Source of the DNA: Epiperipatus broadwayi
Lineage: Eukaryota; Animalia; Onychophora
Assembly (NCBI GenBank): GCA_028023455.1
Contig: JAQFVV010000006.1
Coordinates: 16,988,001 to 17,052,000 of the forward strand
DNA length: 64,000 nt
Reading direction: 5' to 3'
The translations under genes were made by a program, and so were the position numbers. Below, piece after piece: positions 1 to 64,000 of this stretch; position 1 is the stretch's first letter; every line of letters starts with the position of its first letter. Below the pieces are notes generated by a model, which did no database searches, was not told the DNA's origin, and saw only the letters and a program-made list of their open reading frames with translations.

Positions 1-167
1 AAACAATATATAATGTAATTACCGAAACACACAGGCTTATTATATACCTGTGTCTATATATGTAATATATAGGGTATATGAGCACAGACTTTCACATGAC
101 CCACCACTCTCCACACTATCTCATAACACTGATACACTTGAACACATATATGTTGAAAAGATAAATA

Positions 168-218
168 ATCACCAATATACATATTTCATGCTAATCCAGC
201 AATCATCAGTTGGTCCAG
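168..218 (-). ncRNA. Type I hammerhead ribozyme, variant copy A
   Basis: Reverse complement reads ctggaccaa CTGATGA ttgctggattagcat GAAA tatgta TA ttggtgat. Core boxes are intact. The base of stem II is U-U instead of G-C. Confidence 0.75.
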
Positions 219-400
219 GTTACCATCTCTACACATATATGCTGTAAGTGCTCAGATATATATTAAGATAGCCAAACCTCATACTTTAATGGAGGAGTTG
301 GAGTGTGGAGTAGATTGAAGCCTGTCCATTAAAGTGTGAGTTTTGGATATCTTAAAATATATCTGAGCACTTAGAGCATATATGTGTAGAGATGGTAATC

Positions 401-449
401 TGGACCAACTGATGATTACTGGTTTAGCATGAAATAGGTATATTGGTGA
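401..449 (+). ncRNA. Type I hammerhead ribozyme, degenerate copy B
   Basis: tggaccaa CTGATGA ttactggtttagcat GAAA taggta TA ttggtga. Stem II is weakened. Confidence 0.7.
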
Positions 450-456
450 TTATTTA

Positions 457-960
457 TCTTTTTTCTCAAAAGTAACCTTTATTAATCAAAAGATTACAAA
501 AAATTATCGGGTACACTTATCCGTGGAGGATTACAAAGTGTTCAATGTTACAAAGCAAAACAATTATTGACCAGGTTTACAAAGTACGTGCGCTCAATAA
601 CAAATATATCCATAAAAGGGTTGTATAGTTTTGCTTAATGTGTATCTATTTGTGGATGAGCACAATCTGCACTGCCCAAAAACAATCCATAAAGGGGGTG
701 CAGCAGCACATTAGAGTGAAAAAGGTGCTGAAAACATAGACCCTGTACCCTCCCGGCAGGTTTTCCTGGCAGCGGCAATAATCATCACCAGCCTGCACCC
801 ATAAACCAGACCCCCAATGACGCCATCATTAATCCCTGTGGAAGAAATGAGGAGTGCAGACCCTTGCCCGCAAATATTACAACAAAACTCAATTACTGTT
901 ACAAAGATGATATTTCTAGCTGGAGTGTCTATCATCCAGTGATATCATCCTGCACACTGA
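457..960 (-). mobile_element. Possible 3' end of an L1/Tx1-like non-LTR retrotransposon
   Basis: On the minus strand a GC-richer ORF remnant (CNICG...IIAAARK) is followed by a T-rich UTR, AATAAA and an A-run that abuts HHR copy B. Protein similarity is weak. Confidence 0.3.
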
Positions 961-3090
961 GGTCAATGGAGCTGAACATCTGCCCTTAATCATTATCAAA
1001 TGCCTGTGTCTGCAAATATTCACAATAGCTGCTCAACCTACCAACCAAAGTCCTTCAGGGTTCGCAGTGATTTTTATTTGTCGATACTAATTGGATCCTG
1101 CTTCTTTTGATTGAATTTCAGGTCTTGATTAGTAATCATTGATTCAAATATAATCTGAAAGTTTGTTGTTAAACCTTGGAAAATTCTCAATAATTATTGC
1201 TTAAAAAAGTATGAATAATTTGCAGCTTCAGTGTCTGTTTAGGTCTAAAACATCATTTGTACCCATTTTTGTTTTTAAATCATTATTTTTTAGCTCAGGA
1301 ATCACTTCATTGTAATTCTGGGTTGGTTTGAAATTGGGGGGGGGGGCAATCCACCAGAAGGGGGGGGTAACTTCTGATCTGATCATTGGAGAAACCTGAT
1401 TTTTGTGCAGAGAGATAGCTTAGGTTATTTTCTATAATGTTCAATTCTAAAATTGAGATCGAATTAACATTTAAAACTTGCTTAACACTGCTAAAATCTG
1501 ATGCAAAGATAAATTTCCTAAAACCATCATTGTCAACAAATTATATTCCACGTTTTCTATGAGATTTGATGTCCAAATAAATTTCCTATTTAATCTATCA
1601 ATAAAATTAGGATTTCTAGTGTCTATTCTTTTCAGAATTATTTGGTTTCATTTAAAATTATTTTTCAAAGGTTTATAATATTCTAATGATTCAAAGAATT
1701 ACTTAAGCTAGCTTTTGTCTATTTCTAATAGCACCATTTGCATAAAACAGAATGATAGATAATTTCAATTATCATTGAATGAAAACTGTTCCAAAACTTC
1801 TTCTAAAGATGAAAAAGCTCTAAAACAGATATTCACTTACATCTTGGTAAACTTTTTTTCTATGAATCCAACAATGGACTATGACTTTGATGAACAAAAC
1901 AGGGAGCCTGAAACAGTGAAAACTGGAGTCCTAGGCTCCCTCTAGTGTGTTCAAATGTAATTGTAAATATCAGAGCTTTTTGAAATTGTTAATGAAACTG
2001 TAAATAAGAAATAATAACTTAATTTTCATTAAGAAAATAGCAAACAGTAACAAATTACTAATACAAAATTCACCAATGAATAAAGGCTATACTATTACTA
2101 TAAAAATATATTTGAAAATAGATGAGAGATAGTTCATGATAGTAGAAAACTGATACAAACTTTAGGCTACATGTGTTTACAGCCTGAGATAAATAGATAA
2201 TAAAGTACTTCAAATGTTGCCATGATAATCTACCCTTTCCTTTATAATCAATTTAATCAGCCCCATTTCGATATTCTAAGAAGTATATGTTAATGGTAGA
2301 GTTTTTAAAAATAAAAATAAAAAAGTACTTTTTTTGAGTTTTGAATCATTTATAGATTTTAAATATATGTAAAGGAGAAAATGATGTTTCATTTTGAGTT
2401 ATAAAATTTTATTATGTCTAAAACTTTAATTATAGCATGTTTTCCCCATTGGAACTCATAACGAAGATTTATCTTTGATAAATAAATAAAACAAGTATTC
2501 TACAAAATATCTCTTGTAAAGTATAAAGATATTCGAAAAGTTAAAATAAAGAATACTTTTTTAAAGGATTAAATAATTCATTTATATTTATTCCGGTACT
2601 TCACAAAATAAAAATCATACATGTTTGTAACCAGAAAACTACATTTATTATTATAAAAATCAGGAGTAGGAAATAATTTACCCTTCTGATTTGTTTATTG
2701 TAATATAAATTGTTTTGAACTGTTCCTTGTTGAGAGGACATAAAGAAGTTCAAAGTGTGACGTCATCATGACATTTTATATATAGCAAAAGGATTTATTT
2801 ATTTATTGTGACTAAAGTCAAAAAACTTAGAAATGTCAGAACACTATACCAATACCTTTTCTAAACATTCTTAAATGTGTAAAGTATAATTGTTTTCTTG
2901 GCTTAGTTATTTATTATATTATAGAGTAAATGAATAATTTATTTATGAATAATTGACGCTCTTTTTTTAATCAACTAAGAGGCAAAAATATCTGAATGTT
3001 TTACAAATTCTTTGTAAAATGTGCTTAGTTGTTTGAGTCACTATTTACTTGTTTTGTTGCTTTTTTGATGGTAGGATGCTTTTCTTTATA

Positions 3091-3171
3091 CATGTAATAT
3101 AGGGTATTTGAGCCCAGACTTTCAAGTTCAAAAGTCTGTGTTCAAATCTCTTATATCTAGATTCCAGGTAT
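3091..3171. mobile_element. Minimal head-to-head pair of HHR-family 3' termini
   Basis: The reverse complement of the terminal motif (gaaagtctgggctcaaataccctatattaca) directly abuts the forward motif aaagtctgtgttcaaatctcttatat. Confidence 0.7.
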
Positions 3172-3452
3172 GTAAAATATAATTGTTTTTAAAATATTAT
3201 TTTACATGAAATATATATTTATAGATATATTTGTTCATACTAAGTTTCAAGTCTAAAACCTAGATAATATGAAATTTACATTGGTTATACTTTTACAAGT
3301 TATTTGGTTTGTCAATGTGCTAATTATATTGATACATTTCATAATTACATATGAAATGAATGAACAATGCAGGATTTGCTATGGTTTTCTTGCAAAAGGC
3401 AGAGCTCACTTACATTATAAAGATTATGTCCAATGATATTGCATATTACTTC

Positions 3453-3930
3453 TATGAGATAGAGTGGAGAGTGGTGTGAAAGTCTTGTGCTCATATACCC
3501 TATATATTACATATATTGATACAGGTATATAACAAGCCTGTATTTCAGTTATTACAGAGTAGAGATGTCTGCCCATCTCTTGTATATGTATTAAATGGAT
3601 TATGATCTGTACATGGGGGGTCAGATTGACCTTAGATCAACATGGGTGTGATGAGAATCTTGGCCTCAGGGTGGCCTTTGAGCATTCCCAGATTTTCAAT
3701 TGGATGGACAGTTGAAGAGTTGGAGTGTGGAGTAAATTGAAGCCTGTCCATTAAAGTATGAAGATTGGCTATCTTAATATATATGTGTAGAGATGATAAT
3801 CTGGACCAACCGACGATTGCTGGTATTGGTCATTATTTATCCTTTCAACATGTGTTCAAGTGTATCTGTGTTATGAGATAGAGTGGCGAGTGATGTGAAA
3901 GTCTGTACTCATATACCCCTATATTACATA
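3453..3930 (+). mobile_element. HHR repeat family copy C, ~1.1 units, ribozyme core deleted
   Basis: A ~58-bp direct repeat at 3453 and 3872 gives a 419-bp period. The ribozyme is reduced to ctggaccaa ccgacga ttgctgg|tattggt at 3801-3830. Confidence 0.85.
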
Positions 3931-4256
3931 AAGAAATGTAATGTCGATAGTTTCATTGAGAATAAAATATGATAGTATAATTATGGTCAAACTTATTTCT
4001 AATATGCTCGTTGGCAAGTGGCTGTTTCTTTTGCCGCCGATGAATTGTTTTCTTTATAAATAATCTCATAGGCTTTTCTGTCGCTAGTTTGTTATGACTA
4101 ATTATCTTTATTTTATTACTTTGAGTACGTTTTTTTTTTTTTAAAAAAAAAAGAGGTGAAATCTTTTCACCTTTATTTATTTCTATATTAGCCATCTGTT
4201 GATAATAAATTCAATTATAAATAAATGGACAGTTGAAAACTTTAACGAGATTTTAA

Positions 4257-4409
4257 GTTGTAAAAGACCTAGAAAGAGACCGCATGTGAGATGGATGGAT
4301 GAAATAAGGAAATGTGCTGGGGTGATGTGGATAAGAGAGGTTAGCGATCGGAGAATATGGATTGAACTTGGAGAGACTATCATCCTGCAGTGAATTGATG
4401 ACGATGATC
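4257..4409 (+). mobile_element. RTE-clade LINE 3' end fragment
   Basis: Translates KRPRKRPHVRWMDEI...W and ends in a (GAT)n tail. Homologous to 42470-42628. Confidence 0.85.
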
Positions 4410-7400
4410 ATTAGTTTTTTAAAAATTTCTGCAAATAATGAATATAACTATAAAATGAATGATAGTTTCTCGGCAGACGATAATTTTAGATTTTACAGTT
4501 ACATATTTTTTTTTTTTTTTTGAAACCTGACAGGTATTTGGTAGTTATTTTTCAAATACCCATCAAAAATTTTCAATTTTTTTTTTGTTTTTAATTTGCA
4601 TTATTAAAAAATTTCAACAACACTTTTGTTTATTTGCCGAGAGATCACGTGAGAAGAGATCATGTAATTGCTGAGTGATGAAATTGAAATGGCCCATTGG
4701 GCCAGCCATTTCAACCAATTAATCAAAATGATGTTTTAAAATTTTTTGTCCAACTGAGATTCATTCCAGGAATATTTAGCTTTCGACTACCTGCATTTTC
4801 GTTGCAAGACCCACTCGCCAGGACTAGGATATTTTTCATTTACGATTTTTGTTCGTACAGCATAATATATAATATAATTTCATACGTAATTATAGCTATT
4901 GATGTTTTATGCGATATTATTGTAAAATTATTCCAAAAAGCTGTTTTAAATAATAGTATATTGATAGAAGTTTTATGTACATATGTTTAGAATGCCATCA
5001 CCCCCCCCCCCAAACAACTGAACATCCTTTTCTTTTTAAGTTTATATATCTGGATAGCGAGATTAATGACTCATAAAGCAGTCGAACACTTGTAATTTAA
5101 AATATTTTCTGGCTTATTAAATTGTCTACGTGTAAGCTCAAATATTTATGTAAAATTCCCCGTTGAAAATTTGAATTTGGGGGGGGGGGGAGACACTCAT
5201 AGTTGAGTGCCTTTGCTCACCAGGTATTTAATACAATTTAACACATCACGTATTTAGAATTAATAACAAATCAAATATTAACAGTGAACTTTGACGTTAG
5301 ACGTAAAAATGTGTATATAAATGCACACATACGCTCGAGTTTACTGCTGGAAGCGATTTTTTTTAAAAAAGTGTTCATCTTAAAATTAACGCAAAAGATT
5401 GCTGAGGCGAAGAAAGAATGGCTACATACCCCATTTACCGATCAATAATTGGATGATTATTTGTGCTGGCCGTTGAGTCAGTTACCTGAAGTATATAGTG
5501 CATTTCATTTAGTTTCCTTCACTGCTTGAAATATTTCCATATTTTCTAGTTTCGAACCCTATATCGTGAGCATGGCGGTCAGTGCAGTAGTCAGTACATT
5601 GAGATTTTTCTTTGTTCTTATATATACACGTATAAAATAAACATAGCTTTCATTATTACAAAGAATATAATGTACTGATATTTAGCAAAGAAAACGTGAC
5701 TATTCCATTTTATGTATTACCCGTCTCCCTCATTGATCATAATGAGACTAGCCCATTTCTGGCGATGCTCGCTGCAGTTTATTGTGCCCGAGTTGAAAGA
5801 GTGAACAGGACTAGCTGCAGCTACTCCGTGTACAAAGAAAAGTAGATTTGTTTGTATATTTTTTTCATTTTAAAAAATCCTTTCTTACAAATCTGAAATT
5901 TCAAGCACCTTTTTAAAAAGGTTGAAAACTAGTTGAATTTTAATGACTTAAGACGGATATAGTTTGCGAAATTGTTTTTTAACTTTCGGCTGTAATAAAT
6001 TATTCTAGCCCCCGGATTAACATTATTTTGGATTTAAATTACTCTGTTACTGGAATCTCTTTATACCTGGATGTCTTTTATTTTGGTGAGTGGATTATAT
6101 GCTAGACGTATTGTTAACTTGAGTAAATCATTACCGTTTGCTATTTTAAATGGAGATTATTTATGGGTGTCTTTTATTTAAAGAAATTCGACGGCATCTC
6201 ATTTTTACATAGGCTATATAAATAATCCAAAGGATCTTAATCTGCTTTTAGGTATATAATTGTATGTTTGTGTATCATATATACTAATAAATACTTTCAT
6301 TCGCCGTTGTTGAAAAAAAAAAAAAAAACATCAACAAATTGGGATTTACGTTCATTTTTTTTCTGGTGAGTTTTAAAATTTAATACTACAATCATTTTCG
6401 TTTATGTTCTATATGCGCTTATTAACTTATGTTTACTAAGACTCGCGCGCGCACATATATATACAAGTGTTAATGTAAGCAAATATTCAGGGTTGTGATA
6501 TATTCTCTATATGACAAAATTCTAATGACGAGAGCAAATTATTTTATTTTTAATAGTCCGGGAAATCCGTATCAAGACAAAATATTCTGTAGTGAATTTA
6601 TTATAATCATTTTTGTGGAATTTTTGTCTACAGACGATATAACTGCTTTTCGACGGGTAAATAGATGTAAAAGGAATTTATGAGATCGCTCGAGAATATA
6701 AAATATGTTGGGTAAGCTCATAGACGTGTGTGAATGTATGCTGGATAGTAAATGCATTTCAATATAAAAGTAAAAAAAAAAACATATCATGGAGAAAAGA
6801 AAAAAAAGATAGATTTAACAAAGCGTTAGTAACTATAATATATGCAAACACACGTAATAATTTTTTAGGCTGTTTCTTTTTAGAGTATTTGTCCACAAAT
6901 GCATAATTCTTTTGTTTCTTGCAACCTCATTATGACGACTTAATAGTGTGGATATTATTTCTCCAAATATTAACGGATAACGAACAATACAGAAACCGCA
7001 TTTGACACCTCACTATAATTTTAATAGTTTGTATATATGTGTATGTAATTGCATTTTATACGCATTTGTATATACATGCGCATACATGTACTGTATGTAT
7101 TATAAATTCTTGTGCTTCGTTTTTAAATTTATTTTTAATATTTTATTAAACTTGCAGCTTGTATTTTCCTTTATAAGAGGTTTATTTTTTTTTTATATGG
7201 CGTACTCGTTTCCCCCCCTCCCGAATCTGTTGTTTGCTAACATTTGCAGTACTTTTCTCTCCATTTGGCTTTTTTTTTTCTTGTCAACAGTAAACAAAGA
7301 GAATCCGTAAAGTGTGTTTACATTGTGGTCTGGTCATCTTTTTATTACACGGACTCTTTATGTAGGAACAAGACTTGAATTAAACGAAGATAATCTCTCT

Positions 7401-8119
7401 CATCTTTACTTCTATCTATCCATTACATTTATTTTATTTTTTGTTCCAGAAAAACTGCATCCAAAAGTCTTTTAATGGTTCTTGACAAAGAAATCAATGG
7501 ACCTTATTAGAAAAAAGGGAAAACCCAATGGCTCCATAGAGTAAGGCACTTGATTATAATCAGAGAATTGATCAAATGAGTAAGGGCAGATTTTTGTTTG
7601 AAGTTGAAAGAAGGTCATAAAAAAAAAAAAAAAATCTTCCACAAAGGAACATATGTTAAATCTGTATAGCTGGATACACACTTAGCCTCGGGCTAAAATC
7701 ACTACCATCTGGGATTTAGAGTAGGAGGAGGGTCAAAGAATTAAAACAGTTTTTGAAGAAATAAAAGATCAGCGAGATTTTTGTAAATGTTGTATTTAAT
7801 AATAACAACAACAGCCAAAAAATATTTAACATATATGTAGTAGAAATTTCTGATGTGAGAAAATCGTGTAATGCCATTTTAAAAGCGATGTAAATGTTTT
7901 AAATCTCTCTATGAAAAATCATGTTTACCTAGGGAAGCAATTATGTTTTACTGTTTGTTTTTATTTTAAGAAGTAAAACAAAAAATTAATTTTAAAATTG
8001 GAAAGAAGCCAAGGTTTTAAAAACTATATGCATTTTCTTTATAAAACTGAAATTAGTTTCTTTTATTGATAAAAAAATAAGGCCAATGTTTTCAATGTAC
8101 TAACTATTATTAATCGAAT

Positions 8120-8465
8120 GGCTGGTCGCTTCGAAGATCATGTGACTTTCGAGCACCGGAAGTAATAGTCTATCTGTGAACTATGGATTTTTAGCTCTCG
8201 ATGCCGCCATTTTACTACGGGAAATACTATATTTATTTTTAAAAATGTGCGCGCGTGAATACTAATAGATATATTTCTTAGAATTATCTGTCACGAAAAA
8301 GCAAAAAAATAAAATCTCGCTTATTGTTTTTAATAAACATTATCTTTAGTTATAAGTAACTCATTACGCCGGTACGAGCAAAAGCTTTCTGAATAATTTC
8401 TGATTGAGGAGAGGGGCATTTTGCGTTATATCGCCGTGAATCGCAATCCGATTTCACCGTACAAT
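8120..8465. promoter_or_regulatory. CpG-retaining promoter-like region with ETS and YY1-type motifs
   Basis: accggaagt at ~8155, gccgccatttt at ~8203 and gtgcgcgcgtg. CpG is locally frequent compared with the CpG-poor remainder of the window. Confidence 0.4.
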
Positions 8466-9495
8466 AGTACATCTAACTAAAAATAATATTCTTAATAGTT
8501 TTTTCCCCATTATACTATGACCAGTGATAGTCTGAAAGCCCCCCACCCCCAATAACCCAAGCCCCATTAATTAATATTGCCCGCCAAACAGATTACCATA
8601 AATGATAAAAACGGAGAAGAAAAAAAATGTTTTAGTGTGTGTATGAATTAAATGAATAAATAAAAATCATTTCATATTACTTTATTATATTTTTGATTAC
8701 TTCTACTGCAGTTTTTATTAGAAGCTCGGCCTATTTTGATTAGAGGATTGGATTACCTTACATTCAAATATACATAAATCTAAAAGTTCAAATTCCTCGC
8801 TAGCTGTCATTGGCCATGCCTACAGCAGCGGAGAATAATGTATTTGATCAAATACCAAGTTTGATTTTTTCTATAAACATTTAGCAATTTCAAATAGATT
8901 ACTGAAATAACTCAACATGACGTGCAAAGTTATATATAAGAGATACACACGATTAATAAAAAAAAAATACCTTGCTTTTTAATAAATAAAATCCGTATAA
9001 ATGTTTATATTAGTTTGAAAAGATATTGGGAATGGGCCGCACTCAAAAATAGATTTTTTCTTAAATCTAAGACGTGAAATTCTATTAGGATTAAGATAAA
9101 TAGTATTAAACTTTCTATAGCATAGTTAATTCAAGTGCTTTTAAATAAAATGCTGATTTACATTATTTTGCACTCTATGAATATGAAAATATTATTAATC
9201 AATCTTAAGCATAGTTCTTTTTTTATTTTTATTTTGACTGCAGCTGTCATATTTTGATACACCATAAATTAAGCTGTTGATTGACACTTTATTAGCATAT
9301 AGTTTATTCATGTTTTCTTTATCCTTATCTAAAACCAAATTTAGAATTGGGTAGAAAGCTTTTTTTTTTTTTGCGCTTTGAATCGGAGAAATATACAATT
9401 TTTTATAGTAACCAAAAAGAATGTTCATTCTAGAGAAGGAGGAAGTATTTCTCAAATTACATTCCTTGTATTATATTAAATAAGTTATTTCAACT

Positions 9496-9596
9496 GCTAT
9501 TGGTGGTCGAGAGGTCAGCGACAGCTGCTTTACAAGCAGTTGTCCCGAGTTAGCGGGTTCGCTTCCCGGCTGATGCTATGACACATGAGAAAAAAA
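9496..9596 (+). mobile_element. tRNA-derived SINE, copy 1
   Basis: A-box tggtggtcgagagg, anticodon arm gctgc-tttacaa-gcagt, B-box gggttcgcttccc and an A-tail. Four copies in the window. Confidence 0.85.
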
Positions 9597-9696
9597 TGCT
9601 ATTTTTTTTCTCTCTTTACAGACATTGCTTACACTTAACAATTTTTATAAGTCGTTCATTAGATTACAGATTATCCAATAATGGATAATATTTGTA

Positions 9697-9990
9697 TAAT
9701 GTAATTTTCACTACACCACTCAAACAAGGTAGGGACTAGTTAATTATCAATTAAAGTGTAATAATTTGGCTTTATATATATATAATGAACAACGGTAAAA
9801 ATATGTGTAAGAGATTGTGGTCCGGGCCAATTGATGAGTGCTGATTCAGCACGAAATGTGTATCTTGGGGATCATATATCTTTTTCATATATCTTTGGGC
9901 ATATGTTTTATGATTACATCCTTCTCCAAGTTGTTAAAAGTGGATAGAAACCAATCCCTATCTTGTGTGAGAGGAGTGTAGTGAAAATTT
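9697..9990. mobile_element. Divergent HHR-family insertion D with an inverted copy of its 3' end
   Basis: 9800-9890 is homologous to the family core. 9702-9738 is an inverted repeat of 9953-9989. Confidence 0.7.
9822..9874 (+). ncRNA. Type I hammerhead ribozyme copy D (C3U variant)
   Basis: ccaa TTGATGA gtgctg-att-cagcac GAAA tgtgta TC ttgg. Stem II is a perfect 6 bp. Confidence 0.8.
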
Positions 9991-10854
9991 CACTACAGAA
10001 ATATCCATTATTTACAACTTGTCTGCTTATTCATTTCATGGCTTTTTACATAAGGTGAATTCTACTAAACTTATATTTTTATCTTCAAATGCATTTTTCT
10101 ATTAGTCATAGAGCAGATATGACGATAAGCACTTCAGTTTATCCGAACTGAGAGCTGTGTTGCCTTAGATAACATATTTTAATTTTTAAAAAAGCCATGT
10201 ATATATCCAGGAATTGTTTACATAAATCATATTGACATAAGTATAGCCTGCCATTGCTATGTTTGAACTGACTTAATGTAAAGCTATGACAAAAGATTTT
10301 TATTATAATTTTATGAATTATATCATTAGGTTCACGCAGTTGGTAGAGCATCCGACTTCAGATCAGGTGATCTAAGAATCAATTTTGGTGCTCAAACATC
10401 TTATGATCTCCTTAGCCGTTAGCATTTTTTTCATATTAATAGCATAAAGGGCCTTCTTATTTAAAATGACAGTTCATATTAAAGAATTAGAAAACAAACA
10501 TAGAAGAAAAAAGATTAGATTCAAAACTGTTATGCTTAAATTAAAGTTAAGGTAGAAATGTGAGTGTACACACATGCTTTTGCATGCAAATCGATGATCA
10601 CTCATCTGAGAAGCTCACGACAAATGAGCCTCGATCTAATGTAGATAATTGAAGATCTTATGAAATAAAAATGGAAAGAGAACCAGAGAAAGAGTATTTA
10701 TAAATGTTAGTAATGACGATAATTTTCAATCATTTTTCAACAATCGTATATATAAATTTGTATTATATATACAAATTTTAATAAAAAATAATTGCAATAA
10801 TCACAAATTGCTGTTAGTGTCTAAAATTATCAATATAAGCTTAAGTAATCAATG

Positions 10855-11103
10855 ATTTGGAATTGGGCTGGACGTATTGCTAGAAGAGATGATAATAAAT
10901 GGATACTTGAAATCTTAAACTGGATTCCAAGAGATTGTAAAAGACCTAGAAAGAGACCAGTTGATGTGAAATAGATGGATGGAATAATGAAGTTTGCTGG
11001 TGTGGAGAAGAGAGGCTAGAAATTTGAGTTGGAGTGAACTTGGGGAGACCTGGGGAGACTTTCATCTTACAAAGTATTGATAATGATTGAAAATGATGAT
11101 GAA
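10855..11103 (+). mobile_element. RTE-clade LINE 3' fragment
   Basis: Translates W.WAGRIARRDDNKW..EILNW.PRDCKRPR and ends in a GAT-rich tail. Confidence 0.85.
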
Positions 11104-12469
11104 TCAAGGAACACCAGATGGCAGTACTGATCTTTTTGTAAATATTTGTAAAAGAGTGAATATAAAATTTTTTGAATGCAGAATATTGAATGAGATTAAA
11201 AATAACTTGAGAAATGAAAAGGTATAGAAGGTAATGAAAAAGAGAAAGAAGTGTTTTTAAAGGTTTTTATGAAAAGAATAAACAATACCAGGATAAAGTA
11301 TTAGAAATAGTTAAATGAAAAAGAAGAAAAAGCATTAGATTAGTGCTTGGAGAGTAATTTGGTGAATGAGATTGGAATGTGAGAAATAGGGGATAAGAAG
11401 ATGAATTTATTGTAGTGTGTAACAGTTTCAATAGGAGGAAATGTCTATCATGGCTAACAAAGTGTTTGGGCATATACTCTATATGCTGAAACTAAAGTGA
11501 AGTAGCCGGATGAAATTGTAATCACATGATTTGTGAACATCATTTTTGAAAGTCATGAGAGAACACCTCGAGAAATAATACTGGAAATTTTGCATATTAA
11601 TATTTTATGTTTCACTTTTGAAAGTGGTTGAAGAATAGAATGTCATTATTTGGATTTCAAAATGAAAGTAAAATATTTGCCAGTTTATCTATTCTAAATT
11701 ATTTATCATAAATTATTATTAAAATTGAATGCATATAAATTATAATAAAATTAAAATATGAATTAGAAATAATGCATTCAAATTTCTTTGTTTAAATAAT
11801 AAACAATTAATATAAAAGAAAATTGACTTTCAGCTAAATATTTTATTCACTTCTGAATAAAGAATTCAGCACGGAGTAATGCCATATGATGTTAAATCTT
11901 TCTATAAACGAATTGGATCTTACTTATTAGAAAATAACATTGTCTTATCACAGTTTATCTATCTTTTCCATCATTCCCAAGATTAGTGGTAATTTGAAGA
12001 CTCCAAAGAACTCCTAACTGATTTTAGAAATTCAATTATTTATTTAACTGCAGAGTTTACAGGAAAACAATTGCTAGGCAGACTCTTATCTCATTGTTAT
12101 ATTGATTTGTTTGTTGTAAAAAAATTCTAAAGATTATTCGGTAAAGTTTTCTTGATAAAATAATAGTAAAATCTGCAAAGTAACATTAAATGTAGAGGTT
12201 TGAGAGTGTTAAAAGCCACTTACAAAATTAATCCCAAAAAGTATTGATCATGAAAGATTTAATGCGCTATTCTACACGAGATGATTGTAATACTATGTGT
12301 ACATATAGTGTAAAGCAAAGATCCACTGAAATGAGATGTTAAAAGCATCCAAAAATTTGGGAAAAAAGTTCATCTTACATTTGAAGTAATACAACATTTT
12401 GAATGAATTTTTTTTTTTAAAAAAAACATTTGCAATAGGTGTATTTTATTTACTCAAAATAAAATTATT

Positions 12470-12525
12470 GGGGATAGCTGAAGGGACCTTGGAAGTCTGT
12501 GTCTAAATCCCCCCTAATAATTACA
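12470..12525 (+). mobile_element. HHR-family terminal fragment
   Basis: ggatagctgaagggaccttggaagtctgtgtctaaatccccta...ttaca matches the family 3' motif. Confidence 0.55.
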
Positions 12526-12547
12526 TCAAAAGTTCAGTATGTACGTT

Positions 12548-15030
12548 GTAACGGTCAGGTTTGTACATTTGCCCAACAGACTGAGAATTCGGAAGAAAGA
12601 GAAACAGGCTGACCAAGTCGGGGTAGTGATACCCTACACCTGATCATACATGCCTTCCTTTACCTGTGCTTCCAAATCCCACACTAGCGAATGACCTGCC
12701 TGAGGCTACTCTCGATACTTCTTTGACCACATTCCGGTACTAGCAAAACGGTAGAACATGAGACTTTTCCCCCCTTAACTAATACTAAATGACTTAACTA
12801 GGGATTCATAAAGACTATGAGCAAGGATTGAGATTGAGAGGTGGTATATTTTAGAAAATTTAATATATAACTTCATAATTAATAAAACAAAATGTACAGA
12901 AATCAGTCACACGCAGGTGAAGATACATATTAGTAACAGATTAATAATTTAGCTTTACATGACCGGAAATACAGATAAATTTGTGATACAGAATAACAAA
13001 CAATAAAACCGATGTATATAAATGATTCACACACAGGTGAATGTTATTTTATATAGGATTAATATTTTAGCTTTATATACGATAAAACAAAATGTTACAG
13101 TGGCGAATTAACATTTACATTGGCCATTCTCTCTTTAATTAAGTAGGGATGAATAAATATTATACAAAGTTATGCAAGGATTTAGGCCAAGATATACATC
13201 AAGAACTTAGAAAAACGAGGGCGATCAGACTAGCTGAGATGATATTACTTATCATTAAATTTACTTCTAATTCATGATACAAATTAATCAAGTTATTTCA
13301 GATACTGGCTCAGATCAAAGCCAAGGTTATTTAATAAAGCGGGCATAACTGACGGAGCAGTGCCACTTCAGATTCTACGGCATGTCAAATATATTAGTAG
13401 AAGGAGGGCATCTCGAAAGTGTGCTCATAAAGATTTATTATCAACTAATCAGTTCTTTGAACCGCACTGCTTGCTATACTAATAAAAGAGACTTCTTGAG
13501 TCCGGAGGATTGAACAGCTACTTCTAAGGATGAGACTCTTTGGTCCCTATCAAATATTAAATACAAAACAGCTTTGCTGTCTGAACTAACTGGCACAGTT
13601 TGACATTAATTCAACCTCAATGCAGACACATATATGTAGAGAATATAGCAAGAAGCTAAGAATTATTTTGCTAATGAGCATCACATTTGCTCCGTGAATT
13701 AAATACACAAAATACGGAGCATCTAGCTGTGGTACTGCCATTAATCAGTTCCGTAATAGTACATAATAATTCGACTATAGGGAATACTTAGAATCTGGCT
13801 TAAGAATTATCTGTACTACTTAAGACATATAATTACTGGTTTTACAGTATATTTTGGGAGTTATTAAGGATCTAAATATTAATTGCACATATACTGTAGA
13901 AAATCGCTCTCGCTTAATGCAAATAAACACTCATATTATAGATAGCTGTATTATCAGTGGCGGAATAATATTAACTACAGAAGGGAGTTTGTCTGTTTCT
14001 TTATAGCAAATGAGCACAATGAGAGCATATAAGTATCTCTCTGATAATTAATAATTCGCCAAACTCCGTTCTCATTAGTTTAGCATAAATCAAACATAAC
14101 TATAATAAAAAATGGCATGAAATAACATCTAAACAATAAATAAGGTTGTAATACAATTATCACTAAAGTTTTAGGGTTTAAACATTAAAGATTAAAAAGA
14201 ATATATGCGTATGTGTATGGTCAAGCAAGATTTGATAAAATGACTACTTTAAATTAAAAATATAGCAGATTTACATTTATTTAGCAGAGTTATACAGGAG
14301 ACATAATGGTCACTAGCTTGATAGTTATTTTAAAGAATTAAATGGTATTTTTAGCATGCTTTACTGTAATTCTCGAGAGGAATTCTAATAGACGTTCGTG
14401 TATGGGCGGCTTCTCTGAGCATGATTCCTATTCTCTATTGGCGGATGTGAATCTGGCTTTCTGACACAGTTTGGTAGATACAGCTTCACTATTTTAATGT
14501 GGCTTATTAGATACAGTTTGCTTACGGCTGGGGTGGCTTACTGGGACAGCTTTATTATTGCTGGTGTGGCTTCTAGATACAGCTCCATTACTATCGATGT
14601 GGTTGGCTTATACTTATAGGGCAGCTGTTGATGGTTCTTTGGTGTAAGATGGTCGGTGTTATTACCATTGGTAGAATTACTCTAGTGGAAGATAAACAGC
14701 AACTCTTATCTCCCACTAGCCAATGGTTCTCATCTTAGCAGCTTTAAGTGTTTCTAGACAGTACTCAAACTTGGTCTCCCCATGAGGTTGACAGCCAAAT
14801 ATAGTTACATGTGTGCTGGTTCTATATTTTCTTTATAATATACTTTTTTTATAATAATAAAACTAAGTTTTTATAGCTATATTCAGCACACACACCCTAT
14901 TTCTTTCCTGCTCTAACTACGTCACTTGTTTACTGCTTCAAACCTCGTGCTCTTAATTATATTTTACCTCGTTTAGCTATGAGTAAAACTCTCCCTGGGA
15001 CCCTTCCAAATGGTCAAGTCAGGATTTACG
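12548..15030. mobile_element. Unclassified GC/CpG-richer insertion, possibly long-LTR-like
   Basis: Starts tgtaacg with an abrupt composition shift and contains internal tandem repeats. No TSD or protein identified. Confidence 0.25.
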
Positions 15031-15069
15031 ACTGACTGATTTTTAAATTGACTTTTTAGCTATAAGGCT

Positions 15070-15395
15070 AATTAAGTTAAAATGTTATTTTGGTCAAATG
15101 CTAAAATTCATAAAGAACTTTACAGTCCGTAGTTTTAAACAAAATCATTAACCTAAAATAATTTTAAGAAGATGCTAATTTAGTCAAGCTTTAACTAAAA
15201 CATAATTTTAAGCAAGTATTAACTCATAAACACTTTATCGTCGGCATTTCTAACAAAGAATAAACTGGAAATAATTTTAAGTAATGCCCATTTGGTCAAT
15301 CTTTAACTAAAATATTATTTTGAACAAATATTAACTCGTAAGCAACTTTACCACCTGTATTTCTAACTAGGAATAAACTTGAAATAATTTTTAAA
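15070..15395. repeat. Degenerate tandem repeat, ~113-bp unit, 2-3 copies
   Basis: The string tt(t/a)gtcaa.ctttaactaaaa...aataaact.gaaataatttt recurs. Confidence 0.6.
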
Positions 15396-16630
15396 AGAAT
15401 ATTAAGACTAAAATTTTAAATATGTGATTTTTACCAAAGTTTAAATATAATTCTATACTTAAATTCTAGCTGCCCATACTGTTAGGTTTACACAGTTTTA
15501 ATAAATGGAGGGCTATATGTGCGCATATATTACCTTTACTTTTATATATATTGCAATGAAATAAGCACTTATACAGGCACATACTCTATAATTATTAAGA
15601 GCACTCTAAATTAAAGAAATACATGCATTTTGCAGTGAAATAATGTACAAATAAATATACTACTATGACTATAGTAAGTGAAACAGGTGGATCTAACTGT
15701 TTCAACGTTAAACTTGTGTTCAAAGATCAAAATAAAACTGTACAAATTAATACTCATAATGTATAAATAATTACTTATTTATGATAATTTATAAATTATA
15801 AATATGACTTTGTGCAGTTTTATTGAATAAATACTTGAGAACACAAAATAAAATATATTTAGTGCCAAAAATTATATTTTATTTCCTTGATTGCTTTATT
15901 GTGAATCTGTTAATAACATTTTTATTGCTTTTTGTGAATTCTATAGATAAAATTTCTAGTGAAGAAAATTGATTTTACATTAATGTGACCAGAACATTGT
16001 AAACTATTTAAGTATACATGATTTTATGTAACTGAAAAATCTACATCACTGCACAAACAATCCTTCTACAATTCTATTAATTCAATGTGATAGAGGATTC
16101 AAATTACAGAATTTTGGCAGAAAAAAAAAGAGAAGCATAATTAATAAGTGATAAAATATTTTATTTTTTGATTTTCACACACACAAAAAAACATAGATCA
16201 CGTAGGTGCACAATTCACATTGCCTCGGGCCGACTTCGATGACAAGTGTATTTGATTCTTCATTTATGTTTTATTAAGAGTCTGATTTATACATCTAGAG
16301 AAAAATATTAAATTAACACCATATATCTATAGAAAATTAAAAGCAAGAGAAGGAAAAATCATTACTGGGCTCATGGATGCCTTTTTGTCTCCCCCTCCCT
16401 TCAAAATAAATGTTACAATAAAACAAATTTTGAATGATTATTTATAGGACTTCCACCCACCTCTATATCCTTCTCTTATAAAGAAAAAAATAGTTAGTCA
16501 TCAGTCATTTGTTTGATTGTGCATTTTTTCATGCCTTACAATCTCATTTACTGTCATAGATTTAACATGAAGTATCCTGGAATAAGAACGTTAAATGCAA
16601 TTACAATTAAAACCAAATTCTATGAAGATA

Positions 16631-17019
16631 AAGAGCTGACTATTGAGTAGAAAATCTGAAGTTTTCAGACACCTAAATGTCTTCAAACCTAGCTATCTTA
16701 CTCAAATAGCTATATGGGGCTGAGAGATCTTCAGCCAAGCCATATATTAGAAGTCTTAGCAATATAAGATTGCTTAAGACTAAAAGCGAAGACTATAAAT
16801 AGTCAATAAAAAAATGAAAAATAGTCTATTTTTTATTTTTTTATAGTTTATTTATAGTTTTTGCTTTTAGTCTTAAGCAATCTTATATTGCTAAGACTTC
16901 TAATATATGGTTTGGCTGAAGATCTCCCAGCCCCATATAGCTATTTGAGTTAGATAGTTGGGTTTGAAGACATTTAGGTATCTGAAAACTTCAGATTTTC
17001 TACTCAATAGTCAACTCTT
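16631..17019. repeat. 389-bp near-perfect palindrome (foldback element)
   Basis: The arms pair from the ends to a centre at 16825 with essentially no spacer. A possible agata direct repeat flanks it. Confidence 0.9.
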
Positions 17020-19643
17020 AGATAAATACTGACTTTGGGTTGGTGTTTTTAGATCTAATATCTGACGCTACCCTAGCGCCTCTCTATATGAAGATAAAAT
17101 ATCAAATAAATTCTTAGATATATATTTTGAAGTTATATTTAATATGTAAAGTTTTTTATTTTATTTTAAAAAATAAAAAAAAATATTGATGTAATAACAA
17201 TGGGAGATTTAGTGAATTTGTAGAGCAGTTATGTAGATCATTAAACAATTATTAACTTCTTTCTGGTTGTTAACAACAATTAAATATGATCGAAATAATT
17301 ATCATAGATGTTGGTTATTTTAAATACTTGCAAATCATATTTGATAATAAAGTTTATAAAATATATGAAAAATTATTAATTAAAGTAAAAGGTATTGTTA
17401 AGTCGCCTTTGGATTATCCAAAAATATTCATCTTTATATGATTATCATAAATATTAAAATTAATTATTTAAACTTCTATTGACTAAGACGCACTGCTGGA
17501 AAACATTTATTTAAAGTTAGATTTGTTGATATAGGTTTATTCAAATAATTTATTTGCATTTGTGTGTTTATTTAAATATTAGGTTCAATTATTTAACCCT
17601 CCATTGACTAAGATATAGTAGTTCTATATGAATATATCATTAATGCACTTTCTTATATCGATGCTAATTTAATATTGATTAAATAAAGAGTGATTCACTT
17701 TTATCCAACTACTACATTACTACAGGTTAATAAATCGATCATTGACACTTGAAAGAGGTGACATTTTTTGGCATTGGTACATAAAAGTGGATGTTTGCAA
17801 GCTTTTCAGAACAGAATGATTATTGGGATCTGACTTGTGAATTATTATCATGGTTTGTGCATTGAATTAAATTTGTCTTAAAATATTTTATTCTCAGCGC
17901 TACTTATTTTTAGCCATATATACTGTTTTGAGAGTCTGTACTATCATTGTCAGTTCTGATATATATATGTAATAAGCAAGCTTGTAATAACATTCTTTAA
18001 GAAGTATGTCTATAAAGATTAAGTTCATGATATTTAGTTTTTGATATCGCACACAAATTGAATTTCTGGTGCATGCACGCTCATGTATAATGTTATTTTA
18101 GGAACATTTTTTTTTCAATTTCCACATGTCATTTCTTTTACTTATAATAATAAAAAAATCAATTTTGTTAAAAATAGTTACACATAATTGGGTTAAAATT
18201 TAATATACACCTGTAACAATTATAATAATTTTTATTATTATTGCTAATTAGATTTATTTCGAAAACTTTTGAGTTTAATAAGTTTATCTATGAATATTTA
18301 TCGTAATTTATCTCTATAAAATGTCTCTAAAGTTAGACACTGCAAAAGAAATTACAATTCTAATATATATATATATATCACATACGTATAATTGATTTAA
18401 CACACATGCGCGCGCACAATATATATATATATGCAGATCAGTTTGCCTTGTTCAAAATGCTATCATTGTTCTAGTTCATTTCTATACTTTGTTAGAGCTT
18501 TGTTTTTTTCTTCTATTGGGACAGCTGGGTCATTCATTCTATATTCTAGCCATATCTATTATTCATATTTGTATTAAATATTATAATTCAAGCAGTATAT
18601 AATCTTTTCATATCCCCATAGTAGAGATTTAAAAAATTTTGCTATTTCAATATTTTAAGGCTGAGAAATATCAGGATAACGATGTTAGAAATAAGGATTT
18701 ATTGCTCGGGAAAGTTTTTAAGAGCTTTGACCGCCGGAAGTGATAGAGCAGAACCACAATCCATGGATCTAGAACTGCCAATTTATCACTGCACCAAATG
18801 TTGGAAGTAAGTTTCAAATATCACATGGCAAATTGCATACGAATTCTGTTAAAGCAGTTGTCCAGATATTGTGGATTCTTAAATGAAACCGATTCAACTC
18901 AAGCAACAGCCAACTTATTTAAACCCATTGATTTTTTCATCCAGGTATCTTAGTTATATATTTTGAATCTGATCAATAGTTAATGAGGTGAAATTTAAAT
19001 CCGAATTAGTTCAAACGATAAAATTAATGCCAAAAGTTATACAAGTTGATTTATTTACTTCTATTTACTTTATTTAAAGTCATCAAATGACCTTAAACAA
19101 TTAGTTGGGAGTGGCTTTATGTGGGAGTTTCAAACGTGTTTTATACATATTAACTGTTTCTCCTGACTGTAAAAAACTGCAACATGTTATTCTTTAAAAA
19201 CAAATCACAACCCCCAGATAATTAATATAACTAGTAAATAAGGAAGATGAAAAAACAATTAATCAGATAAATAGGGTCAGTGAAATATTTTTAAAATGTT
19301 ATAGTAATTTGGGATCCAAACATTTGTCATTTTACATATATATATATGGTGATTAATATCTCATTAGTAAATTTTTGAATTTACAGTATGTTCAGTATGA
19401 CGAGAAAGATCTATAGTTAGAACCTAAATTCAAACCCTTTTTTCCTCTCCCAAAACACTTCAAGTCGATTATTTTTCCTGGCAAATTCACTTTATTGTCA
19501 TAAATTTAGAATAAATGAAAAACGATCATTTTATTCTTTCATAATTGACAAAGTAGCGTCTTCTATTATCTGCAATGATCAAAAACTTTTCATTTAAGCT
19601 ATTTGTGCATGGGTTTTGCTATACAGGACATTTATTGACTTTT

Positions 19644-19797
19644 TATGTTGAGTGCTGGTTCAGCAAAAAATTGTATTTTAGTGATTGATCATTTATCTTT
19701 TCTACATATGTGTGGTCATGTGTATCAGTGTTATATAAGATAGTGTGTGATAGTTGAAGGGCGCTTGAAAGTCTGTGTTCAAATCCCATATATATAT
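19644..19797 (+). mobile_element. HHR-family fragment G with an eroded ribozyme
   Basis: atgttga gtgctg-gtt-cagca aaaaa ttgta tt ttagtga, followed by sequence matching 59120-59215. Confidence 0.75.
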
Positions 19798-20899
19798 ATT
19801 AACAAAAACTATCCCAAATTAAAAAAAACCCACCCAACTTTGACAATAATAATATTTAAAACAAAGCCTAAAAATTGAAAATGCAATCATACATATTTGT
19901 TCTTCATGATTTCATATTAATTTAATAAAAGGCAATGCCTAAACAGTCATTCGTTCAGGATATGATGAACATGAAAGAAAGAGTTTGTTAAAATTTTATC
20001 CATTTAAAGCAAAAGTAATGTTTTCGCTGATATTGATAAATTCAATAAGATACTACAGTAAAGTTTACTTGGAATGATAGCAATGGATATTGGTGACTTT
20101 TCAAGAAAAACTTAGAAGTCAGTAATCTAATTTGTTTTATTGAAACGACATTCAGAAGAGAATTAGTCTGAAACCTGAACAAACATAGTAGATGATGCCA
20201 TTATTGCACATGATCTCATTACATTTACAAACATATTTAAAAAAAAATAATATTAAATATTTCTTATAATAAAATAGAAAATCATAAGTTAAGTGCTGGC
20301 AAAATAATAAATTTATACTAAAATTCTCTAACAACCTTGGGTTCAATTATTATCAAATAGATCCTTCTCAAGTGAAAATCAAAAACACAAAAAATATACA
20401 TGTATAGAACAGAAATAGGCTTCCCATAATTCATTTTAAAAACTACCCACCTTCGGTATCAAAAAAAGTTTTCATAAGATTGATGGCCTCATATTCCAGA
20501 ACATTTATCATCAGTTTCTTTAACTTTACTTATTAATTCATAAACAATAACTTCTGCATTATCAAATAATATTTTATGACTTGTATTCATTGATAAGTGA
20601 AAAGTAAAATTGTATTTGCAAGTTTATTAAAATGACTCACTATGGGTCTGCCTGCAAAATAATTCTGAATAAGTATTTGGAACAAAAGTGTCCTGTGATA
20701 TGATTATAATCCTAAACGTTACATAGTCAAGCAGTAATAAGTTATTTATGTGATGCTGAAATTAGTAATAATGAATATACTAGTATGAGTTATGACATCT
20801 ATTTTTATCTTTATTCTAAGGAATTTTAACTCTTTTTTCATTAAGTCTTAATTTATTTTGATATATATATAAATTTTATGATGACTTGTAGAAATAGCA

Positions 20900-22060
20900 A
20901 AAATACACACCATTACTTGAGAAAGATGGGAATTTGATTTATAAAACATGCATTGATGATGTGTTTGTACGTGGCATCAAATCTACAGTGGGCTGTTGAA
21001 AACAAGAATATAATTGGGAGTTTAAAATATTTGGATTGAATTTGTAATAGAAATAAAAACTTTTTAGATTACAAAATGTTTATTAAGCCAATTGAGATTA
21101 GAGAATGGGTTATAAACTAGCTGATTTCAAAGATTTTCTAAATCAGAACTACTCCTTATGTAGATGTGAATAGGATAAAAAAGCATAATATTGAGATGTA
21201 TGTAAAGCAGGGGTCCCCGACCTTTTTGCACTTAAGAGCACATTCTATAATAGCAGTCAGGTGGCGGGCACCATTTATTTTTTCAATGTAAATTTATAGT
21301 TGGATATTGTTAATAATACACATAATGTACAAAAAAATATTTATTTCAGAAATAAAATTGTAACATATAATTAACGTTTATATTTTTACGCTGTAAAAGT
21401 ATACTATGCCCTACAATTTGATTACAATATAATACAATAATTTATAAGAAATTTTAAAAATTAAATTTATTTGTGTCAGATAAATAATTTTTTATCGTGT
21501 TCGGATAGTGGCAGGCACACATAAAATGGTCTGCAGGTGCCATGGTACCCGCGGGCATAGGATTGGGGACCCCTGATGTAAAGGATCTAATTAAAATTGG
21601 ATATAAATAAGAAATCTTTTATAAAGTATGAAAATTAAAAATTTTAATTCTAAGCCTTAGGTTGCTGTGCCACATATCCCTGCCATTGTAAAGAAAATTT
21701 TTAATCAAAATTTTAATGTAGGCTTTAGGATTCAAACTAACATAAACTTGATATGGCAGAATTTTCACAATTTATATATATTGTTCAACGCAATGGCCTG
21801 AAGGGTTCTGCTATTTATTGTGGTGAAACTTGAGCCAATATCACAAACCTAGAATTAGGTCGTGTGAATATATAGACAATAGAGTTAAGGAAAATTCAAC
21901 ACATGTCTCTATTTTTGGATCATGAAAAGGAGTATAGATATATGTTTGATTTGGGTATGTAGAGCAAATGACTGGAAGTGAAAAAAGAGTGATGGTACAT
22001 TGCTAACTATATTAATGTTATAAATAAAAGATAGCTGTCAATTATGTAATTATTGGAAGT
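20900..22060 (+). pseudogene. Penelope-like element remnant (RT motif C/thumb plus GIY-YIG), interrupted by a hAT MITE
   Basis: TCIDDVFV at 20946, FLDYKMFIKP, VAVPHIPAIVKKIF, IYCGET at 21813-21830 and SLFLDHEKEYRYMFD occur in PLE order. Confidence 0.7.
21208..21575 (+). mobile_element. hAT MITE
   Basis: TIR CAGGGGTCCCC/GGGGACCCCTG with an exact 8-bp TSD ATGTAAAG at 21200-21207 and 21576-21583. Confidence 0.95.
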
Positions 22061-22127
22061 GTTTTTAAAGAAGATATTGCTAATTTAAAGCAATTGTTGA
22101 GTTTAGGCCATAATAGTCTGAAAATGC

Positions 22128-22236
22128 TGTCAAGCATTGGTGGTTGAGAGGTCAGCGATAGCTGCTTTATAAGCAGTTGTCCCGGGTTAGCGGGTTCGCT
22201 TCTCGGCTGATACTATGACGCATTAAAAAAAAAAAA
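22128..22236 (+). mobile_element. tRNA-derived SINE, copy 2
   Basis: Same family as 9496. Has a poly(A) tail and a 13-bp TSD agtctgaaaatgc at 22115-22127 and 22237-22249. Confidence 0.92.
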
Positions 22237-23725
22237 AGTCTGAAAATGCACTGAGCTAAATTGAATTCATATTGTATTTTATATTGTCTTCATAAAACAT
22301 GTATAAGCATATATTTTGCATAATATTAAAAATATATTTTTTGATCTCTAAAAGTTATATATTAAAAAATAATGTTTTATAGTCAGTTTTAATCTTTTTT
22401 TAAAATTTCACATAATAAAATTAAAATAAAATTACTTTTGTGTTCATTAAATTAATTATTCAGAAACTAATAGGTAACACAGAAGTAATTTTATTTTACC
22501 ACAAACTCTATTCAAAATGAAGGTTATAAATCTATAACAAAAATTAACCTTAGAGTTTGACCCTCAACTTGGTATGTTTATCTGCGTAAGAATTTGTCAA
22601 AATATAATTTGATGAAAGTAGTTTGAAATCCTCATTTAATTTGAGTGGGTACCCATCTTAATATATCCTTCCTATTCTTCAATTATATATATATTAAAAA
22701 TATTGCATGGAGTGTAACTTGACTCAAAATTGTAAAAAAGCTATCATTTGAATTATGTTCTATACATTATCTTCATTCTTGTGTAAGCTGATTGTAATAG
22801 ATTTTTTTTTTTTGTTTGTTTGTTTTTGGTCTACAGTATTATCATTGATGTAATAAATATTATTGTAACATTTTGAAATTTGCAACAGTTGTCATTATTT
22901 AAAATGACAATTTGACAGCTATACATTTATTGGATATCAGATATAAAGTTATCCATTGATCTGTTAAAAGTAATGTTAAAGTTTTTATAACATATTTAAT
23001 TAGACTATCTACAGTGACAAATATCTTGTAGTTTATTTTCCATTTATAATTTATGCAAATCGTGACAGAATTCAGATTCATTATTGGTCACTTGAAAGTG
23101 TGTTATAATTCCTTCTGAACAGAAACAATTATCCTCCCCCCCCAAGATACTAATAGTATAGGAGTAATATAAAAAATCTAATATACTGACCAGAATTAAT
23201 GAGATTTTATTCTGCAAACGACATAATAATAATAGGGCTGCAAACAAGAAGGTTGCTGTTAACTTAAAAAGATCTGTTGACTTCTTTTTGAAGTCTTAAA
23301 GGAACCAAGCATGGCAAAGTCCTAATGTGTATTCCATATATGTAACTATGTGGTTATTTATATGATAAATGAACATAGATTGGCTTCTCACTAACACAGT
23401 TCTACAAGTTTATTGGTGTTTTATCTCTTGAGTTCAAGAGCAAGAAATACCATAGCCCTTGTCTTGTATTGTCTGATAATTCCTAAAACTGAAACAGTTG
23501 TATTTCCTTGAAAGCAGGTTATGTATATCTGTGATATATATATATATATAAGTGGTATTTACAATTATGAAAGTCAAAACTAAATTATGATTGCTATTCT
23601 CAAGAGGCTGAAAAATCATCAGCCAAGTCTGTTGTTAGTAGTTGAAGACAGAGAATCTTCTGATTGTGGATGCAGGCTGTCATTCAATGATGATGTTTTA
23701 TTAAACTACCCATGATTGTGTTTCC

Positions 23726-26520
23726 GATATTAAATGGGATATTGTAGGACTTTGTGAAGTTAGAAGAAAATGGAGATATACTTTACTATAAACATATATG
23801 TATTGGAAACACAAAGGAGTTGAATTTATTATACATAAAAAGTTGGAACACAATATTTTGCAAATTGATGGCTTATCAGACAGAGTGGCAAGATTAGTTA
23901 TTCAATGTAATGAAAGATATCACATACAGGTAATTCAGGTGAATGCCCCTATAAGTTCCATTGTGATAAAGTAGAGGATTTTTATAAAGATACACACAAT
24001 GCTTTTGAACAGATGAAATAACACTTTAAAATTATTCTGCTAGACTTTAATGTTACAACTAGCAATTTAAAAATGAAAGTGCCATAGATGAATTTGGTTA
24101 TGAGGATAGAAATGAGACAAATCACATACTTGTTGAGTTTGCTGAAAGCAAAGAAATGAATATTATGAATTCTTTTGTTGACCAATAGGAAATAAGTATT
24201 TGAAGATTATAATTTTCTTAAGATTTTAAGAGATAATAATTGATTAGTAAGATGTATGGTATGTGTTAATGGTAGAATAGAACTATCAAATAGGTCAGTG
24301 TTTTCTTGAAGGTATTTTAGTTGTATTTATTGGTTAAACTATTTCCACCATCCAATGTTAATAGGACTATTAAAGATATCTAGTACTTAATATTAAATGA
24401 TTGAAATAGTCCAACAAATAAATGCTATCAAAAAGTCAGTTAACAGTTGATACTCCTACTCTCTAGAAGCACTTCAATGATATCTCCATGGACTTGCTAA
24501 TTGTTTTAAGATATTGACAAATTTTGTGAATGATTTGAACTTAACTATTAGCAAGAAGGGAAATGTTAATCTACTAAGAACTACAACAAGGATAGTTAGT
24601 ATAGCAATGTTTTATACATTTTCAACTAAGATAAGACAATTTATGAAGAAAGGAAAGAATATGAAAATATTTTAAAATAATCCATTAAGAACAATTGAAT
24701 ATTTGGAGTTTTATAAAATAATATAAAAAATGAATTAGTAATAATATAAACAAATGTAACTGAATTAGAATGGAAAGTTATAGAAGTGAATAAAAGTTTC
24801 AAAAATATAAAACATTAGTTATGAAAGAAAAGTTATTTAACAACTAGAAGATGGAACTATTACTAAAAAGGGAGTGATATCATAAGATGTGTTGAAGAAA
24901 TTTATAAAGAATTATATAATAATAAAAAACAAACAAATTAATCACTACAGTTGATGTTCTTCTGAAATGCCAAGTATTTTACATAAAGAAGGTAAAAGTT
25001 CCAGAAAGGTGATGGAATTATTATCGATATTTAAAAAAAAACTGTTGGCGAAACTTTAAACCAAATGTCTAAATGATAAATACATATCAGATGATTGATA
25101 GAATGCAATAGTAATATTGGTATTTTAGAAAGATGATAATTAAAGACTTATAAGTCTTCCATCTGTTCTACACAAAGTCTTCACCAAAATATTTGCAACT
25201 CATCCAAATCCAAAACAACAAGCCAGACATAAACGTGATTTTAGAACAGTGGATAAAATCTAAGTTATAGAATGGACTAATAAATATAATTTGCCATTAT
25301 ACTTTAGGTTTTCAGATTAGCATTTCTACACTGATTAAAGTTTTGGATTATCAACATAGAGATTGAGGTCATGCTCTCAATACTATTTATCAGGATGAAA
25401 CAGCAGTGATCTTATCACATGATGACATGAAGAAGATGAATATTGAGAACAGAGTAATTTTTATATTCCCCAAGTCTTTTACAACAATTTTAGAAGTATT
25501 TTGTGGACTAAAATATGAAATTATTGGGATAAAAATACATATAGATTATTTAGATCATCAAATTTTGTAGTCGATGTAGTTGTTTCTGCAAATAATGCTT
25601 CAGAGTTTCAAAAAACTGTGCAGGAGTTATCAAATGAAAGTCAAGAAATGTTAAATGCATTTTCTCAGAAGGTAATTATGAATTAGAAGAACTTACCAAT
25701 TCTAAATGCTTATTAATATAGATTGGGAACTTCATGGATGGAATTTATCATAGAATGCAGAAATGCTTTCAGTAGAAAAACTTTGTATTAAAAGGAAATA
25801 TATTTACAGGTTTGAAAAGGAAGGTTTTTACTAACTGGATTTTATTAGTTCTTAATTAAAAGAGAAATATGCCTATATGTTTTAAATAAAAAAAAAGAAT
25901 ATATATGATTATAGGAGGTATTAATTGATAAATATAGAATGTAAAAAGAGTAAAATATATAATATTTAATAATATTAAAAAGGTAATAATTAAATAATGA
26001 TTATAAGAAAATTGTAATATTCATGTATATTTATATTATGTTATAGTTCTGAAGAAGATTGCTGGGGTGATCGAAACTGTCATAGAGGGTTGTAATTAAA
26101 GCATTATAAACAGTAATAATGAGCATAAATGATTTAATATTACATTATATGTTTTAAATAGGTTTTTAGTAGATGAATTTTACTGGTTTTTATTTATGTT
26201 TCTGAAACTTTGACATTTAACTTAAGAAAAAACAGAGATTTTATAGCAGCCAATGATAAAGAGATTTATGATTGGAATAACTAATAGGGATTGAAATCAA
26301 AGTATATTAATGAGAGAACAAACAAATATGATTGATATTCCTGAAATAATTAAGAGTTTAATTGGGAATAGATGAACTGTTGCAGTTTTAAATCGGATTC
26401 CAAGAGATTATAATAAGACCTAGAATGAGAGCTCATGTGGGATGGATGGGTGAGCTAATGAAGTTGCAGGTGTCATTTGAAGAAGTGACAGTGGATCAGA
26501 GAAACTATTAAAATGCAAGA
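23726..26520 (+). pseudogene. Heavily decayed RTE-clade LINE (APE endonuclease, RT and 3' end)
   Basis: IKWDIVGLCEVRR, LSDRVARL, IQVIQV.AP, LLDFN and EFAESKEMNIMNSF. RT remnants at ~24800-25850 and the 3' end at 26340-26520. Confidence 0.85.
26041..26087 (+). ncRNA. Penelope-type minimal hammerhead, degenerate
   Basis: CTGAAGA a gattgc-tggg-gtgatc GAAAC t GTC. Stem I is poor. The upstream context is homologous to the 28751-28810 copy. Confidence 0.45.
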
Positions 26521-28750
26521 AATTCTTTCTATCCTTTAATTAATGGATGTTAATATTAGTTTGAAAAAGTTGTTGATTATTATTGCAGAATTAGATTTTG
26601 TGAGAAAATATGAAATTAAAAATAAACCTTGTTTCAATTTTTTTAATGTGTTGGTGAATATGCATGGTATGATGTCCTATTTATATAATAACTTGCATTA
26701 GTTTATGCTGTGCATGCACTCTACATTTGTTATGATCTATAGAAAAGAGTTGAATCTATACTAACATATATAAATGTATTGCTAGGATTAATATTAATAA
26801 AAAATGCTAAATTCTCAAATAAAATATAAATTATTAATTATCATATTTTTAATAATAAAAGACTAAATATAAAATAGTAGGTAACAAGTTTTATAATAGA
26901 AAAAGCAAAGTTAAATTATAATTATAGAAATAAGTCAACTGTCATTCAGAAGCAGATGGTAACTATATAAAAAGAAATAGCATTCCTAGAAAAGTAAAAC
27001 GATGATTGGTCAGATAAATATTAAAAGAAGAAATCAGCAATATTGTTTAAAAGCTTTTTATAAATAAATGAATTAACAGTTTGGGAAATTGCAACAGAAT
27101 CTATTAAGAAATTTAAAGTTCATAAAAAAAAAACGTCAATAAAATAAAAATCAATATTTTAATTATTACTAATAAAAAAAATTATTAAATATCAGTTTGA
27201 AGTTTTAAATTAATATAATTATTATAATTGATTAAATTATTAGAATATAATATAAAAAGCAATGAAAAAAAATAGAAAATTATCGTGAAATATATATATA
27301 AAAAAATGTAATTCAATCTTGTATAGATCTTGTCAATTTTTTTAAAATCAATCAAGGTTAAACAACATATATTTGACCCAAAAAAAGTTTATATAATCAC
27401 ATAAAAAAATGGAATGCGTTTTAAAGAAAATATTATTTTTATGTAATACAATAAAAAAATTATCGTTAAAAAACAAAACAAACTACTAATTAAAAAGAAA
27501 ATGACAATCAAGGAATTTTCTGAACTTATCAGATTAAAATTTTAATTATTTTTCCTTTTTATTTACGTACACAAATATAAATAAATAAAAAAAGATATTT
27601 GTTTGTGTGTAATGGATAATATAAATAGAAAATTAATATTTTAAAAATTATGTTTAAAAGTTAATGATTTTTTTTTAAAATTAATAATTTAAATAATTTA
27701 AAAAAGCTAATGATTTGCATAAATGACTTTGAAATGAAATTATATATATATTGCATTTGAAATGGGCGTTGTATACGGGTAATATTAATTCTGTATATAG
27801 TTGATTTTCAAAGATAGGATGAGATCTTTGGTTAATTTTTTCTCTCTCAATTTTTGATTTATTCTTTGAATCATCCCCCCCCCCCCTATCTTTATGTGTA
27901 TTATATTGTTTCAACTATCTTCTATGGTTATTTTCAATAATAATTCCTATAAAATGTACATATACATATAATAATATATAGCATGTTTACAATAATGTAT
28001 AACTGGATTTTTTAAAATGTAATTAGTATTATATATTATAAATGTAAATATGAATATTTTATAGAAATGATTCTTGAAAGATATTGTAAGAAAGGTATTA
28101 ATTATATAATATGCATAAAGATAATAAAAGGAATGGTTCATAAAATATGGTCACATTTGGAAACTGCTTGGAGTATTGAAATGAGTTAGCCATTTTAGGA
28201 AAAAAAAAAAGATAGAATACTTAATAATAAAGTACTTATTAATGAAATATCAATTTAATAAAATAATTTTTAGATGTGACAATTTAAAAAAGAAATATAT
28301 TCTGGTGGAAAATTTTAATTTTTAGCATAAAACATGAAATAAATTAATGAATATTACACATCTTTTATGTAAATATTTCTAATATGTTATATTTGTAAAT
28401 ATATATGTAATATGTATATTTATATCTCAATAATATTGTTTTGTGTATTGATATCAATATTTTTAATAAAATTGTATGTAGTCTTTGTAGCATACATAGT
28501 TTTATTTTTTATCATATGTATATTAATAATTTTGCACCATTCTCTAGATAAATATACAATGTAGAAAAAAGGAAATAATTTATATATAATGTTTTTTTTT
28601 ATATGTTAACTGAAATTATATTTTGCAATCAAAATGTCTTATTATAACCAAAATCACACTTTTCTTTATGTTTGCCGTAATATCCCATAAATATAATTTG
28701 TCCAAACTTCAAACACTTTTTAGAAAAACTCTTTATTTGTACATACACAG

Positions 28751-28790
28751 ACGCCTACGTTTCGACTGACCTGCAGTCTTCTTCAGAGCT
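28751..28790 (-). ncRNA. Penelope-type minimal hammerhead
   Basis: Reverse complement reads gct CTGAAGA a gactg-caggt-cagtc GAAA cg TA ggc. Stem III is the palindrome ACGT and stem I is 3 bp. Confidence 0.65.
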
Positions 28791-30194
28791 ATTATATAAT
28801 ATAAAAAAGAGCATATTTATAGAGGTATTTAAAAGTAATTACATTCTTCAATTTAAATCAAAGTTACCATCCTATATAATCATTTAAATATTAAAATATA
28901 TTATAAAATCAAAAATATATGTGTAAAAATATGTATAAAATTAATTGGCTGCATTTAAATTATACTTACTGTTGCTATACATGCAAATTTAGTATAAATT
29001 ATAATCAAACTTAAAAAAAAAAAAAAACGAAAAAACCATAAACTTATAATAGTAGAGATCATTGATATGTGCACTTTGCAGAGTAATTAAATGTATAAAT
29101 ATAATAAATGAACTAAATTGGTGATTAAATTTCATAAATTAAGCTAAAAATGATCTAATTAAAATAGAAGTTATCCAAAATGTTTTATACACATGCATTG
29201 TTTATTAGCCAATAGCATTCATTGTAACATTTGTGTCTGCTATGACATTTGTTATCATTATCCCTATACTAGTGAGAAAGTGTTTACCGAATCGTATGTT
29301 CACATTTGTTATCATATCCACTGAAAGTTAAAACTTACGTTTTTGGTTGGATATGTCGTACTTAGATTTAGTATGCTTATGAAAGAAAAGATGAAACAGC
29401 TCAGGGGAAAAACATTGCATAATTTTTATTGACTGTTTATTAAACATGATCCGAAACTAAGTTTAAATTGTTAGATTAATTTATACATATAAACAAAAAT
29501 TTCATAATGAATAGAATTTGTGGTAAAATAAAATTACTTTTTTTTTTTTGCATATTTAATATTAAATGTTACTTTTCCTTAATTAATTTAAAGAAAGTAT
29601 TTTAAAAATGAATTTTATCACATAAAGCTAATAAAAAAAAAACAATTGAACTTCACTAGAAAAGTATAAAACTATTTCTTGATGTGTAATTTTGGGTATG
29701 TCAAAAACATTTTTAATATTGTATATTAATTTTAATTTTTATAGGTATGCATCAAATTAATGAAAGAAAACTAAAAATTAAAATAATAGTTATAGAAATA
29801 TGTAAAAACATTTACTCATAGTATAATATAATCAATGTCTGCAAAATTTCTAGAGTTGAAACTTTATTTTATTATTGTTTAATTATTTCGGACAAAAATT
29901 AAAATGTAGAGTTTTAGTTTTAAAATGGTGCCCACCAATGCAAAATTGTGGTAAAATTCTTTGGATTTTAATTGATCTAATGTCACATTGTAATATTATA
30001 GTGGTGATTTTTGTTGGGCAGGAGTGACACAAGGGCAAATCATAACGCTGGTAGTGAGCCTTGTTATTAATAGTAATAAAGTTGCTAAAATTTTGTAAAC
30101 AATATTTCAGAGAACTAAATAATTAAAAAAAAATGTTATTACAAATTTTTTATGATTGCTTGTAAATGATTGGCAGGAGTGTGTTCCACTATTC

Positions 30195-30589
30195 CAGGGG
30201 TCCCCAACCCTATGCCCACGGTACCATGGTGCCCGCAGATCACTTTACATGTGCCCGCCGCTATCCGAACACAATAAAAAATTATTTATCTGATACAAAT
30301 AAATTTAATTTTTAAAATTTCTTATAAATTATTGTATTATATTGTAATCAAATTGTAGGGCATACTATACTTTTACAGCGTAAAAATATAAACGTTATTT
30401 ACGTTAAAATGTTATTTTTGAAATAAATATTTTTTTGTACATTATGTGTATTATTAACCATATCCAACTATAAATTTACATTGAAAAAATAAATAGTGCC
30501 CGCCATCTAGTTGAAAAAATAAATGGTGCCCACCACCTGTCTGATATAATAGAATGTGCTCTTAAGTGCAAAAAGGTTGGGGACTCCTG
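30195..30589 (-). mobile_element. hAT MITE, same family as 21208, inverted
   Basis: Same TIRs and internal sequence. Exact 8-bp TSD CACTATTC at 30187-30194 and 30590-30597. Confidence 0.95.
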
Positions 30590-33500
30590 CACTATTCAAA
30601 CAATTTGTATATCAAACAAAACATAAGATGCAACATAAAATTGATTTCAATATTCAAATCTGATATTTTGCTTTTAATAGCAATAAATTAACTATTTTAT
30701 ATCACTTAAATGGAAAGTGTATATAATTAATAGGGGTTAGATTATAGGGTTATACATTTTCAGACTAGTTTCTCTTTGTTGATCATAGTTAGTGTGCTAT
30801 TTCCAATAAACAACTATTTTTACTTTTATATTTTTTAAATTAAAATGGCTTAAATTTCAAATGCTAATGGGTTTGAACCCATATGAACTGAACTGCATAT
30901 GTTATATATATAATTTTTTTGTGATCACAATTATGAATAAACTATTATAAACAGTTTTGATGGGGGGGGGGTATTTGTAATCCCAAGTCATTACGTAGAT
31001 ATTAAAACATATGTAAAGTAGCAAGGTCTTATTTAATATACAGTACATTTTAAAATTACCCCCCCCCCAACTAATGATTTAAATGAATCAACAAAATGGA
31101 AATCCTTTTTAATATCTGAGTGTTGCAACAGATTGCCGATATTACAGTGGATACTTTTAATCATTGGCTTGGGTAATGCAATTTCCATATGATAACCAAT
31201 TAGCTACATGCATTTACTGTTTCCATTTATTATCTGAGTGTTAATTTTAAGCATTGGCTTGGAGTATGATGTGATTTCCGTATAATAACAAGCTAGCTAT
31301 GCACACTTATGATGTAATATACATTTTGTATATAAAACATATTTTTAGCATACATTTAGACATCAACAAAAAATATTAAAAAAAAACAACTGTTATTCAA
31401 AATTGATATTCTTCTAATTTACTGCAGTCAAACTTAGGCACTTTAATTACAGTGAGTTGAATGCACTCTCTTAAACTATATTATGTTTTTTTTTAATATT
31501 CTTGACATTTCGTCAACAAATAACTCATCTGGTGGAGCATTTAAGGTCTTTATATAGACACTGCTTTTTTTTAACCAGAATATTCTTTATTGCTAAACTT
31601 TTTGATGACACAATAAGTTAGTATTTACTGAAATATTTTATCCCTTCACATCTTTTCAACACTAATTTAATTTAATCTCTGTTTTAATTGAATAAGTTAC
31701 TATTTGCTGAGCAAATAAATAATAGTACACAACTTTTTTTTTTTATAGTATATTCTGAATTGATGAATCCTAATCTAGCCAGTTTCAGCATACACGAATT
31801 GTTTTCCTTTCAAAATTAAATCAATTTTTATTTCAGAACATAAACATTTCTTAGCTTTTCAAAGCTTGTTAGAATTACTTTCATTGCTTTTATACTTTGG
31901 CATTATTTGAAACAAAATTTTATTTACTTTCATTTAAAATGGAAAAGCAATGCGTACAAGGCTTCTATTGAGATTTGCAACAGTCTTTGACAAAATAACA
32001 GGAACATTTCTGCCATATCAGCACTGTGTTTGCACACAATTTCAGAAATATACACCGGGGGAATTCAAAAATAATTATAATAAAAAATTGTATATTTATT
32101 TTTAGGTGCTGCAAATTGAATCATTTAAAAAAAAGTATAGTCTACTTAATGCAATGCACTGCAAAGCAGTCCAGAAGCATTTGCAAAGGGATGCATTTTA
32201 ATACTTATCACTCTAAATCCGCAAATAAATAAAAAAATTACACAAAATGGTAAAGAGTGAATATGGCTGATAGATAAGCTGGGTCATGCTGAATTTATTT
32301 GAAAACTGTTTCACACTCAAGGCTTTGAGAGATGTCACTTTTGGAATACAGTTTGCACCTTTTTTTTTTGCATGTAAAAATATGTTTATGTTTTACTGCA
32401 TCACGTAAATGCTTCAGAATTTGCAGATAAAATGTCTGATTGTTATGAACTAAATCTGGAGAAAAATGTTGCTTGCATTAAAAAAAAAAAAAAAAAGCGT
32501 TAATTCGATATTTCAGCCATCATTAAAAAAAAGAGACAAATATGCGAAATGCACTTTAGAAAAAAATGTGGTAAATGAAACCATGATTTCACCTGGTGAT
32601 GTCATTTGGCTGATTGATGCAGAAGGGTTTCTGCAAAAAGTGTGTAACAGCAAAAGAATATACTAAAACAGGTGTGCAAACCAGAGAACGATTCTGGGTT
32701 TTTTGCCCTGTCCCCATATCGCATATTAAGATTTTTTTTTCTACAGATAGAATCTTAAGGATAAAATTGCAAGGGATATTTAGCACAGTTACTTAAAAGT
32801 GTAAAAGAAATCGTATTGATAACGCCCAAATATCCAAAAGTACAATCTATTAATGTTTCAAGTCTGGAAGTAAGAATTATTTTATCTAGAAATGGAGGAT
32901 GAAAATTACATGAATCATTATCTACTGAGATTGGCTGAAAAAATATCATGAAGAATGTGGCCAAAAATAATACTATGCATCAAATCACTAGATATCAAGA
33001 GACATTTGAACACATCATTTGACAAAACAATCCATCATGAAGTACTATTTTCAAGATACTCTTTCCTCATGAGAATGATATATTAGAGAAATGATAGATT
33101 TAGGAGTGTAAAAACTGGATAAGGAATCATTGAAAGAATGCATTTGTGGATCACCAAAAAATAACCTAATGATAGACTATTGTGGTTCAATTCATCTCTA
33201 CATGAGTGTACCACATTTGCAGATTTTGACATTTTGAAGAAAATAGATTTCCACCAATATTTAATCATTATTTTGAGACTGGATTTCTTATTCCAAGATG
33301 ATAATAGTATACTTTGATTTATATGAAATCATGCAGTCAAATATTAACCCGAGAAACATATCATATGGGCTTTTAATTGCGATTTAAATATTATTGAACA
33401 TTTGTAAAAGGTTAGTGGAATTAATGGTAAATTATATATCTCCATTTTTACTTCTCAGAGAATGTGAGGGATTTTTCCCACCAGGAATGGCTTACTATTT

Positions 33501-34831
33501 TTCTAAATATTGTTAAAAAAATATAATACAAATAAAAGCTAACCCCATGTACGTGTATATTTGTTTATTGCTATATATATACACACACACGTGCAAACTC
33601 ACAGGTATTTATGTTACATGTATAAATGTAAGTTAGCTTTTAAAGAATATACTTCAGGGCCAACTCTCTCTAAGGCATTTTTTCTTCCACAGAGAAATAA
33701 TAAAAGAAAAGTGTTTGTTGTTGCTGGATGATGAAGATTTGAATATTTTCTAGCCTACTTTTATCTTTTAGTTCAGAATTGCTAGATAAACATTTACTAA
33801 CCTAAATATTGAATATTTAGATGAATTGTTTTAGGTGGATCCTAAAAGAAAATTTCCAACTAAGTCTGGTTGGAACCTGATAAAATGACACCATTTTATC
33901 TAACCCAGATTTGAATTCAGATTGTAAGTATGACAATCAAATGTGTTAGCATCACTTCCATGAAGTGTTTTTATAAATGAATTGTTGAGTATCTTTCAGT
34001 AGACCAACATGGAAAGTAACTCCTATTTGAAAGATTATCAGTAAATAAATATATACCTCATTCCCTAGTCGTTTCTGTTATCTTATTTTTTATCTTATTT
34101 ATTTAAGCAGTTATCTAAGCAGATATATTCTATAATTGGAAAAAGTCCACTTTCTTTCTTCACCAAGTAAACTTTTATCTGCTGAGATATTCTGAGTGGT
34201 ATTTTGAGAAAAGTCTTTTCAGATTTTAAGCAAATAAAATGTGTACTTCAGGGTTAGATATTATATATTTGTGAAACTTGAGCATATTTGAATAGCTCTT
34301 TATTAGATGAGTGCGTCGTGCATAAATGAATAAAAACCATGAAATTGTAATTTTAACAACGCTGCCAGGATTGTCATTAACATTTGCTATAACTAAATTA
34401 AGTTATTTTTGTAGTTAAACTTTTCACCCACTTGATTAGATTAGCCAGTTGTATGAATAATATGACATTACTGTCTTAGTTTAATGAGATTGTTTTATGG
34501 AATGCATGTAGAATTTTTTTTAATTTTTTATCTGTCTGTAATATTTATTATTGAGATGAAAATATGTGTTGACAGGTTTTAACATCAAACAAGGAAAGGA
34601 ATCAACAGAAATGTTGATTTCTTTTTTTTCTTCTTGTGTAAATTAATAATAGTAAGTACCTTCTGGCACATTTTTTTTGTTGTTTAGAATTTTTTTCAAT
34701 ACGAAGCTGTGACAGAATATATATATATATTTTGATTTATGACAGCTTTAAGAATTTTTAAGTGTGAATTTATTTTATTATTGTTTTTTGAAGAAAATAA
34801 TTGCAGTTATATTTGCCATTTATTATTATTA

Positions 34832-34930
34832 TTTTTTTCCACGTGTCAAAGCATCGGTCGGGAAGCGAACCCGCAAACCCGGGCCAATTGCTTGTAAGGC
34901 AGCTGCGCTGACCACTCGTAGTACACGGTA
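34832..34930 (-). mobile_element. tRNA-derived SINE, copy 3 (divergent subfamily)
   Basis: Reverse complement reads gagtggtcagcgcagctgccttacaagcaattggcccgggtttgcgggttcgcttcccgaccgatgc, then an A-tail. Confidence 0.85.
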
Positions 34931-35349
34931 TTTCAGCATTCAGTTATTTTTATTTGGTTCAAATTTATTAACAGAACTTGTAAGTGATTCATGTAAGGTT
35001 TTTTTTTTTTTGTAAAAGTTATAAATTTTTGTATTCTGGGAGTTTATTGAAATTTTAAAAAAATCAAATCTATAGCGTTGTTTAAAAGATAAACAGATGT
35101 GTTCTGTAGCGGTCATCAAAATTATGCCTACTATATTGAATGCACTAAAACATCACTTGACAACAGAAACCAAAATGTACGTATGCTGCACTGGATTCAG
35201 ATCTATATGACTGTACAAACGAATTAGATTTGATTGCAAACATGATGTTTTCAGTTTGGTCTCACAGTTTTATAGTTAACTTAAAAGGTGGATGCTGGAG
35301 GGCTGCATTAGATCCTAAGATCTAGGTGCAGTGCTCTCAGATCCAAGCC

Positions 35350-35391
35350 TCTTCACTGATGAAAGCAATAAGCTAGAAACTAGCCTGGAGG
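35350..35391 (+). ncRNA. Degenerate Penelope-type hammerhead
   Basis: tcttca CTGATGA aagc-aataa-gcta GAAA ctag CC tggagg. Stem I is 6 bp. U16.1 is replaced by C. Confidence 0.55.
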
Positions 35392-38300
35392 TATTGGATA
35401 ATGGTTATACGAACAAGAATGCAAGATTTTATCTTGGAATTACTACTGTTATACTCTGTTTACAATTTATAGTCTTCCACATGTTTTCTCCAAATTGAAA
35501 AGACGAAGAGATTGTGTTCAGTGCAAGTCAAAAGTCAAATCTTTCTCTCATCAATAATCCAAGGATTCAGCTTACTCAGATTCAAACAGTCTGTCGTAAA
35601 GATCACTGGAAATTTCCACCCCTCACCACTTTATACTACAATTGTCATCTTTAATTTTTTATTTTTTGCTCTTCCGAACTATGATAGTCTTAAAAATAGA
35701 ACATAGGACTAGACCTTATTCATATAAGATCCAACAAAGTCCATTTATCTGTATAGACCTTTTATTTTCTTATATTTTTAATTTGTTATATAATAAAACA
35801 TGTATGAAATTGGTTGGCTTTGTTGTTGTCTTGCGTATATCTCAGTTTCTATATTACTGGATTTTTTTTTTTTTTTTTGGAGTAGTGGCTCTTGCAATAT
35901 CTTTCTTTTTATCAGTTATACTACTATATATTTAGCCACGAATATTTGTTAGCTGGGAACAATACAGGCAGGTAGGCATCAATTAATGTAAATTTTTAAC
36001 AGTGCCATATTTCATTACTGCAGCTTATAAAAAATGATACATTTTTATTTAATGAAAACAAAATTCACTTATTGTGAATTTAAAATTCAGACGGTTTTAA
36101 CCAATTAGTTTTCGCTTTTTTGACAACAGTAATGACCACATATTTATCAAAAGTTACTTGTTTACATATATATATTAAAAGCTCTTGGCACCCAAAAGAT
36201 TAAAGGGACAATACCTGCAAAAAGGAGGCTTCTGATCTTTTTTGCAGGTATTGATTCTTTTAGAAAATAACAATAACAAAAAAAAAAATCTGTCGACATT
36301 TTTTTTCTAAACAATGTTTTTTCTTTTTAAGTGAAAATACTTTTTAATAGTTTGATTTATTTGATTATTTTAAATCAAACTTAAAAGAATAATTTATTTT
36401 AATTATCCTTTGATCTTTAATTTTTTTTAATAAGTAATTAAAAAAATGTTTTAAAAAGAATTTTGTTGTTGTTATATTATGTTAGTAAATAAACAACGAA
36501 ATTCATGTGCAAAAAAGTAACTAATTTCTTGAAATTGGAATCAACTCTCGATTTTTTAAATACAATCATCAGTTTGAATGATGTGAATTTGAATACTGTG
36601 ACTTTTTTTTCCAGCATGTAATATTTGCATTAATTTGAGCCTACCTGTAATTATAAACAATACAGTAAGAATTTTTACTAATTATACATTCATTTTAAAT
36701 AAAAATATTATGCAGTGTCATTAAAAAATTGCACAAAAGAATAATAATAAAAATAAATAAATTTTATAAATGTTAGCTATTCCATTACAAAAACATAAAA
36801 CAGTATATACACATTTAAAATTGACATTCTATGCATAAAATTCACATGAGCTTAGTTTAAATAAAATGCACTACTATGTAAATTGACAAATATACTCTTA
36901 GCTCTTCCAGATCATATCATTTTCAGAGAAAATATCTTGTTCTTAATATTTGTCTTACTATTTCAATATACCAATTACTTTTCTTTGTAGAATATCCGGA
37001 ATATTTTTTTTTCTTCTGGTAGATACTTATACATTTTATTAGTATATTCTATTTGCCCTCATTTAATTTTCCCCAGCTATACTGCATTATATCATTTGAG
37101 AAATCAAAATGATTCGTGCAACCTTTATTTATTTTACTCCATTTTCTTTCTGATATAATCCACAAAATATTTTCCGTAAAAGTTAGACCAAAAGTTTTGA
37201 AGACATGAAATATGATAAAATGCATATATCATCATCTCCATCATAGTATAGTGTAATCACTATCACATTTTGATAAATATTTTTCACTATTTAACAATAT
37301 TTTAGTCTTTTGACATATTTTAAATTTTGGCCACAAGAAATGCTTGCAACAATCAAGAATGGTGACTTAATATTCATTAGTGTTAATAGGTATATGTTTT
37401 ATGAATACTTTCAAAACTAATTGACACCTCTATTTATTCATCTGTGTGGCTTTTTTTAAAAACGTATACAGTGATTCTATGTAATAGCAATCTTGGACAA
37501 TAAAATGATCTATGAAAAATTCAAATGTTTAGGTTAGTATAATACAATGTCAAATGGTATTACAGATTGACCTGTGTATTATTATTAATAGTTGAATATA
37601 ATTGAAAATTTAAATAAAAATTGAATTTTTCTAGACATTTCACAATTAATTACAATTAAATGCCTTCATCACAAATTTTCAGACAACTGTAATGATTCAT
37701 TATTTTCAAAAGCCTTTCCATTTTTAATAGATTTATTAGTGCCATTCAAAATTTGTAATGTTTAAAATGGTGTCATTTCTGAAATTATTTCATACACTTT
37801 CTTTATTTTACTAATCAAGTAATATATAATATTGAAATAATTTTTTTATTTTCCAATAATAAGGCTTTTTTTTTTTTTTAGATATGTTTTTCTTCTTCTT
37901 TAGTTTTAATTATTTTGCACATTGTTTAATATGATATTATTGATTCATTTGACACATTTTGCAGGATTCTAGATATTTCATTTTTTTAAAACTGTCTTTA
38001 TTTAAAAATTGTTTATATCTATTCCTTTATTTTGGCATATATTTATTTCCCCAGTGTTCTGCATCAGTTAATGAAGTGATGAAGTGTCTCTATTAATGAG
38101 TTAGTTTATTATAGTGTGTAAAACAAACTATAGCTTAACCCTCCTGCACTGTTCTTTCTGTTGAGTTTTTTGTAAGATTCCAAATATTTAGCCATTAGTT
38201 TATTCAAGAATTCAATAAAATGGATTTGATTTGGTATGAATATACATTTGCAAACTATTTTAAAACATATTTGAATTTTGCTAATATTTGAAAAATGGTT

Positions 38301-39039
38301 TCTTCTTGACAACAAAAAATGTTTTTTGTCAGAACAGATTGACTTCTGAAAATGAACAAATAAAATTGAAATTTTTTTTGGTAAATTTATAAAATTCTGC
38401 TTTGAAATCTTAAAATATTGCTTTCTAATTTTTAGAATATCTCAAAAGATTTTAACACTGTTTCAATTTTGATAGGTAATGACATTATTCTGTATAAATA
38501 ATTACAAATAGAAAGAACAACCATAATTTCTCAGCCCAAGGGTCATAATTTATAGATTCGGAACCTGGCCCTAAGATTTTTAACGCTTACTAAGTTGTAT
38601 ATGTAGTTATATATTTCTATCATTAGGTCATTATTTAAATATTTTAGTGAAAAATAATTATAGCACATAATTTTATAATTAGATTTTTGAATAGAATCTC
38701 ATCTATTGCTTTGGGTATAAGATATAATTTAGTGGTAAACATTTTCATAACTGTATGTATGTGATAACTTTTGTAAATTACTTGATTATTAATAATTACC
38801 TTCTTTATTGAAAAACTTCATGGTTTTAATAGTTAGCAGTATATTATTTATATATTCATCACTTGAGTTGGGTGAATCTTGGTATTTTTTTCAATCAACA
38901 GGCTTAGAATTATTTTATCAGGTAATATATCTCATAGCCAATTTAGTAACTATATAATATGGTTAGTAACGGGTAAAAAGTCTTATATTAATCTGGGATG
39001 GTCTGATAAAGTGTAATAATCTTCAATGTAATTATAATG

Positions 39040-39185
39040 ATGTTATGTGGTAATGTTGACCTGGATTTATGAGATGGATGGATAAAATGTTTGCCTGAAT
39101 GATTTGCAAAAGAATATATGATTGGAGAACCAGATTAAATTTGAAGGGATCTTTGGTCTGCAGTAAAGCAATAATGATTGAACAT
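39040..39185 (+). mobile_element. Old RTE 3' fragment
   Basis: gagatggatggataaaatg...ctttggtctgcagt...gatg resembles the other RTE tails. Confidence 0.45.
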
Positions 39186-40472
39186 GATTACTTGTGAATC
39201 TAGGGTTTTATCATCTTTTAAAATCCTATATGGAAGGTGGTTATTATTAATTTTGTATCAAACTATTATTTTAATATGGAGGCTACTATTCATTATCTTC
39301 TTTTTTCAAAATATGTTTTTGTTCTTCACAAGAGACAGCAATTAGTCTGAAGTCAGATTGCTCTCACTGACTGGCAGTTTGCCTTCCTGTCAGCTGAAAA
39401 GTTTAAGAGCTTTTCAGAAATGCTGCTGAATGGTGTTTGAGTTGGAAATAAAGAAAGGTCATTGCCTTCATTATTTCGGTTTTCAACTAGGCAGAATGGG
39501 AGAAAGAATCAATTTTTAACTATTATTATTATTATTATTTAATTGTTTCTTTGTGGTCACAATAGTTATTTATTGGAATTAGTAATTTAAGAATGATGTC
39601 TTCTTGTAATTACTCAAAAACTATCCTGAAAATCTGACCGCACATATATGATAATAAATTATTTTTCATTCAAAAAACCAGAGTAGCTTGAGATTTCAAA
39701 CCAGAAGTATGTTTAAGAATTGCGATAAAAAATGTCTTGATTTGATAAATCTTAGAATTGTTTATCTATTGTCAGATGTAACTGAATTTAAAAAAAATAA
39801 ACAGTGGAAATTGGATTTTTTTTTATAAAAAGCTTATTTACTTTTTGAATTAATAGATTTTAAATTTCTATATATTTAAAACGAAAGGACATCTTGCAAT
39901 ATTACCATCATAAATAATAAAAAATTTTCTACAAGCTTTTTAAAACAAATTGGGCAATTATTTATTGTGAATTCTTGATTAAAAGCTGCTGCAGGGAGGG
40001 AGCCATATTTATTCTTTTCGTTTGAACAGATTCGAGGCAAAATAAGTATTCATAAATACCTGAATAAACAAATAAAGAATTGTGAATAAGCAGATGTTGT
40101 ATTTATCTTTAAATGCTTGGCCCCATTAAAGGTAGACAAGAGTTCATAGAACTCATGCTACCATGATAGCAAGTCGATATCTAAAGTAAAAGAAAAAAGA
40201 TCTGTGATGCTTTACTGCCATTTAGATGCTCATATGTCACATGACATACTAAGTAGGTACCATTTGTGTTTAAGCAAATTTAGTCCAGCAATAAAGGGAT
40301 GCAATTTCTAGATCAAAGATTAATTTGCCACTTCTAATGCTTTTACGTCACATGATGTTTGAGTAAGGGGTCCCTAACTAGTCACAATGAAAACTTTTCC
40401 CCCATAAGTTGAATACATGAAAATCCTTGGAATATTTAGAATTAATTTATAATTTTTGCAGGATACACACAC

Positions 40473-40546
40473 AGAGAGAGAGGGGGAGGGGGAGGGAGGT
40501 AGGGAGGGAGAGAGAGAGAGAGGGAGGGAGGGAGAGAGGGAGAGAG
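40473..40546. repeat. (GA)n/(GGGA)n purine microsatellite
   Basis: Read directly from the sequence. Confidence 0.95.
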
Positions 40547-40686
40547 ATGTTTATTCATAAAAAAAAAAAAGGAAATAGATACGGTGAAATAAATGAAATT
40601 TCAGGAGCAACATGGTAAGAGGGGAAGGATACATGTAAAAAGGGAATGGTAAGTGGAGACGGGAAATAGTATGTGGTTCAGGCCGG

Positions 40687-41390
40687 TCAGAAATGCATGT
40701 CTTCGTGATTGAATCCTATGGCAGAGGATGGGAGTTGGAGGATTGCCCAAGTGTCTGTGAGGAGTGGAGGTGGGGCTAGTTTGGTATCTTGGGTTTTGAG
40801 AGTGTGAATTAGGTCCAAGAGCTTTTGATTGACTGAATGTACTCTCTGTTCAAGGATAATGGCACATCGGAGCAACCAGAGAGCATAGATGAGAAAAACT
40901 GATAGTCTAATAGTTGCAAAGACCCCTGTTTCTATGGATTCTTGGAGATTGAAGATGGTATTCCTGTGCGAAGAAAGGCAGGAGTTGATGACATTTCTCA
41001 CACCAAGCAGAAAAGGACATTTAAGTAGCAAGTGCTGGAGGGTTTCGTTGTCAGTTTTATAAAGCTGGCATATGGGAGAGATCTTGGTGAAACCCCTATG
41101 GTTAACCAAAAATTGATTTGTGAGGAGTGAAGATTGATTTTGAGGAGGAAATCGAGGAATTTTGCCTCAAAGGACCACCTTTTGAATTTGCGGATTGAGC
41201 ATTGGTAAATTCGAGGAATGTAGGGGACACAATAGAGAAGTCTGCGGTCTGATTGAAAACCTCCCAGTATTTTAGTTTGCTGCTGATGGATGGTATAACA
41301 AAGCCAGCCTTTTGTAGAATGTTGGCAATGAGTGAGGTCCATGACCTAGGCCTGCCACTGGGAGGAGGAGTGTCAGTTGGTGTGATAAAA
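40687..41390 (-). pseudogene. L1/Tx1-like non-LTR retrotransposon C-terminal (zf-RVT) fragment
   Basis: PICQLY..DNETLQHLLLKCP...RN.IF...ALWLLRC, with a frameshifted upstream INFWL segment. Confidence 0.7.
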
Positions 41391-41679
41391 ATTAAACAAA
41401 ATGTAGCCTTTTAATAACTTAAAGCTCATATTTTTTACTGATTTAAAAAAAAACAACAAAACAGTTGTCCAAATAATGTACACAAAGAAAAAATATGCAA
41501 TGTGGAGTCATGATATCCACTGTATTTGTTACAAGCCCTGTTGGTACATCGTATTTCGCGTATGACTCATGGTTTGTTGATAAACTTTAATAATAATAGA
41601 ATACCTATTCTTTATTGAACCGCCAATATACTTTGCTTTTCAACACACACACTCCCACATATAAAACACTGACAATAAT

Positions 41680-42628
41680 GATACTAGGAAAGCCAACATT
41701 GAGAAGGCAGGGTGACTCCATATCGCCAAAACTTTTTACAGCAGTGCTGGAAGAAGTATTTTGTGGATTAAAATGGGAAGCTAAAAGAGTCAAATCAATG
41801 GAGATTATTTAAGTCATTTAGATTTTGCAGATGATGTAATTGTTTTTGCAAATAATGCTGTAGAGCTGCAGGAAATGTTGCAGGAATTGTCAGATGAAAG
41901 GACTAAAGATAAATGTTAAAAAGACTAGAGTAACGTTCAATGGATTTTCTCAAAATATGAAAATAAAGATTGATTATGATGAGTTAGAAGAAGTTAACAG
42001 CTACAAATACCTTGGTCAGATTATTAATGCAGATGGAAATATAATGGATGAAATTAATCATAGAATTAAATTTGGTTGGGGTGTTTTTAGTAAAAATAAC
42101 TTGATGCTAAAAGGAAATATGCCTATGTGTTCGAAAAGGAAGGTTTTTAATAAATCTGTTTTACCTGTTTTTACTTACGGATCTGAGACTTGGACACTTA
42201 ATAGAAGAGCAATACAGACTTCAGACCACTCAAAGATGTATGGAGAAATGCATGTTAGAAGTAGCAAGAAGAGATTGAAAACACAATATATGGGTACGAG
42301 AACAAACAGGTGTTACTAACTTCATTGAAAAAATTTAAAAGACTGAAATGGAGTTGGGCTGAACATATTGCTAGAAGAGATGATAATAGATGGACAATTG
42401 AAATCTTAAACTGGATTTTAAGAGATTGTAAATATGGAGAATTGAAATCTTAAACTGGATTTTAAGAGATTGTAAAAGACCCAGAAAGAGACCACATGTG
42501 AGATGGATAAATGAAATAAGAAAGTGTGCAGGGGTGATGTGGAGAAGAGAAGCTAAAGATCAGAAAAGATGGATTGAACTAGGAGAGACCTTCATCCTGC
42601 AGTGGATTGATAATGGTTGTTGATGATG
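41680..42628 (+). pseudogene. RTE-clade LINE 3' half (RT domain to tail)
   Basis: RQGDSISPKLF, HLDFADDV, YKYLGQ, VLPVFTYGSETW and a (GAT)n tail. Confidence 0.95.
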
Positions 42629-43261
42629 AAGTTATTTATAATAAGTTGAGAGGGCACATTTTTTAAAATTTTACTGAATATTAACTTATTCCCCCCCAAT
42701 AAATTTACTAAACTGTATCTTTAAATAAATTGAATAGCGAAATGGCTCTGGATGACATTTTTTTTCTTTTTTCATTTCAATAATTTTTATAAATGTTCTC
42801 AAATTTCATAAAACTTTTAACATTGTGCTGAGAAAACATTTGATTATGCAAAATACTATACATCAGTTTGGAAAGGATAATAAAGAAAGAATAAAATATA
42901 TGTACTTTCAAGATAAACCAAAGAAATTTTAATAAACAAACATGCACAGTATTTCAAGATGGAAAAAAGACTATATAGCATTATTGTAAAAATTATTAAA
43001 TTTATGAATTTTAATAGTCTTTTTAAATAAGATTAATATTTGGTACTCAGATGAAAAATGGCTGCTGATATATATCATAATATGTATTAAATTTATGAAT
43101 TTTGATGTTTTTCTTGTTTACATTTTTTCTTTGTTTATATATATTGGATAGAGTATAATTGGAAGTGGTGTATATTGATACAACATAATTTGCAACTTCT
43201 TTGTACTATGAAATATGCTGCCACTGTGTCATTTCTAAAGAGAAGTCAATGTTGTGCACCA

Positions 43262-43530
43262 GTCATTATCATCATCATTATTTTCAAACATTATTGAAAG
43301 CGCTATAGAATGAAGATCTTTCCAAGTTTAATCCAATAACTCCAATCCATAGTCTCTTTTTTTCACTTTATTATTATAGCACACTTCTTTATTTCATCCA
43401 TCTATCTGTGGGTCTTTTATAGAGTTTTGTTATCCAGTTTAAGACTTCCGCTATTTCTTTTAGCAATATTTTCATCATAGCTCCACTTCATTCTTAATTC
43501 TTTAATGATATAGGTGATACTTATTATATA
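43262..43530 (-). mobile_element. RTE 3' fragment
   Basis: The reverse complement matches the RTE tail, with (ATC)n at the left end. Confidence 0.7.
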
Positions 43531-43569
43531 ATTTTTGCCATTACTCCTAACATATATCCCTCTATAGTT

Positions 43570-43865
43570 TATTATTTGATCTGAAATGTCTGTTGTTTCA
43601 TTTGTTTTTTAACTCTGAGTTTAAAATCAAGAACTGTGATCTCTCTTCTCAGTTGCTTTGTTCATTGTTTGTGTAGTCATTAATCATTTAAACATCAGAC
43701 GTGGTGGATTAAGCTTCAATTCTGCGATGAACAATAGAAGGTATAATTAATAAATATTGGCTATTGATAACCATCATATTTGTATATATCAGCCACATTA
43801 CACTACTATAAGATCTATTCTAGCAACACCTTGCTTATAGTAGGCATTTTCAAACAAATATATTT
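43570..43865 (-). pseudogene. Penelope-like RT fragment
   Basis: The reverse complement gives YLFENAYYKQGVA (like YFxFxxxYYxQxxGxAMG) and YTNNEQSN.EERSQFL (like FTxExE...LPFLD). Confidence 0.5.
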
Positions 43866-45185
43866 CAGAAACACTGATTAAAAGAAAAATATGTAAAACC
43901 ATGGCAATGAGCAACAAACTTATTATCAATAAATCATGGTTACAGATAAATAACATGGAAAAAAAAAAGAGTACTGCAAAAAAAAGGGTAGAATATATTT
44001 ACTTAAGTAATTTTTTTTTTTGTAATGCTTTATCATATTAAGTCTATCTTTATCATTGCCTATGTAATATTAATTGCACTGTATGCAGCGTGTGTAGAAG
44101 TTATTCTGCAGGAAACAAAATTTTATAATCTTCAATTATTTTTAATAATCTATATAGAGAATTGAAAATTTCATATGCTAAATAAGTTGCAAAGCTATTT
44201 AGTCAATATTTCATTGTTTGTAATTAATTTAAATTATTCTAAAAATTTTGATTTGTAATTATTCTTAAAACAGAATTCTTGAAGTAATTTTAATGATTTA
44301 TTACTGGGGAACTTTTTTAATGAACATGTTATTAACATTGGAAATTGATTGTGGAATGTTTATTGCTATTGGTTAAACATTTACAATATTATAAAAGCAA
44401 GAATCTTGACGGATTGCGTTTAGAATGACGATGTTTAGCGTGTCATTTTTTTAAATTTTAAATAGTAAATCAAAAGAATAATTTGTAAATGCCTGGCCTG
44501 TTTATTAATAGGTTTTAGTAATGAAAAAGTATGCAGCTTTTTTTTTTACTTTGAAAAATAGACAATTTTATGACAAGAAATAACGTTTATATAGATCTAA
44601 TTTAACCAAATTTATTGTATGGAAGTAAGACTCAGGTTCTTTATTGATATAATATAAAGGCATTAAAAAAAAAATCATTTTATAAATATTTTTTAAAACT
44701 CTTAAAAAAATACAATGGTGAGATTTCAACTCCAATCAATATGTCCTTCAGATTGCTAGTTTAGATAAATGAAATGAGTTATAAAGGAAGGAGTTCTAAA
44801 AAAATAATGGCAATCGGTTGGACAGGATGAAGTCTTTTCCGGGGTTTGCAGCAGAGGAGTCTAATACCAAATTAGCATCACAATGTCATGTAAACATTGA
44901 TGAATCAACATGTTGTATATGTTGACATATTTGTGGTATTTGGGTTGATTTATATAGCCATCACAAAACTCGCGCTTTTTTTTATTTACTTATTTGGAAT
45001 TGCAAGTGACTGTTGGATGAATGTGGTACTAATCACGAACTTGTAGTAAGACCTAAAAGCAAAACTACTACAATTAAAGTTAAAAATATTAATTTCAGTT
45101 AAACATGTAAATATCAGTCGGCTCGGAGGTTTTTTTTTGATAAGAAGAGTATTTTTTTTATTGGAAATTTTTTCAGTGTAGATTG

Positions 45186-45465
45186 AACATCAATAATGTG
45201 GAAGTCTTGACTTTATAAATTTAAAGGGATTATTTAATTAATTATTAGCATTAACAAAATCTAGCCAAACCAGGAGTTTTAAAGATAATCAGAGTATATA
45301 ATTGTGGTTTTTACATACTTTTTTCCAGTTATTTGTTGGTCGCAATAATTTGATTATCTTACATAATGGGGCAAACAGTTCAGTAATAATACAGATTAAA
45401 CATTATTAAAGTGGAAGTCTTGGTTTTATAGATTTAAAGAGATTATTTAATTAATCATTAGCATT
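45186..45465. repeat. Direct repeat, ~66 bp x2, 213 bp apart
   Basis: gtggaagtcttg.yttata.atttaaag.gattatttaattaat.attagcatt at 45186-45252 and 45399-45465. Confidence 0.8.
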
Positions 45466-47551
45466 CTCGTTATTAGTACCATTTATAAATGAGTATTCCA
45501 AAAAAGAGGGAAAAAAGGATAAAGAATGAAGAAATAAGATTGGAGCCAAAGTTATTGTGTATGTTACTAAAGGATAAAAAACACACAACCATTGTCACAT
45601 TTGAGTACTGAAAATCACCTTTAATCGGTCCATTTAATCTCTTGGCAACTAGCCTTGTGGAATAGTGAATTGTACATTCACTTGGCATGTCCATAACTTT
45701 GGGTTCAAATCTGATCAATATTTGCGTGAGGTTCGTGATGGTTGGGTTCTTTACTAACTCAAGTGTCTGAAAGCAATAAAATGTGTATGTATGTATGTGG
45801 GGGTAGGGGGCAATGGAGTGAAAATGAGAGAAAAACAGTTGATAGAATAGGAATTTATTTCAGAAATTAATCTTTAACAAAGTAATAGCAAGTGCTTTTT
45901 GGTTAAGCACTGGTTATTTATTAATTGCGGTTATTCCAAATTTCTGAAGGTCTCTGATAACTTGAATTCAGCATAGAACAGACAGAACTAACAAAAATAG
46001 TGGTAAAAATTATTTTTCCTTTTTTTTTTTTTTTGGCTATACGCGAAGAAAGTTGAAGTGAGGGAAATATAAAAATTATAAACATTTTTTATTATGAATA
46101 CATTTAAAAAGAACTGTGAAATAATTATTCTATTACTAGAATTATTGTTCAAATTACTGATTAGGGTATTACATATTTGTTTTTTGTTCTGCCCCTCACC
46201 TTTTTTTTAAAAAAAAAAAAAAATCATGCGTTAACATTTAAATATAGGGGCATCATTATCTTCACAGTTTTATTACGCACCGCCTACGTCTTTAATTAAA
46301 ATATCTTGAACTAAACAAATAAAAATAGTAACGTAATCAAAAAAACACTAGAAAAGACCCAATGTTTTCACACTTTTTAATTCTTCTGTTTAATAATTAG
46401 CTCTTTCTTTGATTAATTTTTATTTAAAACGTTGCTTCCCAAGATTTAATCCAGCGATAGAGTAGTTAGTTCTGGAAATCAGTTCTGTCATTTTCGGAGC
46501 TCAAAAAACTTATTACGAAATCCAGAACACAGACTATTTGACTACTTTATGTTTATTTATTTAAAATAATTTTTATTGGCTTTTATTTACGCTTAATTTA
46601 ATTTTGATGTTTTAATTATTTAAATTAAATAATCTGAAAATTATGTTTTTTATTTTATTTTGCCAGCCTTAAAGTTTAATTATATACAGGTGCAATATTC
46701 TTATTCCAGCAATCTATATTTTTTGTGAATTCGTCCTAACTCATCTAAACTCATCCTCAAATAATGGACTTTGCCTTACTACAATATTATCAAAAATCAC
46801 ATTTTACAGACTGATCAATGAAATGACAATCAACATAAATAAACAGGCCAATTATTGGAAAGCTAGGTCAGTGTATCTGATTGTTTTCAGTAGGGACAGG
46901 GATCTTGCTGTATATTGAAGTTTATTTGAGAGGAAAATTCAGATAACATTTAGATGTTTATACAACATGAATGTTTGCGTACATTGTGTACAATATTGTA
47001 GAAAGCAGTAAGGTATGCTCAAACCTAGAGTAAGAGTTGCTAGCTACATTCATAACCAAATCTGTACATAAAGCAAGCCATCCATGGGCTGGAAGTGTCA
47101 AACTTCAAAAGGAAAGTCACAACATTTTCCCCCCAAACCTAAGCTGGATCATTAATAACTACACTTGCATAGTTTGCCAACCATAACAGAGACAAACCAT
47201 TGTATCTAAATATTTGTATATACTCAGTTTATTAAATACTGCAAGCACATACAATAAGTATCTTTACATTTATTTATGGAGTTATATGTTATTCCCAAAT
47301 AACTAATTATATTACTCTAAGGTGTATTGCAATATAAACACATCAATATCCAAATTTAATGATCTGCTAGATTTTATTGTTTTTAACATGCTATTTTTTG
47401 TTTAAGTAACATTTTTCTTTAATCTTGAGTTCTCATACATTAAATATTAATAAGCACACCACAGAAAATAAATTAATATACATGACAGTACAATAAATAT
47501 CATTAAATTAATAATTTTAATTGTGCAATTTCTATCTTTTTGTATTATAAC

Positions 47552-47652
47552 TTTTTTTTTTCTCATGTGCCATAGCATCAGCCGAACCCGCTAACCCAGG
47601 ACAACTGCTTGTAAAGCAGCCATCGCTACCTCTCGACCACCAATGCTTGACT
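47552..47652 (-). mobile_element. tRNA-derived SINE, copy 4
   Basis: Reverse complement reads gtcaagcattggtggtcgagaggtagcgatggctgctttacaagcagttgtcctgggttagcgggttcggctgatgc, then an A-tail. Confidence 0.9.
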
Positions 47653-48519
47653 ATTTTTGCTTTGTTTTCTGGCTTACAATTAGTAGCTGACTTATCCCCC
47701 TTCCCCCACAAATACAAAGTGAAAACTTTTTATCAGAGTCTTTTACATCAGGCATTGATAAACTTCATCAGACATGATGATAAAATGTTATTGCAAAGTT
47801 GTAATATTGTGTGCCTGGCCTCTGCAATAACTTTTTTTTAAAAAAAAATCTTTAATATAGAGAGGGATTTCTGCAAAATTACACCAAATTGTGCAACGAA
47901 TGCATTTCATAAAGTTTAGTATCAATTTAATTCCCCTAATTTAAATTATTGAGCATCACTATTCAAAAGTCTTAGTCTCAAGATATTGTTTGCTTTAAAT
48001 AGTAGAAGTATATATAGTAAACAATAAACTATTTAAACAAATGAAAAATGAGAAGCTTATTTTTAAGCTGAAATATCATTTTGTAAGGTTTGATATCTCT
48101 CTTATAGTAATTTTATTTGATCTATAGTGAAAATGCTGTGTTTTTTTTTTATTTAAGTTATTTTAATTGATAATAATTTTATCCATGAGCTAAAAGAATA
48201 GAATTAGAAATCCAATACAAACATTTCAAATGAGAGCATTAAAACTATTGCAGAACTAAGTTCTGAATATGAAATGCTTTTATCGTTCTTATAGCAAGAT
48301 TTCCTCATGGCAGAATCAAAATCATAATTTACAAAAAGTCTACATTAAAAAAAAATAATTAAACATATACATTTATTTATGGAAACACAAAAAAATAGAG
48401 TCATAGTGTCTGAAAGAAAGAAAAAGAAGTTTGTTCAGAATTCAGTGATGTGGAAAAAGTCACATATAGAACAATTTCTCATGAAGAGTAATGTCATAAG
48501 AAAAACAATTATATAGGTA

Positions 48520-48840
48520 TTGTAGAGAATCTATACATCCCAAGGTTAGCAGACAAAGTAAAGAAAACCTGTAATCATTGTAATATCAAAACAGTTTTTT
48601 AAAGCCATAACATATTACAAGAAATCATAATCTATAAAAACTAAATTGGAAATACTAAAAACAAACAGCATTTATGAAATATCATGTGAATATGGATATA
48701 CATATATGAATAAAAACACCTATGCCATTGGGGAGGGGGGATTAAAAGAGATTAAAATAATTTTCAGAAAATAATAATAATAAAAATGTATTTAAAGTAG
48801 CTAACCACTCCTGTAGCAATGAACATTTGTTCAATTGGGA
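48520..48840 (+). pseudogene. Penelope-like linker plus GIY-YIG fragment
   Basis: LYIPRLADKVKKTCNHCNIKTVF, SIYEISCEYGYTY and KVANHSCSNEH. Confidence 0.7.
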
Positions 48841-51336
48841 AAGGGGAAGCAATAGTCGCTTGGGTGGTAATGGTAAATAAGCCCTTAAGTCAATCTAGTA
48901 TGATAATTTATAAGGTTTGGGATCATTCATTAGCCTTGCCTTTAAAAGAATGGAGAAGTCAGGAGGACATTCATAGATAAGTAAATAAAATTGGTATTGA
49001 CCAATTCTCTGAATGGATTAGTGGGTAAAGCATCACCTTAAATTCCGTATCTAAAGATCCCTGGTTCAGTTCTCATGTTAGTACTGTCACAAACTTGTAT
49101 TAAGAGGGGAGAATAATACCAGTCAAAATATTGTGTTATATACTAATGTGTGTTATTACTAATGGTTGAATGTATTTGAAAAGTTTAAATAAAATTTAAA
49201 TTTTTTTAAAGGCATTTATTAATTAAAAACTAAATGATAGTCCAATGCATAATTACAAATATTTAATAGTTATTTTGCATTAAGCATTTGTTAGTTTTTC
49301 AGTAAAATATAGGGGCTTTAAAAGTATAGAAGGTTTATGATAATGATTAAGAAATGATTTTTGAAACCATTAATCTAGCAAGGTTGAGAAAAGTAGACTT
49401 AACGAATAGATTATAAAATACTTTTATATAATAGCAGATATTAGGGGGTTGAAAGATTATGGCATATGATGTTAATATAATGAAGACAATATATATTATA
49501 AGTAGCCAAAAGTTGCTGGCCACATGTAAGTAGCTAGATGGGAATAAGAGTAATTTGTTCTGATGATGATCGAATGATAATGGATTATTAATGGTTTTTA
49601 TGCTAAGTGTTGAATTGTAATTTTGCAGTAAATACTTCCAAAGGAATAGAAATGTTATATACCTTAGTTTTTCATTTTTATTATTAGGTGACAGGAGTTA
49701 TCAGGAAAATATAAATCTCTATCATTCAGGGATTAAATGATAGAACTCAGCACAAGATGGCAATGCTTGTCAATTTTTATTTGTTAACTAGAAACAGTTG
49801 TAAAAGTAACTTTTTTGTTTTTAAATTTTGAATAATTTGAAAGATGTTTTATTTAATATATATTTGTTTATATATTTATATAATGCTTTTAGAGGGATTT
49901 ACATTATAGGAAAGATGAAAAAAGTTGCATTTTTCTAACTAATGCAAAAAGTAAACTTTTTTTTTTCTTGAATGAATTTATTACTTTTATAATACATTTG
50001 TTGTTTTAGTTATATTTAAAGTTATTTGTAATAGAAATTTTGTTTAAGAGACCCATCTTTTTTTTCCTATTCTTATTTGAAAGACTTTAGCGACCATTTT
50101 GGTTATATTTTCTCTGTTTACATTGGATCATAATCTTGCTAATTTATAAAATTATTGAATGAAATATTTCTTATTTGAATTTCAATTTTAAAATGGAAAG
50201 AAATTGTAAAATAATGAAAGTATGTTTTAAAATTCAAGATTGCACTTATTATTAAAATTTCATAAAAAAATTCTTTACTGGCATGTGTGAGAGCAATCAA
50301 TAACTATATTTTTATGACCTGTCTTCTTAAAAACAAACATTTTCAAATAAAATCTAATGGTTTAAAATAAATATTTTACAAATATATTGCATAAATAAAC
50401 TAAGTAAAAGAATAAAGCAGTCAGAAAAGCTTGAGCCCAAATAATCTACCAATCAATGTAATGGTTGGTTTCTTTGTATTATAATAAATCAATCAGAACA
50501 TTGTTGGCTTGCTTTGTTATTGAAATTTGTGTGATATTTGTATGAGGTCTGTACAATACATTTTTAAAAAACAAACAAGCATAACTTTAGTTCTAATTTC
50601 TGTTGCAAAAAAAAAAAAAAAATGTGAGTGGCAAAGTAATATTATAGATAACTGCAAAGTAATGAAAACAACCTAAAGCAATAAGTAGCAACATCGTAAT
50701 GCTCCAAACATCTCAGAATGTGCAATAAAGTCGCTGATATTCGTCAAACACATTAAAAAGAGTTATTTTGACAGAACAATATTCAAACAGAAGGTTATAT
50801 ATTTGAAAAATTAATGTCATTTTAATTACATTACTTACCTACGGAAAGGATTAATTCTTTCATATTCATTACTTGAGATAAATAAACTACATCAGGGCTA
50901 ATTGAATAGAATTTAATTTTATGATCTTCCATATGAATATAGTTTTTGGTAAAACAAAACTATTTTTAATTTGTAAACACTTGACCTCAAGCTTGGTTGA
51001 AAAGGTAAAACAACTAAAAAATATAAACTATTAATAGCACTGAGCAAAACACTGCCAGAATCATAGCGCTGAATAAAATTATGCATTACAGGTATGCTTA
51101 TATGCAAATAAGACAATTAGATATTCCATTTTCCAGACAATGGAACGCATAAATCCTTTTTGTTGATGGAATGTGGAGCCTCTTTATACTCTCTTTTCCT
51201 ATCATCTCTTTTTGAGCAAACAATTCTAACATTGGATAGAAATTAAAACAATGAAAAAATATTGAAAGTAATACATTTATTTAAAGGAAAAAATAGTTTA
51301 CTATTTTTGTTTAAAGCATGATATAATTATAAAGTA

Positions 51337-54336
51337 CACCTGGGTCTCTTTTTAAGCGGACTTATTTAACACGATTTTGAAGTTACGCGATTCAGGTTTC
51401 ACCGGAAGTCGAACTTCGATAATGCGCTATTACTTTAAATAATAAATTTCGCACACTTAACGTTATATTGAAAGTACTGTAATAGCACATTACTATTGGA
51501 ATTCGACTTTCATCTTAGTAATTTCAATATTTTCAGTGCTTTATAATAGTAAGATTTTATGCAATAATGAAATTAAAATCATGATTTCCACATTTTATGT
51601 ATACACACATTAAATTTTACAAGATTATAATGTTGTAACGATATATAAATATGTCGTTACATTAAATTGAAATAAAAACTTTTAAGTTCGCAAATAAAAA
51701 TAAATGTATTAAAAAAAAAACTAAACGCTAAAATTAAAACGTTTGTTAAACGCATAACGTATATATTATATTCGCACAGATGCAAAACTTTAAAAAATTT
51801 TTTTTATAAATAGAAAAAGTATTTGAACGTACTTTTTTGATAAAAAAATAAAAGATTTAAATATAGAAATATTTTAATAAAGAAATAACGTAAGTTAAAA
51901 TAAAAACAGGTATTAATTAATTCCTGTAATCTGTAAATGGAAATGATTGTTTATTAATTATCCAAAAGCTGTGTAATTAAAAGGTCAGATGAAAAGTTAG
52001 ATAAGAGAATAAAGAAAAATTAGCTTGACCAATGGAAGCACCAAGCCTCAGCCCGGACCGAATGAAAAGGATGGATTAGTGATGTTTTGTTGGTTGAATC
52101 TGTGTGGATACTATAAAAGGAGAAATACAGTTTTCCTGACAGTTTTTCCGGCTTGTTTTTGATGGTCGTGATAGGACGCACATACCACACTCTCTATTTT
52201 AAAAATGAACTGACTGTGATACCAAAATGAACAAGCTAATGCTACCTCCGGAACATCTGACCGTGTTTTCAAATAAAGACTTCGTGGAAATTTACATCAA
52301 GAGCAGTGATTCTTCTACTGTAAGCTATTGACATGAACTCTAAAATTTAAAAATAATTAAGAACTTTCATTCAAGCTTATGAACTTCTATCTGACTTTTA
52401 AGTTTAAAATCAATTGAAAATGTTTAAATTTATATGTTTTGCGTTGGTAAACATCATTTCCATTTTATTATTTTTTATTTGTATTAATACTTATCATATA
52501 AATTATTTAAATGTATCAAATTTAAAGTTGGGTATAGACGTTGCATAGATTCGTTAGCGGTTAATTATGTTGCTGTTTCATAGTCGATTGGAATATATAA
52601 GTCATCATGTCACTGTGGCATCTTATGATGAATGCTATTGGGTTTTTTTGTATTCCCTATGCAATTGACATTATTGATGACTTTGTATTTTGATCGGTTA
52701 TGTTTATTTTGGAATGTTTTTAAAACAAATTTTATAAAATTCATCTGTGCAAACATAATAAATGTTAAATTTAAGTCGGGCGTGAATGACTGTATAGATT
52801 TGTAAAGTTATATATAGTTTAAGGGAAGGTAATCTTAGGTTATTTATTTCGTAGTTGAATTAGCTCAATGGATTGGATATATTTGTGTAATTAGTAGATG
52901 TAGTATGAGATCCGCTACAGGCAGGATTGCACATATACGCCACACACCTTCTGTTTGCCTATGGATGGGTTTGTAAGTCGGCAAAGGACCGCAGTCCATT
53001 CTATGGAGTTTTTTGTTTATTGTTCTACTCGCCAACAGATGTAGCATTCCTGTTGGTGGAGAGACAATGTCTTCTCTAACTCTACTTACTGTTCAGATGT
53101 ACATTCCTGACAGTAGTATTTTGTGTTGTCGTATTTTCATGCTACATTGAATACATAAATGTATCAGATGGGTTGGCGCCGGTTTGACTGCGAACTTTTT
53201 GGCCTAAGGTTAAATAAGGGATAGAACATTTTTCTTTTCAAATACAATCTATATAGTCTATTCATACTCGACTCACTAAATAAATATTAAATTCATTATG
53301 GCAAGCTATTTAAATATAAAATTAAAGATTAATATAAAAATCTAAAATGTTAAAACTTATTCCTCAAATTAGAATGGTTTTATATGTGCGTAAATAAATA
53401 TTTTTATGTGTTAATTTCTGGCAGTGGCTTTTATTTTTTATATTTAAGATATAAAGTTATATTTTATAATCTCTGCTGTTCCACTGAGCTAGTGACTTGG
53501 GCTAACGATCTGAATATTTAAATAAAGTGAAATCTTAACAGCGTGTATCTGCCTACTTTATAAATATTTCTAGGTTCAAATGCCTAGATGGTGCCCCTGT
53601 AGTGCAGATTGTGGTTAGATTCGATCTTCACTTTCTTTTCGATCATTATAATGTAAATTTGTTCAAACATTGTGCATGTTAATTTTGCATTTTAAATCAC
53701 ATTCTGTTTTTACTTTTTAAAAAAGAACGTACAGTAATCAATTATTAATCATTTAGTGTCCACAAGTTTATTTTTAAAAGGTGAGTAATAGCAGTGGGCA
53801 CAATTAAAATTGAAAATTAAAGACAAAAATAAGAATTTAATTTTTAGTTGTTAGATTAATTACTAATTACGTTGTCACCAGAAAACCATTAATTAACACA
53901 ACATGAGAGTGACGTTGGCGCTAGTTGTATTTCATCTTGTGAAGAATCTGATTTTTTTATCAGTTTGCAAACGAACCTGTTTACCGGCAAATAGCGATAA
54001 TAATTAAAACCTGTATAAAAAAATATAAATTACTGTAAATTATGCATAAAAATATAGTTTTGAATAAAATTAAATATTATAGTTAAAAAAAGTTTGTCTT
54101 GTATCAATTTTTTTCAAATTTGACATTTTTTATTAGTCATATTTTATTTCCTTATTTTTTTTTTTTGCACGAATTTTAAAGTAAATTTTACGTTGGTGCT
54201 TTGCTTTTACGCGAGTTTTGAAAAATCACAGTCTGTATCCCCCCTTTTTCAAGGTAAGTTACGTCTATTTTTGCACGATTTCGTTTGCGCGTGTTTTCTG
54301 AGGAACCTATCTATCGCGTAAAATGAGACCCAGGTG
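51337..54336. mobile_element. 3.0-kb TIR element with TA TSD (Tc1/mariner-pogo-like, non-autonomous)
   Basis: TA|CACCTGGGTCTCtttttaagcg ... cgcgtaaaatGAGACCCAGGTG|TA. No transposase recognised inside. Confidence 0.8.
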
Positions 54337-57300
54337 TATATTCTTTATTTATGAAATAAGAATATGTTTTAAAATAATAAATGTGAACAGCTATGGTCAT
54401 TTTGTATAATTTGATATCTGCAAAGTTTTCCATAGGATTGTAGATTTGAAAGCTTTTTCATTTGTTGATGACATTTCAAAATGAACCAAAACAAAAAGTA
54501 AAATATAGATTTATTACTGTTTTATTGGAATCATTCAATGTAAAGTTACAACAAAAACATTGGCATACAGAGCATTCTAATGCTGTTGTAAATAACTTCA
54601 TGATCAATAAAATTTGATTAGTAGCATCATCAGATAGAGCCCATAAGTTTGTAAACAGACTTAAAATATTGTTAGGACAGAAACATCTCAGAAGGAATAC
54701 GTACCTGTAGAGAAAAGAAAAGCAATAAATAGTCAAGATGTTTGTAATTAATAGTAACATAAAAATCAAAATAAACAGGCAATTTTCACATATGTAAATG
54801 AATTAAACATCAATTTGTATGAAAAAACATTTTGCTGATGGATAAATAGAATAATTTGGAATGAATCTTTTTAATGGAATGGTGGAGCTGAAAAATTTAG
54901 CTGGTGGGGATTTTTGTTTGAAATGGTTTGTGAAAGAAACTTGTGAATGATTTTAGGGGAGTGTTGTCTTCTTACTTAGAAGTAAGAATAATTTAACTGA
55001 CACATAATAAGATCTACTACTAAAATGTGGTTACAGTAAAATAACATTTGTTGCTGCTACCAAACACTTTTTCCAAAAGTTACATTTAAAAAATATCAAA
55101 AGAGAGTTCTTATGATATGACTTTTAAGAAAAGCTTGATTCCGTGATAACATTATGCCCAAACTTTAATAAGTGCACTAGTGTTATTTTCTTCAAATATT
55201 AACTAATAATTAGCAATATTTTCTACTCTATTCTTTTTCTAAGTTATAGAAAATGCCAAGACATGGTTTATATTAAAGATAAAGAATTTTACCATTAACT
55301 ATCCAAAAACAGAATATATTCCAGTTGCTTATCACTTGTTGAACTTTTATTAGTTTTAGTAGAAATTATGTGGATGAAATCATTTTGTTTCTCTAAATTT
55401 ATTTAGATGTTATTTCAACACTCTATAATAACTTTCTATTGTAACATAATGGTAGAATCGATACTGCAGTCTCTCGTAAACAAGAATGACAATTCCTGGA
55501 GGGGGACGGGACGGACTAATCTAGAGATGAGCTATATATTGATTTTACAAACTGATCAGTGAAATATTAATATATCTTCATAAGGAACGTATTGATTCAT
55601 TTTTCTGATTATTTGATTTTTTCCATTGCAGTCTTTTGATATTTTCATCAGAAAACTTTTCTTTCTGAAATACTTCACCACATCTAATTGTAGCTCTCCC
55701 TAATACTTATTCTTTAGTGTTTCTTTAGTGCAGTGCCAGATGCTGGAATTCCAACTGTTTGAACCTTTTATGAAGTCCTGAGCAATAAAGCCATTTTTTG
55801 ATAAAATAAATTTCCTAATTGAATATAAAATTTTATTTACTCGCATTACTAGCAGAGTTGTGAAAAATCTAAGACTTGAGTTGTTCTATGGTTTTAGCTA
55901 TTGAGAAATGTGCACATTTTGACTGAATTTCTCACATACAAAAGGCAAACATGAACGCATGCTCAGTAAATATTTATGTGCAGACGTTTTAGTTAGCAGC
56001 CTGATTTAAACACACCTAAGCCATAATACATCATTACACAAAAGCTAATTTGTAACAAATGTTTAATATCTTATGAATTTTACTCTGGTTGAGGCCATCT
56101 ACAACTTAATAGTGGCCTGGACTTTTCAGCTCAATATAGAAAGTACCGTAAGTATATCGATGGTAATTCGCCACCCTTTTAATTACCTTGCATTTCAAGT
56201 TTAGACCAACATCTTATTAAAAAAAAATTATATAAAATTTTAATGTTTTAAATAAAATACTTTACATAAAATGATTTACAATGCACGGATAAAATATATT
56301 GTTTATAAATTAGATAGACAATTACTCGCTATTACAACTGCCATTTTAATTTCATTTGTTCTATTTCTCATTATGGTTATGCAGAAGTGTTCTAGTCTAT
56401 CTGATTTAATAAATTCTTTCGATGCATTGTTAATCATTTTGCGTAGAATGTCCATATATTAACTATTGTTTAATTACCCTCAAAGATTTTATTATAATAA
56501 TGTTTTAAATAATATCAGTATTCCATTTGTTGTATTACCTGATGGCTCATATTTAAGCTCTTTACAAGCTTGTTTGTATATACGTCTGTATGCGTTAGAT
56601 ATATAAAACAGACATTTTTAGAATTAAAAAGGGAGAACATTTTTTTGTTTTGTTTTAAACTTCTCTCTGAATAAAATTATTTTAATCTATTAATTTATTA
56701 ATGATAAAATTTAAAACCAATTAAAAGTGAGCTGACCCCCTGGAAATTTAAAAGATCATGCCTGCAAATAATAATGAGGAAAAATGACCTGAAATCAATC
56801 GTTTCTTTCACACTCCTTTCAAAAAATAATAACAGCAAATAATTTACTCAACAATCCCATAAGAATACAAAAAAAACATGGCTGCCAGCAACTTCCATTT
56901 CTGATCCTCTCATATTAATAGAGATATGTACAAGCTTGTGAAATTCACAGAGTGTAAAAGCCAGGCCTGTAATTAAATTTTGCCATTCACTTTTATCTCA
57001 TTTAAAGCTGTCAATTTGTTGAGAGGTTTCTGGGTTGTCTAAAAGAACTGTGATGTCTATGGCAATTAATTGGAACCCATAGAGATTGAAAATGCTTTTG
57101 CGCATGGGCAGTTTTCACACACCAGCGCACAAAAGAAATCTTAAACAGGTGAAAAAAAAAAGCTTAAAAATTTTGCAAAAGCTCACTATCTATTATACAT
57201 CGAATATATATATAGCTTTTATTTATATTTTTAAAACTTTTATATACAAGTAAGTCAAAAAATTAATAAAAGTTGAACATATGATATATATGCAAATAAT

Positions 57301-57892
57301 ATTTAATATGTCTAATTAAAGTTAGTCTAGTCTTTGATTAAATGTAAATTACTTTTAGGAAAGAAAAGTATGCTGTTTGCTGAAAAATGTTTTAAATTTT
57401 TCATTGAGGCTTTTTTTTTTTTGCTACGCATAGTTTATTAAAGCGGCATAGTAGCAAATTCTAGAGCTGGGGAACCATGAATTGCTCCCCAGATCTGTCT
57501 TTCTTTTCTTTTTTTTATTTTATTTTATTGAAGGTTAAACAAATCTACGAAGTCAAACTTTTACGTTCTATTCTTGCAGTCTTGATATGTAAATGTTCAC
57601 ATCGCGAATGAACGCGAATGGGTTTTCCCCAATACATACTGGCCAACATGGCGCGTTATTAGTATTCAACCATGGCTTTTGAAATTGAGATAATTTCTGT
57701 GTCTTCTTTTCTTTCTAAAAGACTGACAATTTCTAAGTCGCAGATGGGCTCTCTTGAATTCAGAATAGAAGTATGCATATTTCTCCATGTCTGTGCGCAC
57801 TTGGTGATTCTTCTGAGACTATAAACTTGTCTACTAATATAAAGTATGCTAAAAATGCTTAGAGTTTTGAACCACGGCTACCAAATGATTTG

Positions 57893-58064
57893 TTTGATGT
57901 TACCACATTATCATCATCAATCACTATCGATCCTCTGCAGGATACAGGTCTCTCCAAGTTCAATCCATTTTCTCCAATCTCTAGTATCTTTTTCCCCATC
58001 ATTATCAGCACATTTTATTTCATCCATCCATCTCACATGTTGTCTCTTTCTAGGTCTTTACATT
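57893..58064 (-). mobile_element. RTE 3' fragment
   Basis: Reverse complement of the RTE tail (aagacctagaaagagac..catgtgagatggatgg). Confidence 0.85.
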
Positions 58065-58320
58065 ATTTCGCATATTAAATGGAATATTGTCGATTTTGCA
58101 AAATTAAAATTAAAAAAAAAAAATTCTAAAAATTAAACATATCCTTTTTTTTATTTTTTTAAAATAAATGTATAAATCAGCTGAGGTACAGGTAGATTAG
58201 AATTGATTATGAATATAAATATAGGGGATTTGAACTCATACTTTCAAACACCTTTCAACTATCCACACCATCTCATATCACTGATAGACATGATTACACA
58301 CATGTAGAAAAGATAAATAA

Positions 58321-58370
58321 TCACCAATATATGTATTTCATGCTGAAACAGCACTCACCAGTTGGTCCAG
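58321..58370 (-). ncRNA. Type I hammerhead copy E (A6G core mutation)
   Basis: Reverse complement reads ctggaccaa CTGGTGA gtgctg-ttt-cagcat GAAA tacata TA ttggtga. Confidence 0.75.
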
Positions 58371-59047
58371 ATTATCATCTCTTACACACACATATATAAT
58401 CAGTGCTCAGTTTATATTAAGATAGCAAATCCTCACATATTAGTGGACAGGCTTCAATCTACTTCAACCTCCAACTCTTCAGCCATCCATACTATTGAAA
58501 ATGTGAGATGGAAAGCCCAAATCCCATGCTAATGCCAATATTGTTGTCGTGCCCAAGTTGACCTCAAGTCACTCTGATCCCTCATGTACAGGACCATATC
58601 CATTTAAATACATAGAAGAGAGATAGACAGGATACAGGCTTAATGTGTAATATTTGAAATACAGGTACTCTTCGTATACCTGGAGCATAATTGTAAATAT
58701 AGGGGTTTTGAACTCAGACTTTCAAGCACTTTTTTAACTATCCACCCTGTCTGAATTTAAAACCCCTATATTTACAATTAGGCTCCAGATATATGAAGAG
58801 TGCCCGTATTTCGAATATTACACATTAAACCTGTATCCTTAGTCATACCTCTTCTATGTATTTAAATGGATATGGTCCTGTACATGAGGGGTAAGTGTGA
58901 CTTGAGGTCAACTTGGGCATGACAACCATATCAACATCAGCATGGGATTTGAGCTTTCCATCATCAGGTTTTCAATGGTATGGATGGCTGAAGAGTTGGA
59001 GGTTGGAGTAGATTGAAGTCTGTCCATTATTAAAGTGTGAGGGTTTG

Positions 59048-59139
59048 CATGTGTGAGAGATGATAATCTGGACCAACTGATGAGTACTGGTTCAGCACGA
59101 AATACATATCTTGGTGATTATTGATCTTTTCTACACATG
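59048..59139 (+). ncRNA. Type I hammerhead copy F, intact catalytic core with extended stem I
   Basis: accaa CTGATGA (59077-83) gtactg-gtt-cagcac GAAA (59099-102) tacata TC ttggt. Predicted cleavage is after C59110. Confidence 0.88.
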
Positions 59140-59579
59140 TGTGATCATGTGTATTAGTGATATGAGATAGTGAGGATAGTTGAAAGGTGCTAGAAAGTCT
59201 GAATTCAAATCCTCTATATTTACAATTAGGCTCCAGGTATATGAAGAATGCCTGTATTTCAAATATTATGAATATAAAGTGTATAAATACTTATTTATAT
59301 TGATAGAATATCAAAAAATAAACAGATTAGTTATCAACTAATGTACAGTCGGCCATGCTTGTCAATTGAAACTTTACTTTTGCAATTATGAAAATCAGTT
59401 GAATAAATTTTAAAAACAATATTAAAAATAAGATTAAATTTATAATTTTTTTTTGAAGGGACAAATATATATGCAATTGCTGATAATTCAAGTTTGTGCC
59501 ACAAGAGTGGTTTTGTATGAACCAGATAACATATCAGTATTGCCCTGATATAATTTTGTTTTTTTAAAAAAGTATTGGA

Positions 59580-60610
59580 AAGATGAAAGTGGAATAGATA
59601 ATGTATTTCAATATGGAGACAGAAAAAGGGAAATAATGCAGTTGTGAAATTTGCTGTACATTGGAGAAAAAAAAAAGGATGGAACTATTTCTAAAAAGAG
59701 AGAGAGAGAGAGATGACATCATGAAATGTGAAAGAGCTCTACAAAAAAATATATTTAAAGTCCAAGAAAACAAAGAAAGTATCACCATCTTTATTACATC
59801 TTTTGAATTTTCTAATGAAGAAATGAGACATGCAATTAGATCTATGAAAAAGAGAAAAGTTTCAAGAAATGGTGGAATTATTATTGATATCTTAAAATAA
59901 GCAGATGAAGAAATAGAAAATTGCTAGCAAAGTTATATACGAAATATTTAAATGGTGATAGGAAGAATGCAGTAGTGATACTAATATTTAAGAAAGGTAA
60001 TAAAGAAAATATTAGAAATTACAGATCTATCTGTCTTCTATCAATTGAATACAAAATTTTTATCAAGTTAAATACAAAATTATTTTCAATGAACTTTGTA
60101 TTCTAATCAATCAAAAAAATAAAAAATAAGTTGGATTTAAAAGTTATTTTAACAAATTGGATCATATCCACAATTAAGAGAAGTGCCATTATGCTTTGGA
60201 ATTCATAGATTATGAAAAGGCATTTGATTCTATAAAAATTTTTGTAATGATAAAGCATTGAATCATCAAAATATAGATCCAGGATATTGACATTCTGACA
60301 AATATTGATTAGAATGTAACAGGAGGGATTAGATTACTTGAGAATACTAAGAAGATTAACATTGAGAAGGAAGTAAAAGAGTGATTCCAAAACTGTTTAT
60401 ACCAGTTTTATAAGAAATAATTTGTCGGTTAAAATGGGAAGCTAAAAGAATAAAAGGAAATGGAAATTATTTAAATCATTTGTATTTACAGATGATGTGA
60501 TTGTTTTTTTGCAAATAAGGTGTCAGAGTTGCAAGAAATGTTACAAGAGTTATCAGATGATAATAAGTAAGATGGATTAAAGATAAATGTTAAAAAGACT
60601 AAAGTAATTT
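59580..60610 (+). pseudogene. RTE-clade LINE RT fragment
   Basis: NAVVILIFKKG.KENIRNYRSICLLS..YKIF, FIDYEKAFDSI and YLNHL.FTDDV. Confidence 0.9.
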
Positions 60611-61787
60611 AATATTTCTGTAATGTAATTTTCATTACATTATTCTCATGCAAGGTAGAGACTGGTTCCTGTCTGTGGAGAAGTGCTGAAAGTAGATAGA
60701 AGTAATTATACTACAGAAATATTATTTATTAAGTGGATAATCTCTAGTCTAATAAATGACTAATAAAAATTATTAATAGTCTAAAGCAAGGGTGGGAAAA
60801 TAATGGCACAAGGGCCACATGTGGCCTGTAAGAGTTTTTATGTGGCGCTCCAAGACAATCAGAAAAATCTGCTTTGAACTGGGATTTCCTTCCCATGCGA
60901 CCGAAGATTCGTCTCGTATTTTCCATTAGGATGGCCACATCAATACACATGTGCAGTGTTGATAGGATGTGCAACACTTTTCCAGTTGATCTAGTTAATT
61001 TCAATGGTACCTGTTTGCAGACCGTACTGCCCCCACAAGATGGCACTGCCACATCATCAACAACCGGCCTAAAAATGGCAAGTGATAATTTTTTTTACGA
61101 AAATGCCTCAAAATCGACAAATAAAAATGCCTAAGGCAATATATGTACAGCAAATAAATCGAAAACTACAAATTATAAAAAAATGCAAGAAAATGCTAAA
61201 AAATTCAAATAATTAAATCAGTTTATATTTTCAAAATGAATATGACGTAATTAGACATTTTACATCAAAAAGTTAATTTCTCTAAATTCATTAATAACAT
61301 TTAATGGTTTACCCATTTAATAATTAACAAGTAATACAAAAAAATAATTACCGATTACTTCGTTCCTTTATAGTAGTAGGCATTTGGATTTTTCCAGTTT
61401 TTTTTGTTCAAGAAATTGTTTTTCACCGTTATATAGATTAAATCAGTTTGTACTTTCAAAATGAATATGACGTAATTAGACATTTTACATGAAACCTAAT
61501 TTCCAAAGCTAATAAATTTAATTAAAATGTAGCTAAAGTAGAGTTTTGAAATACCTGCTTAGTTCTGTTATGACGTTTCAATTATTTTGGACTGCTAGAA
61601 ATACAAGTTAATGGGATATTTTTTATTTTTTGACAGGATTATTAAGGATTACTTTTTTTCATGCAGAATAATACAACATTAAATATGCAGCAAAGTTTGA
61701 GGCAATATTTCAAAATCCCACATTGAAATATCAGCATTTAAAATTGACGTGTCATCTTTTCTATGATATTCCGTTGATTTACTCAAA

Positions 61788-62649
61788 ATGATGAAAGTTT
61801 GGGATCTACCAATGACAAAAGTTGAAGCAGTGAAGGTCCTCCAAAGTAAAAATGTTTTGCCTTCTCGAAGAGTGTGTAAGAATGGCCATGAAACGAGGCT
61901 TTATGTGAATGCAAGGGAACAGTGGAAGTGCAATATTAAGGCTTGTCAATATCACGTAGCACTTCATAATGGAACCTGGTTGGAAGGCTGCAAATTGTCA
62001 TTTGTCACATCCATCCAAATCATTTATTATTGGAGCAAAAACCAATTGACCATGCAATCGGGAAAAAATGATTTGGATTTGAATAGGAATACTGTCGTTG
62101 CGTGGAAGCAATATTTGAGAGTAGCATGTAAAGAAAGTCTGCTCTGTCACCCATCCTGCAAAATTGGAGACCTAGGAAAAATTGTAGAGGTCGATGAAAG
62201 TTTATTTAGTAAACGTAAAAATCAACAGGGAAGAATTCTTCCACAGCAGTGGTTATTTGGCGGTTTATGTAGAGAAACGAGAGTTTCATTGTTGTTATTC
62301 CAAATCGAACAGCATCTGTTCTTCTAGATGTCATTAAAGAACATGTAGCAACAGGATCCACCATATATACTGACTGCTGGAAGGCCTACAAAACAGATGT
62401 ATTGAATGCTGAAGGTTTCCAACACTTCAAAGTGAATCATTTGTACAATTTTGTCGATCCTACGACTGGGGCTCACACACAGAATGTAGAAAGACTTTGG
62501 GGGCTTGTAAAATGTCACAATAAACGAGAGAGGGGACCGCCCAATGTTATCTTGAGTGCTACTTAGACGAATTCATGTGGCGACGATTGCATGATGGTGA
62601 AGATCTATTTGATGCAATATTGCAAGCGATCAATATACCATCAATCTAA
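61788..62649 (+). pseudogene. Merlin / ISXO2-like DDE transposase with two frameshifts
   Basis: VEVDESLF, QQWLFGG, TDCWKAY, VNH..NFVDP.TGAHTQNVERLW and YLDEFMWRR are spread across three frames. Confidence 0.92.
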
Positions 62650-63065
62650 ATTTCTAAATTATAATTGCTAATTTCTGCCATCTTTTCTTAATATTTGTGT
62701 TAAAATCTGTTCCAAAATGCTTCAAAATTCTACTCTTCAAGTGCGTTTAAAGCTTCAAAATTCTGCCATGTTTGCTGAATTCTTCTGTTACTATTTAAAA
62801 TGTGAACTCTAAATCAAAATCTGTCTCTACGATTGCATGATGGTGAAGATTTATTCGATGCAATATTGCAAGCATCTATATACCGTCAATCTAAATTTCT
62901 AAATTATAATTGCTAATTTCTGCAATCTTTTCTTAATATTTGTGTTAAAATCTGTTCCAAAATGCTTCAAAATTCTACTATTCAAGGGCATTTAAAGCTT
63001 CAAAATTCTGCCATATTTGCTGAATTCTTCTGTTACTATTTAAAATGTGAACTCTGAATCAAAAT
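62583..63065 (+). repeat. ~246-bp tandem duplication of the transposase 3' end and UTR
   Basis: acgattgcatgatggtgaagat... starts at 62583 and again at 62829. Confidence 0.95.
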
Positions 63066-63926
63066 AATGTTCTTAATGGATTTTTATGCTGAACACATTT
63101 AAGTGCCTACTAAAAATGATTGGAAGGACTTTGGTAATTATTTTTTGTGTATTGCTTTTTGATTATTTAAATATTATTACTCAATTTAGATATGCTTCTT
63201 TGTGAATTTTCAGATTGTAAGGGGGGGGGGATATCTATTGATCATATTTTTTTATAATTTGATTTTTACAGCATCAACTGCTTATTTTTTATTACTTACT
63301 ACATATTAATCAGTGTTATGGGTTATTATATCTGTTACTTAAATAATTTAAAAATTTTGATGATTTATTACGTTTTGATCAGTTGGGGGAGGGATCCGTA
63401 ATGATTTTTTGAGGATTGCTTTTTGATTATTTAAATATCAATGCTCAATTTACATATGTAGTAATTTGAAAGCCAGAGAACAATTAATTGCTTTTCAATA
63501 TGAACTTAGATGCATATTTATGTTGAAGGTAAACGATTTGATCTTTTCGTATTTTCCTGCTCTTTTTGGCCGCCATGCTTTGTGAATTTTCAGATTGTAG
63601 GAGGAGGTATATCTCTTGATGGGGGGGGGGGGATATCGTAATGGAATTTTCATGGTTTTTGGGTTTTATTATTTGAATTTTTTAGCATTTTCTTGCATTT
63701 TTTTATACTTTGTAGTTTTCGATTTATTTGCTGTACATATATTGTCTTAGGCATTTTTATTTGTCGATTTTGAGGCATTTTTGTAAAAAATTTCACTTGC
63801 CATTTTCAGGCCGTTGTTGATGATGTGGCAGCGCCATCTGATGGTGGCAGTACAGTCTCAAAACTACAACCATCTCAATTTTGTCTTTGCATTAGCAAAT
63901 ATATACATTTCCAACTTTAGTGAACC

Positions 63927-64000
63927 ATGAACCCTCCGAAAAAGTGTAAAATTGGTGAAGAATGTCGTGTGTTTAATGAAGAATGGAGAAACAAATATTT
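63927..64000 (+). CDS. N-terminus of a hAT (Charlie/SPIN/GTF2IRD2-like) transposase, partial
   Basis: MNPPKKCKIGEECRVFNEEWRNKYF resembles the KRKxxxExRxFxxEWxxxYF start of this family. Confidence 0.7.
   Translation, partial: MNPPKKCKIGEECRVFNEEWRNKY

Follow-up and report, generated by a model that had tools for sequence, protein, structure and literature searches.

The sequence at 59048 to 59139 of a 64,000-nucleotide stretch of the Epiperipatus broadwayi genome (the whole of which is here called the window) is best explained as the ribozyme module belonging to an old and mutated copy of a retroelement that is non-coding and non-autonomous, of the type known as an animal retrozyme, a reading to which we give a probability of about 0.8. 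Animal retrozymes are a known kind of element, and no new class is described here. The best-supported reading of their relationships, on the analyses below, makes the element a non-autonomous partner of Penelope-like elements (PLEs). The locus is an unusually clean case of a hammerhead-repeat insertion bounded by target-site duplications (TSDs), with two inverted arms that each exceed one unit and a tail confined to one arm. In combination with 94 related loci, it connects three hammerhead families with the insertion signature of Penelope-type elements and provides sequence-level support, from one large AT-rich genome, for the recent proposal that retrozymes are non-autonomous PLE partners.

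Results

Anatomy of the hammerhead motif

Direct reading of the forward strand from 59072 to 59115 (here named copy F) gives ACCAA-CTGATGA-GTACTG-GTT-CAGCAC-GAAA-TACATAT-C-TTGGT. Helix I, formed by ACCAA/UUGGU, is open, which makes this a type I motif; helix II comprises 6 bp, and helix III is short. The core segments CTGATGA (C3 to A9) and GAAA (G12 to A15.1) occupy 59077 to 59083 and 59099 to 59102, respectively, on either side of helix II, while U16.1 is found at 59109 and H17 is C59110. The predicted cleavage point lies between C59110 and U59111; a previous reading made from the letters of the window (the sequence-only reading) had placed it after C59110, which matches the hammerhead numbering. 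That reading had also described a bulged stem I with further pairing, all of which is present on direct reading: helix I continues beyond a UGG bulge (59069 to 59071) with ATAATC/GATTAT, GAGAGAT/ATCTTTT, and CATGTGT/ACACATG and reaches out to 59048 and 59139 (Table 1).

All canonical core bases (C3 to A9, G12 to A14, and A15.1 to U16.1) are present in copy F and in the consensus sequences of families F and D, as are G10.1-C11.1 and a C or A at H17. Pair counts and the fold of an intact relative (L010:1498-1598), whose minimum-energy structure consists of the long helix I and the helix II hairpin, confirmed the three helices around the core, the open helix I, and the closure of helix II by G10.1-C11.1 that characterize a type I hammerhead. 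The simple core pattern is weak evidence by itself, with a chance expectation of 0.08 per window; a 28-nt family pattern gave three matches at up to three mismatches in the window compared to none in shuffles.

A search of the whole window against Rfam returned nothing at gathering score, and the segment from 58900 to 59300 gave no hammerhead match at an E value of ≤10. The Hammerhead_1 model (RF00163), proposed as a check in the sequence-only reading, has no match here. On the intact relative, it aligned over all 45 model positions but scored 12.3 bits against a gathering score of 34, which is the operational cut-off of one model and not the definition of a ribozyme. By its structure, the motif is a hammerhead, but it is not recognized at the cut-off used by Rfam. 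Across the whole genome, RF00163 detected four loci, all belonging to another hammerhead family. This separate type I family (L001:1501-1544, L002, L003, and L004, located in G000:C809, C6240, C3, and C4) shows the motif CUGAAGAG-ACCC-loop-GGGU-CGAAAC...GUC and passes the model with 35 to 40 bits; no open reading frame (ORF) of ≥100 amino acids was found in the four 3-kb loci.

Table 1. Positions of the insertion, its hammerhead domains, and related copies in the window
Feature	Positions	Strand	Remarks
Left TSD, ATTATGAATATAAA	58206-58219		Identical to 59265-59278
Right TSD, ATTATGAATATAAA	59265-59278		Direct reading
Arm E, inverted, about 1.08 units	58220-58734	-	3' end outward, no tail
Arm F	58735-59218	+	36 nt of the preceding unit plus the full 448-nt unit 58771-59218
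46-nt tail	59219-59264	+	Arm F only; corresponds to nt 1-46 of the next unit
Extended hammerhead domain, copy F	59048-59139	+	Long bulged helix I around the core
Minimal type I hammerhead, copy F	59072-59115	+	Helix Ia ACCAA/UUGGU, core, helix II, helix III
Helix II, copy F	59084-59098	+	6 bp, GUU loop, A59086:C59096 mismatch; consensus G at 59086
Helix III segment AUACAUAU, copy F	59102-59109	+	Ancestral AUACGUAU self-complementary; CpG decayed at 59106
Hammerhead domain of arm E	58290-58396	-	A6 to G; contigs of other organisms have T at 58358, i.e., a restored core
Family A hammerhead domain, copy A	138-243	-	U10.1 and U11.1
Family A hammerhead domain, copy B	375-480	+	U10.1 and U11.1, truncated 3' side
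Family D hammerhead domain, copy D	9796-9902	+	C3 to U (TTGATGA)
Family F copy	19646-19796	+	5'-truncated within the hammerhead; starts in helix II
Diverged unit, 68% identity to F	3498-3925	+	Internal deletion takes out the 3' half of the hammerhead

Wear of the window copies

An alignment of 60 copies yielded a family consensus, against which the consensus quoted in the sequence-only reading from copies A, B, D, E, and F proved correct and copy F itself shows two private changes. A59086 stands where the family has G, so that an A:C mismatch with C59096 breaks the third pair of helix II, and A59106 replaces an ancestral G by CpG decay and breaks the palindrome of helix III. The self-complementary ancestral form, AUACGUAU, has a self-duplex energy of -6.5 kcal/mol, compared to +1.0 kcal/mol for AUACAUAU in copy F; the value for AUGUGCAU is -6.0 kcal/mol. 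The minimum-energy fold of copy F is an alternative structure, with the ribozyme-compatible fold lying 2.6 kcal/mol higher. A rival helix between CUGGACC and GGUUCAG (59072 to 59095) occurs in all F copies and wins in the window copy. Copy F also has no tandem partner on the same strand, each arm of the insertion carrying one hammerhead on opposite strands. Given the helix II mismatch, the lost helix III palindrome, and the absence of a same-strand partner, copy F probably has little or no ribozyme activity. The description of this copy as intact goes too far in view of A59086, A59106, and the energy of the ribozyme-compatible fold.

The remaining window copies are likewise altered. Both copy D, with the core mutation of C3 at 9831, and copy E, with A6 changed to G at 58358 (CTGGTGA; C58358 on the forward strand), failed the structural core test, and in copies A and B the U at 10.1 stands opposite the U at 11.1. 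In a sample biased toward copies resembling those of the window, a strict intactness test was passed by 9 of 54 copies in family F, 3 of 37 in family D, and none of 54 in family A.

Matching sequences were also present in four small public runs from four other organisms, which were kept as contigs and are labelled RNA by guess but may be DNA. Each run contained 4,875 to 8,377 contigs with ≥85% similarity to the window element, and contig depth was highest at the two hammerheads. At 59086, 59110, and 58358, the contigs carry the consensus states G (A>G in nearly all), A, and T, respectively, which indicates that the module is shared beyond this genome and that the deviations in the window are private decay.

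Conservation and covariation of the module

The same 13 core bases are found in the consensus modules of all three families. Since the core was kept although family D has nothing else in common with families F and A, the shape of the hairpin alone is hard to accept as an explanation. Helix III is a self-complementary 8-mer in both of its versions, AUACGUAU and AUGUGCAU. Compensatory changes were seen in helix Ib, where A-U became G-C in 10 D copies, and in helix III at 15.3-16.3, where A-U became G-C in 6 D copies. Between families, several A-U pairs changed to G-U, and one pair was lost in family D, where helix Ia ends in a G:G opposition.

In the proposed register, 91.5% of the cells are paired, compared to 29 to 55% in slid registers; shuffles that keep the content of each column reached 90.9%. 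The covariation score was 0.178 versus 0.170 in shuffles and was reached by 25 of 500 shuffles. Covariation is statistically weak and rests on about two compensatory pairs. This bears on two observations of the sequence-only reading. The difference between taatc/gatta and tggtc/gatca is real at the family level, being present in 10 D copies, but the covariation it was taken to show is weak by the shuffle statistics. The exchange of catgtgt/acacatg for catatatgt/acatatatg carries no weight, as it falls into a self-complementary (TA)n(TG)n stretch of low complexity. The case for a functional module is therefore made mainly by the core kept across families that are otherwise unrelated, together with the two compensatory events.

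Three hammerhead families in the genome

Searching the units against the 5.6-Gb assembly showed dispersed families, each with more than 1,000 first-look candidates, in line with the dispersal predicted from the window. Family F gave at least 1193 first-look candidates, the best matches being 90 to 95% identical to the window copy; the corresponding values were at least 3215 candidates and 87 to 92% for family D and at least 1915 candidates and 95 to 98% for family A. The units measure 448 nt in family F (58771 to 59218), about 476 nt in family A, and about 358 nt in family D, compared to the ~450 to 480 nt proposed in the sequence-only reading. Families F and A are homologous across most of the unit (about 73% identity), whereas family D has only the hammerhead module of 90 to 130 nt in common with them.

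Tandem dimers with two hammerheads 475 to 477 nt apart were found at four loci (L017, L023, L025, and L066), and a family D tandem with a period of 358 was found at another (L040). Head-to-tail repeats a few hundred base pairs long with a hammerhead in each, as is typical of retrozymes, are thus a property of the families and not of the window copy. The element is non-coding and low in GC (38% for the unit), with no ORF above 56 amino acids, which bears out the earlier statement that the unit has no ORF, and TSDs of 10 to 16 bp exceed the 4 bp that retrozyme TSDs surpass. The anatomy of the motif, the module kept across three families, and the tandem dimers elsewhere in the genome support the proposed assignment of the motif to the type I hammerheads and of the family to dispersed, non-coding elements that resemble retrozymes. 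A text search of the literature with the core sequence gave no paper.

Family A is the youngest, with a mean identity of 95% to its own consensus. U10.1 is present in 51 of 54 copies and U11.1 in all 54, and the CpG of helix III is still CG in 21 of the 54. Two loci (L008 and L013, in G000:C7997 and C1984) are nearly identical in sequence and agree in their inverted pair and 16-bp TSD, and we read them as a segmental duplicate or an uncollapsed haplotype of the assembly.

Anatomy of the insertion

The window element spans 58220 to 59264 and is enclosed by perfect 14-bp duplications, ATTATGAATATAAA. Two arms with 81% identity in self-BLAST meet head to head, with no spacer, at 58734/58735, the center of the palindrome lying at 58734.5. 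Each arm begins 36 nt ahead of the unit boundary and continues through one full unit; the 46-nt extension into the next unit is restricted to arm F, in which a direct repeat (58749 to 58820 and 59197 to 59268) has a period of 448. A multimeric or circular template is required by arms that exceed one unit and by the tandem dimers, whose periods are 475 to 477 and 358 nt.

The same architecture recurs in other insertions. Among 29 F loci, we found 21 head-to-head (minus-plus) pairs and no tail-to-tail (plus-minus) pair. The 5' starts at these loci are scattered over unit positions 5 to 434, while the 3' ends fall at two sites ~46 nt apart, nearly every pair having one arm of each type. Ten A insertions bounded by TSDs include 8 inverted pairs, of which 7 carry the tail on one arm only; one-sided tails are recurrent in pairs of both families. 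Exact flanking repeats of 10 to 16 bp surround 10 of 29 A and 16 of 29 F insertions, and a few of them are (TA)n. The ends of insertions never coincide with the predicted cleavage site at unit position 340. All four components of the PLE insertion signature, namely, 5' truncation, a partial tandem, an inverted 5'-truncated copy, and a tail at one end, are displayed by the window element.

No tRNA-like head was detected between 58100 and 59400 using ARAGORN, and the Rfam scan of the window revealed no 7SL or 5S head. Whether or not the 46-nt tail follows, the 3' ends read ...CCTCTATA and bear no poly(A) or microsatellite tail.

5' truncations and head-to-head joints cluster at unit positions 276 to 284 (window 59046 to 59054), a hot spot used by 15 of 54 F arms, a count that is partly a selection effect of the query. 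These positions form the 5' base of the hammerhead hairpin and lie within a (TA)n(TG)n stretch. The same hot-spot joints (58392 with 59049 and 58385 with 59056) occur in the contigs of other organisms, which also contain head-to-head joints at other positions.

Candidate helper elements

The element does not encode the reverse transcriptase and GIY-YIG endonuclease that characterize an autonomous PLE, and since it has no long ORF, it can be at most a non-autonomous PLE partner. In the genome, at least 10239 candidate matches to GIY-YIG were obtained, and all 150 of 150 scored were above the Pfam cut-off. Open frames extend up to 901 amino acids (e.g., C12394:20946730, C6326:998594, and C135:336384), and many matches form opposite-strand pairs 0.7 to 4 kb apart. 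Such an arrangement is the usual appearance of endonuclease-bearing PLEs in animal genomes, and these loci are probably resident Penelope-like elements. No PLE ORFs were found adjoining the fetched copies. The two longest non-repeat frames at the fetched loci (L033 and L049) resemble LINE-type reverse transcriptases by eye.

Discussion

Newt satellite 2, Schistosoma Sm-alpha, and the cave-cricket repeat pDo500 contain type I hammerheads with a weak helix III that undergo double-hammerhead cleavage. Sm-alpha was first described as a SINE/satellite-type hammerhead repeat, and the repeat unit of pDo500 is about 500 bp long, so the unit lengths found here are not unprecedented. The present families resemble these repeats in their type I hammerhead with a weak helix III but show no detectable sequence relation to them outside the core, and the Rfam model built from such sequences gave only 12.3 bits on the intact relative. 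Hammerhead repeats of this sort are also the subject of Forster et al. 1988 (as cited in PMC4209133).

Parallels also exist with metazoan non-LTR retrozymes (Cervera & de la Pena 2020, PMC7229834; Li, Clavereau & Pollet 2026, 10.64898/2026.07.22.740005), whose type I hammerheads likewise sit in short repeats that are AT-rich and non-coding. These repeats are found both in tandem, as dimers or multimers, and dispersed; their TSDs, when present, exceed 4 bp, and PLEs are the proposed helpers. The published range of units for animal hammerhead repeats is 150 to 450 bp (PMC7229834). The F and A units of 448 to 476 nt are at or just above this range and do not constitute a different class, so the impression of an unusually long unit in the sequence-only reading is not upheld. 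The present families differ from these retrozymes in that most of the insertions seen are head-to-head pairs instead of long arrays.

In the hammerheads of PLEs, helix II is long, helix I is short, and helix III is palindromic; these ribozymes act as dimers, and opposite-strand pairing at distances of 100 to 700 bp is frequent (Cervera & de la Pena 2014, PMC4209133). Compared with these pseudo-LTR hammerheads (PMC4209133), the present modules have a similar architecture, with a helix II of 6 bp, a helix Ia of 5 bp, and a small palindromic helix III, and they too occur as opposite-strand pairs 100 to 700 bp apart and in many sequence families per genome. In contrast to the PLE modules, they have no unpaired base between A9 and 10.1, carry a bulged helix I extension of ~25 bp, and are not associated with an ORF for reverse transcriptase and endonuclease. 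PLE insertions are strongly truncated at the 5' side, form partial tandems, and have next to them an inverted copy that is itself 5'-truncated, with a tail of 30 to 40 bp at one end only (Craig et al. 2021, PMC8557442). All of these features are mirrored in the insertions described here, the differences being a tail of ~46 nt and a unit that is a 0.36- to 0.48-kb non-coding RNA instead of a 3- to 4-kb coding element (PMC8557442).

Published work describes the retrozyme as a non-autonomous PLE partner whose palindromic helix III works as a dimer (PMC4209133, PMC7229834, and preprint 10.64898/2026.07.22.740005). Starting from the observed motif, its conservation and family structure, the templates that exceed one unit, and insertion scars of the PLE type, we infer the following route, for which the literature offers precedents (PMC7229834 and preprint 10.64898/2026.07.22.740005). 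Master copies would be transcribed into RNA of more than one unit, in which type I hammerheads would pair as dimers via the self-complementary helix III and cut after H17. The cut would release a unit-length RNA that a tRNA ligase could circularize, and resident Penelope-like elements would supply the reverse transcriptase and GIY-YIG endonuclease for copying and inserting the multimeric or circular RNA.

Two points do not fit a simple account in which cleavage is required: the U:U master of family A and the location of insertion ends off the cleavage site. The spread of family A with U10.1 and U11.1 in its master implies that efficient cleavage may be dispensable for spread. It appears unlikely that the hairpin was kept mainly as a recognition or priming module for retrotransposition, with cleavage dispensable or vestigial in the active lineage. 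Such a role would agree with the composition of the youngest family, which has U10.1 in 51 and U11.1 in 54 of 54 copies, yet gave at least 1915 candidates and still has CG in helix III of 21 copies, as well as with insertion ends unrelated to the cleavage site and with the vigorous proliferation of PLE clades that have no hammerhead (PMC8557442); it is countered by the 13 core bases that all three consensus sequences share although family D is otherwise unlike F and A. For family A (about 476 nt), which reached thousands of copies with U:U in place of the near-universal G10.1-C11.1, we tentatively consider a related possibility, itself doubtful: if its ribozyme is inactive, the hairpin would be a recognition or template-switch module for the Penelope machinery, and self-cleavage and circular RNA would be dispensable. 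The hot spot of 5' junctions at the base of the hairpin would also fit this role. Were the family A ribozyme inactive, the genome would represent a natural experiment on the role of the retrozyme hairpin, and the most useful lead is accordingly the comparison of the canonical families F and D with the young, non-canonical family A, which could test whether mobility needs cleavage.

A LINE-dependent SINE or a satellite-type repeat with an incidental hammerhead, and no partnership with PLEs, would be short, non-coding, and dispersed like the present element, and LINE-mediated insertion, too, typically produces 5' truncation and TSDs of variable length. We nevertheless consider this highly improbable because the element has neither a tRNA-like head nor a poly(A) or microsatellite 3' tail, while head-to-head arms each extending to the 3' end, 46-nt tails on one side, and partial tandems are hallmarks of PLEs and foreign to ordinary target-primed LINE insertion. 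The two inverted arms within one TSD could also call to mind a foldback or MITE-type DNA transposon with long inverted arms and a chance hammerhead-like sequence, an origin that is scarcely credible given TSDs that vary from 10 to 16 bp, an inner junction at a different unit position in each locus, the existence of single-arm and tandem insertions, the asymmetric ends with a tail on one arm, and the motif kept across families that are otherwise unrelated. On these grounds, a chance motif, a MITE, and a SINE were rejected as identities of the element.

Other features of the window and genome

Two minimal hammerhead-like motifs of the form CUGAAGA-A-...-CGAAAC lie 2.7 kb apart at 26049 to 26076 (forward strand) and 28760 to 28786 (reverse strand), with no long ORF and no inverted repeat found between them; the pair may be the remnants of a PLE-type element. 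The sole ORF of ≥150 amino acids in the window, at 61788 to 62327 on the forward strand, encodes 179 amino acids. It had no Pfam match and resembles a fragment of an IS1595/Merlin-type DDE transposase by language-model features (score of 0.94). A search of the genome for COX1 returned 97 matches with in-frame TGA that are distributed among nuclear contigs, a pattern suggestive of numerous insertions of mitochondrial DNA in the nuclear genome.
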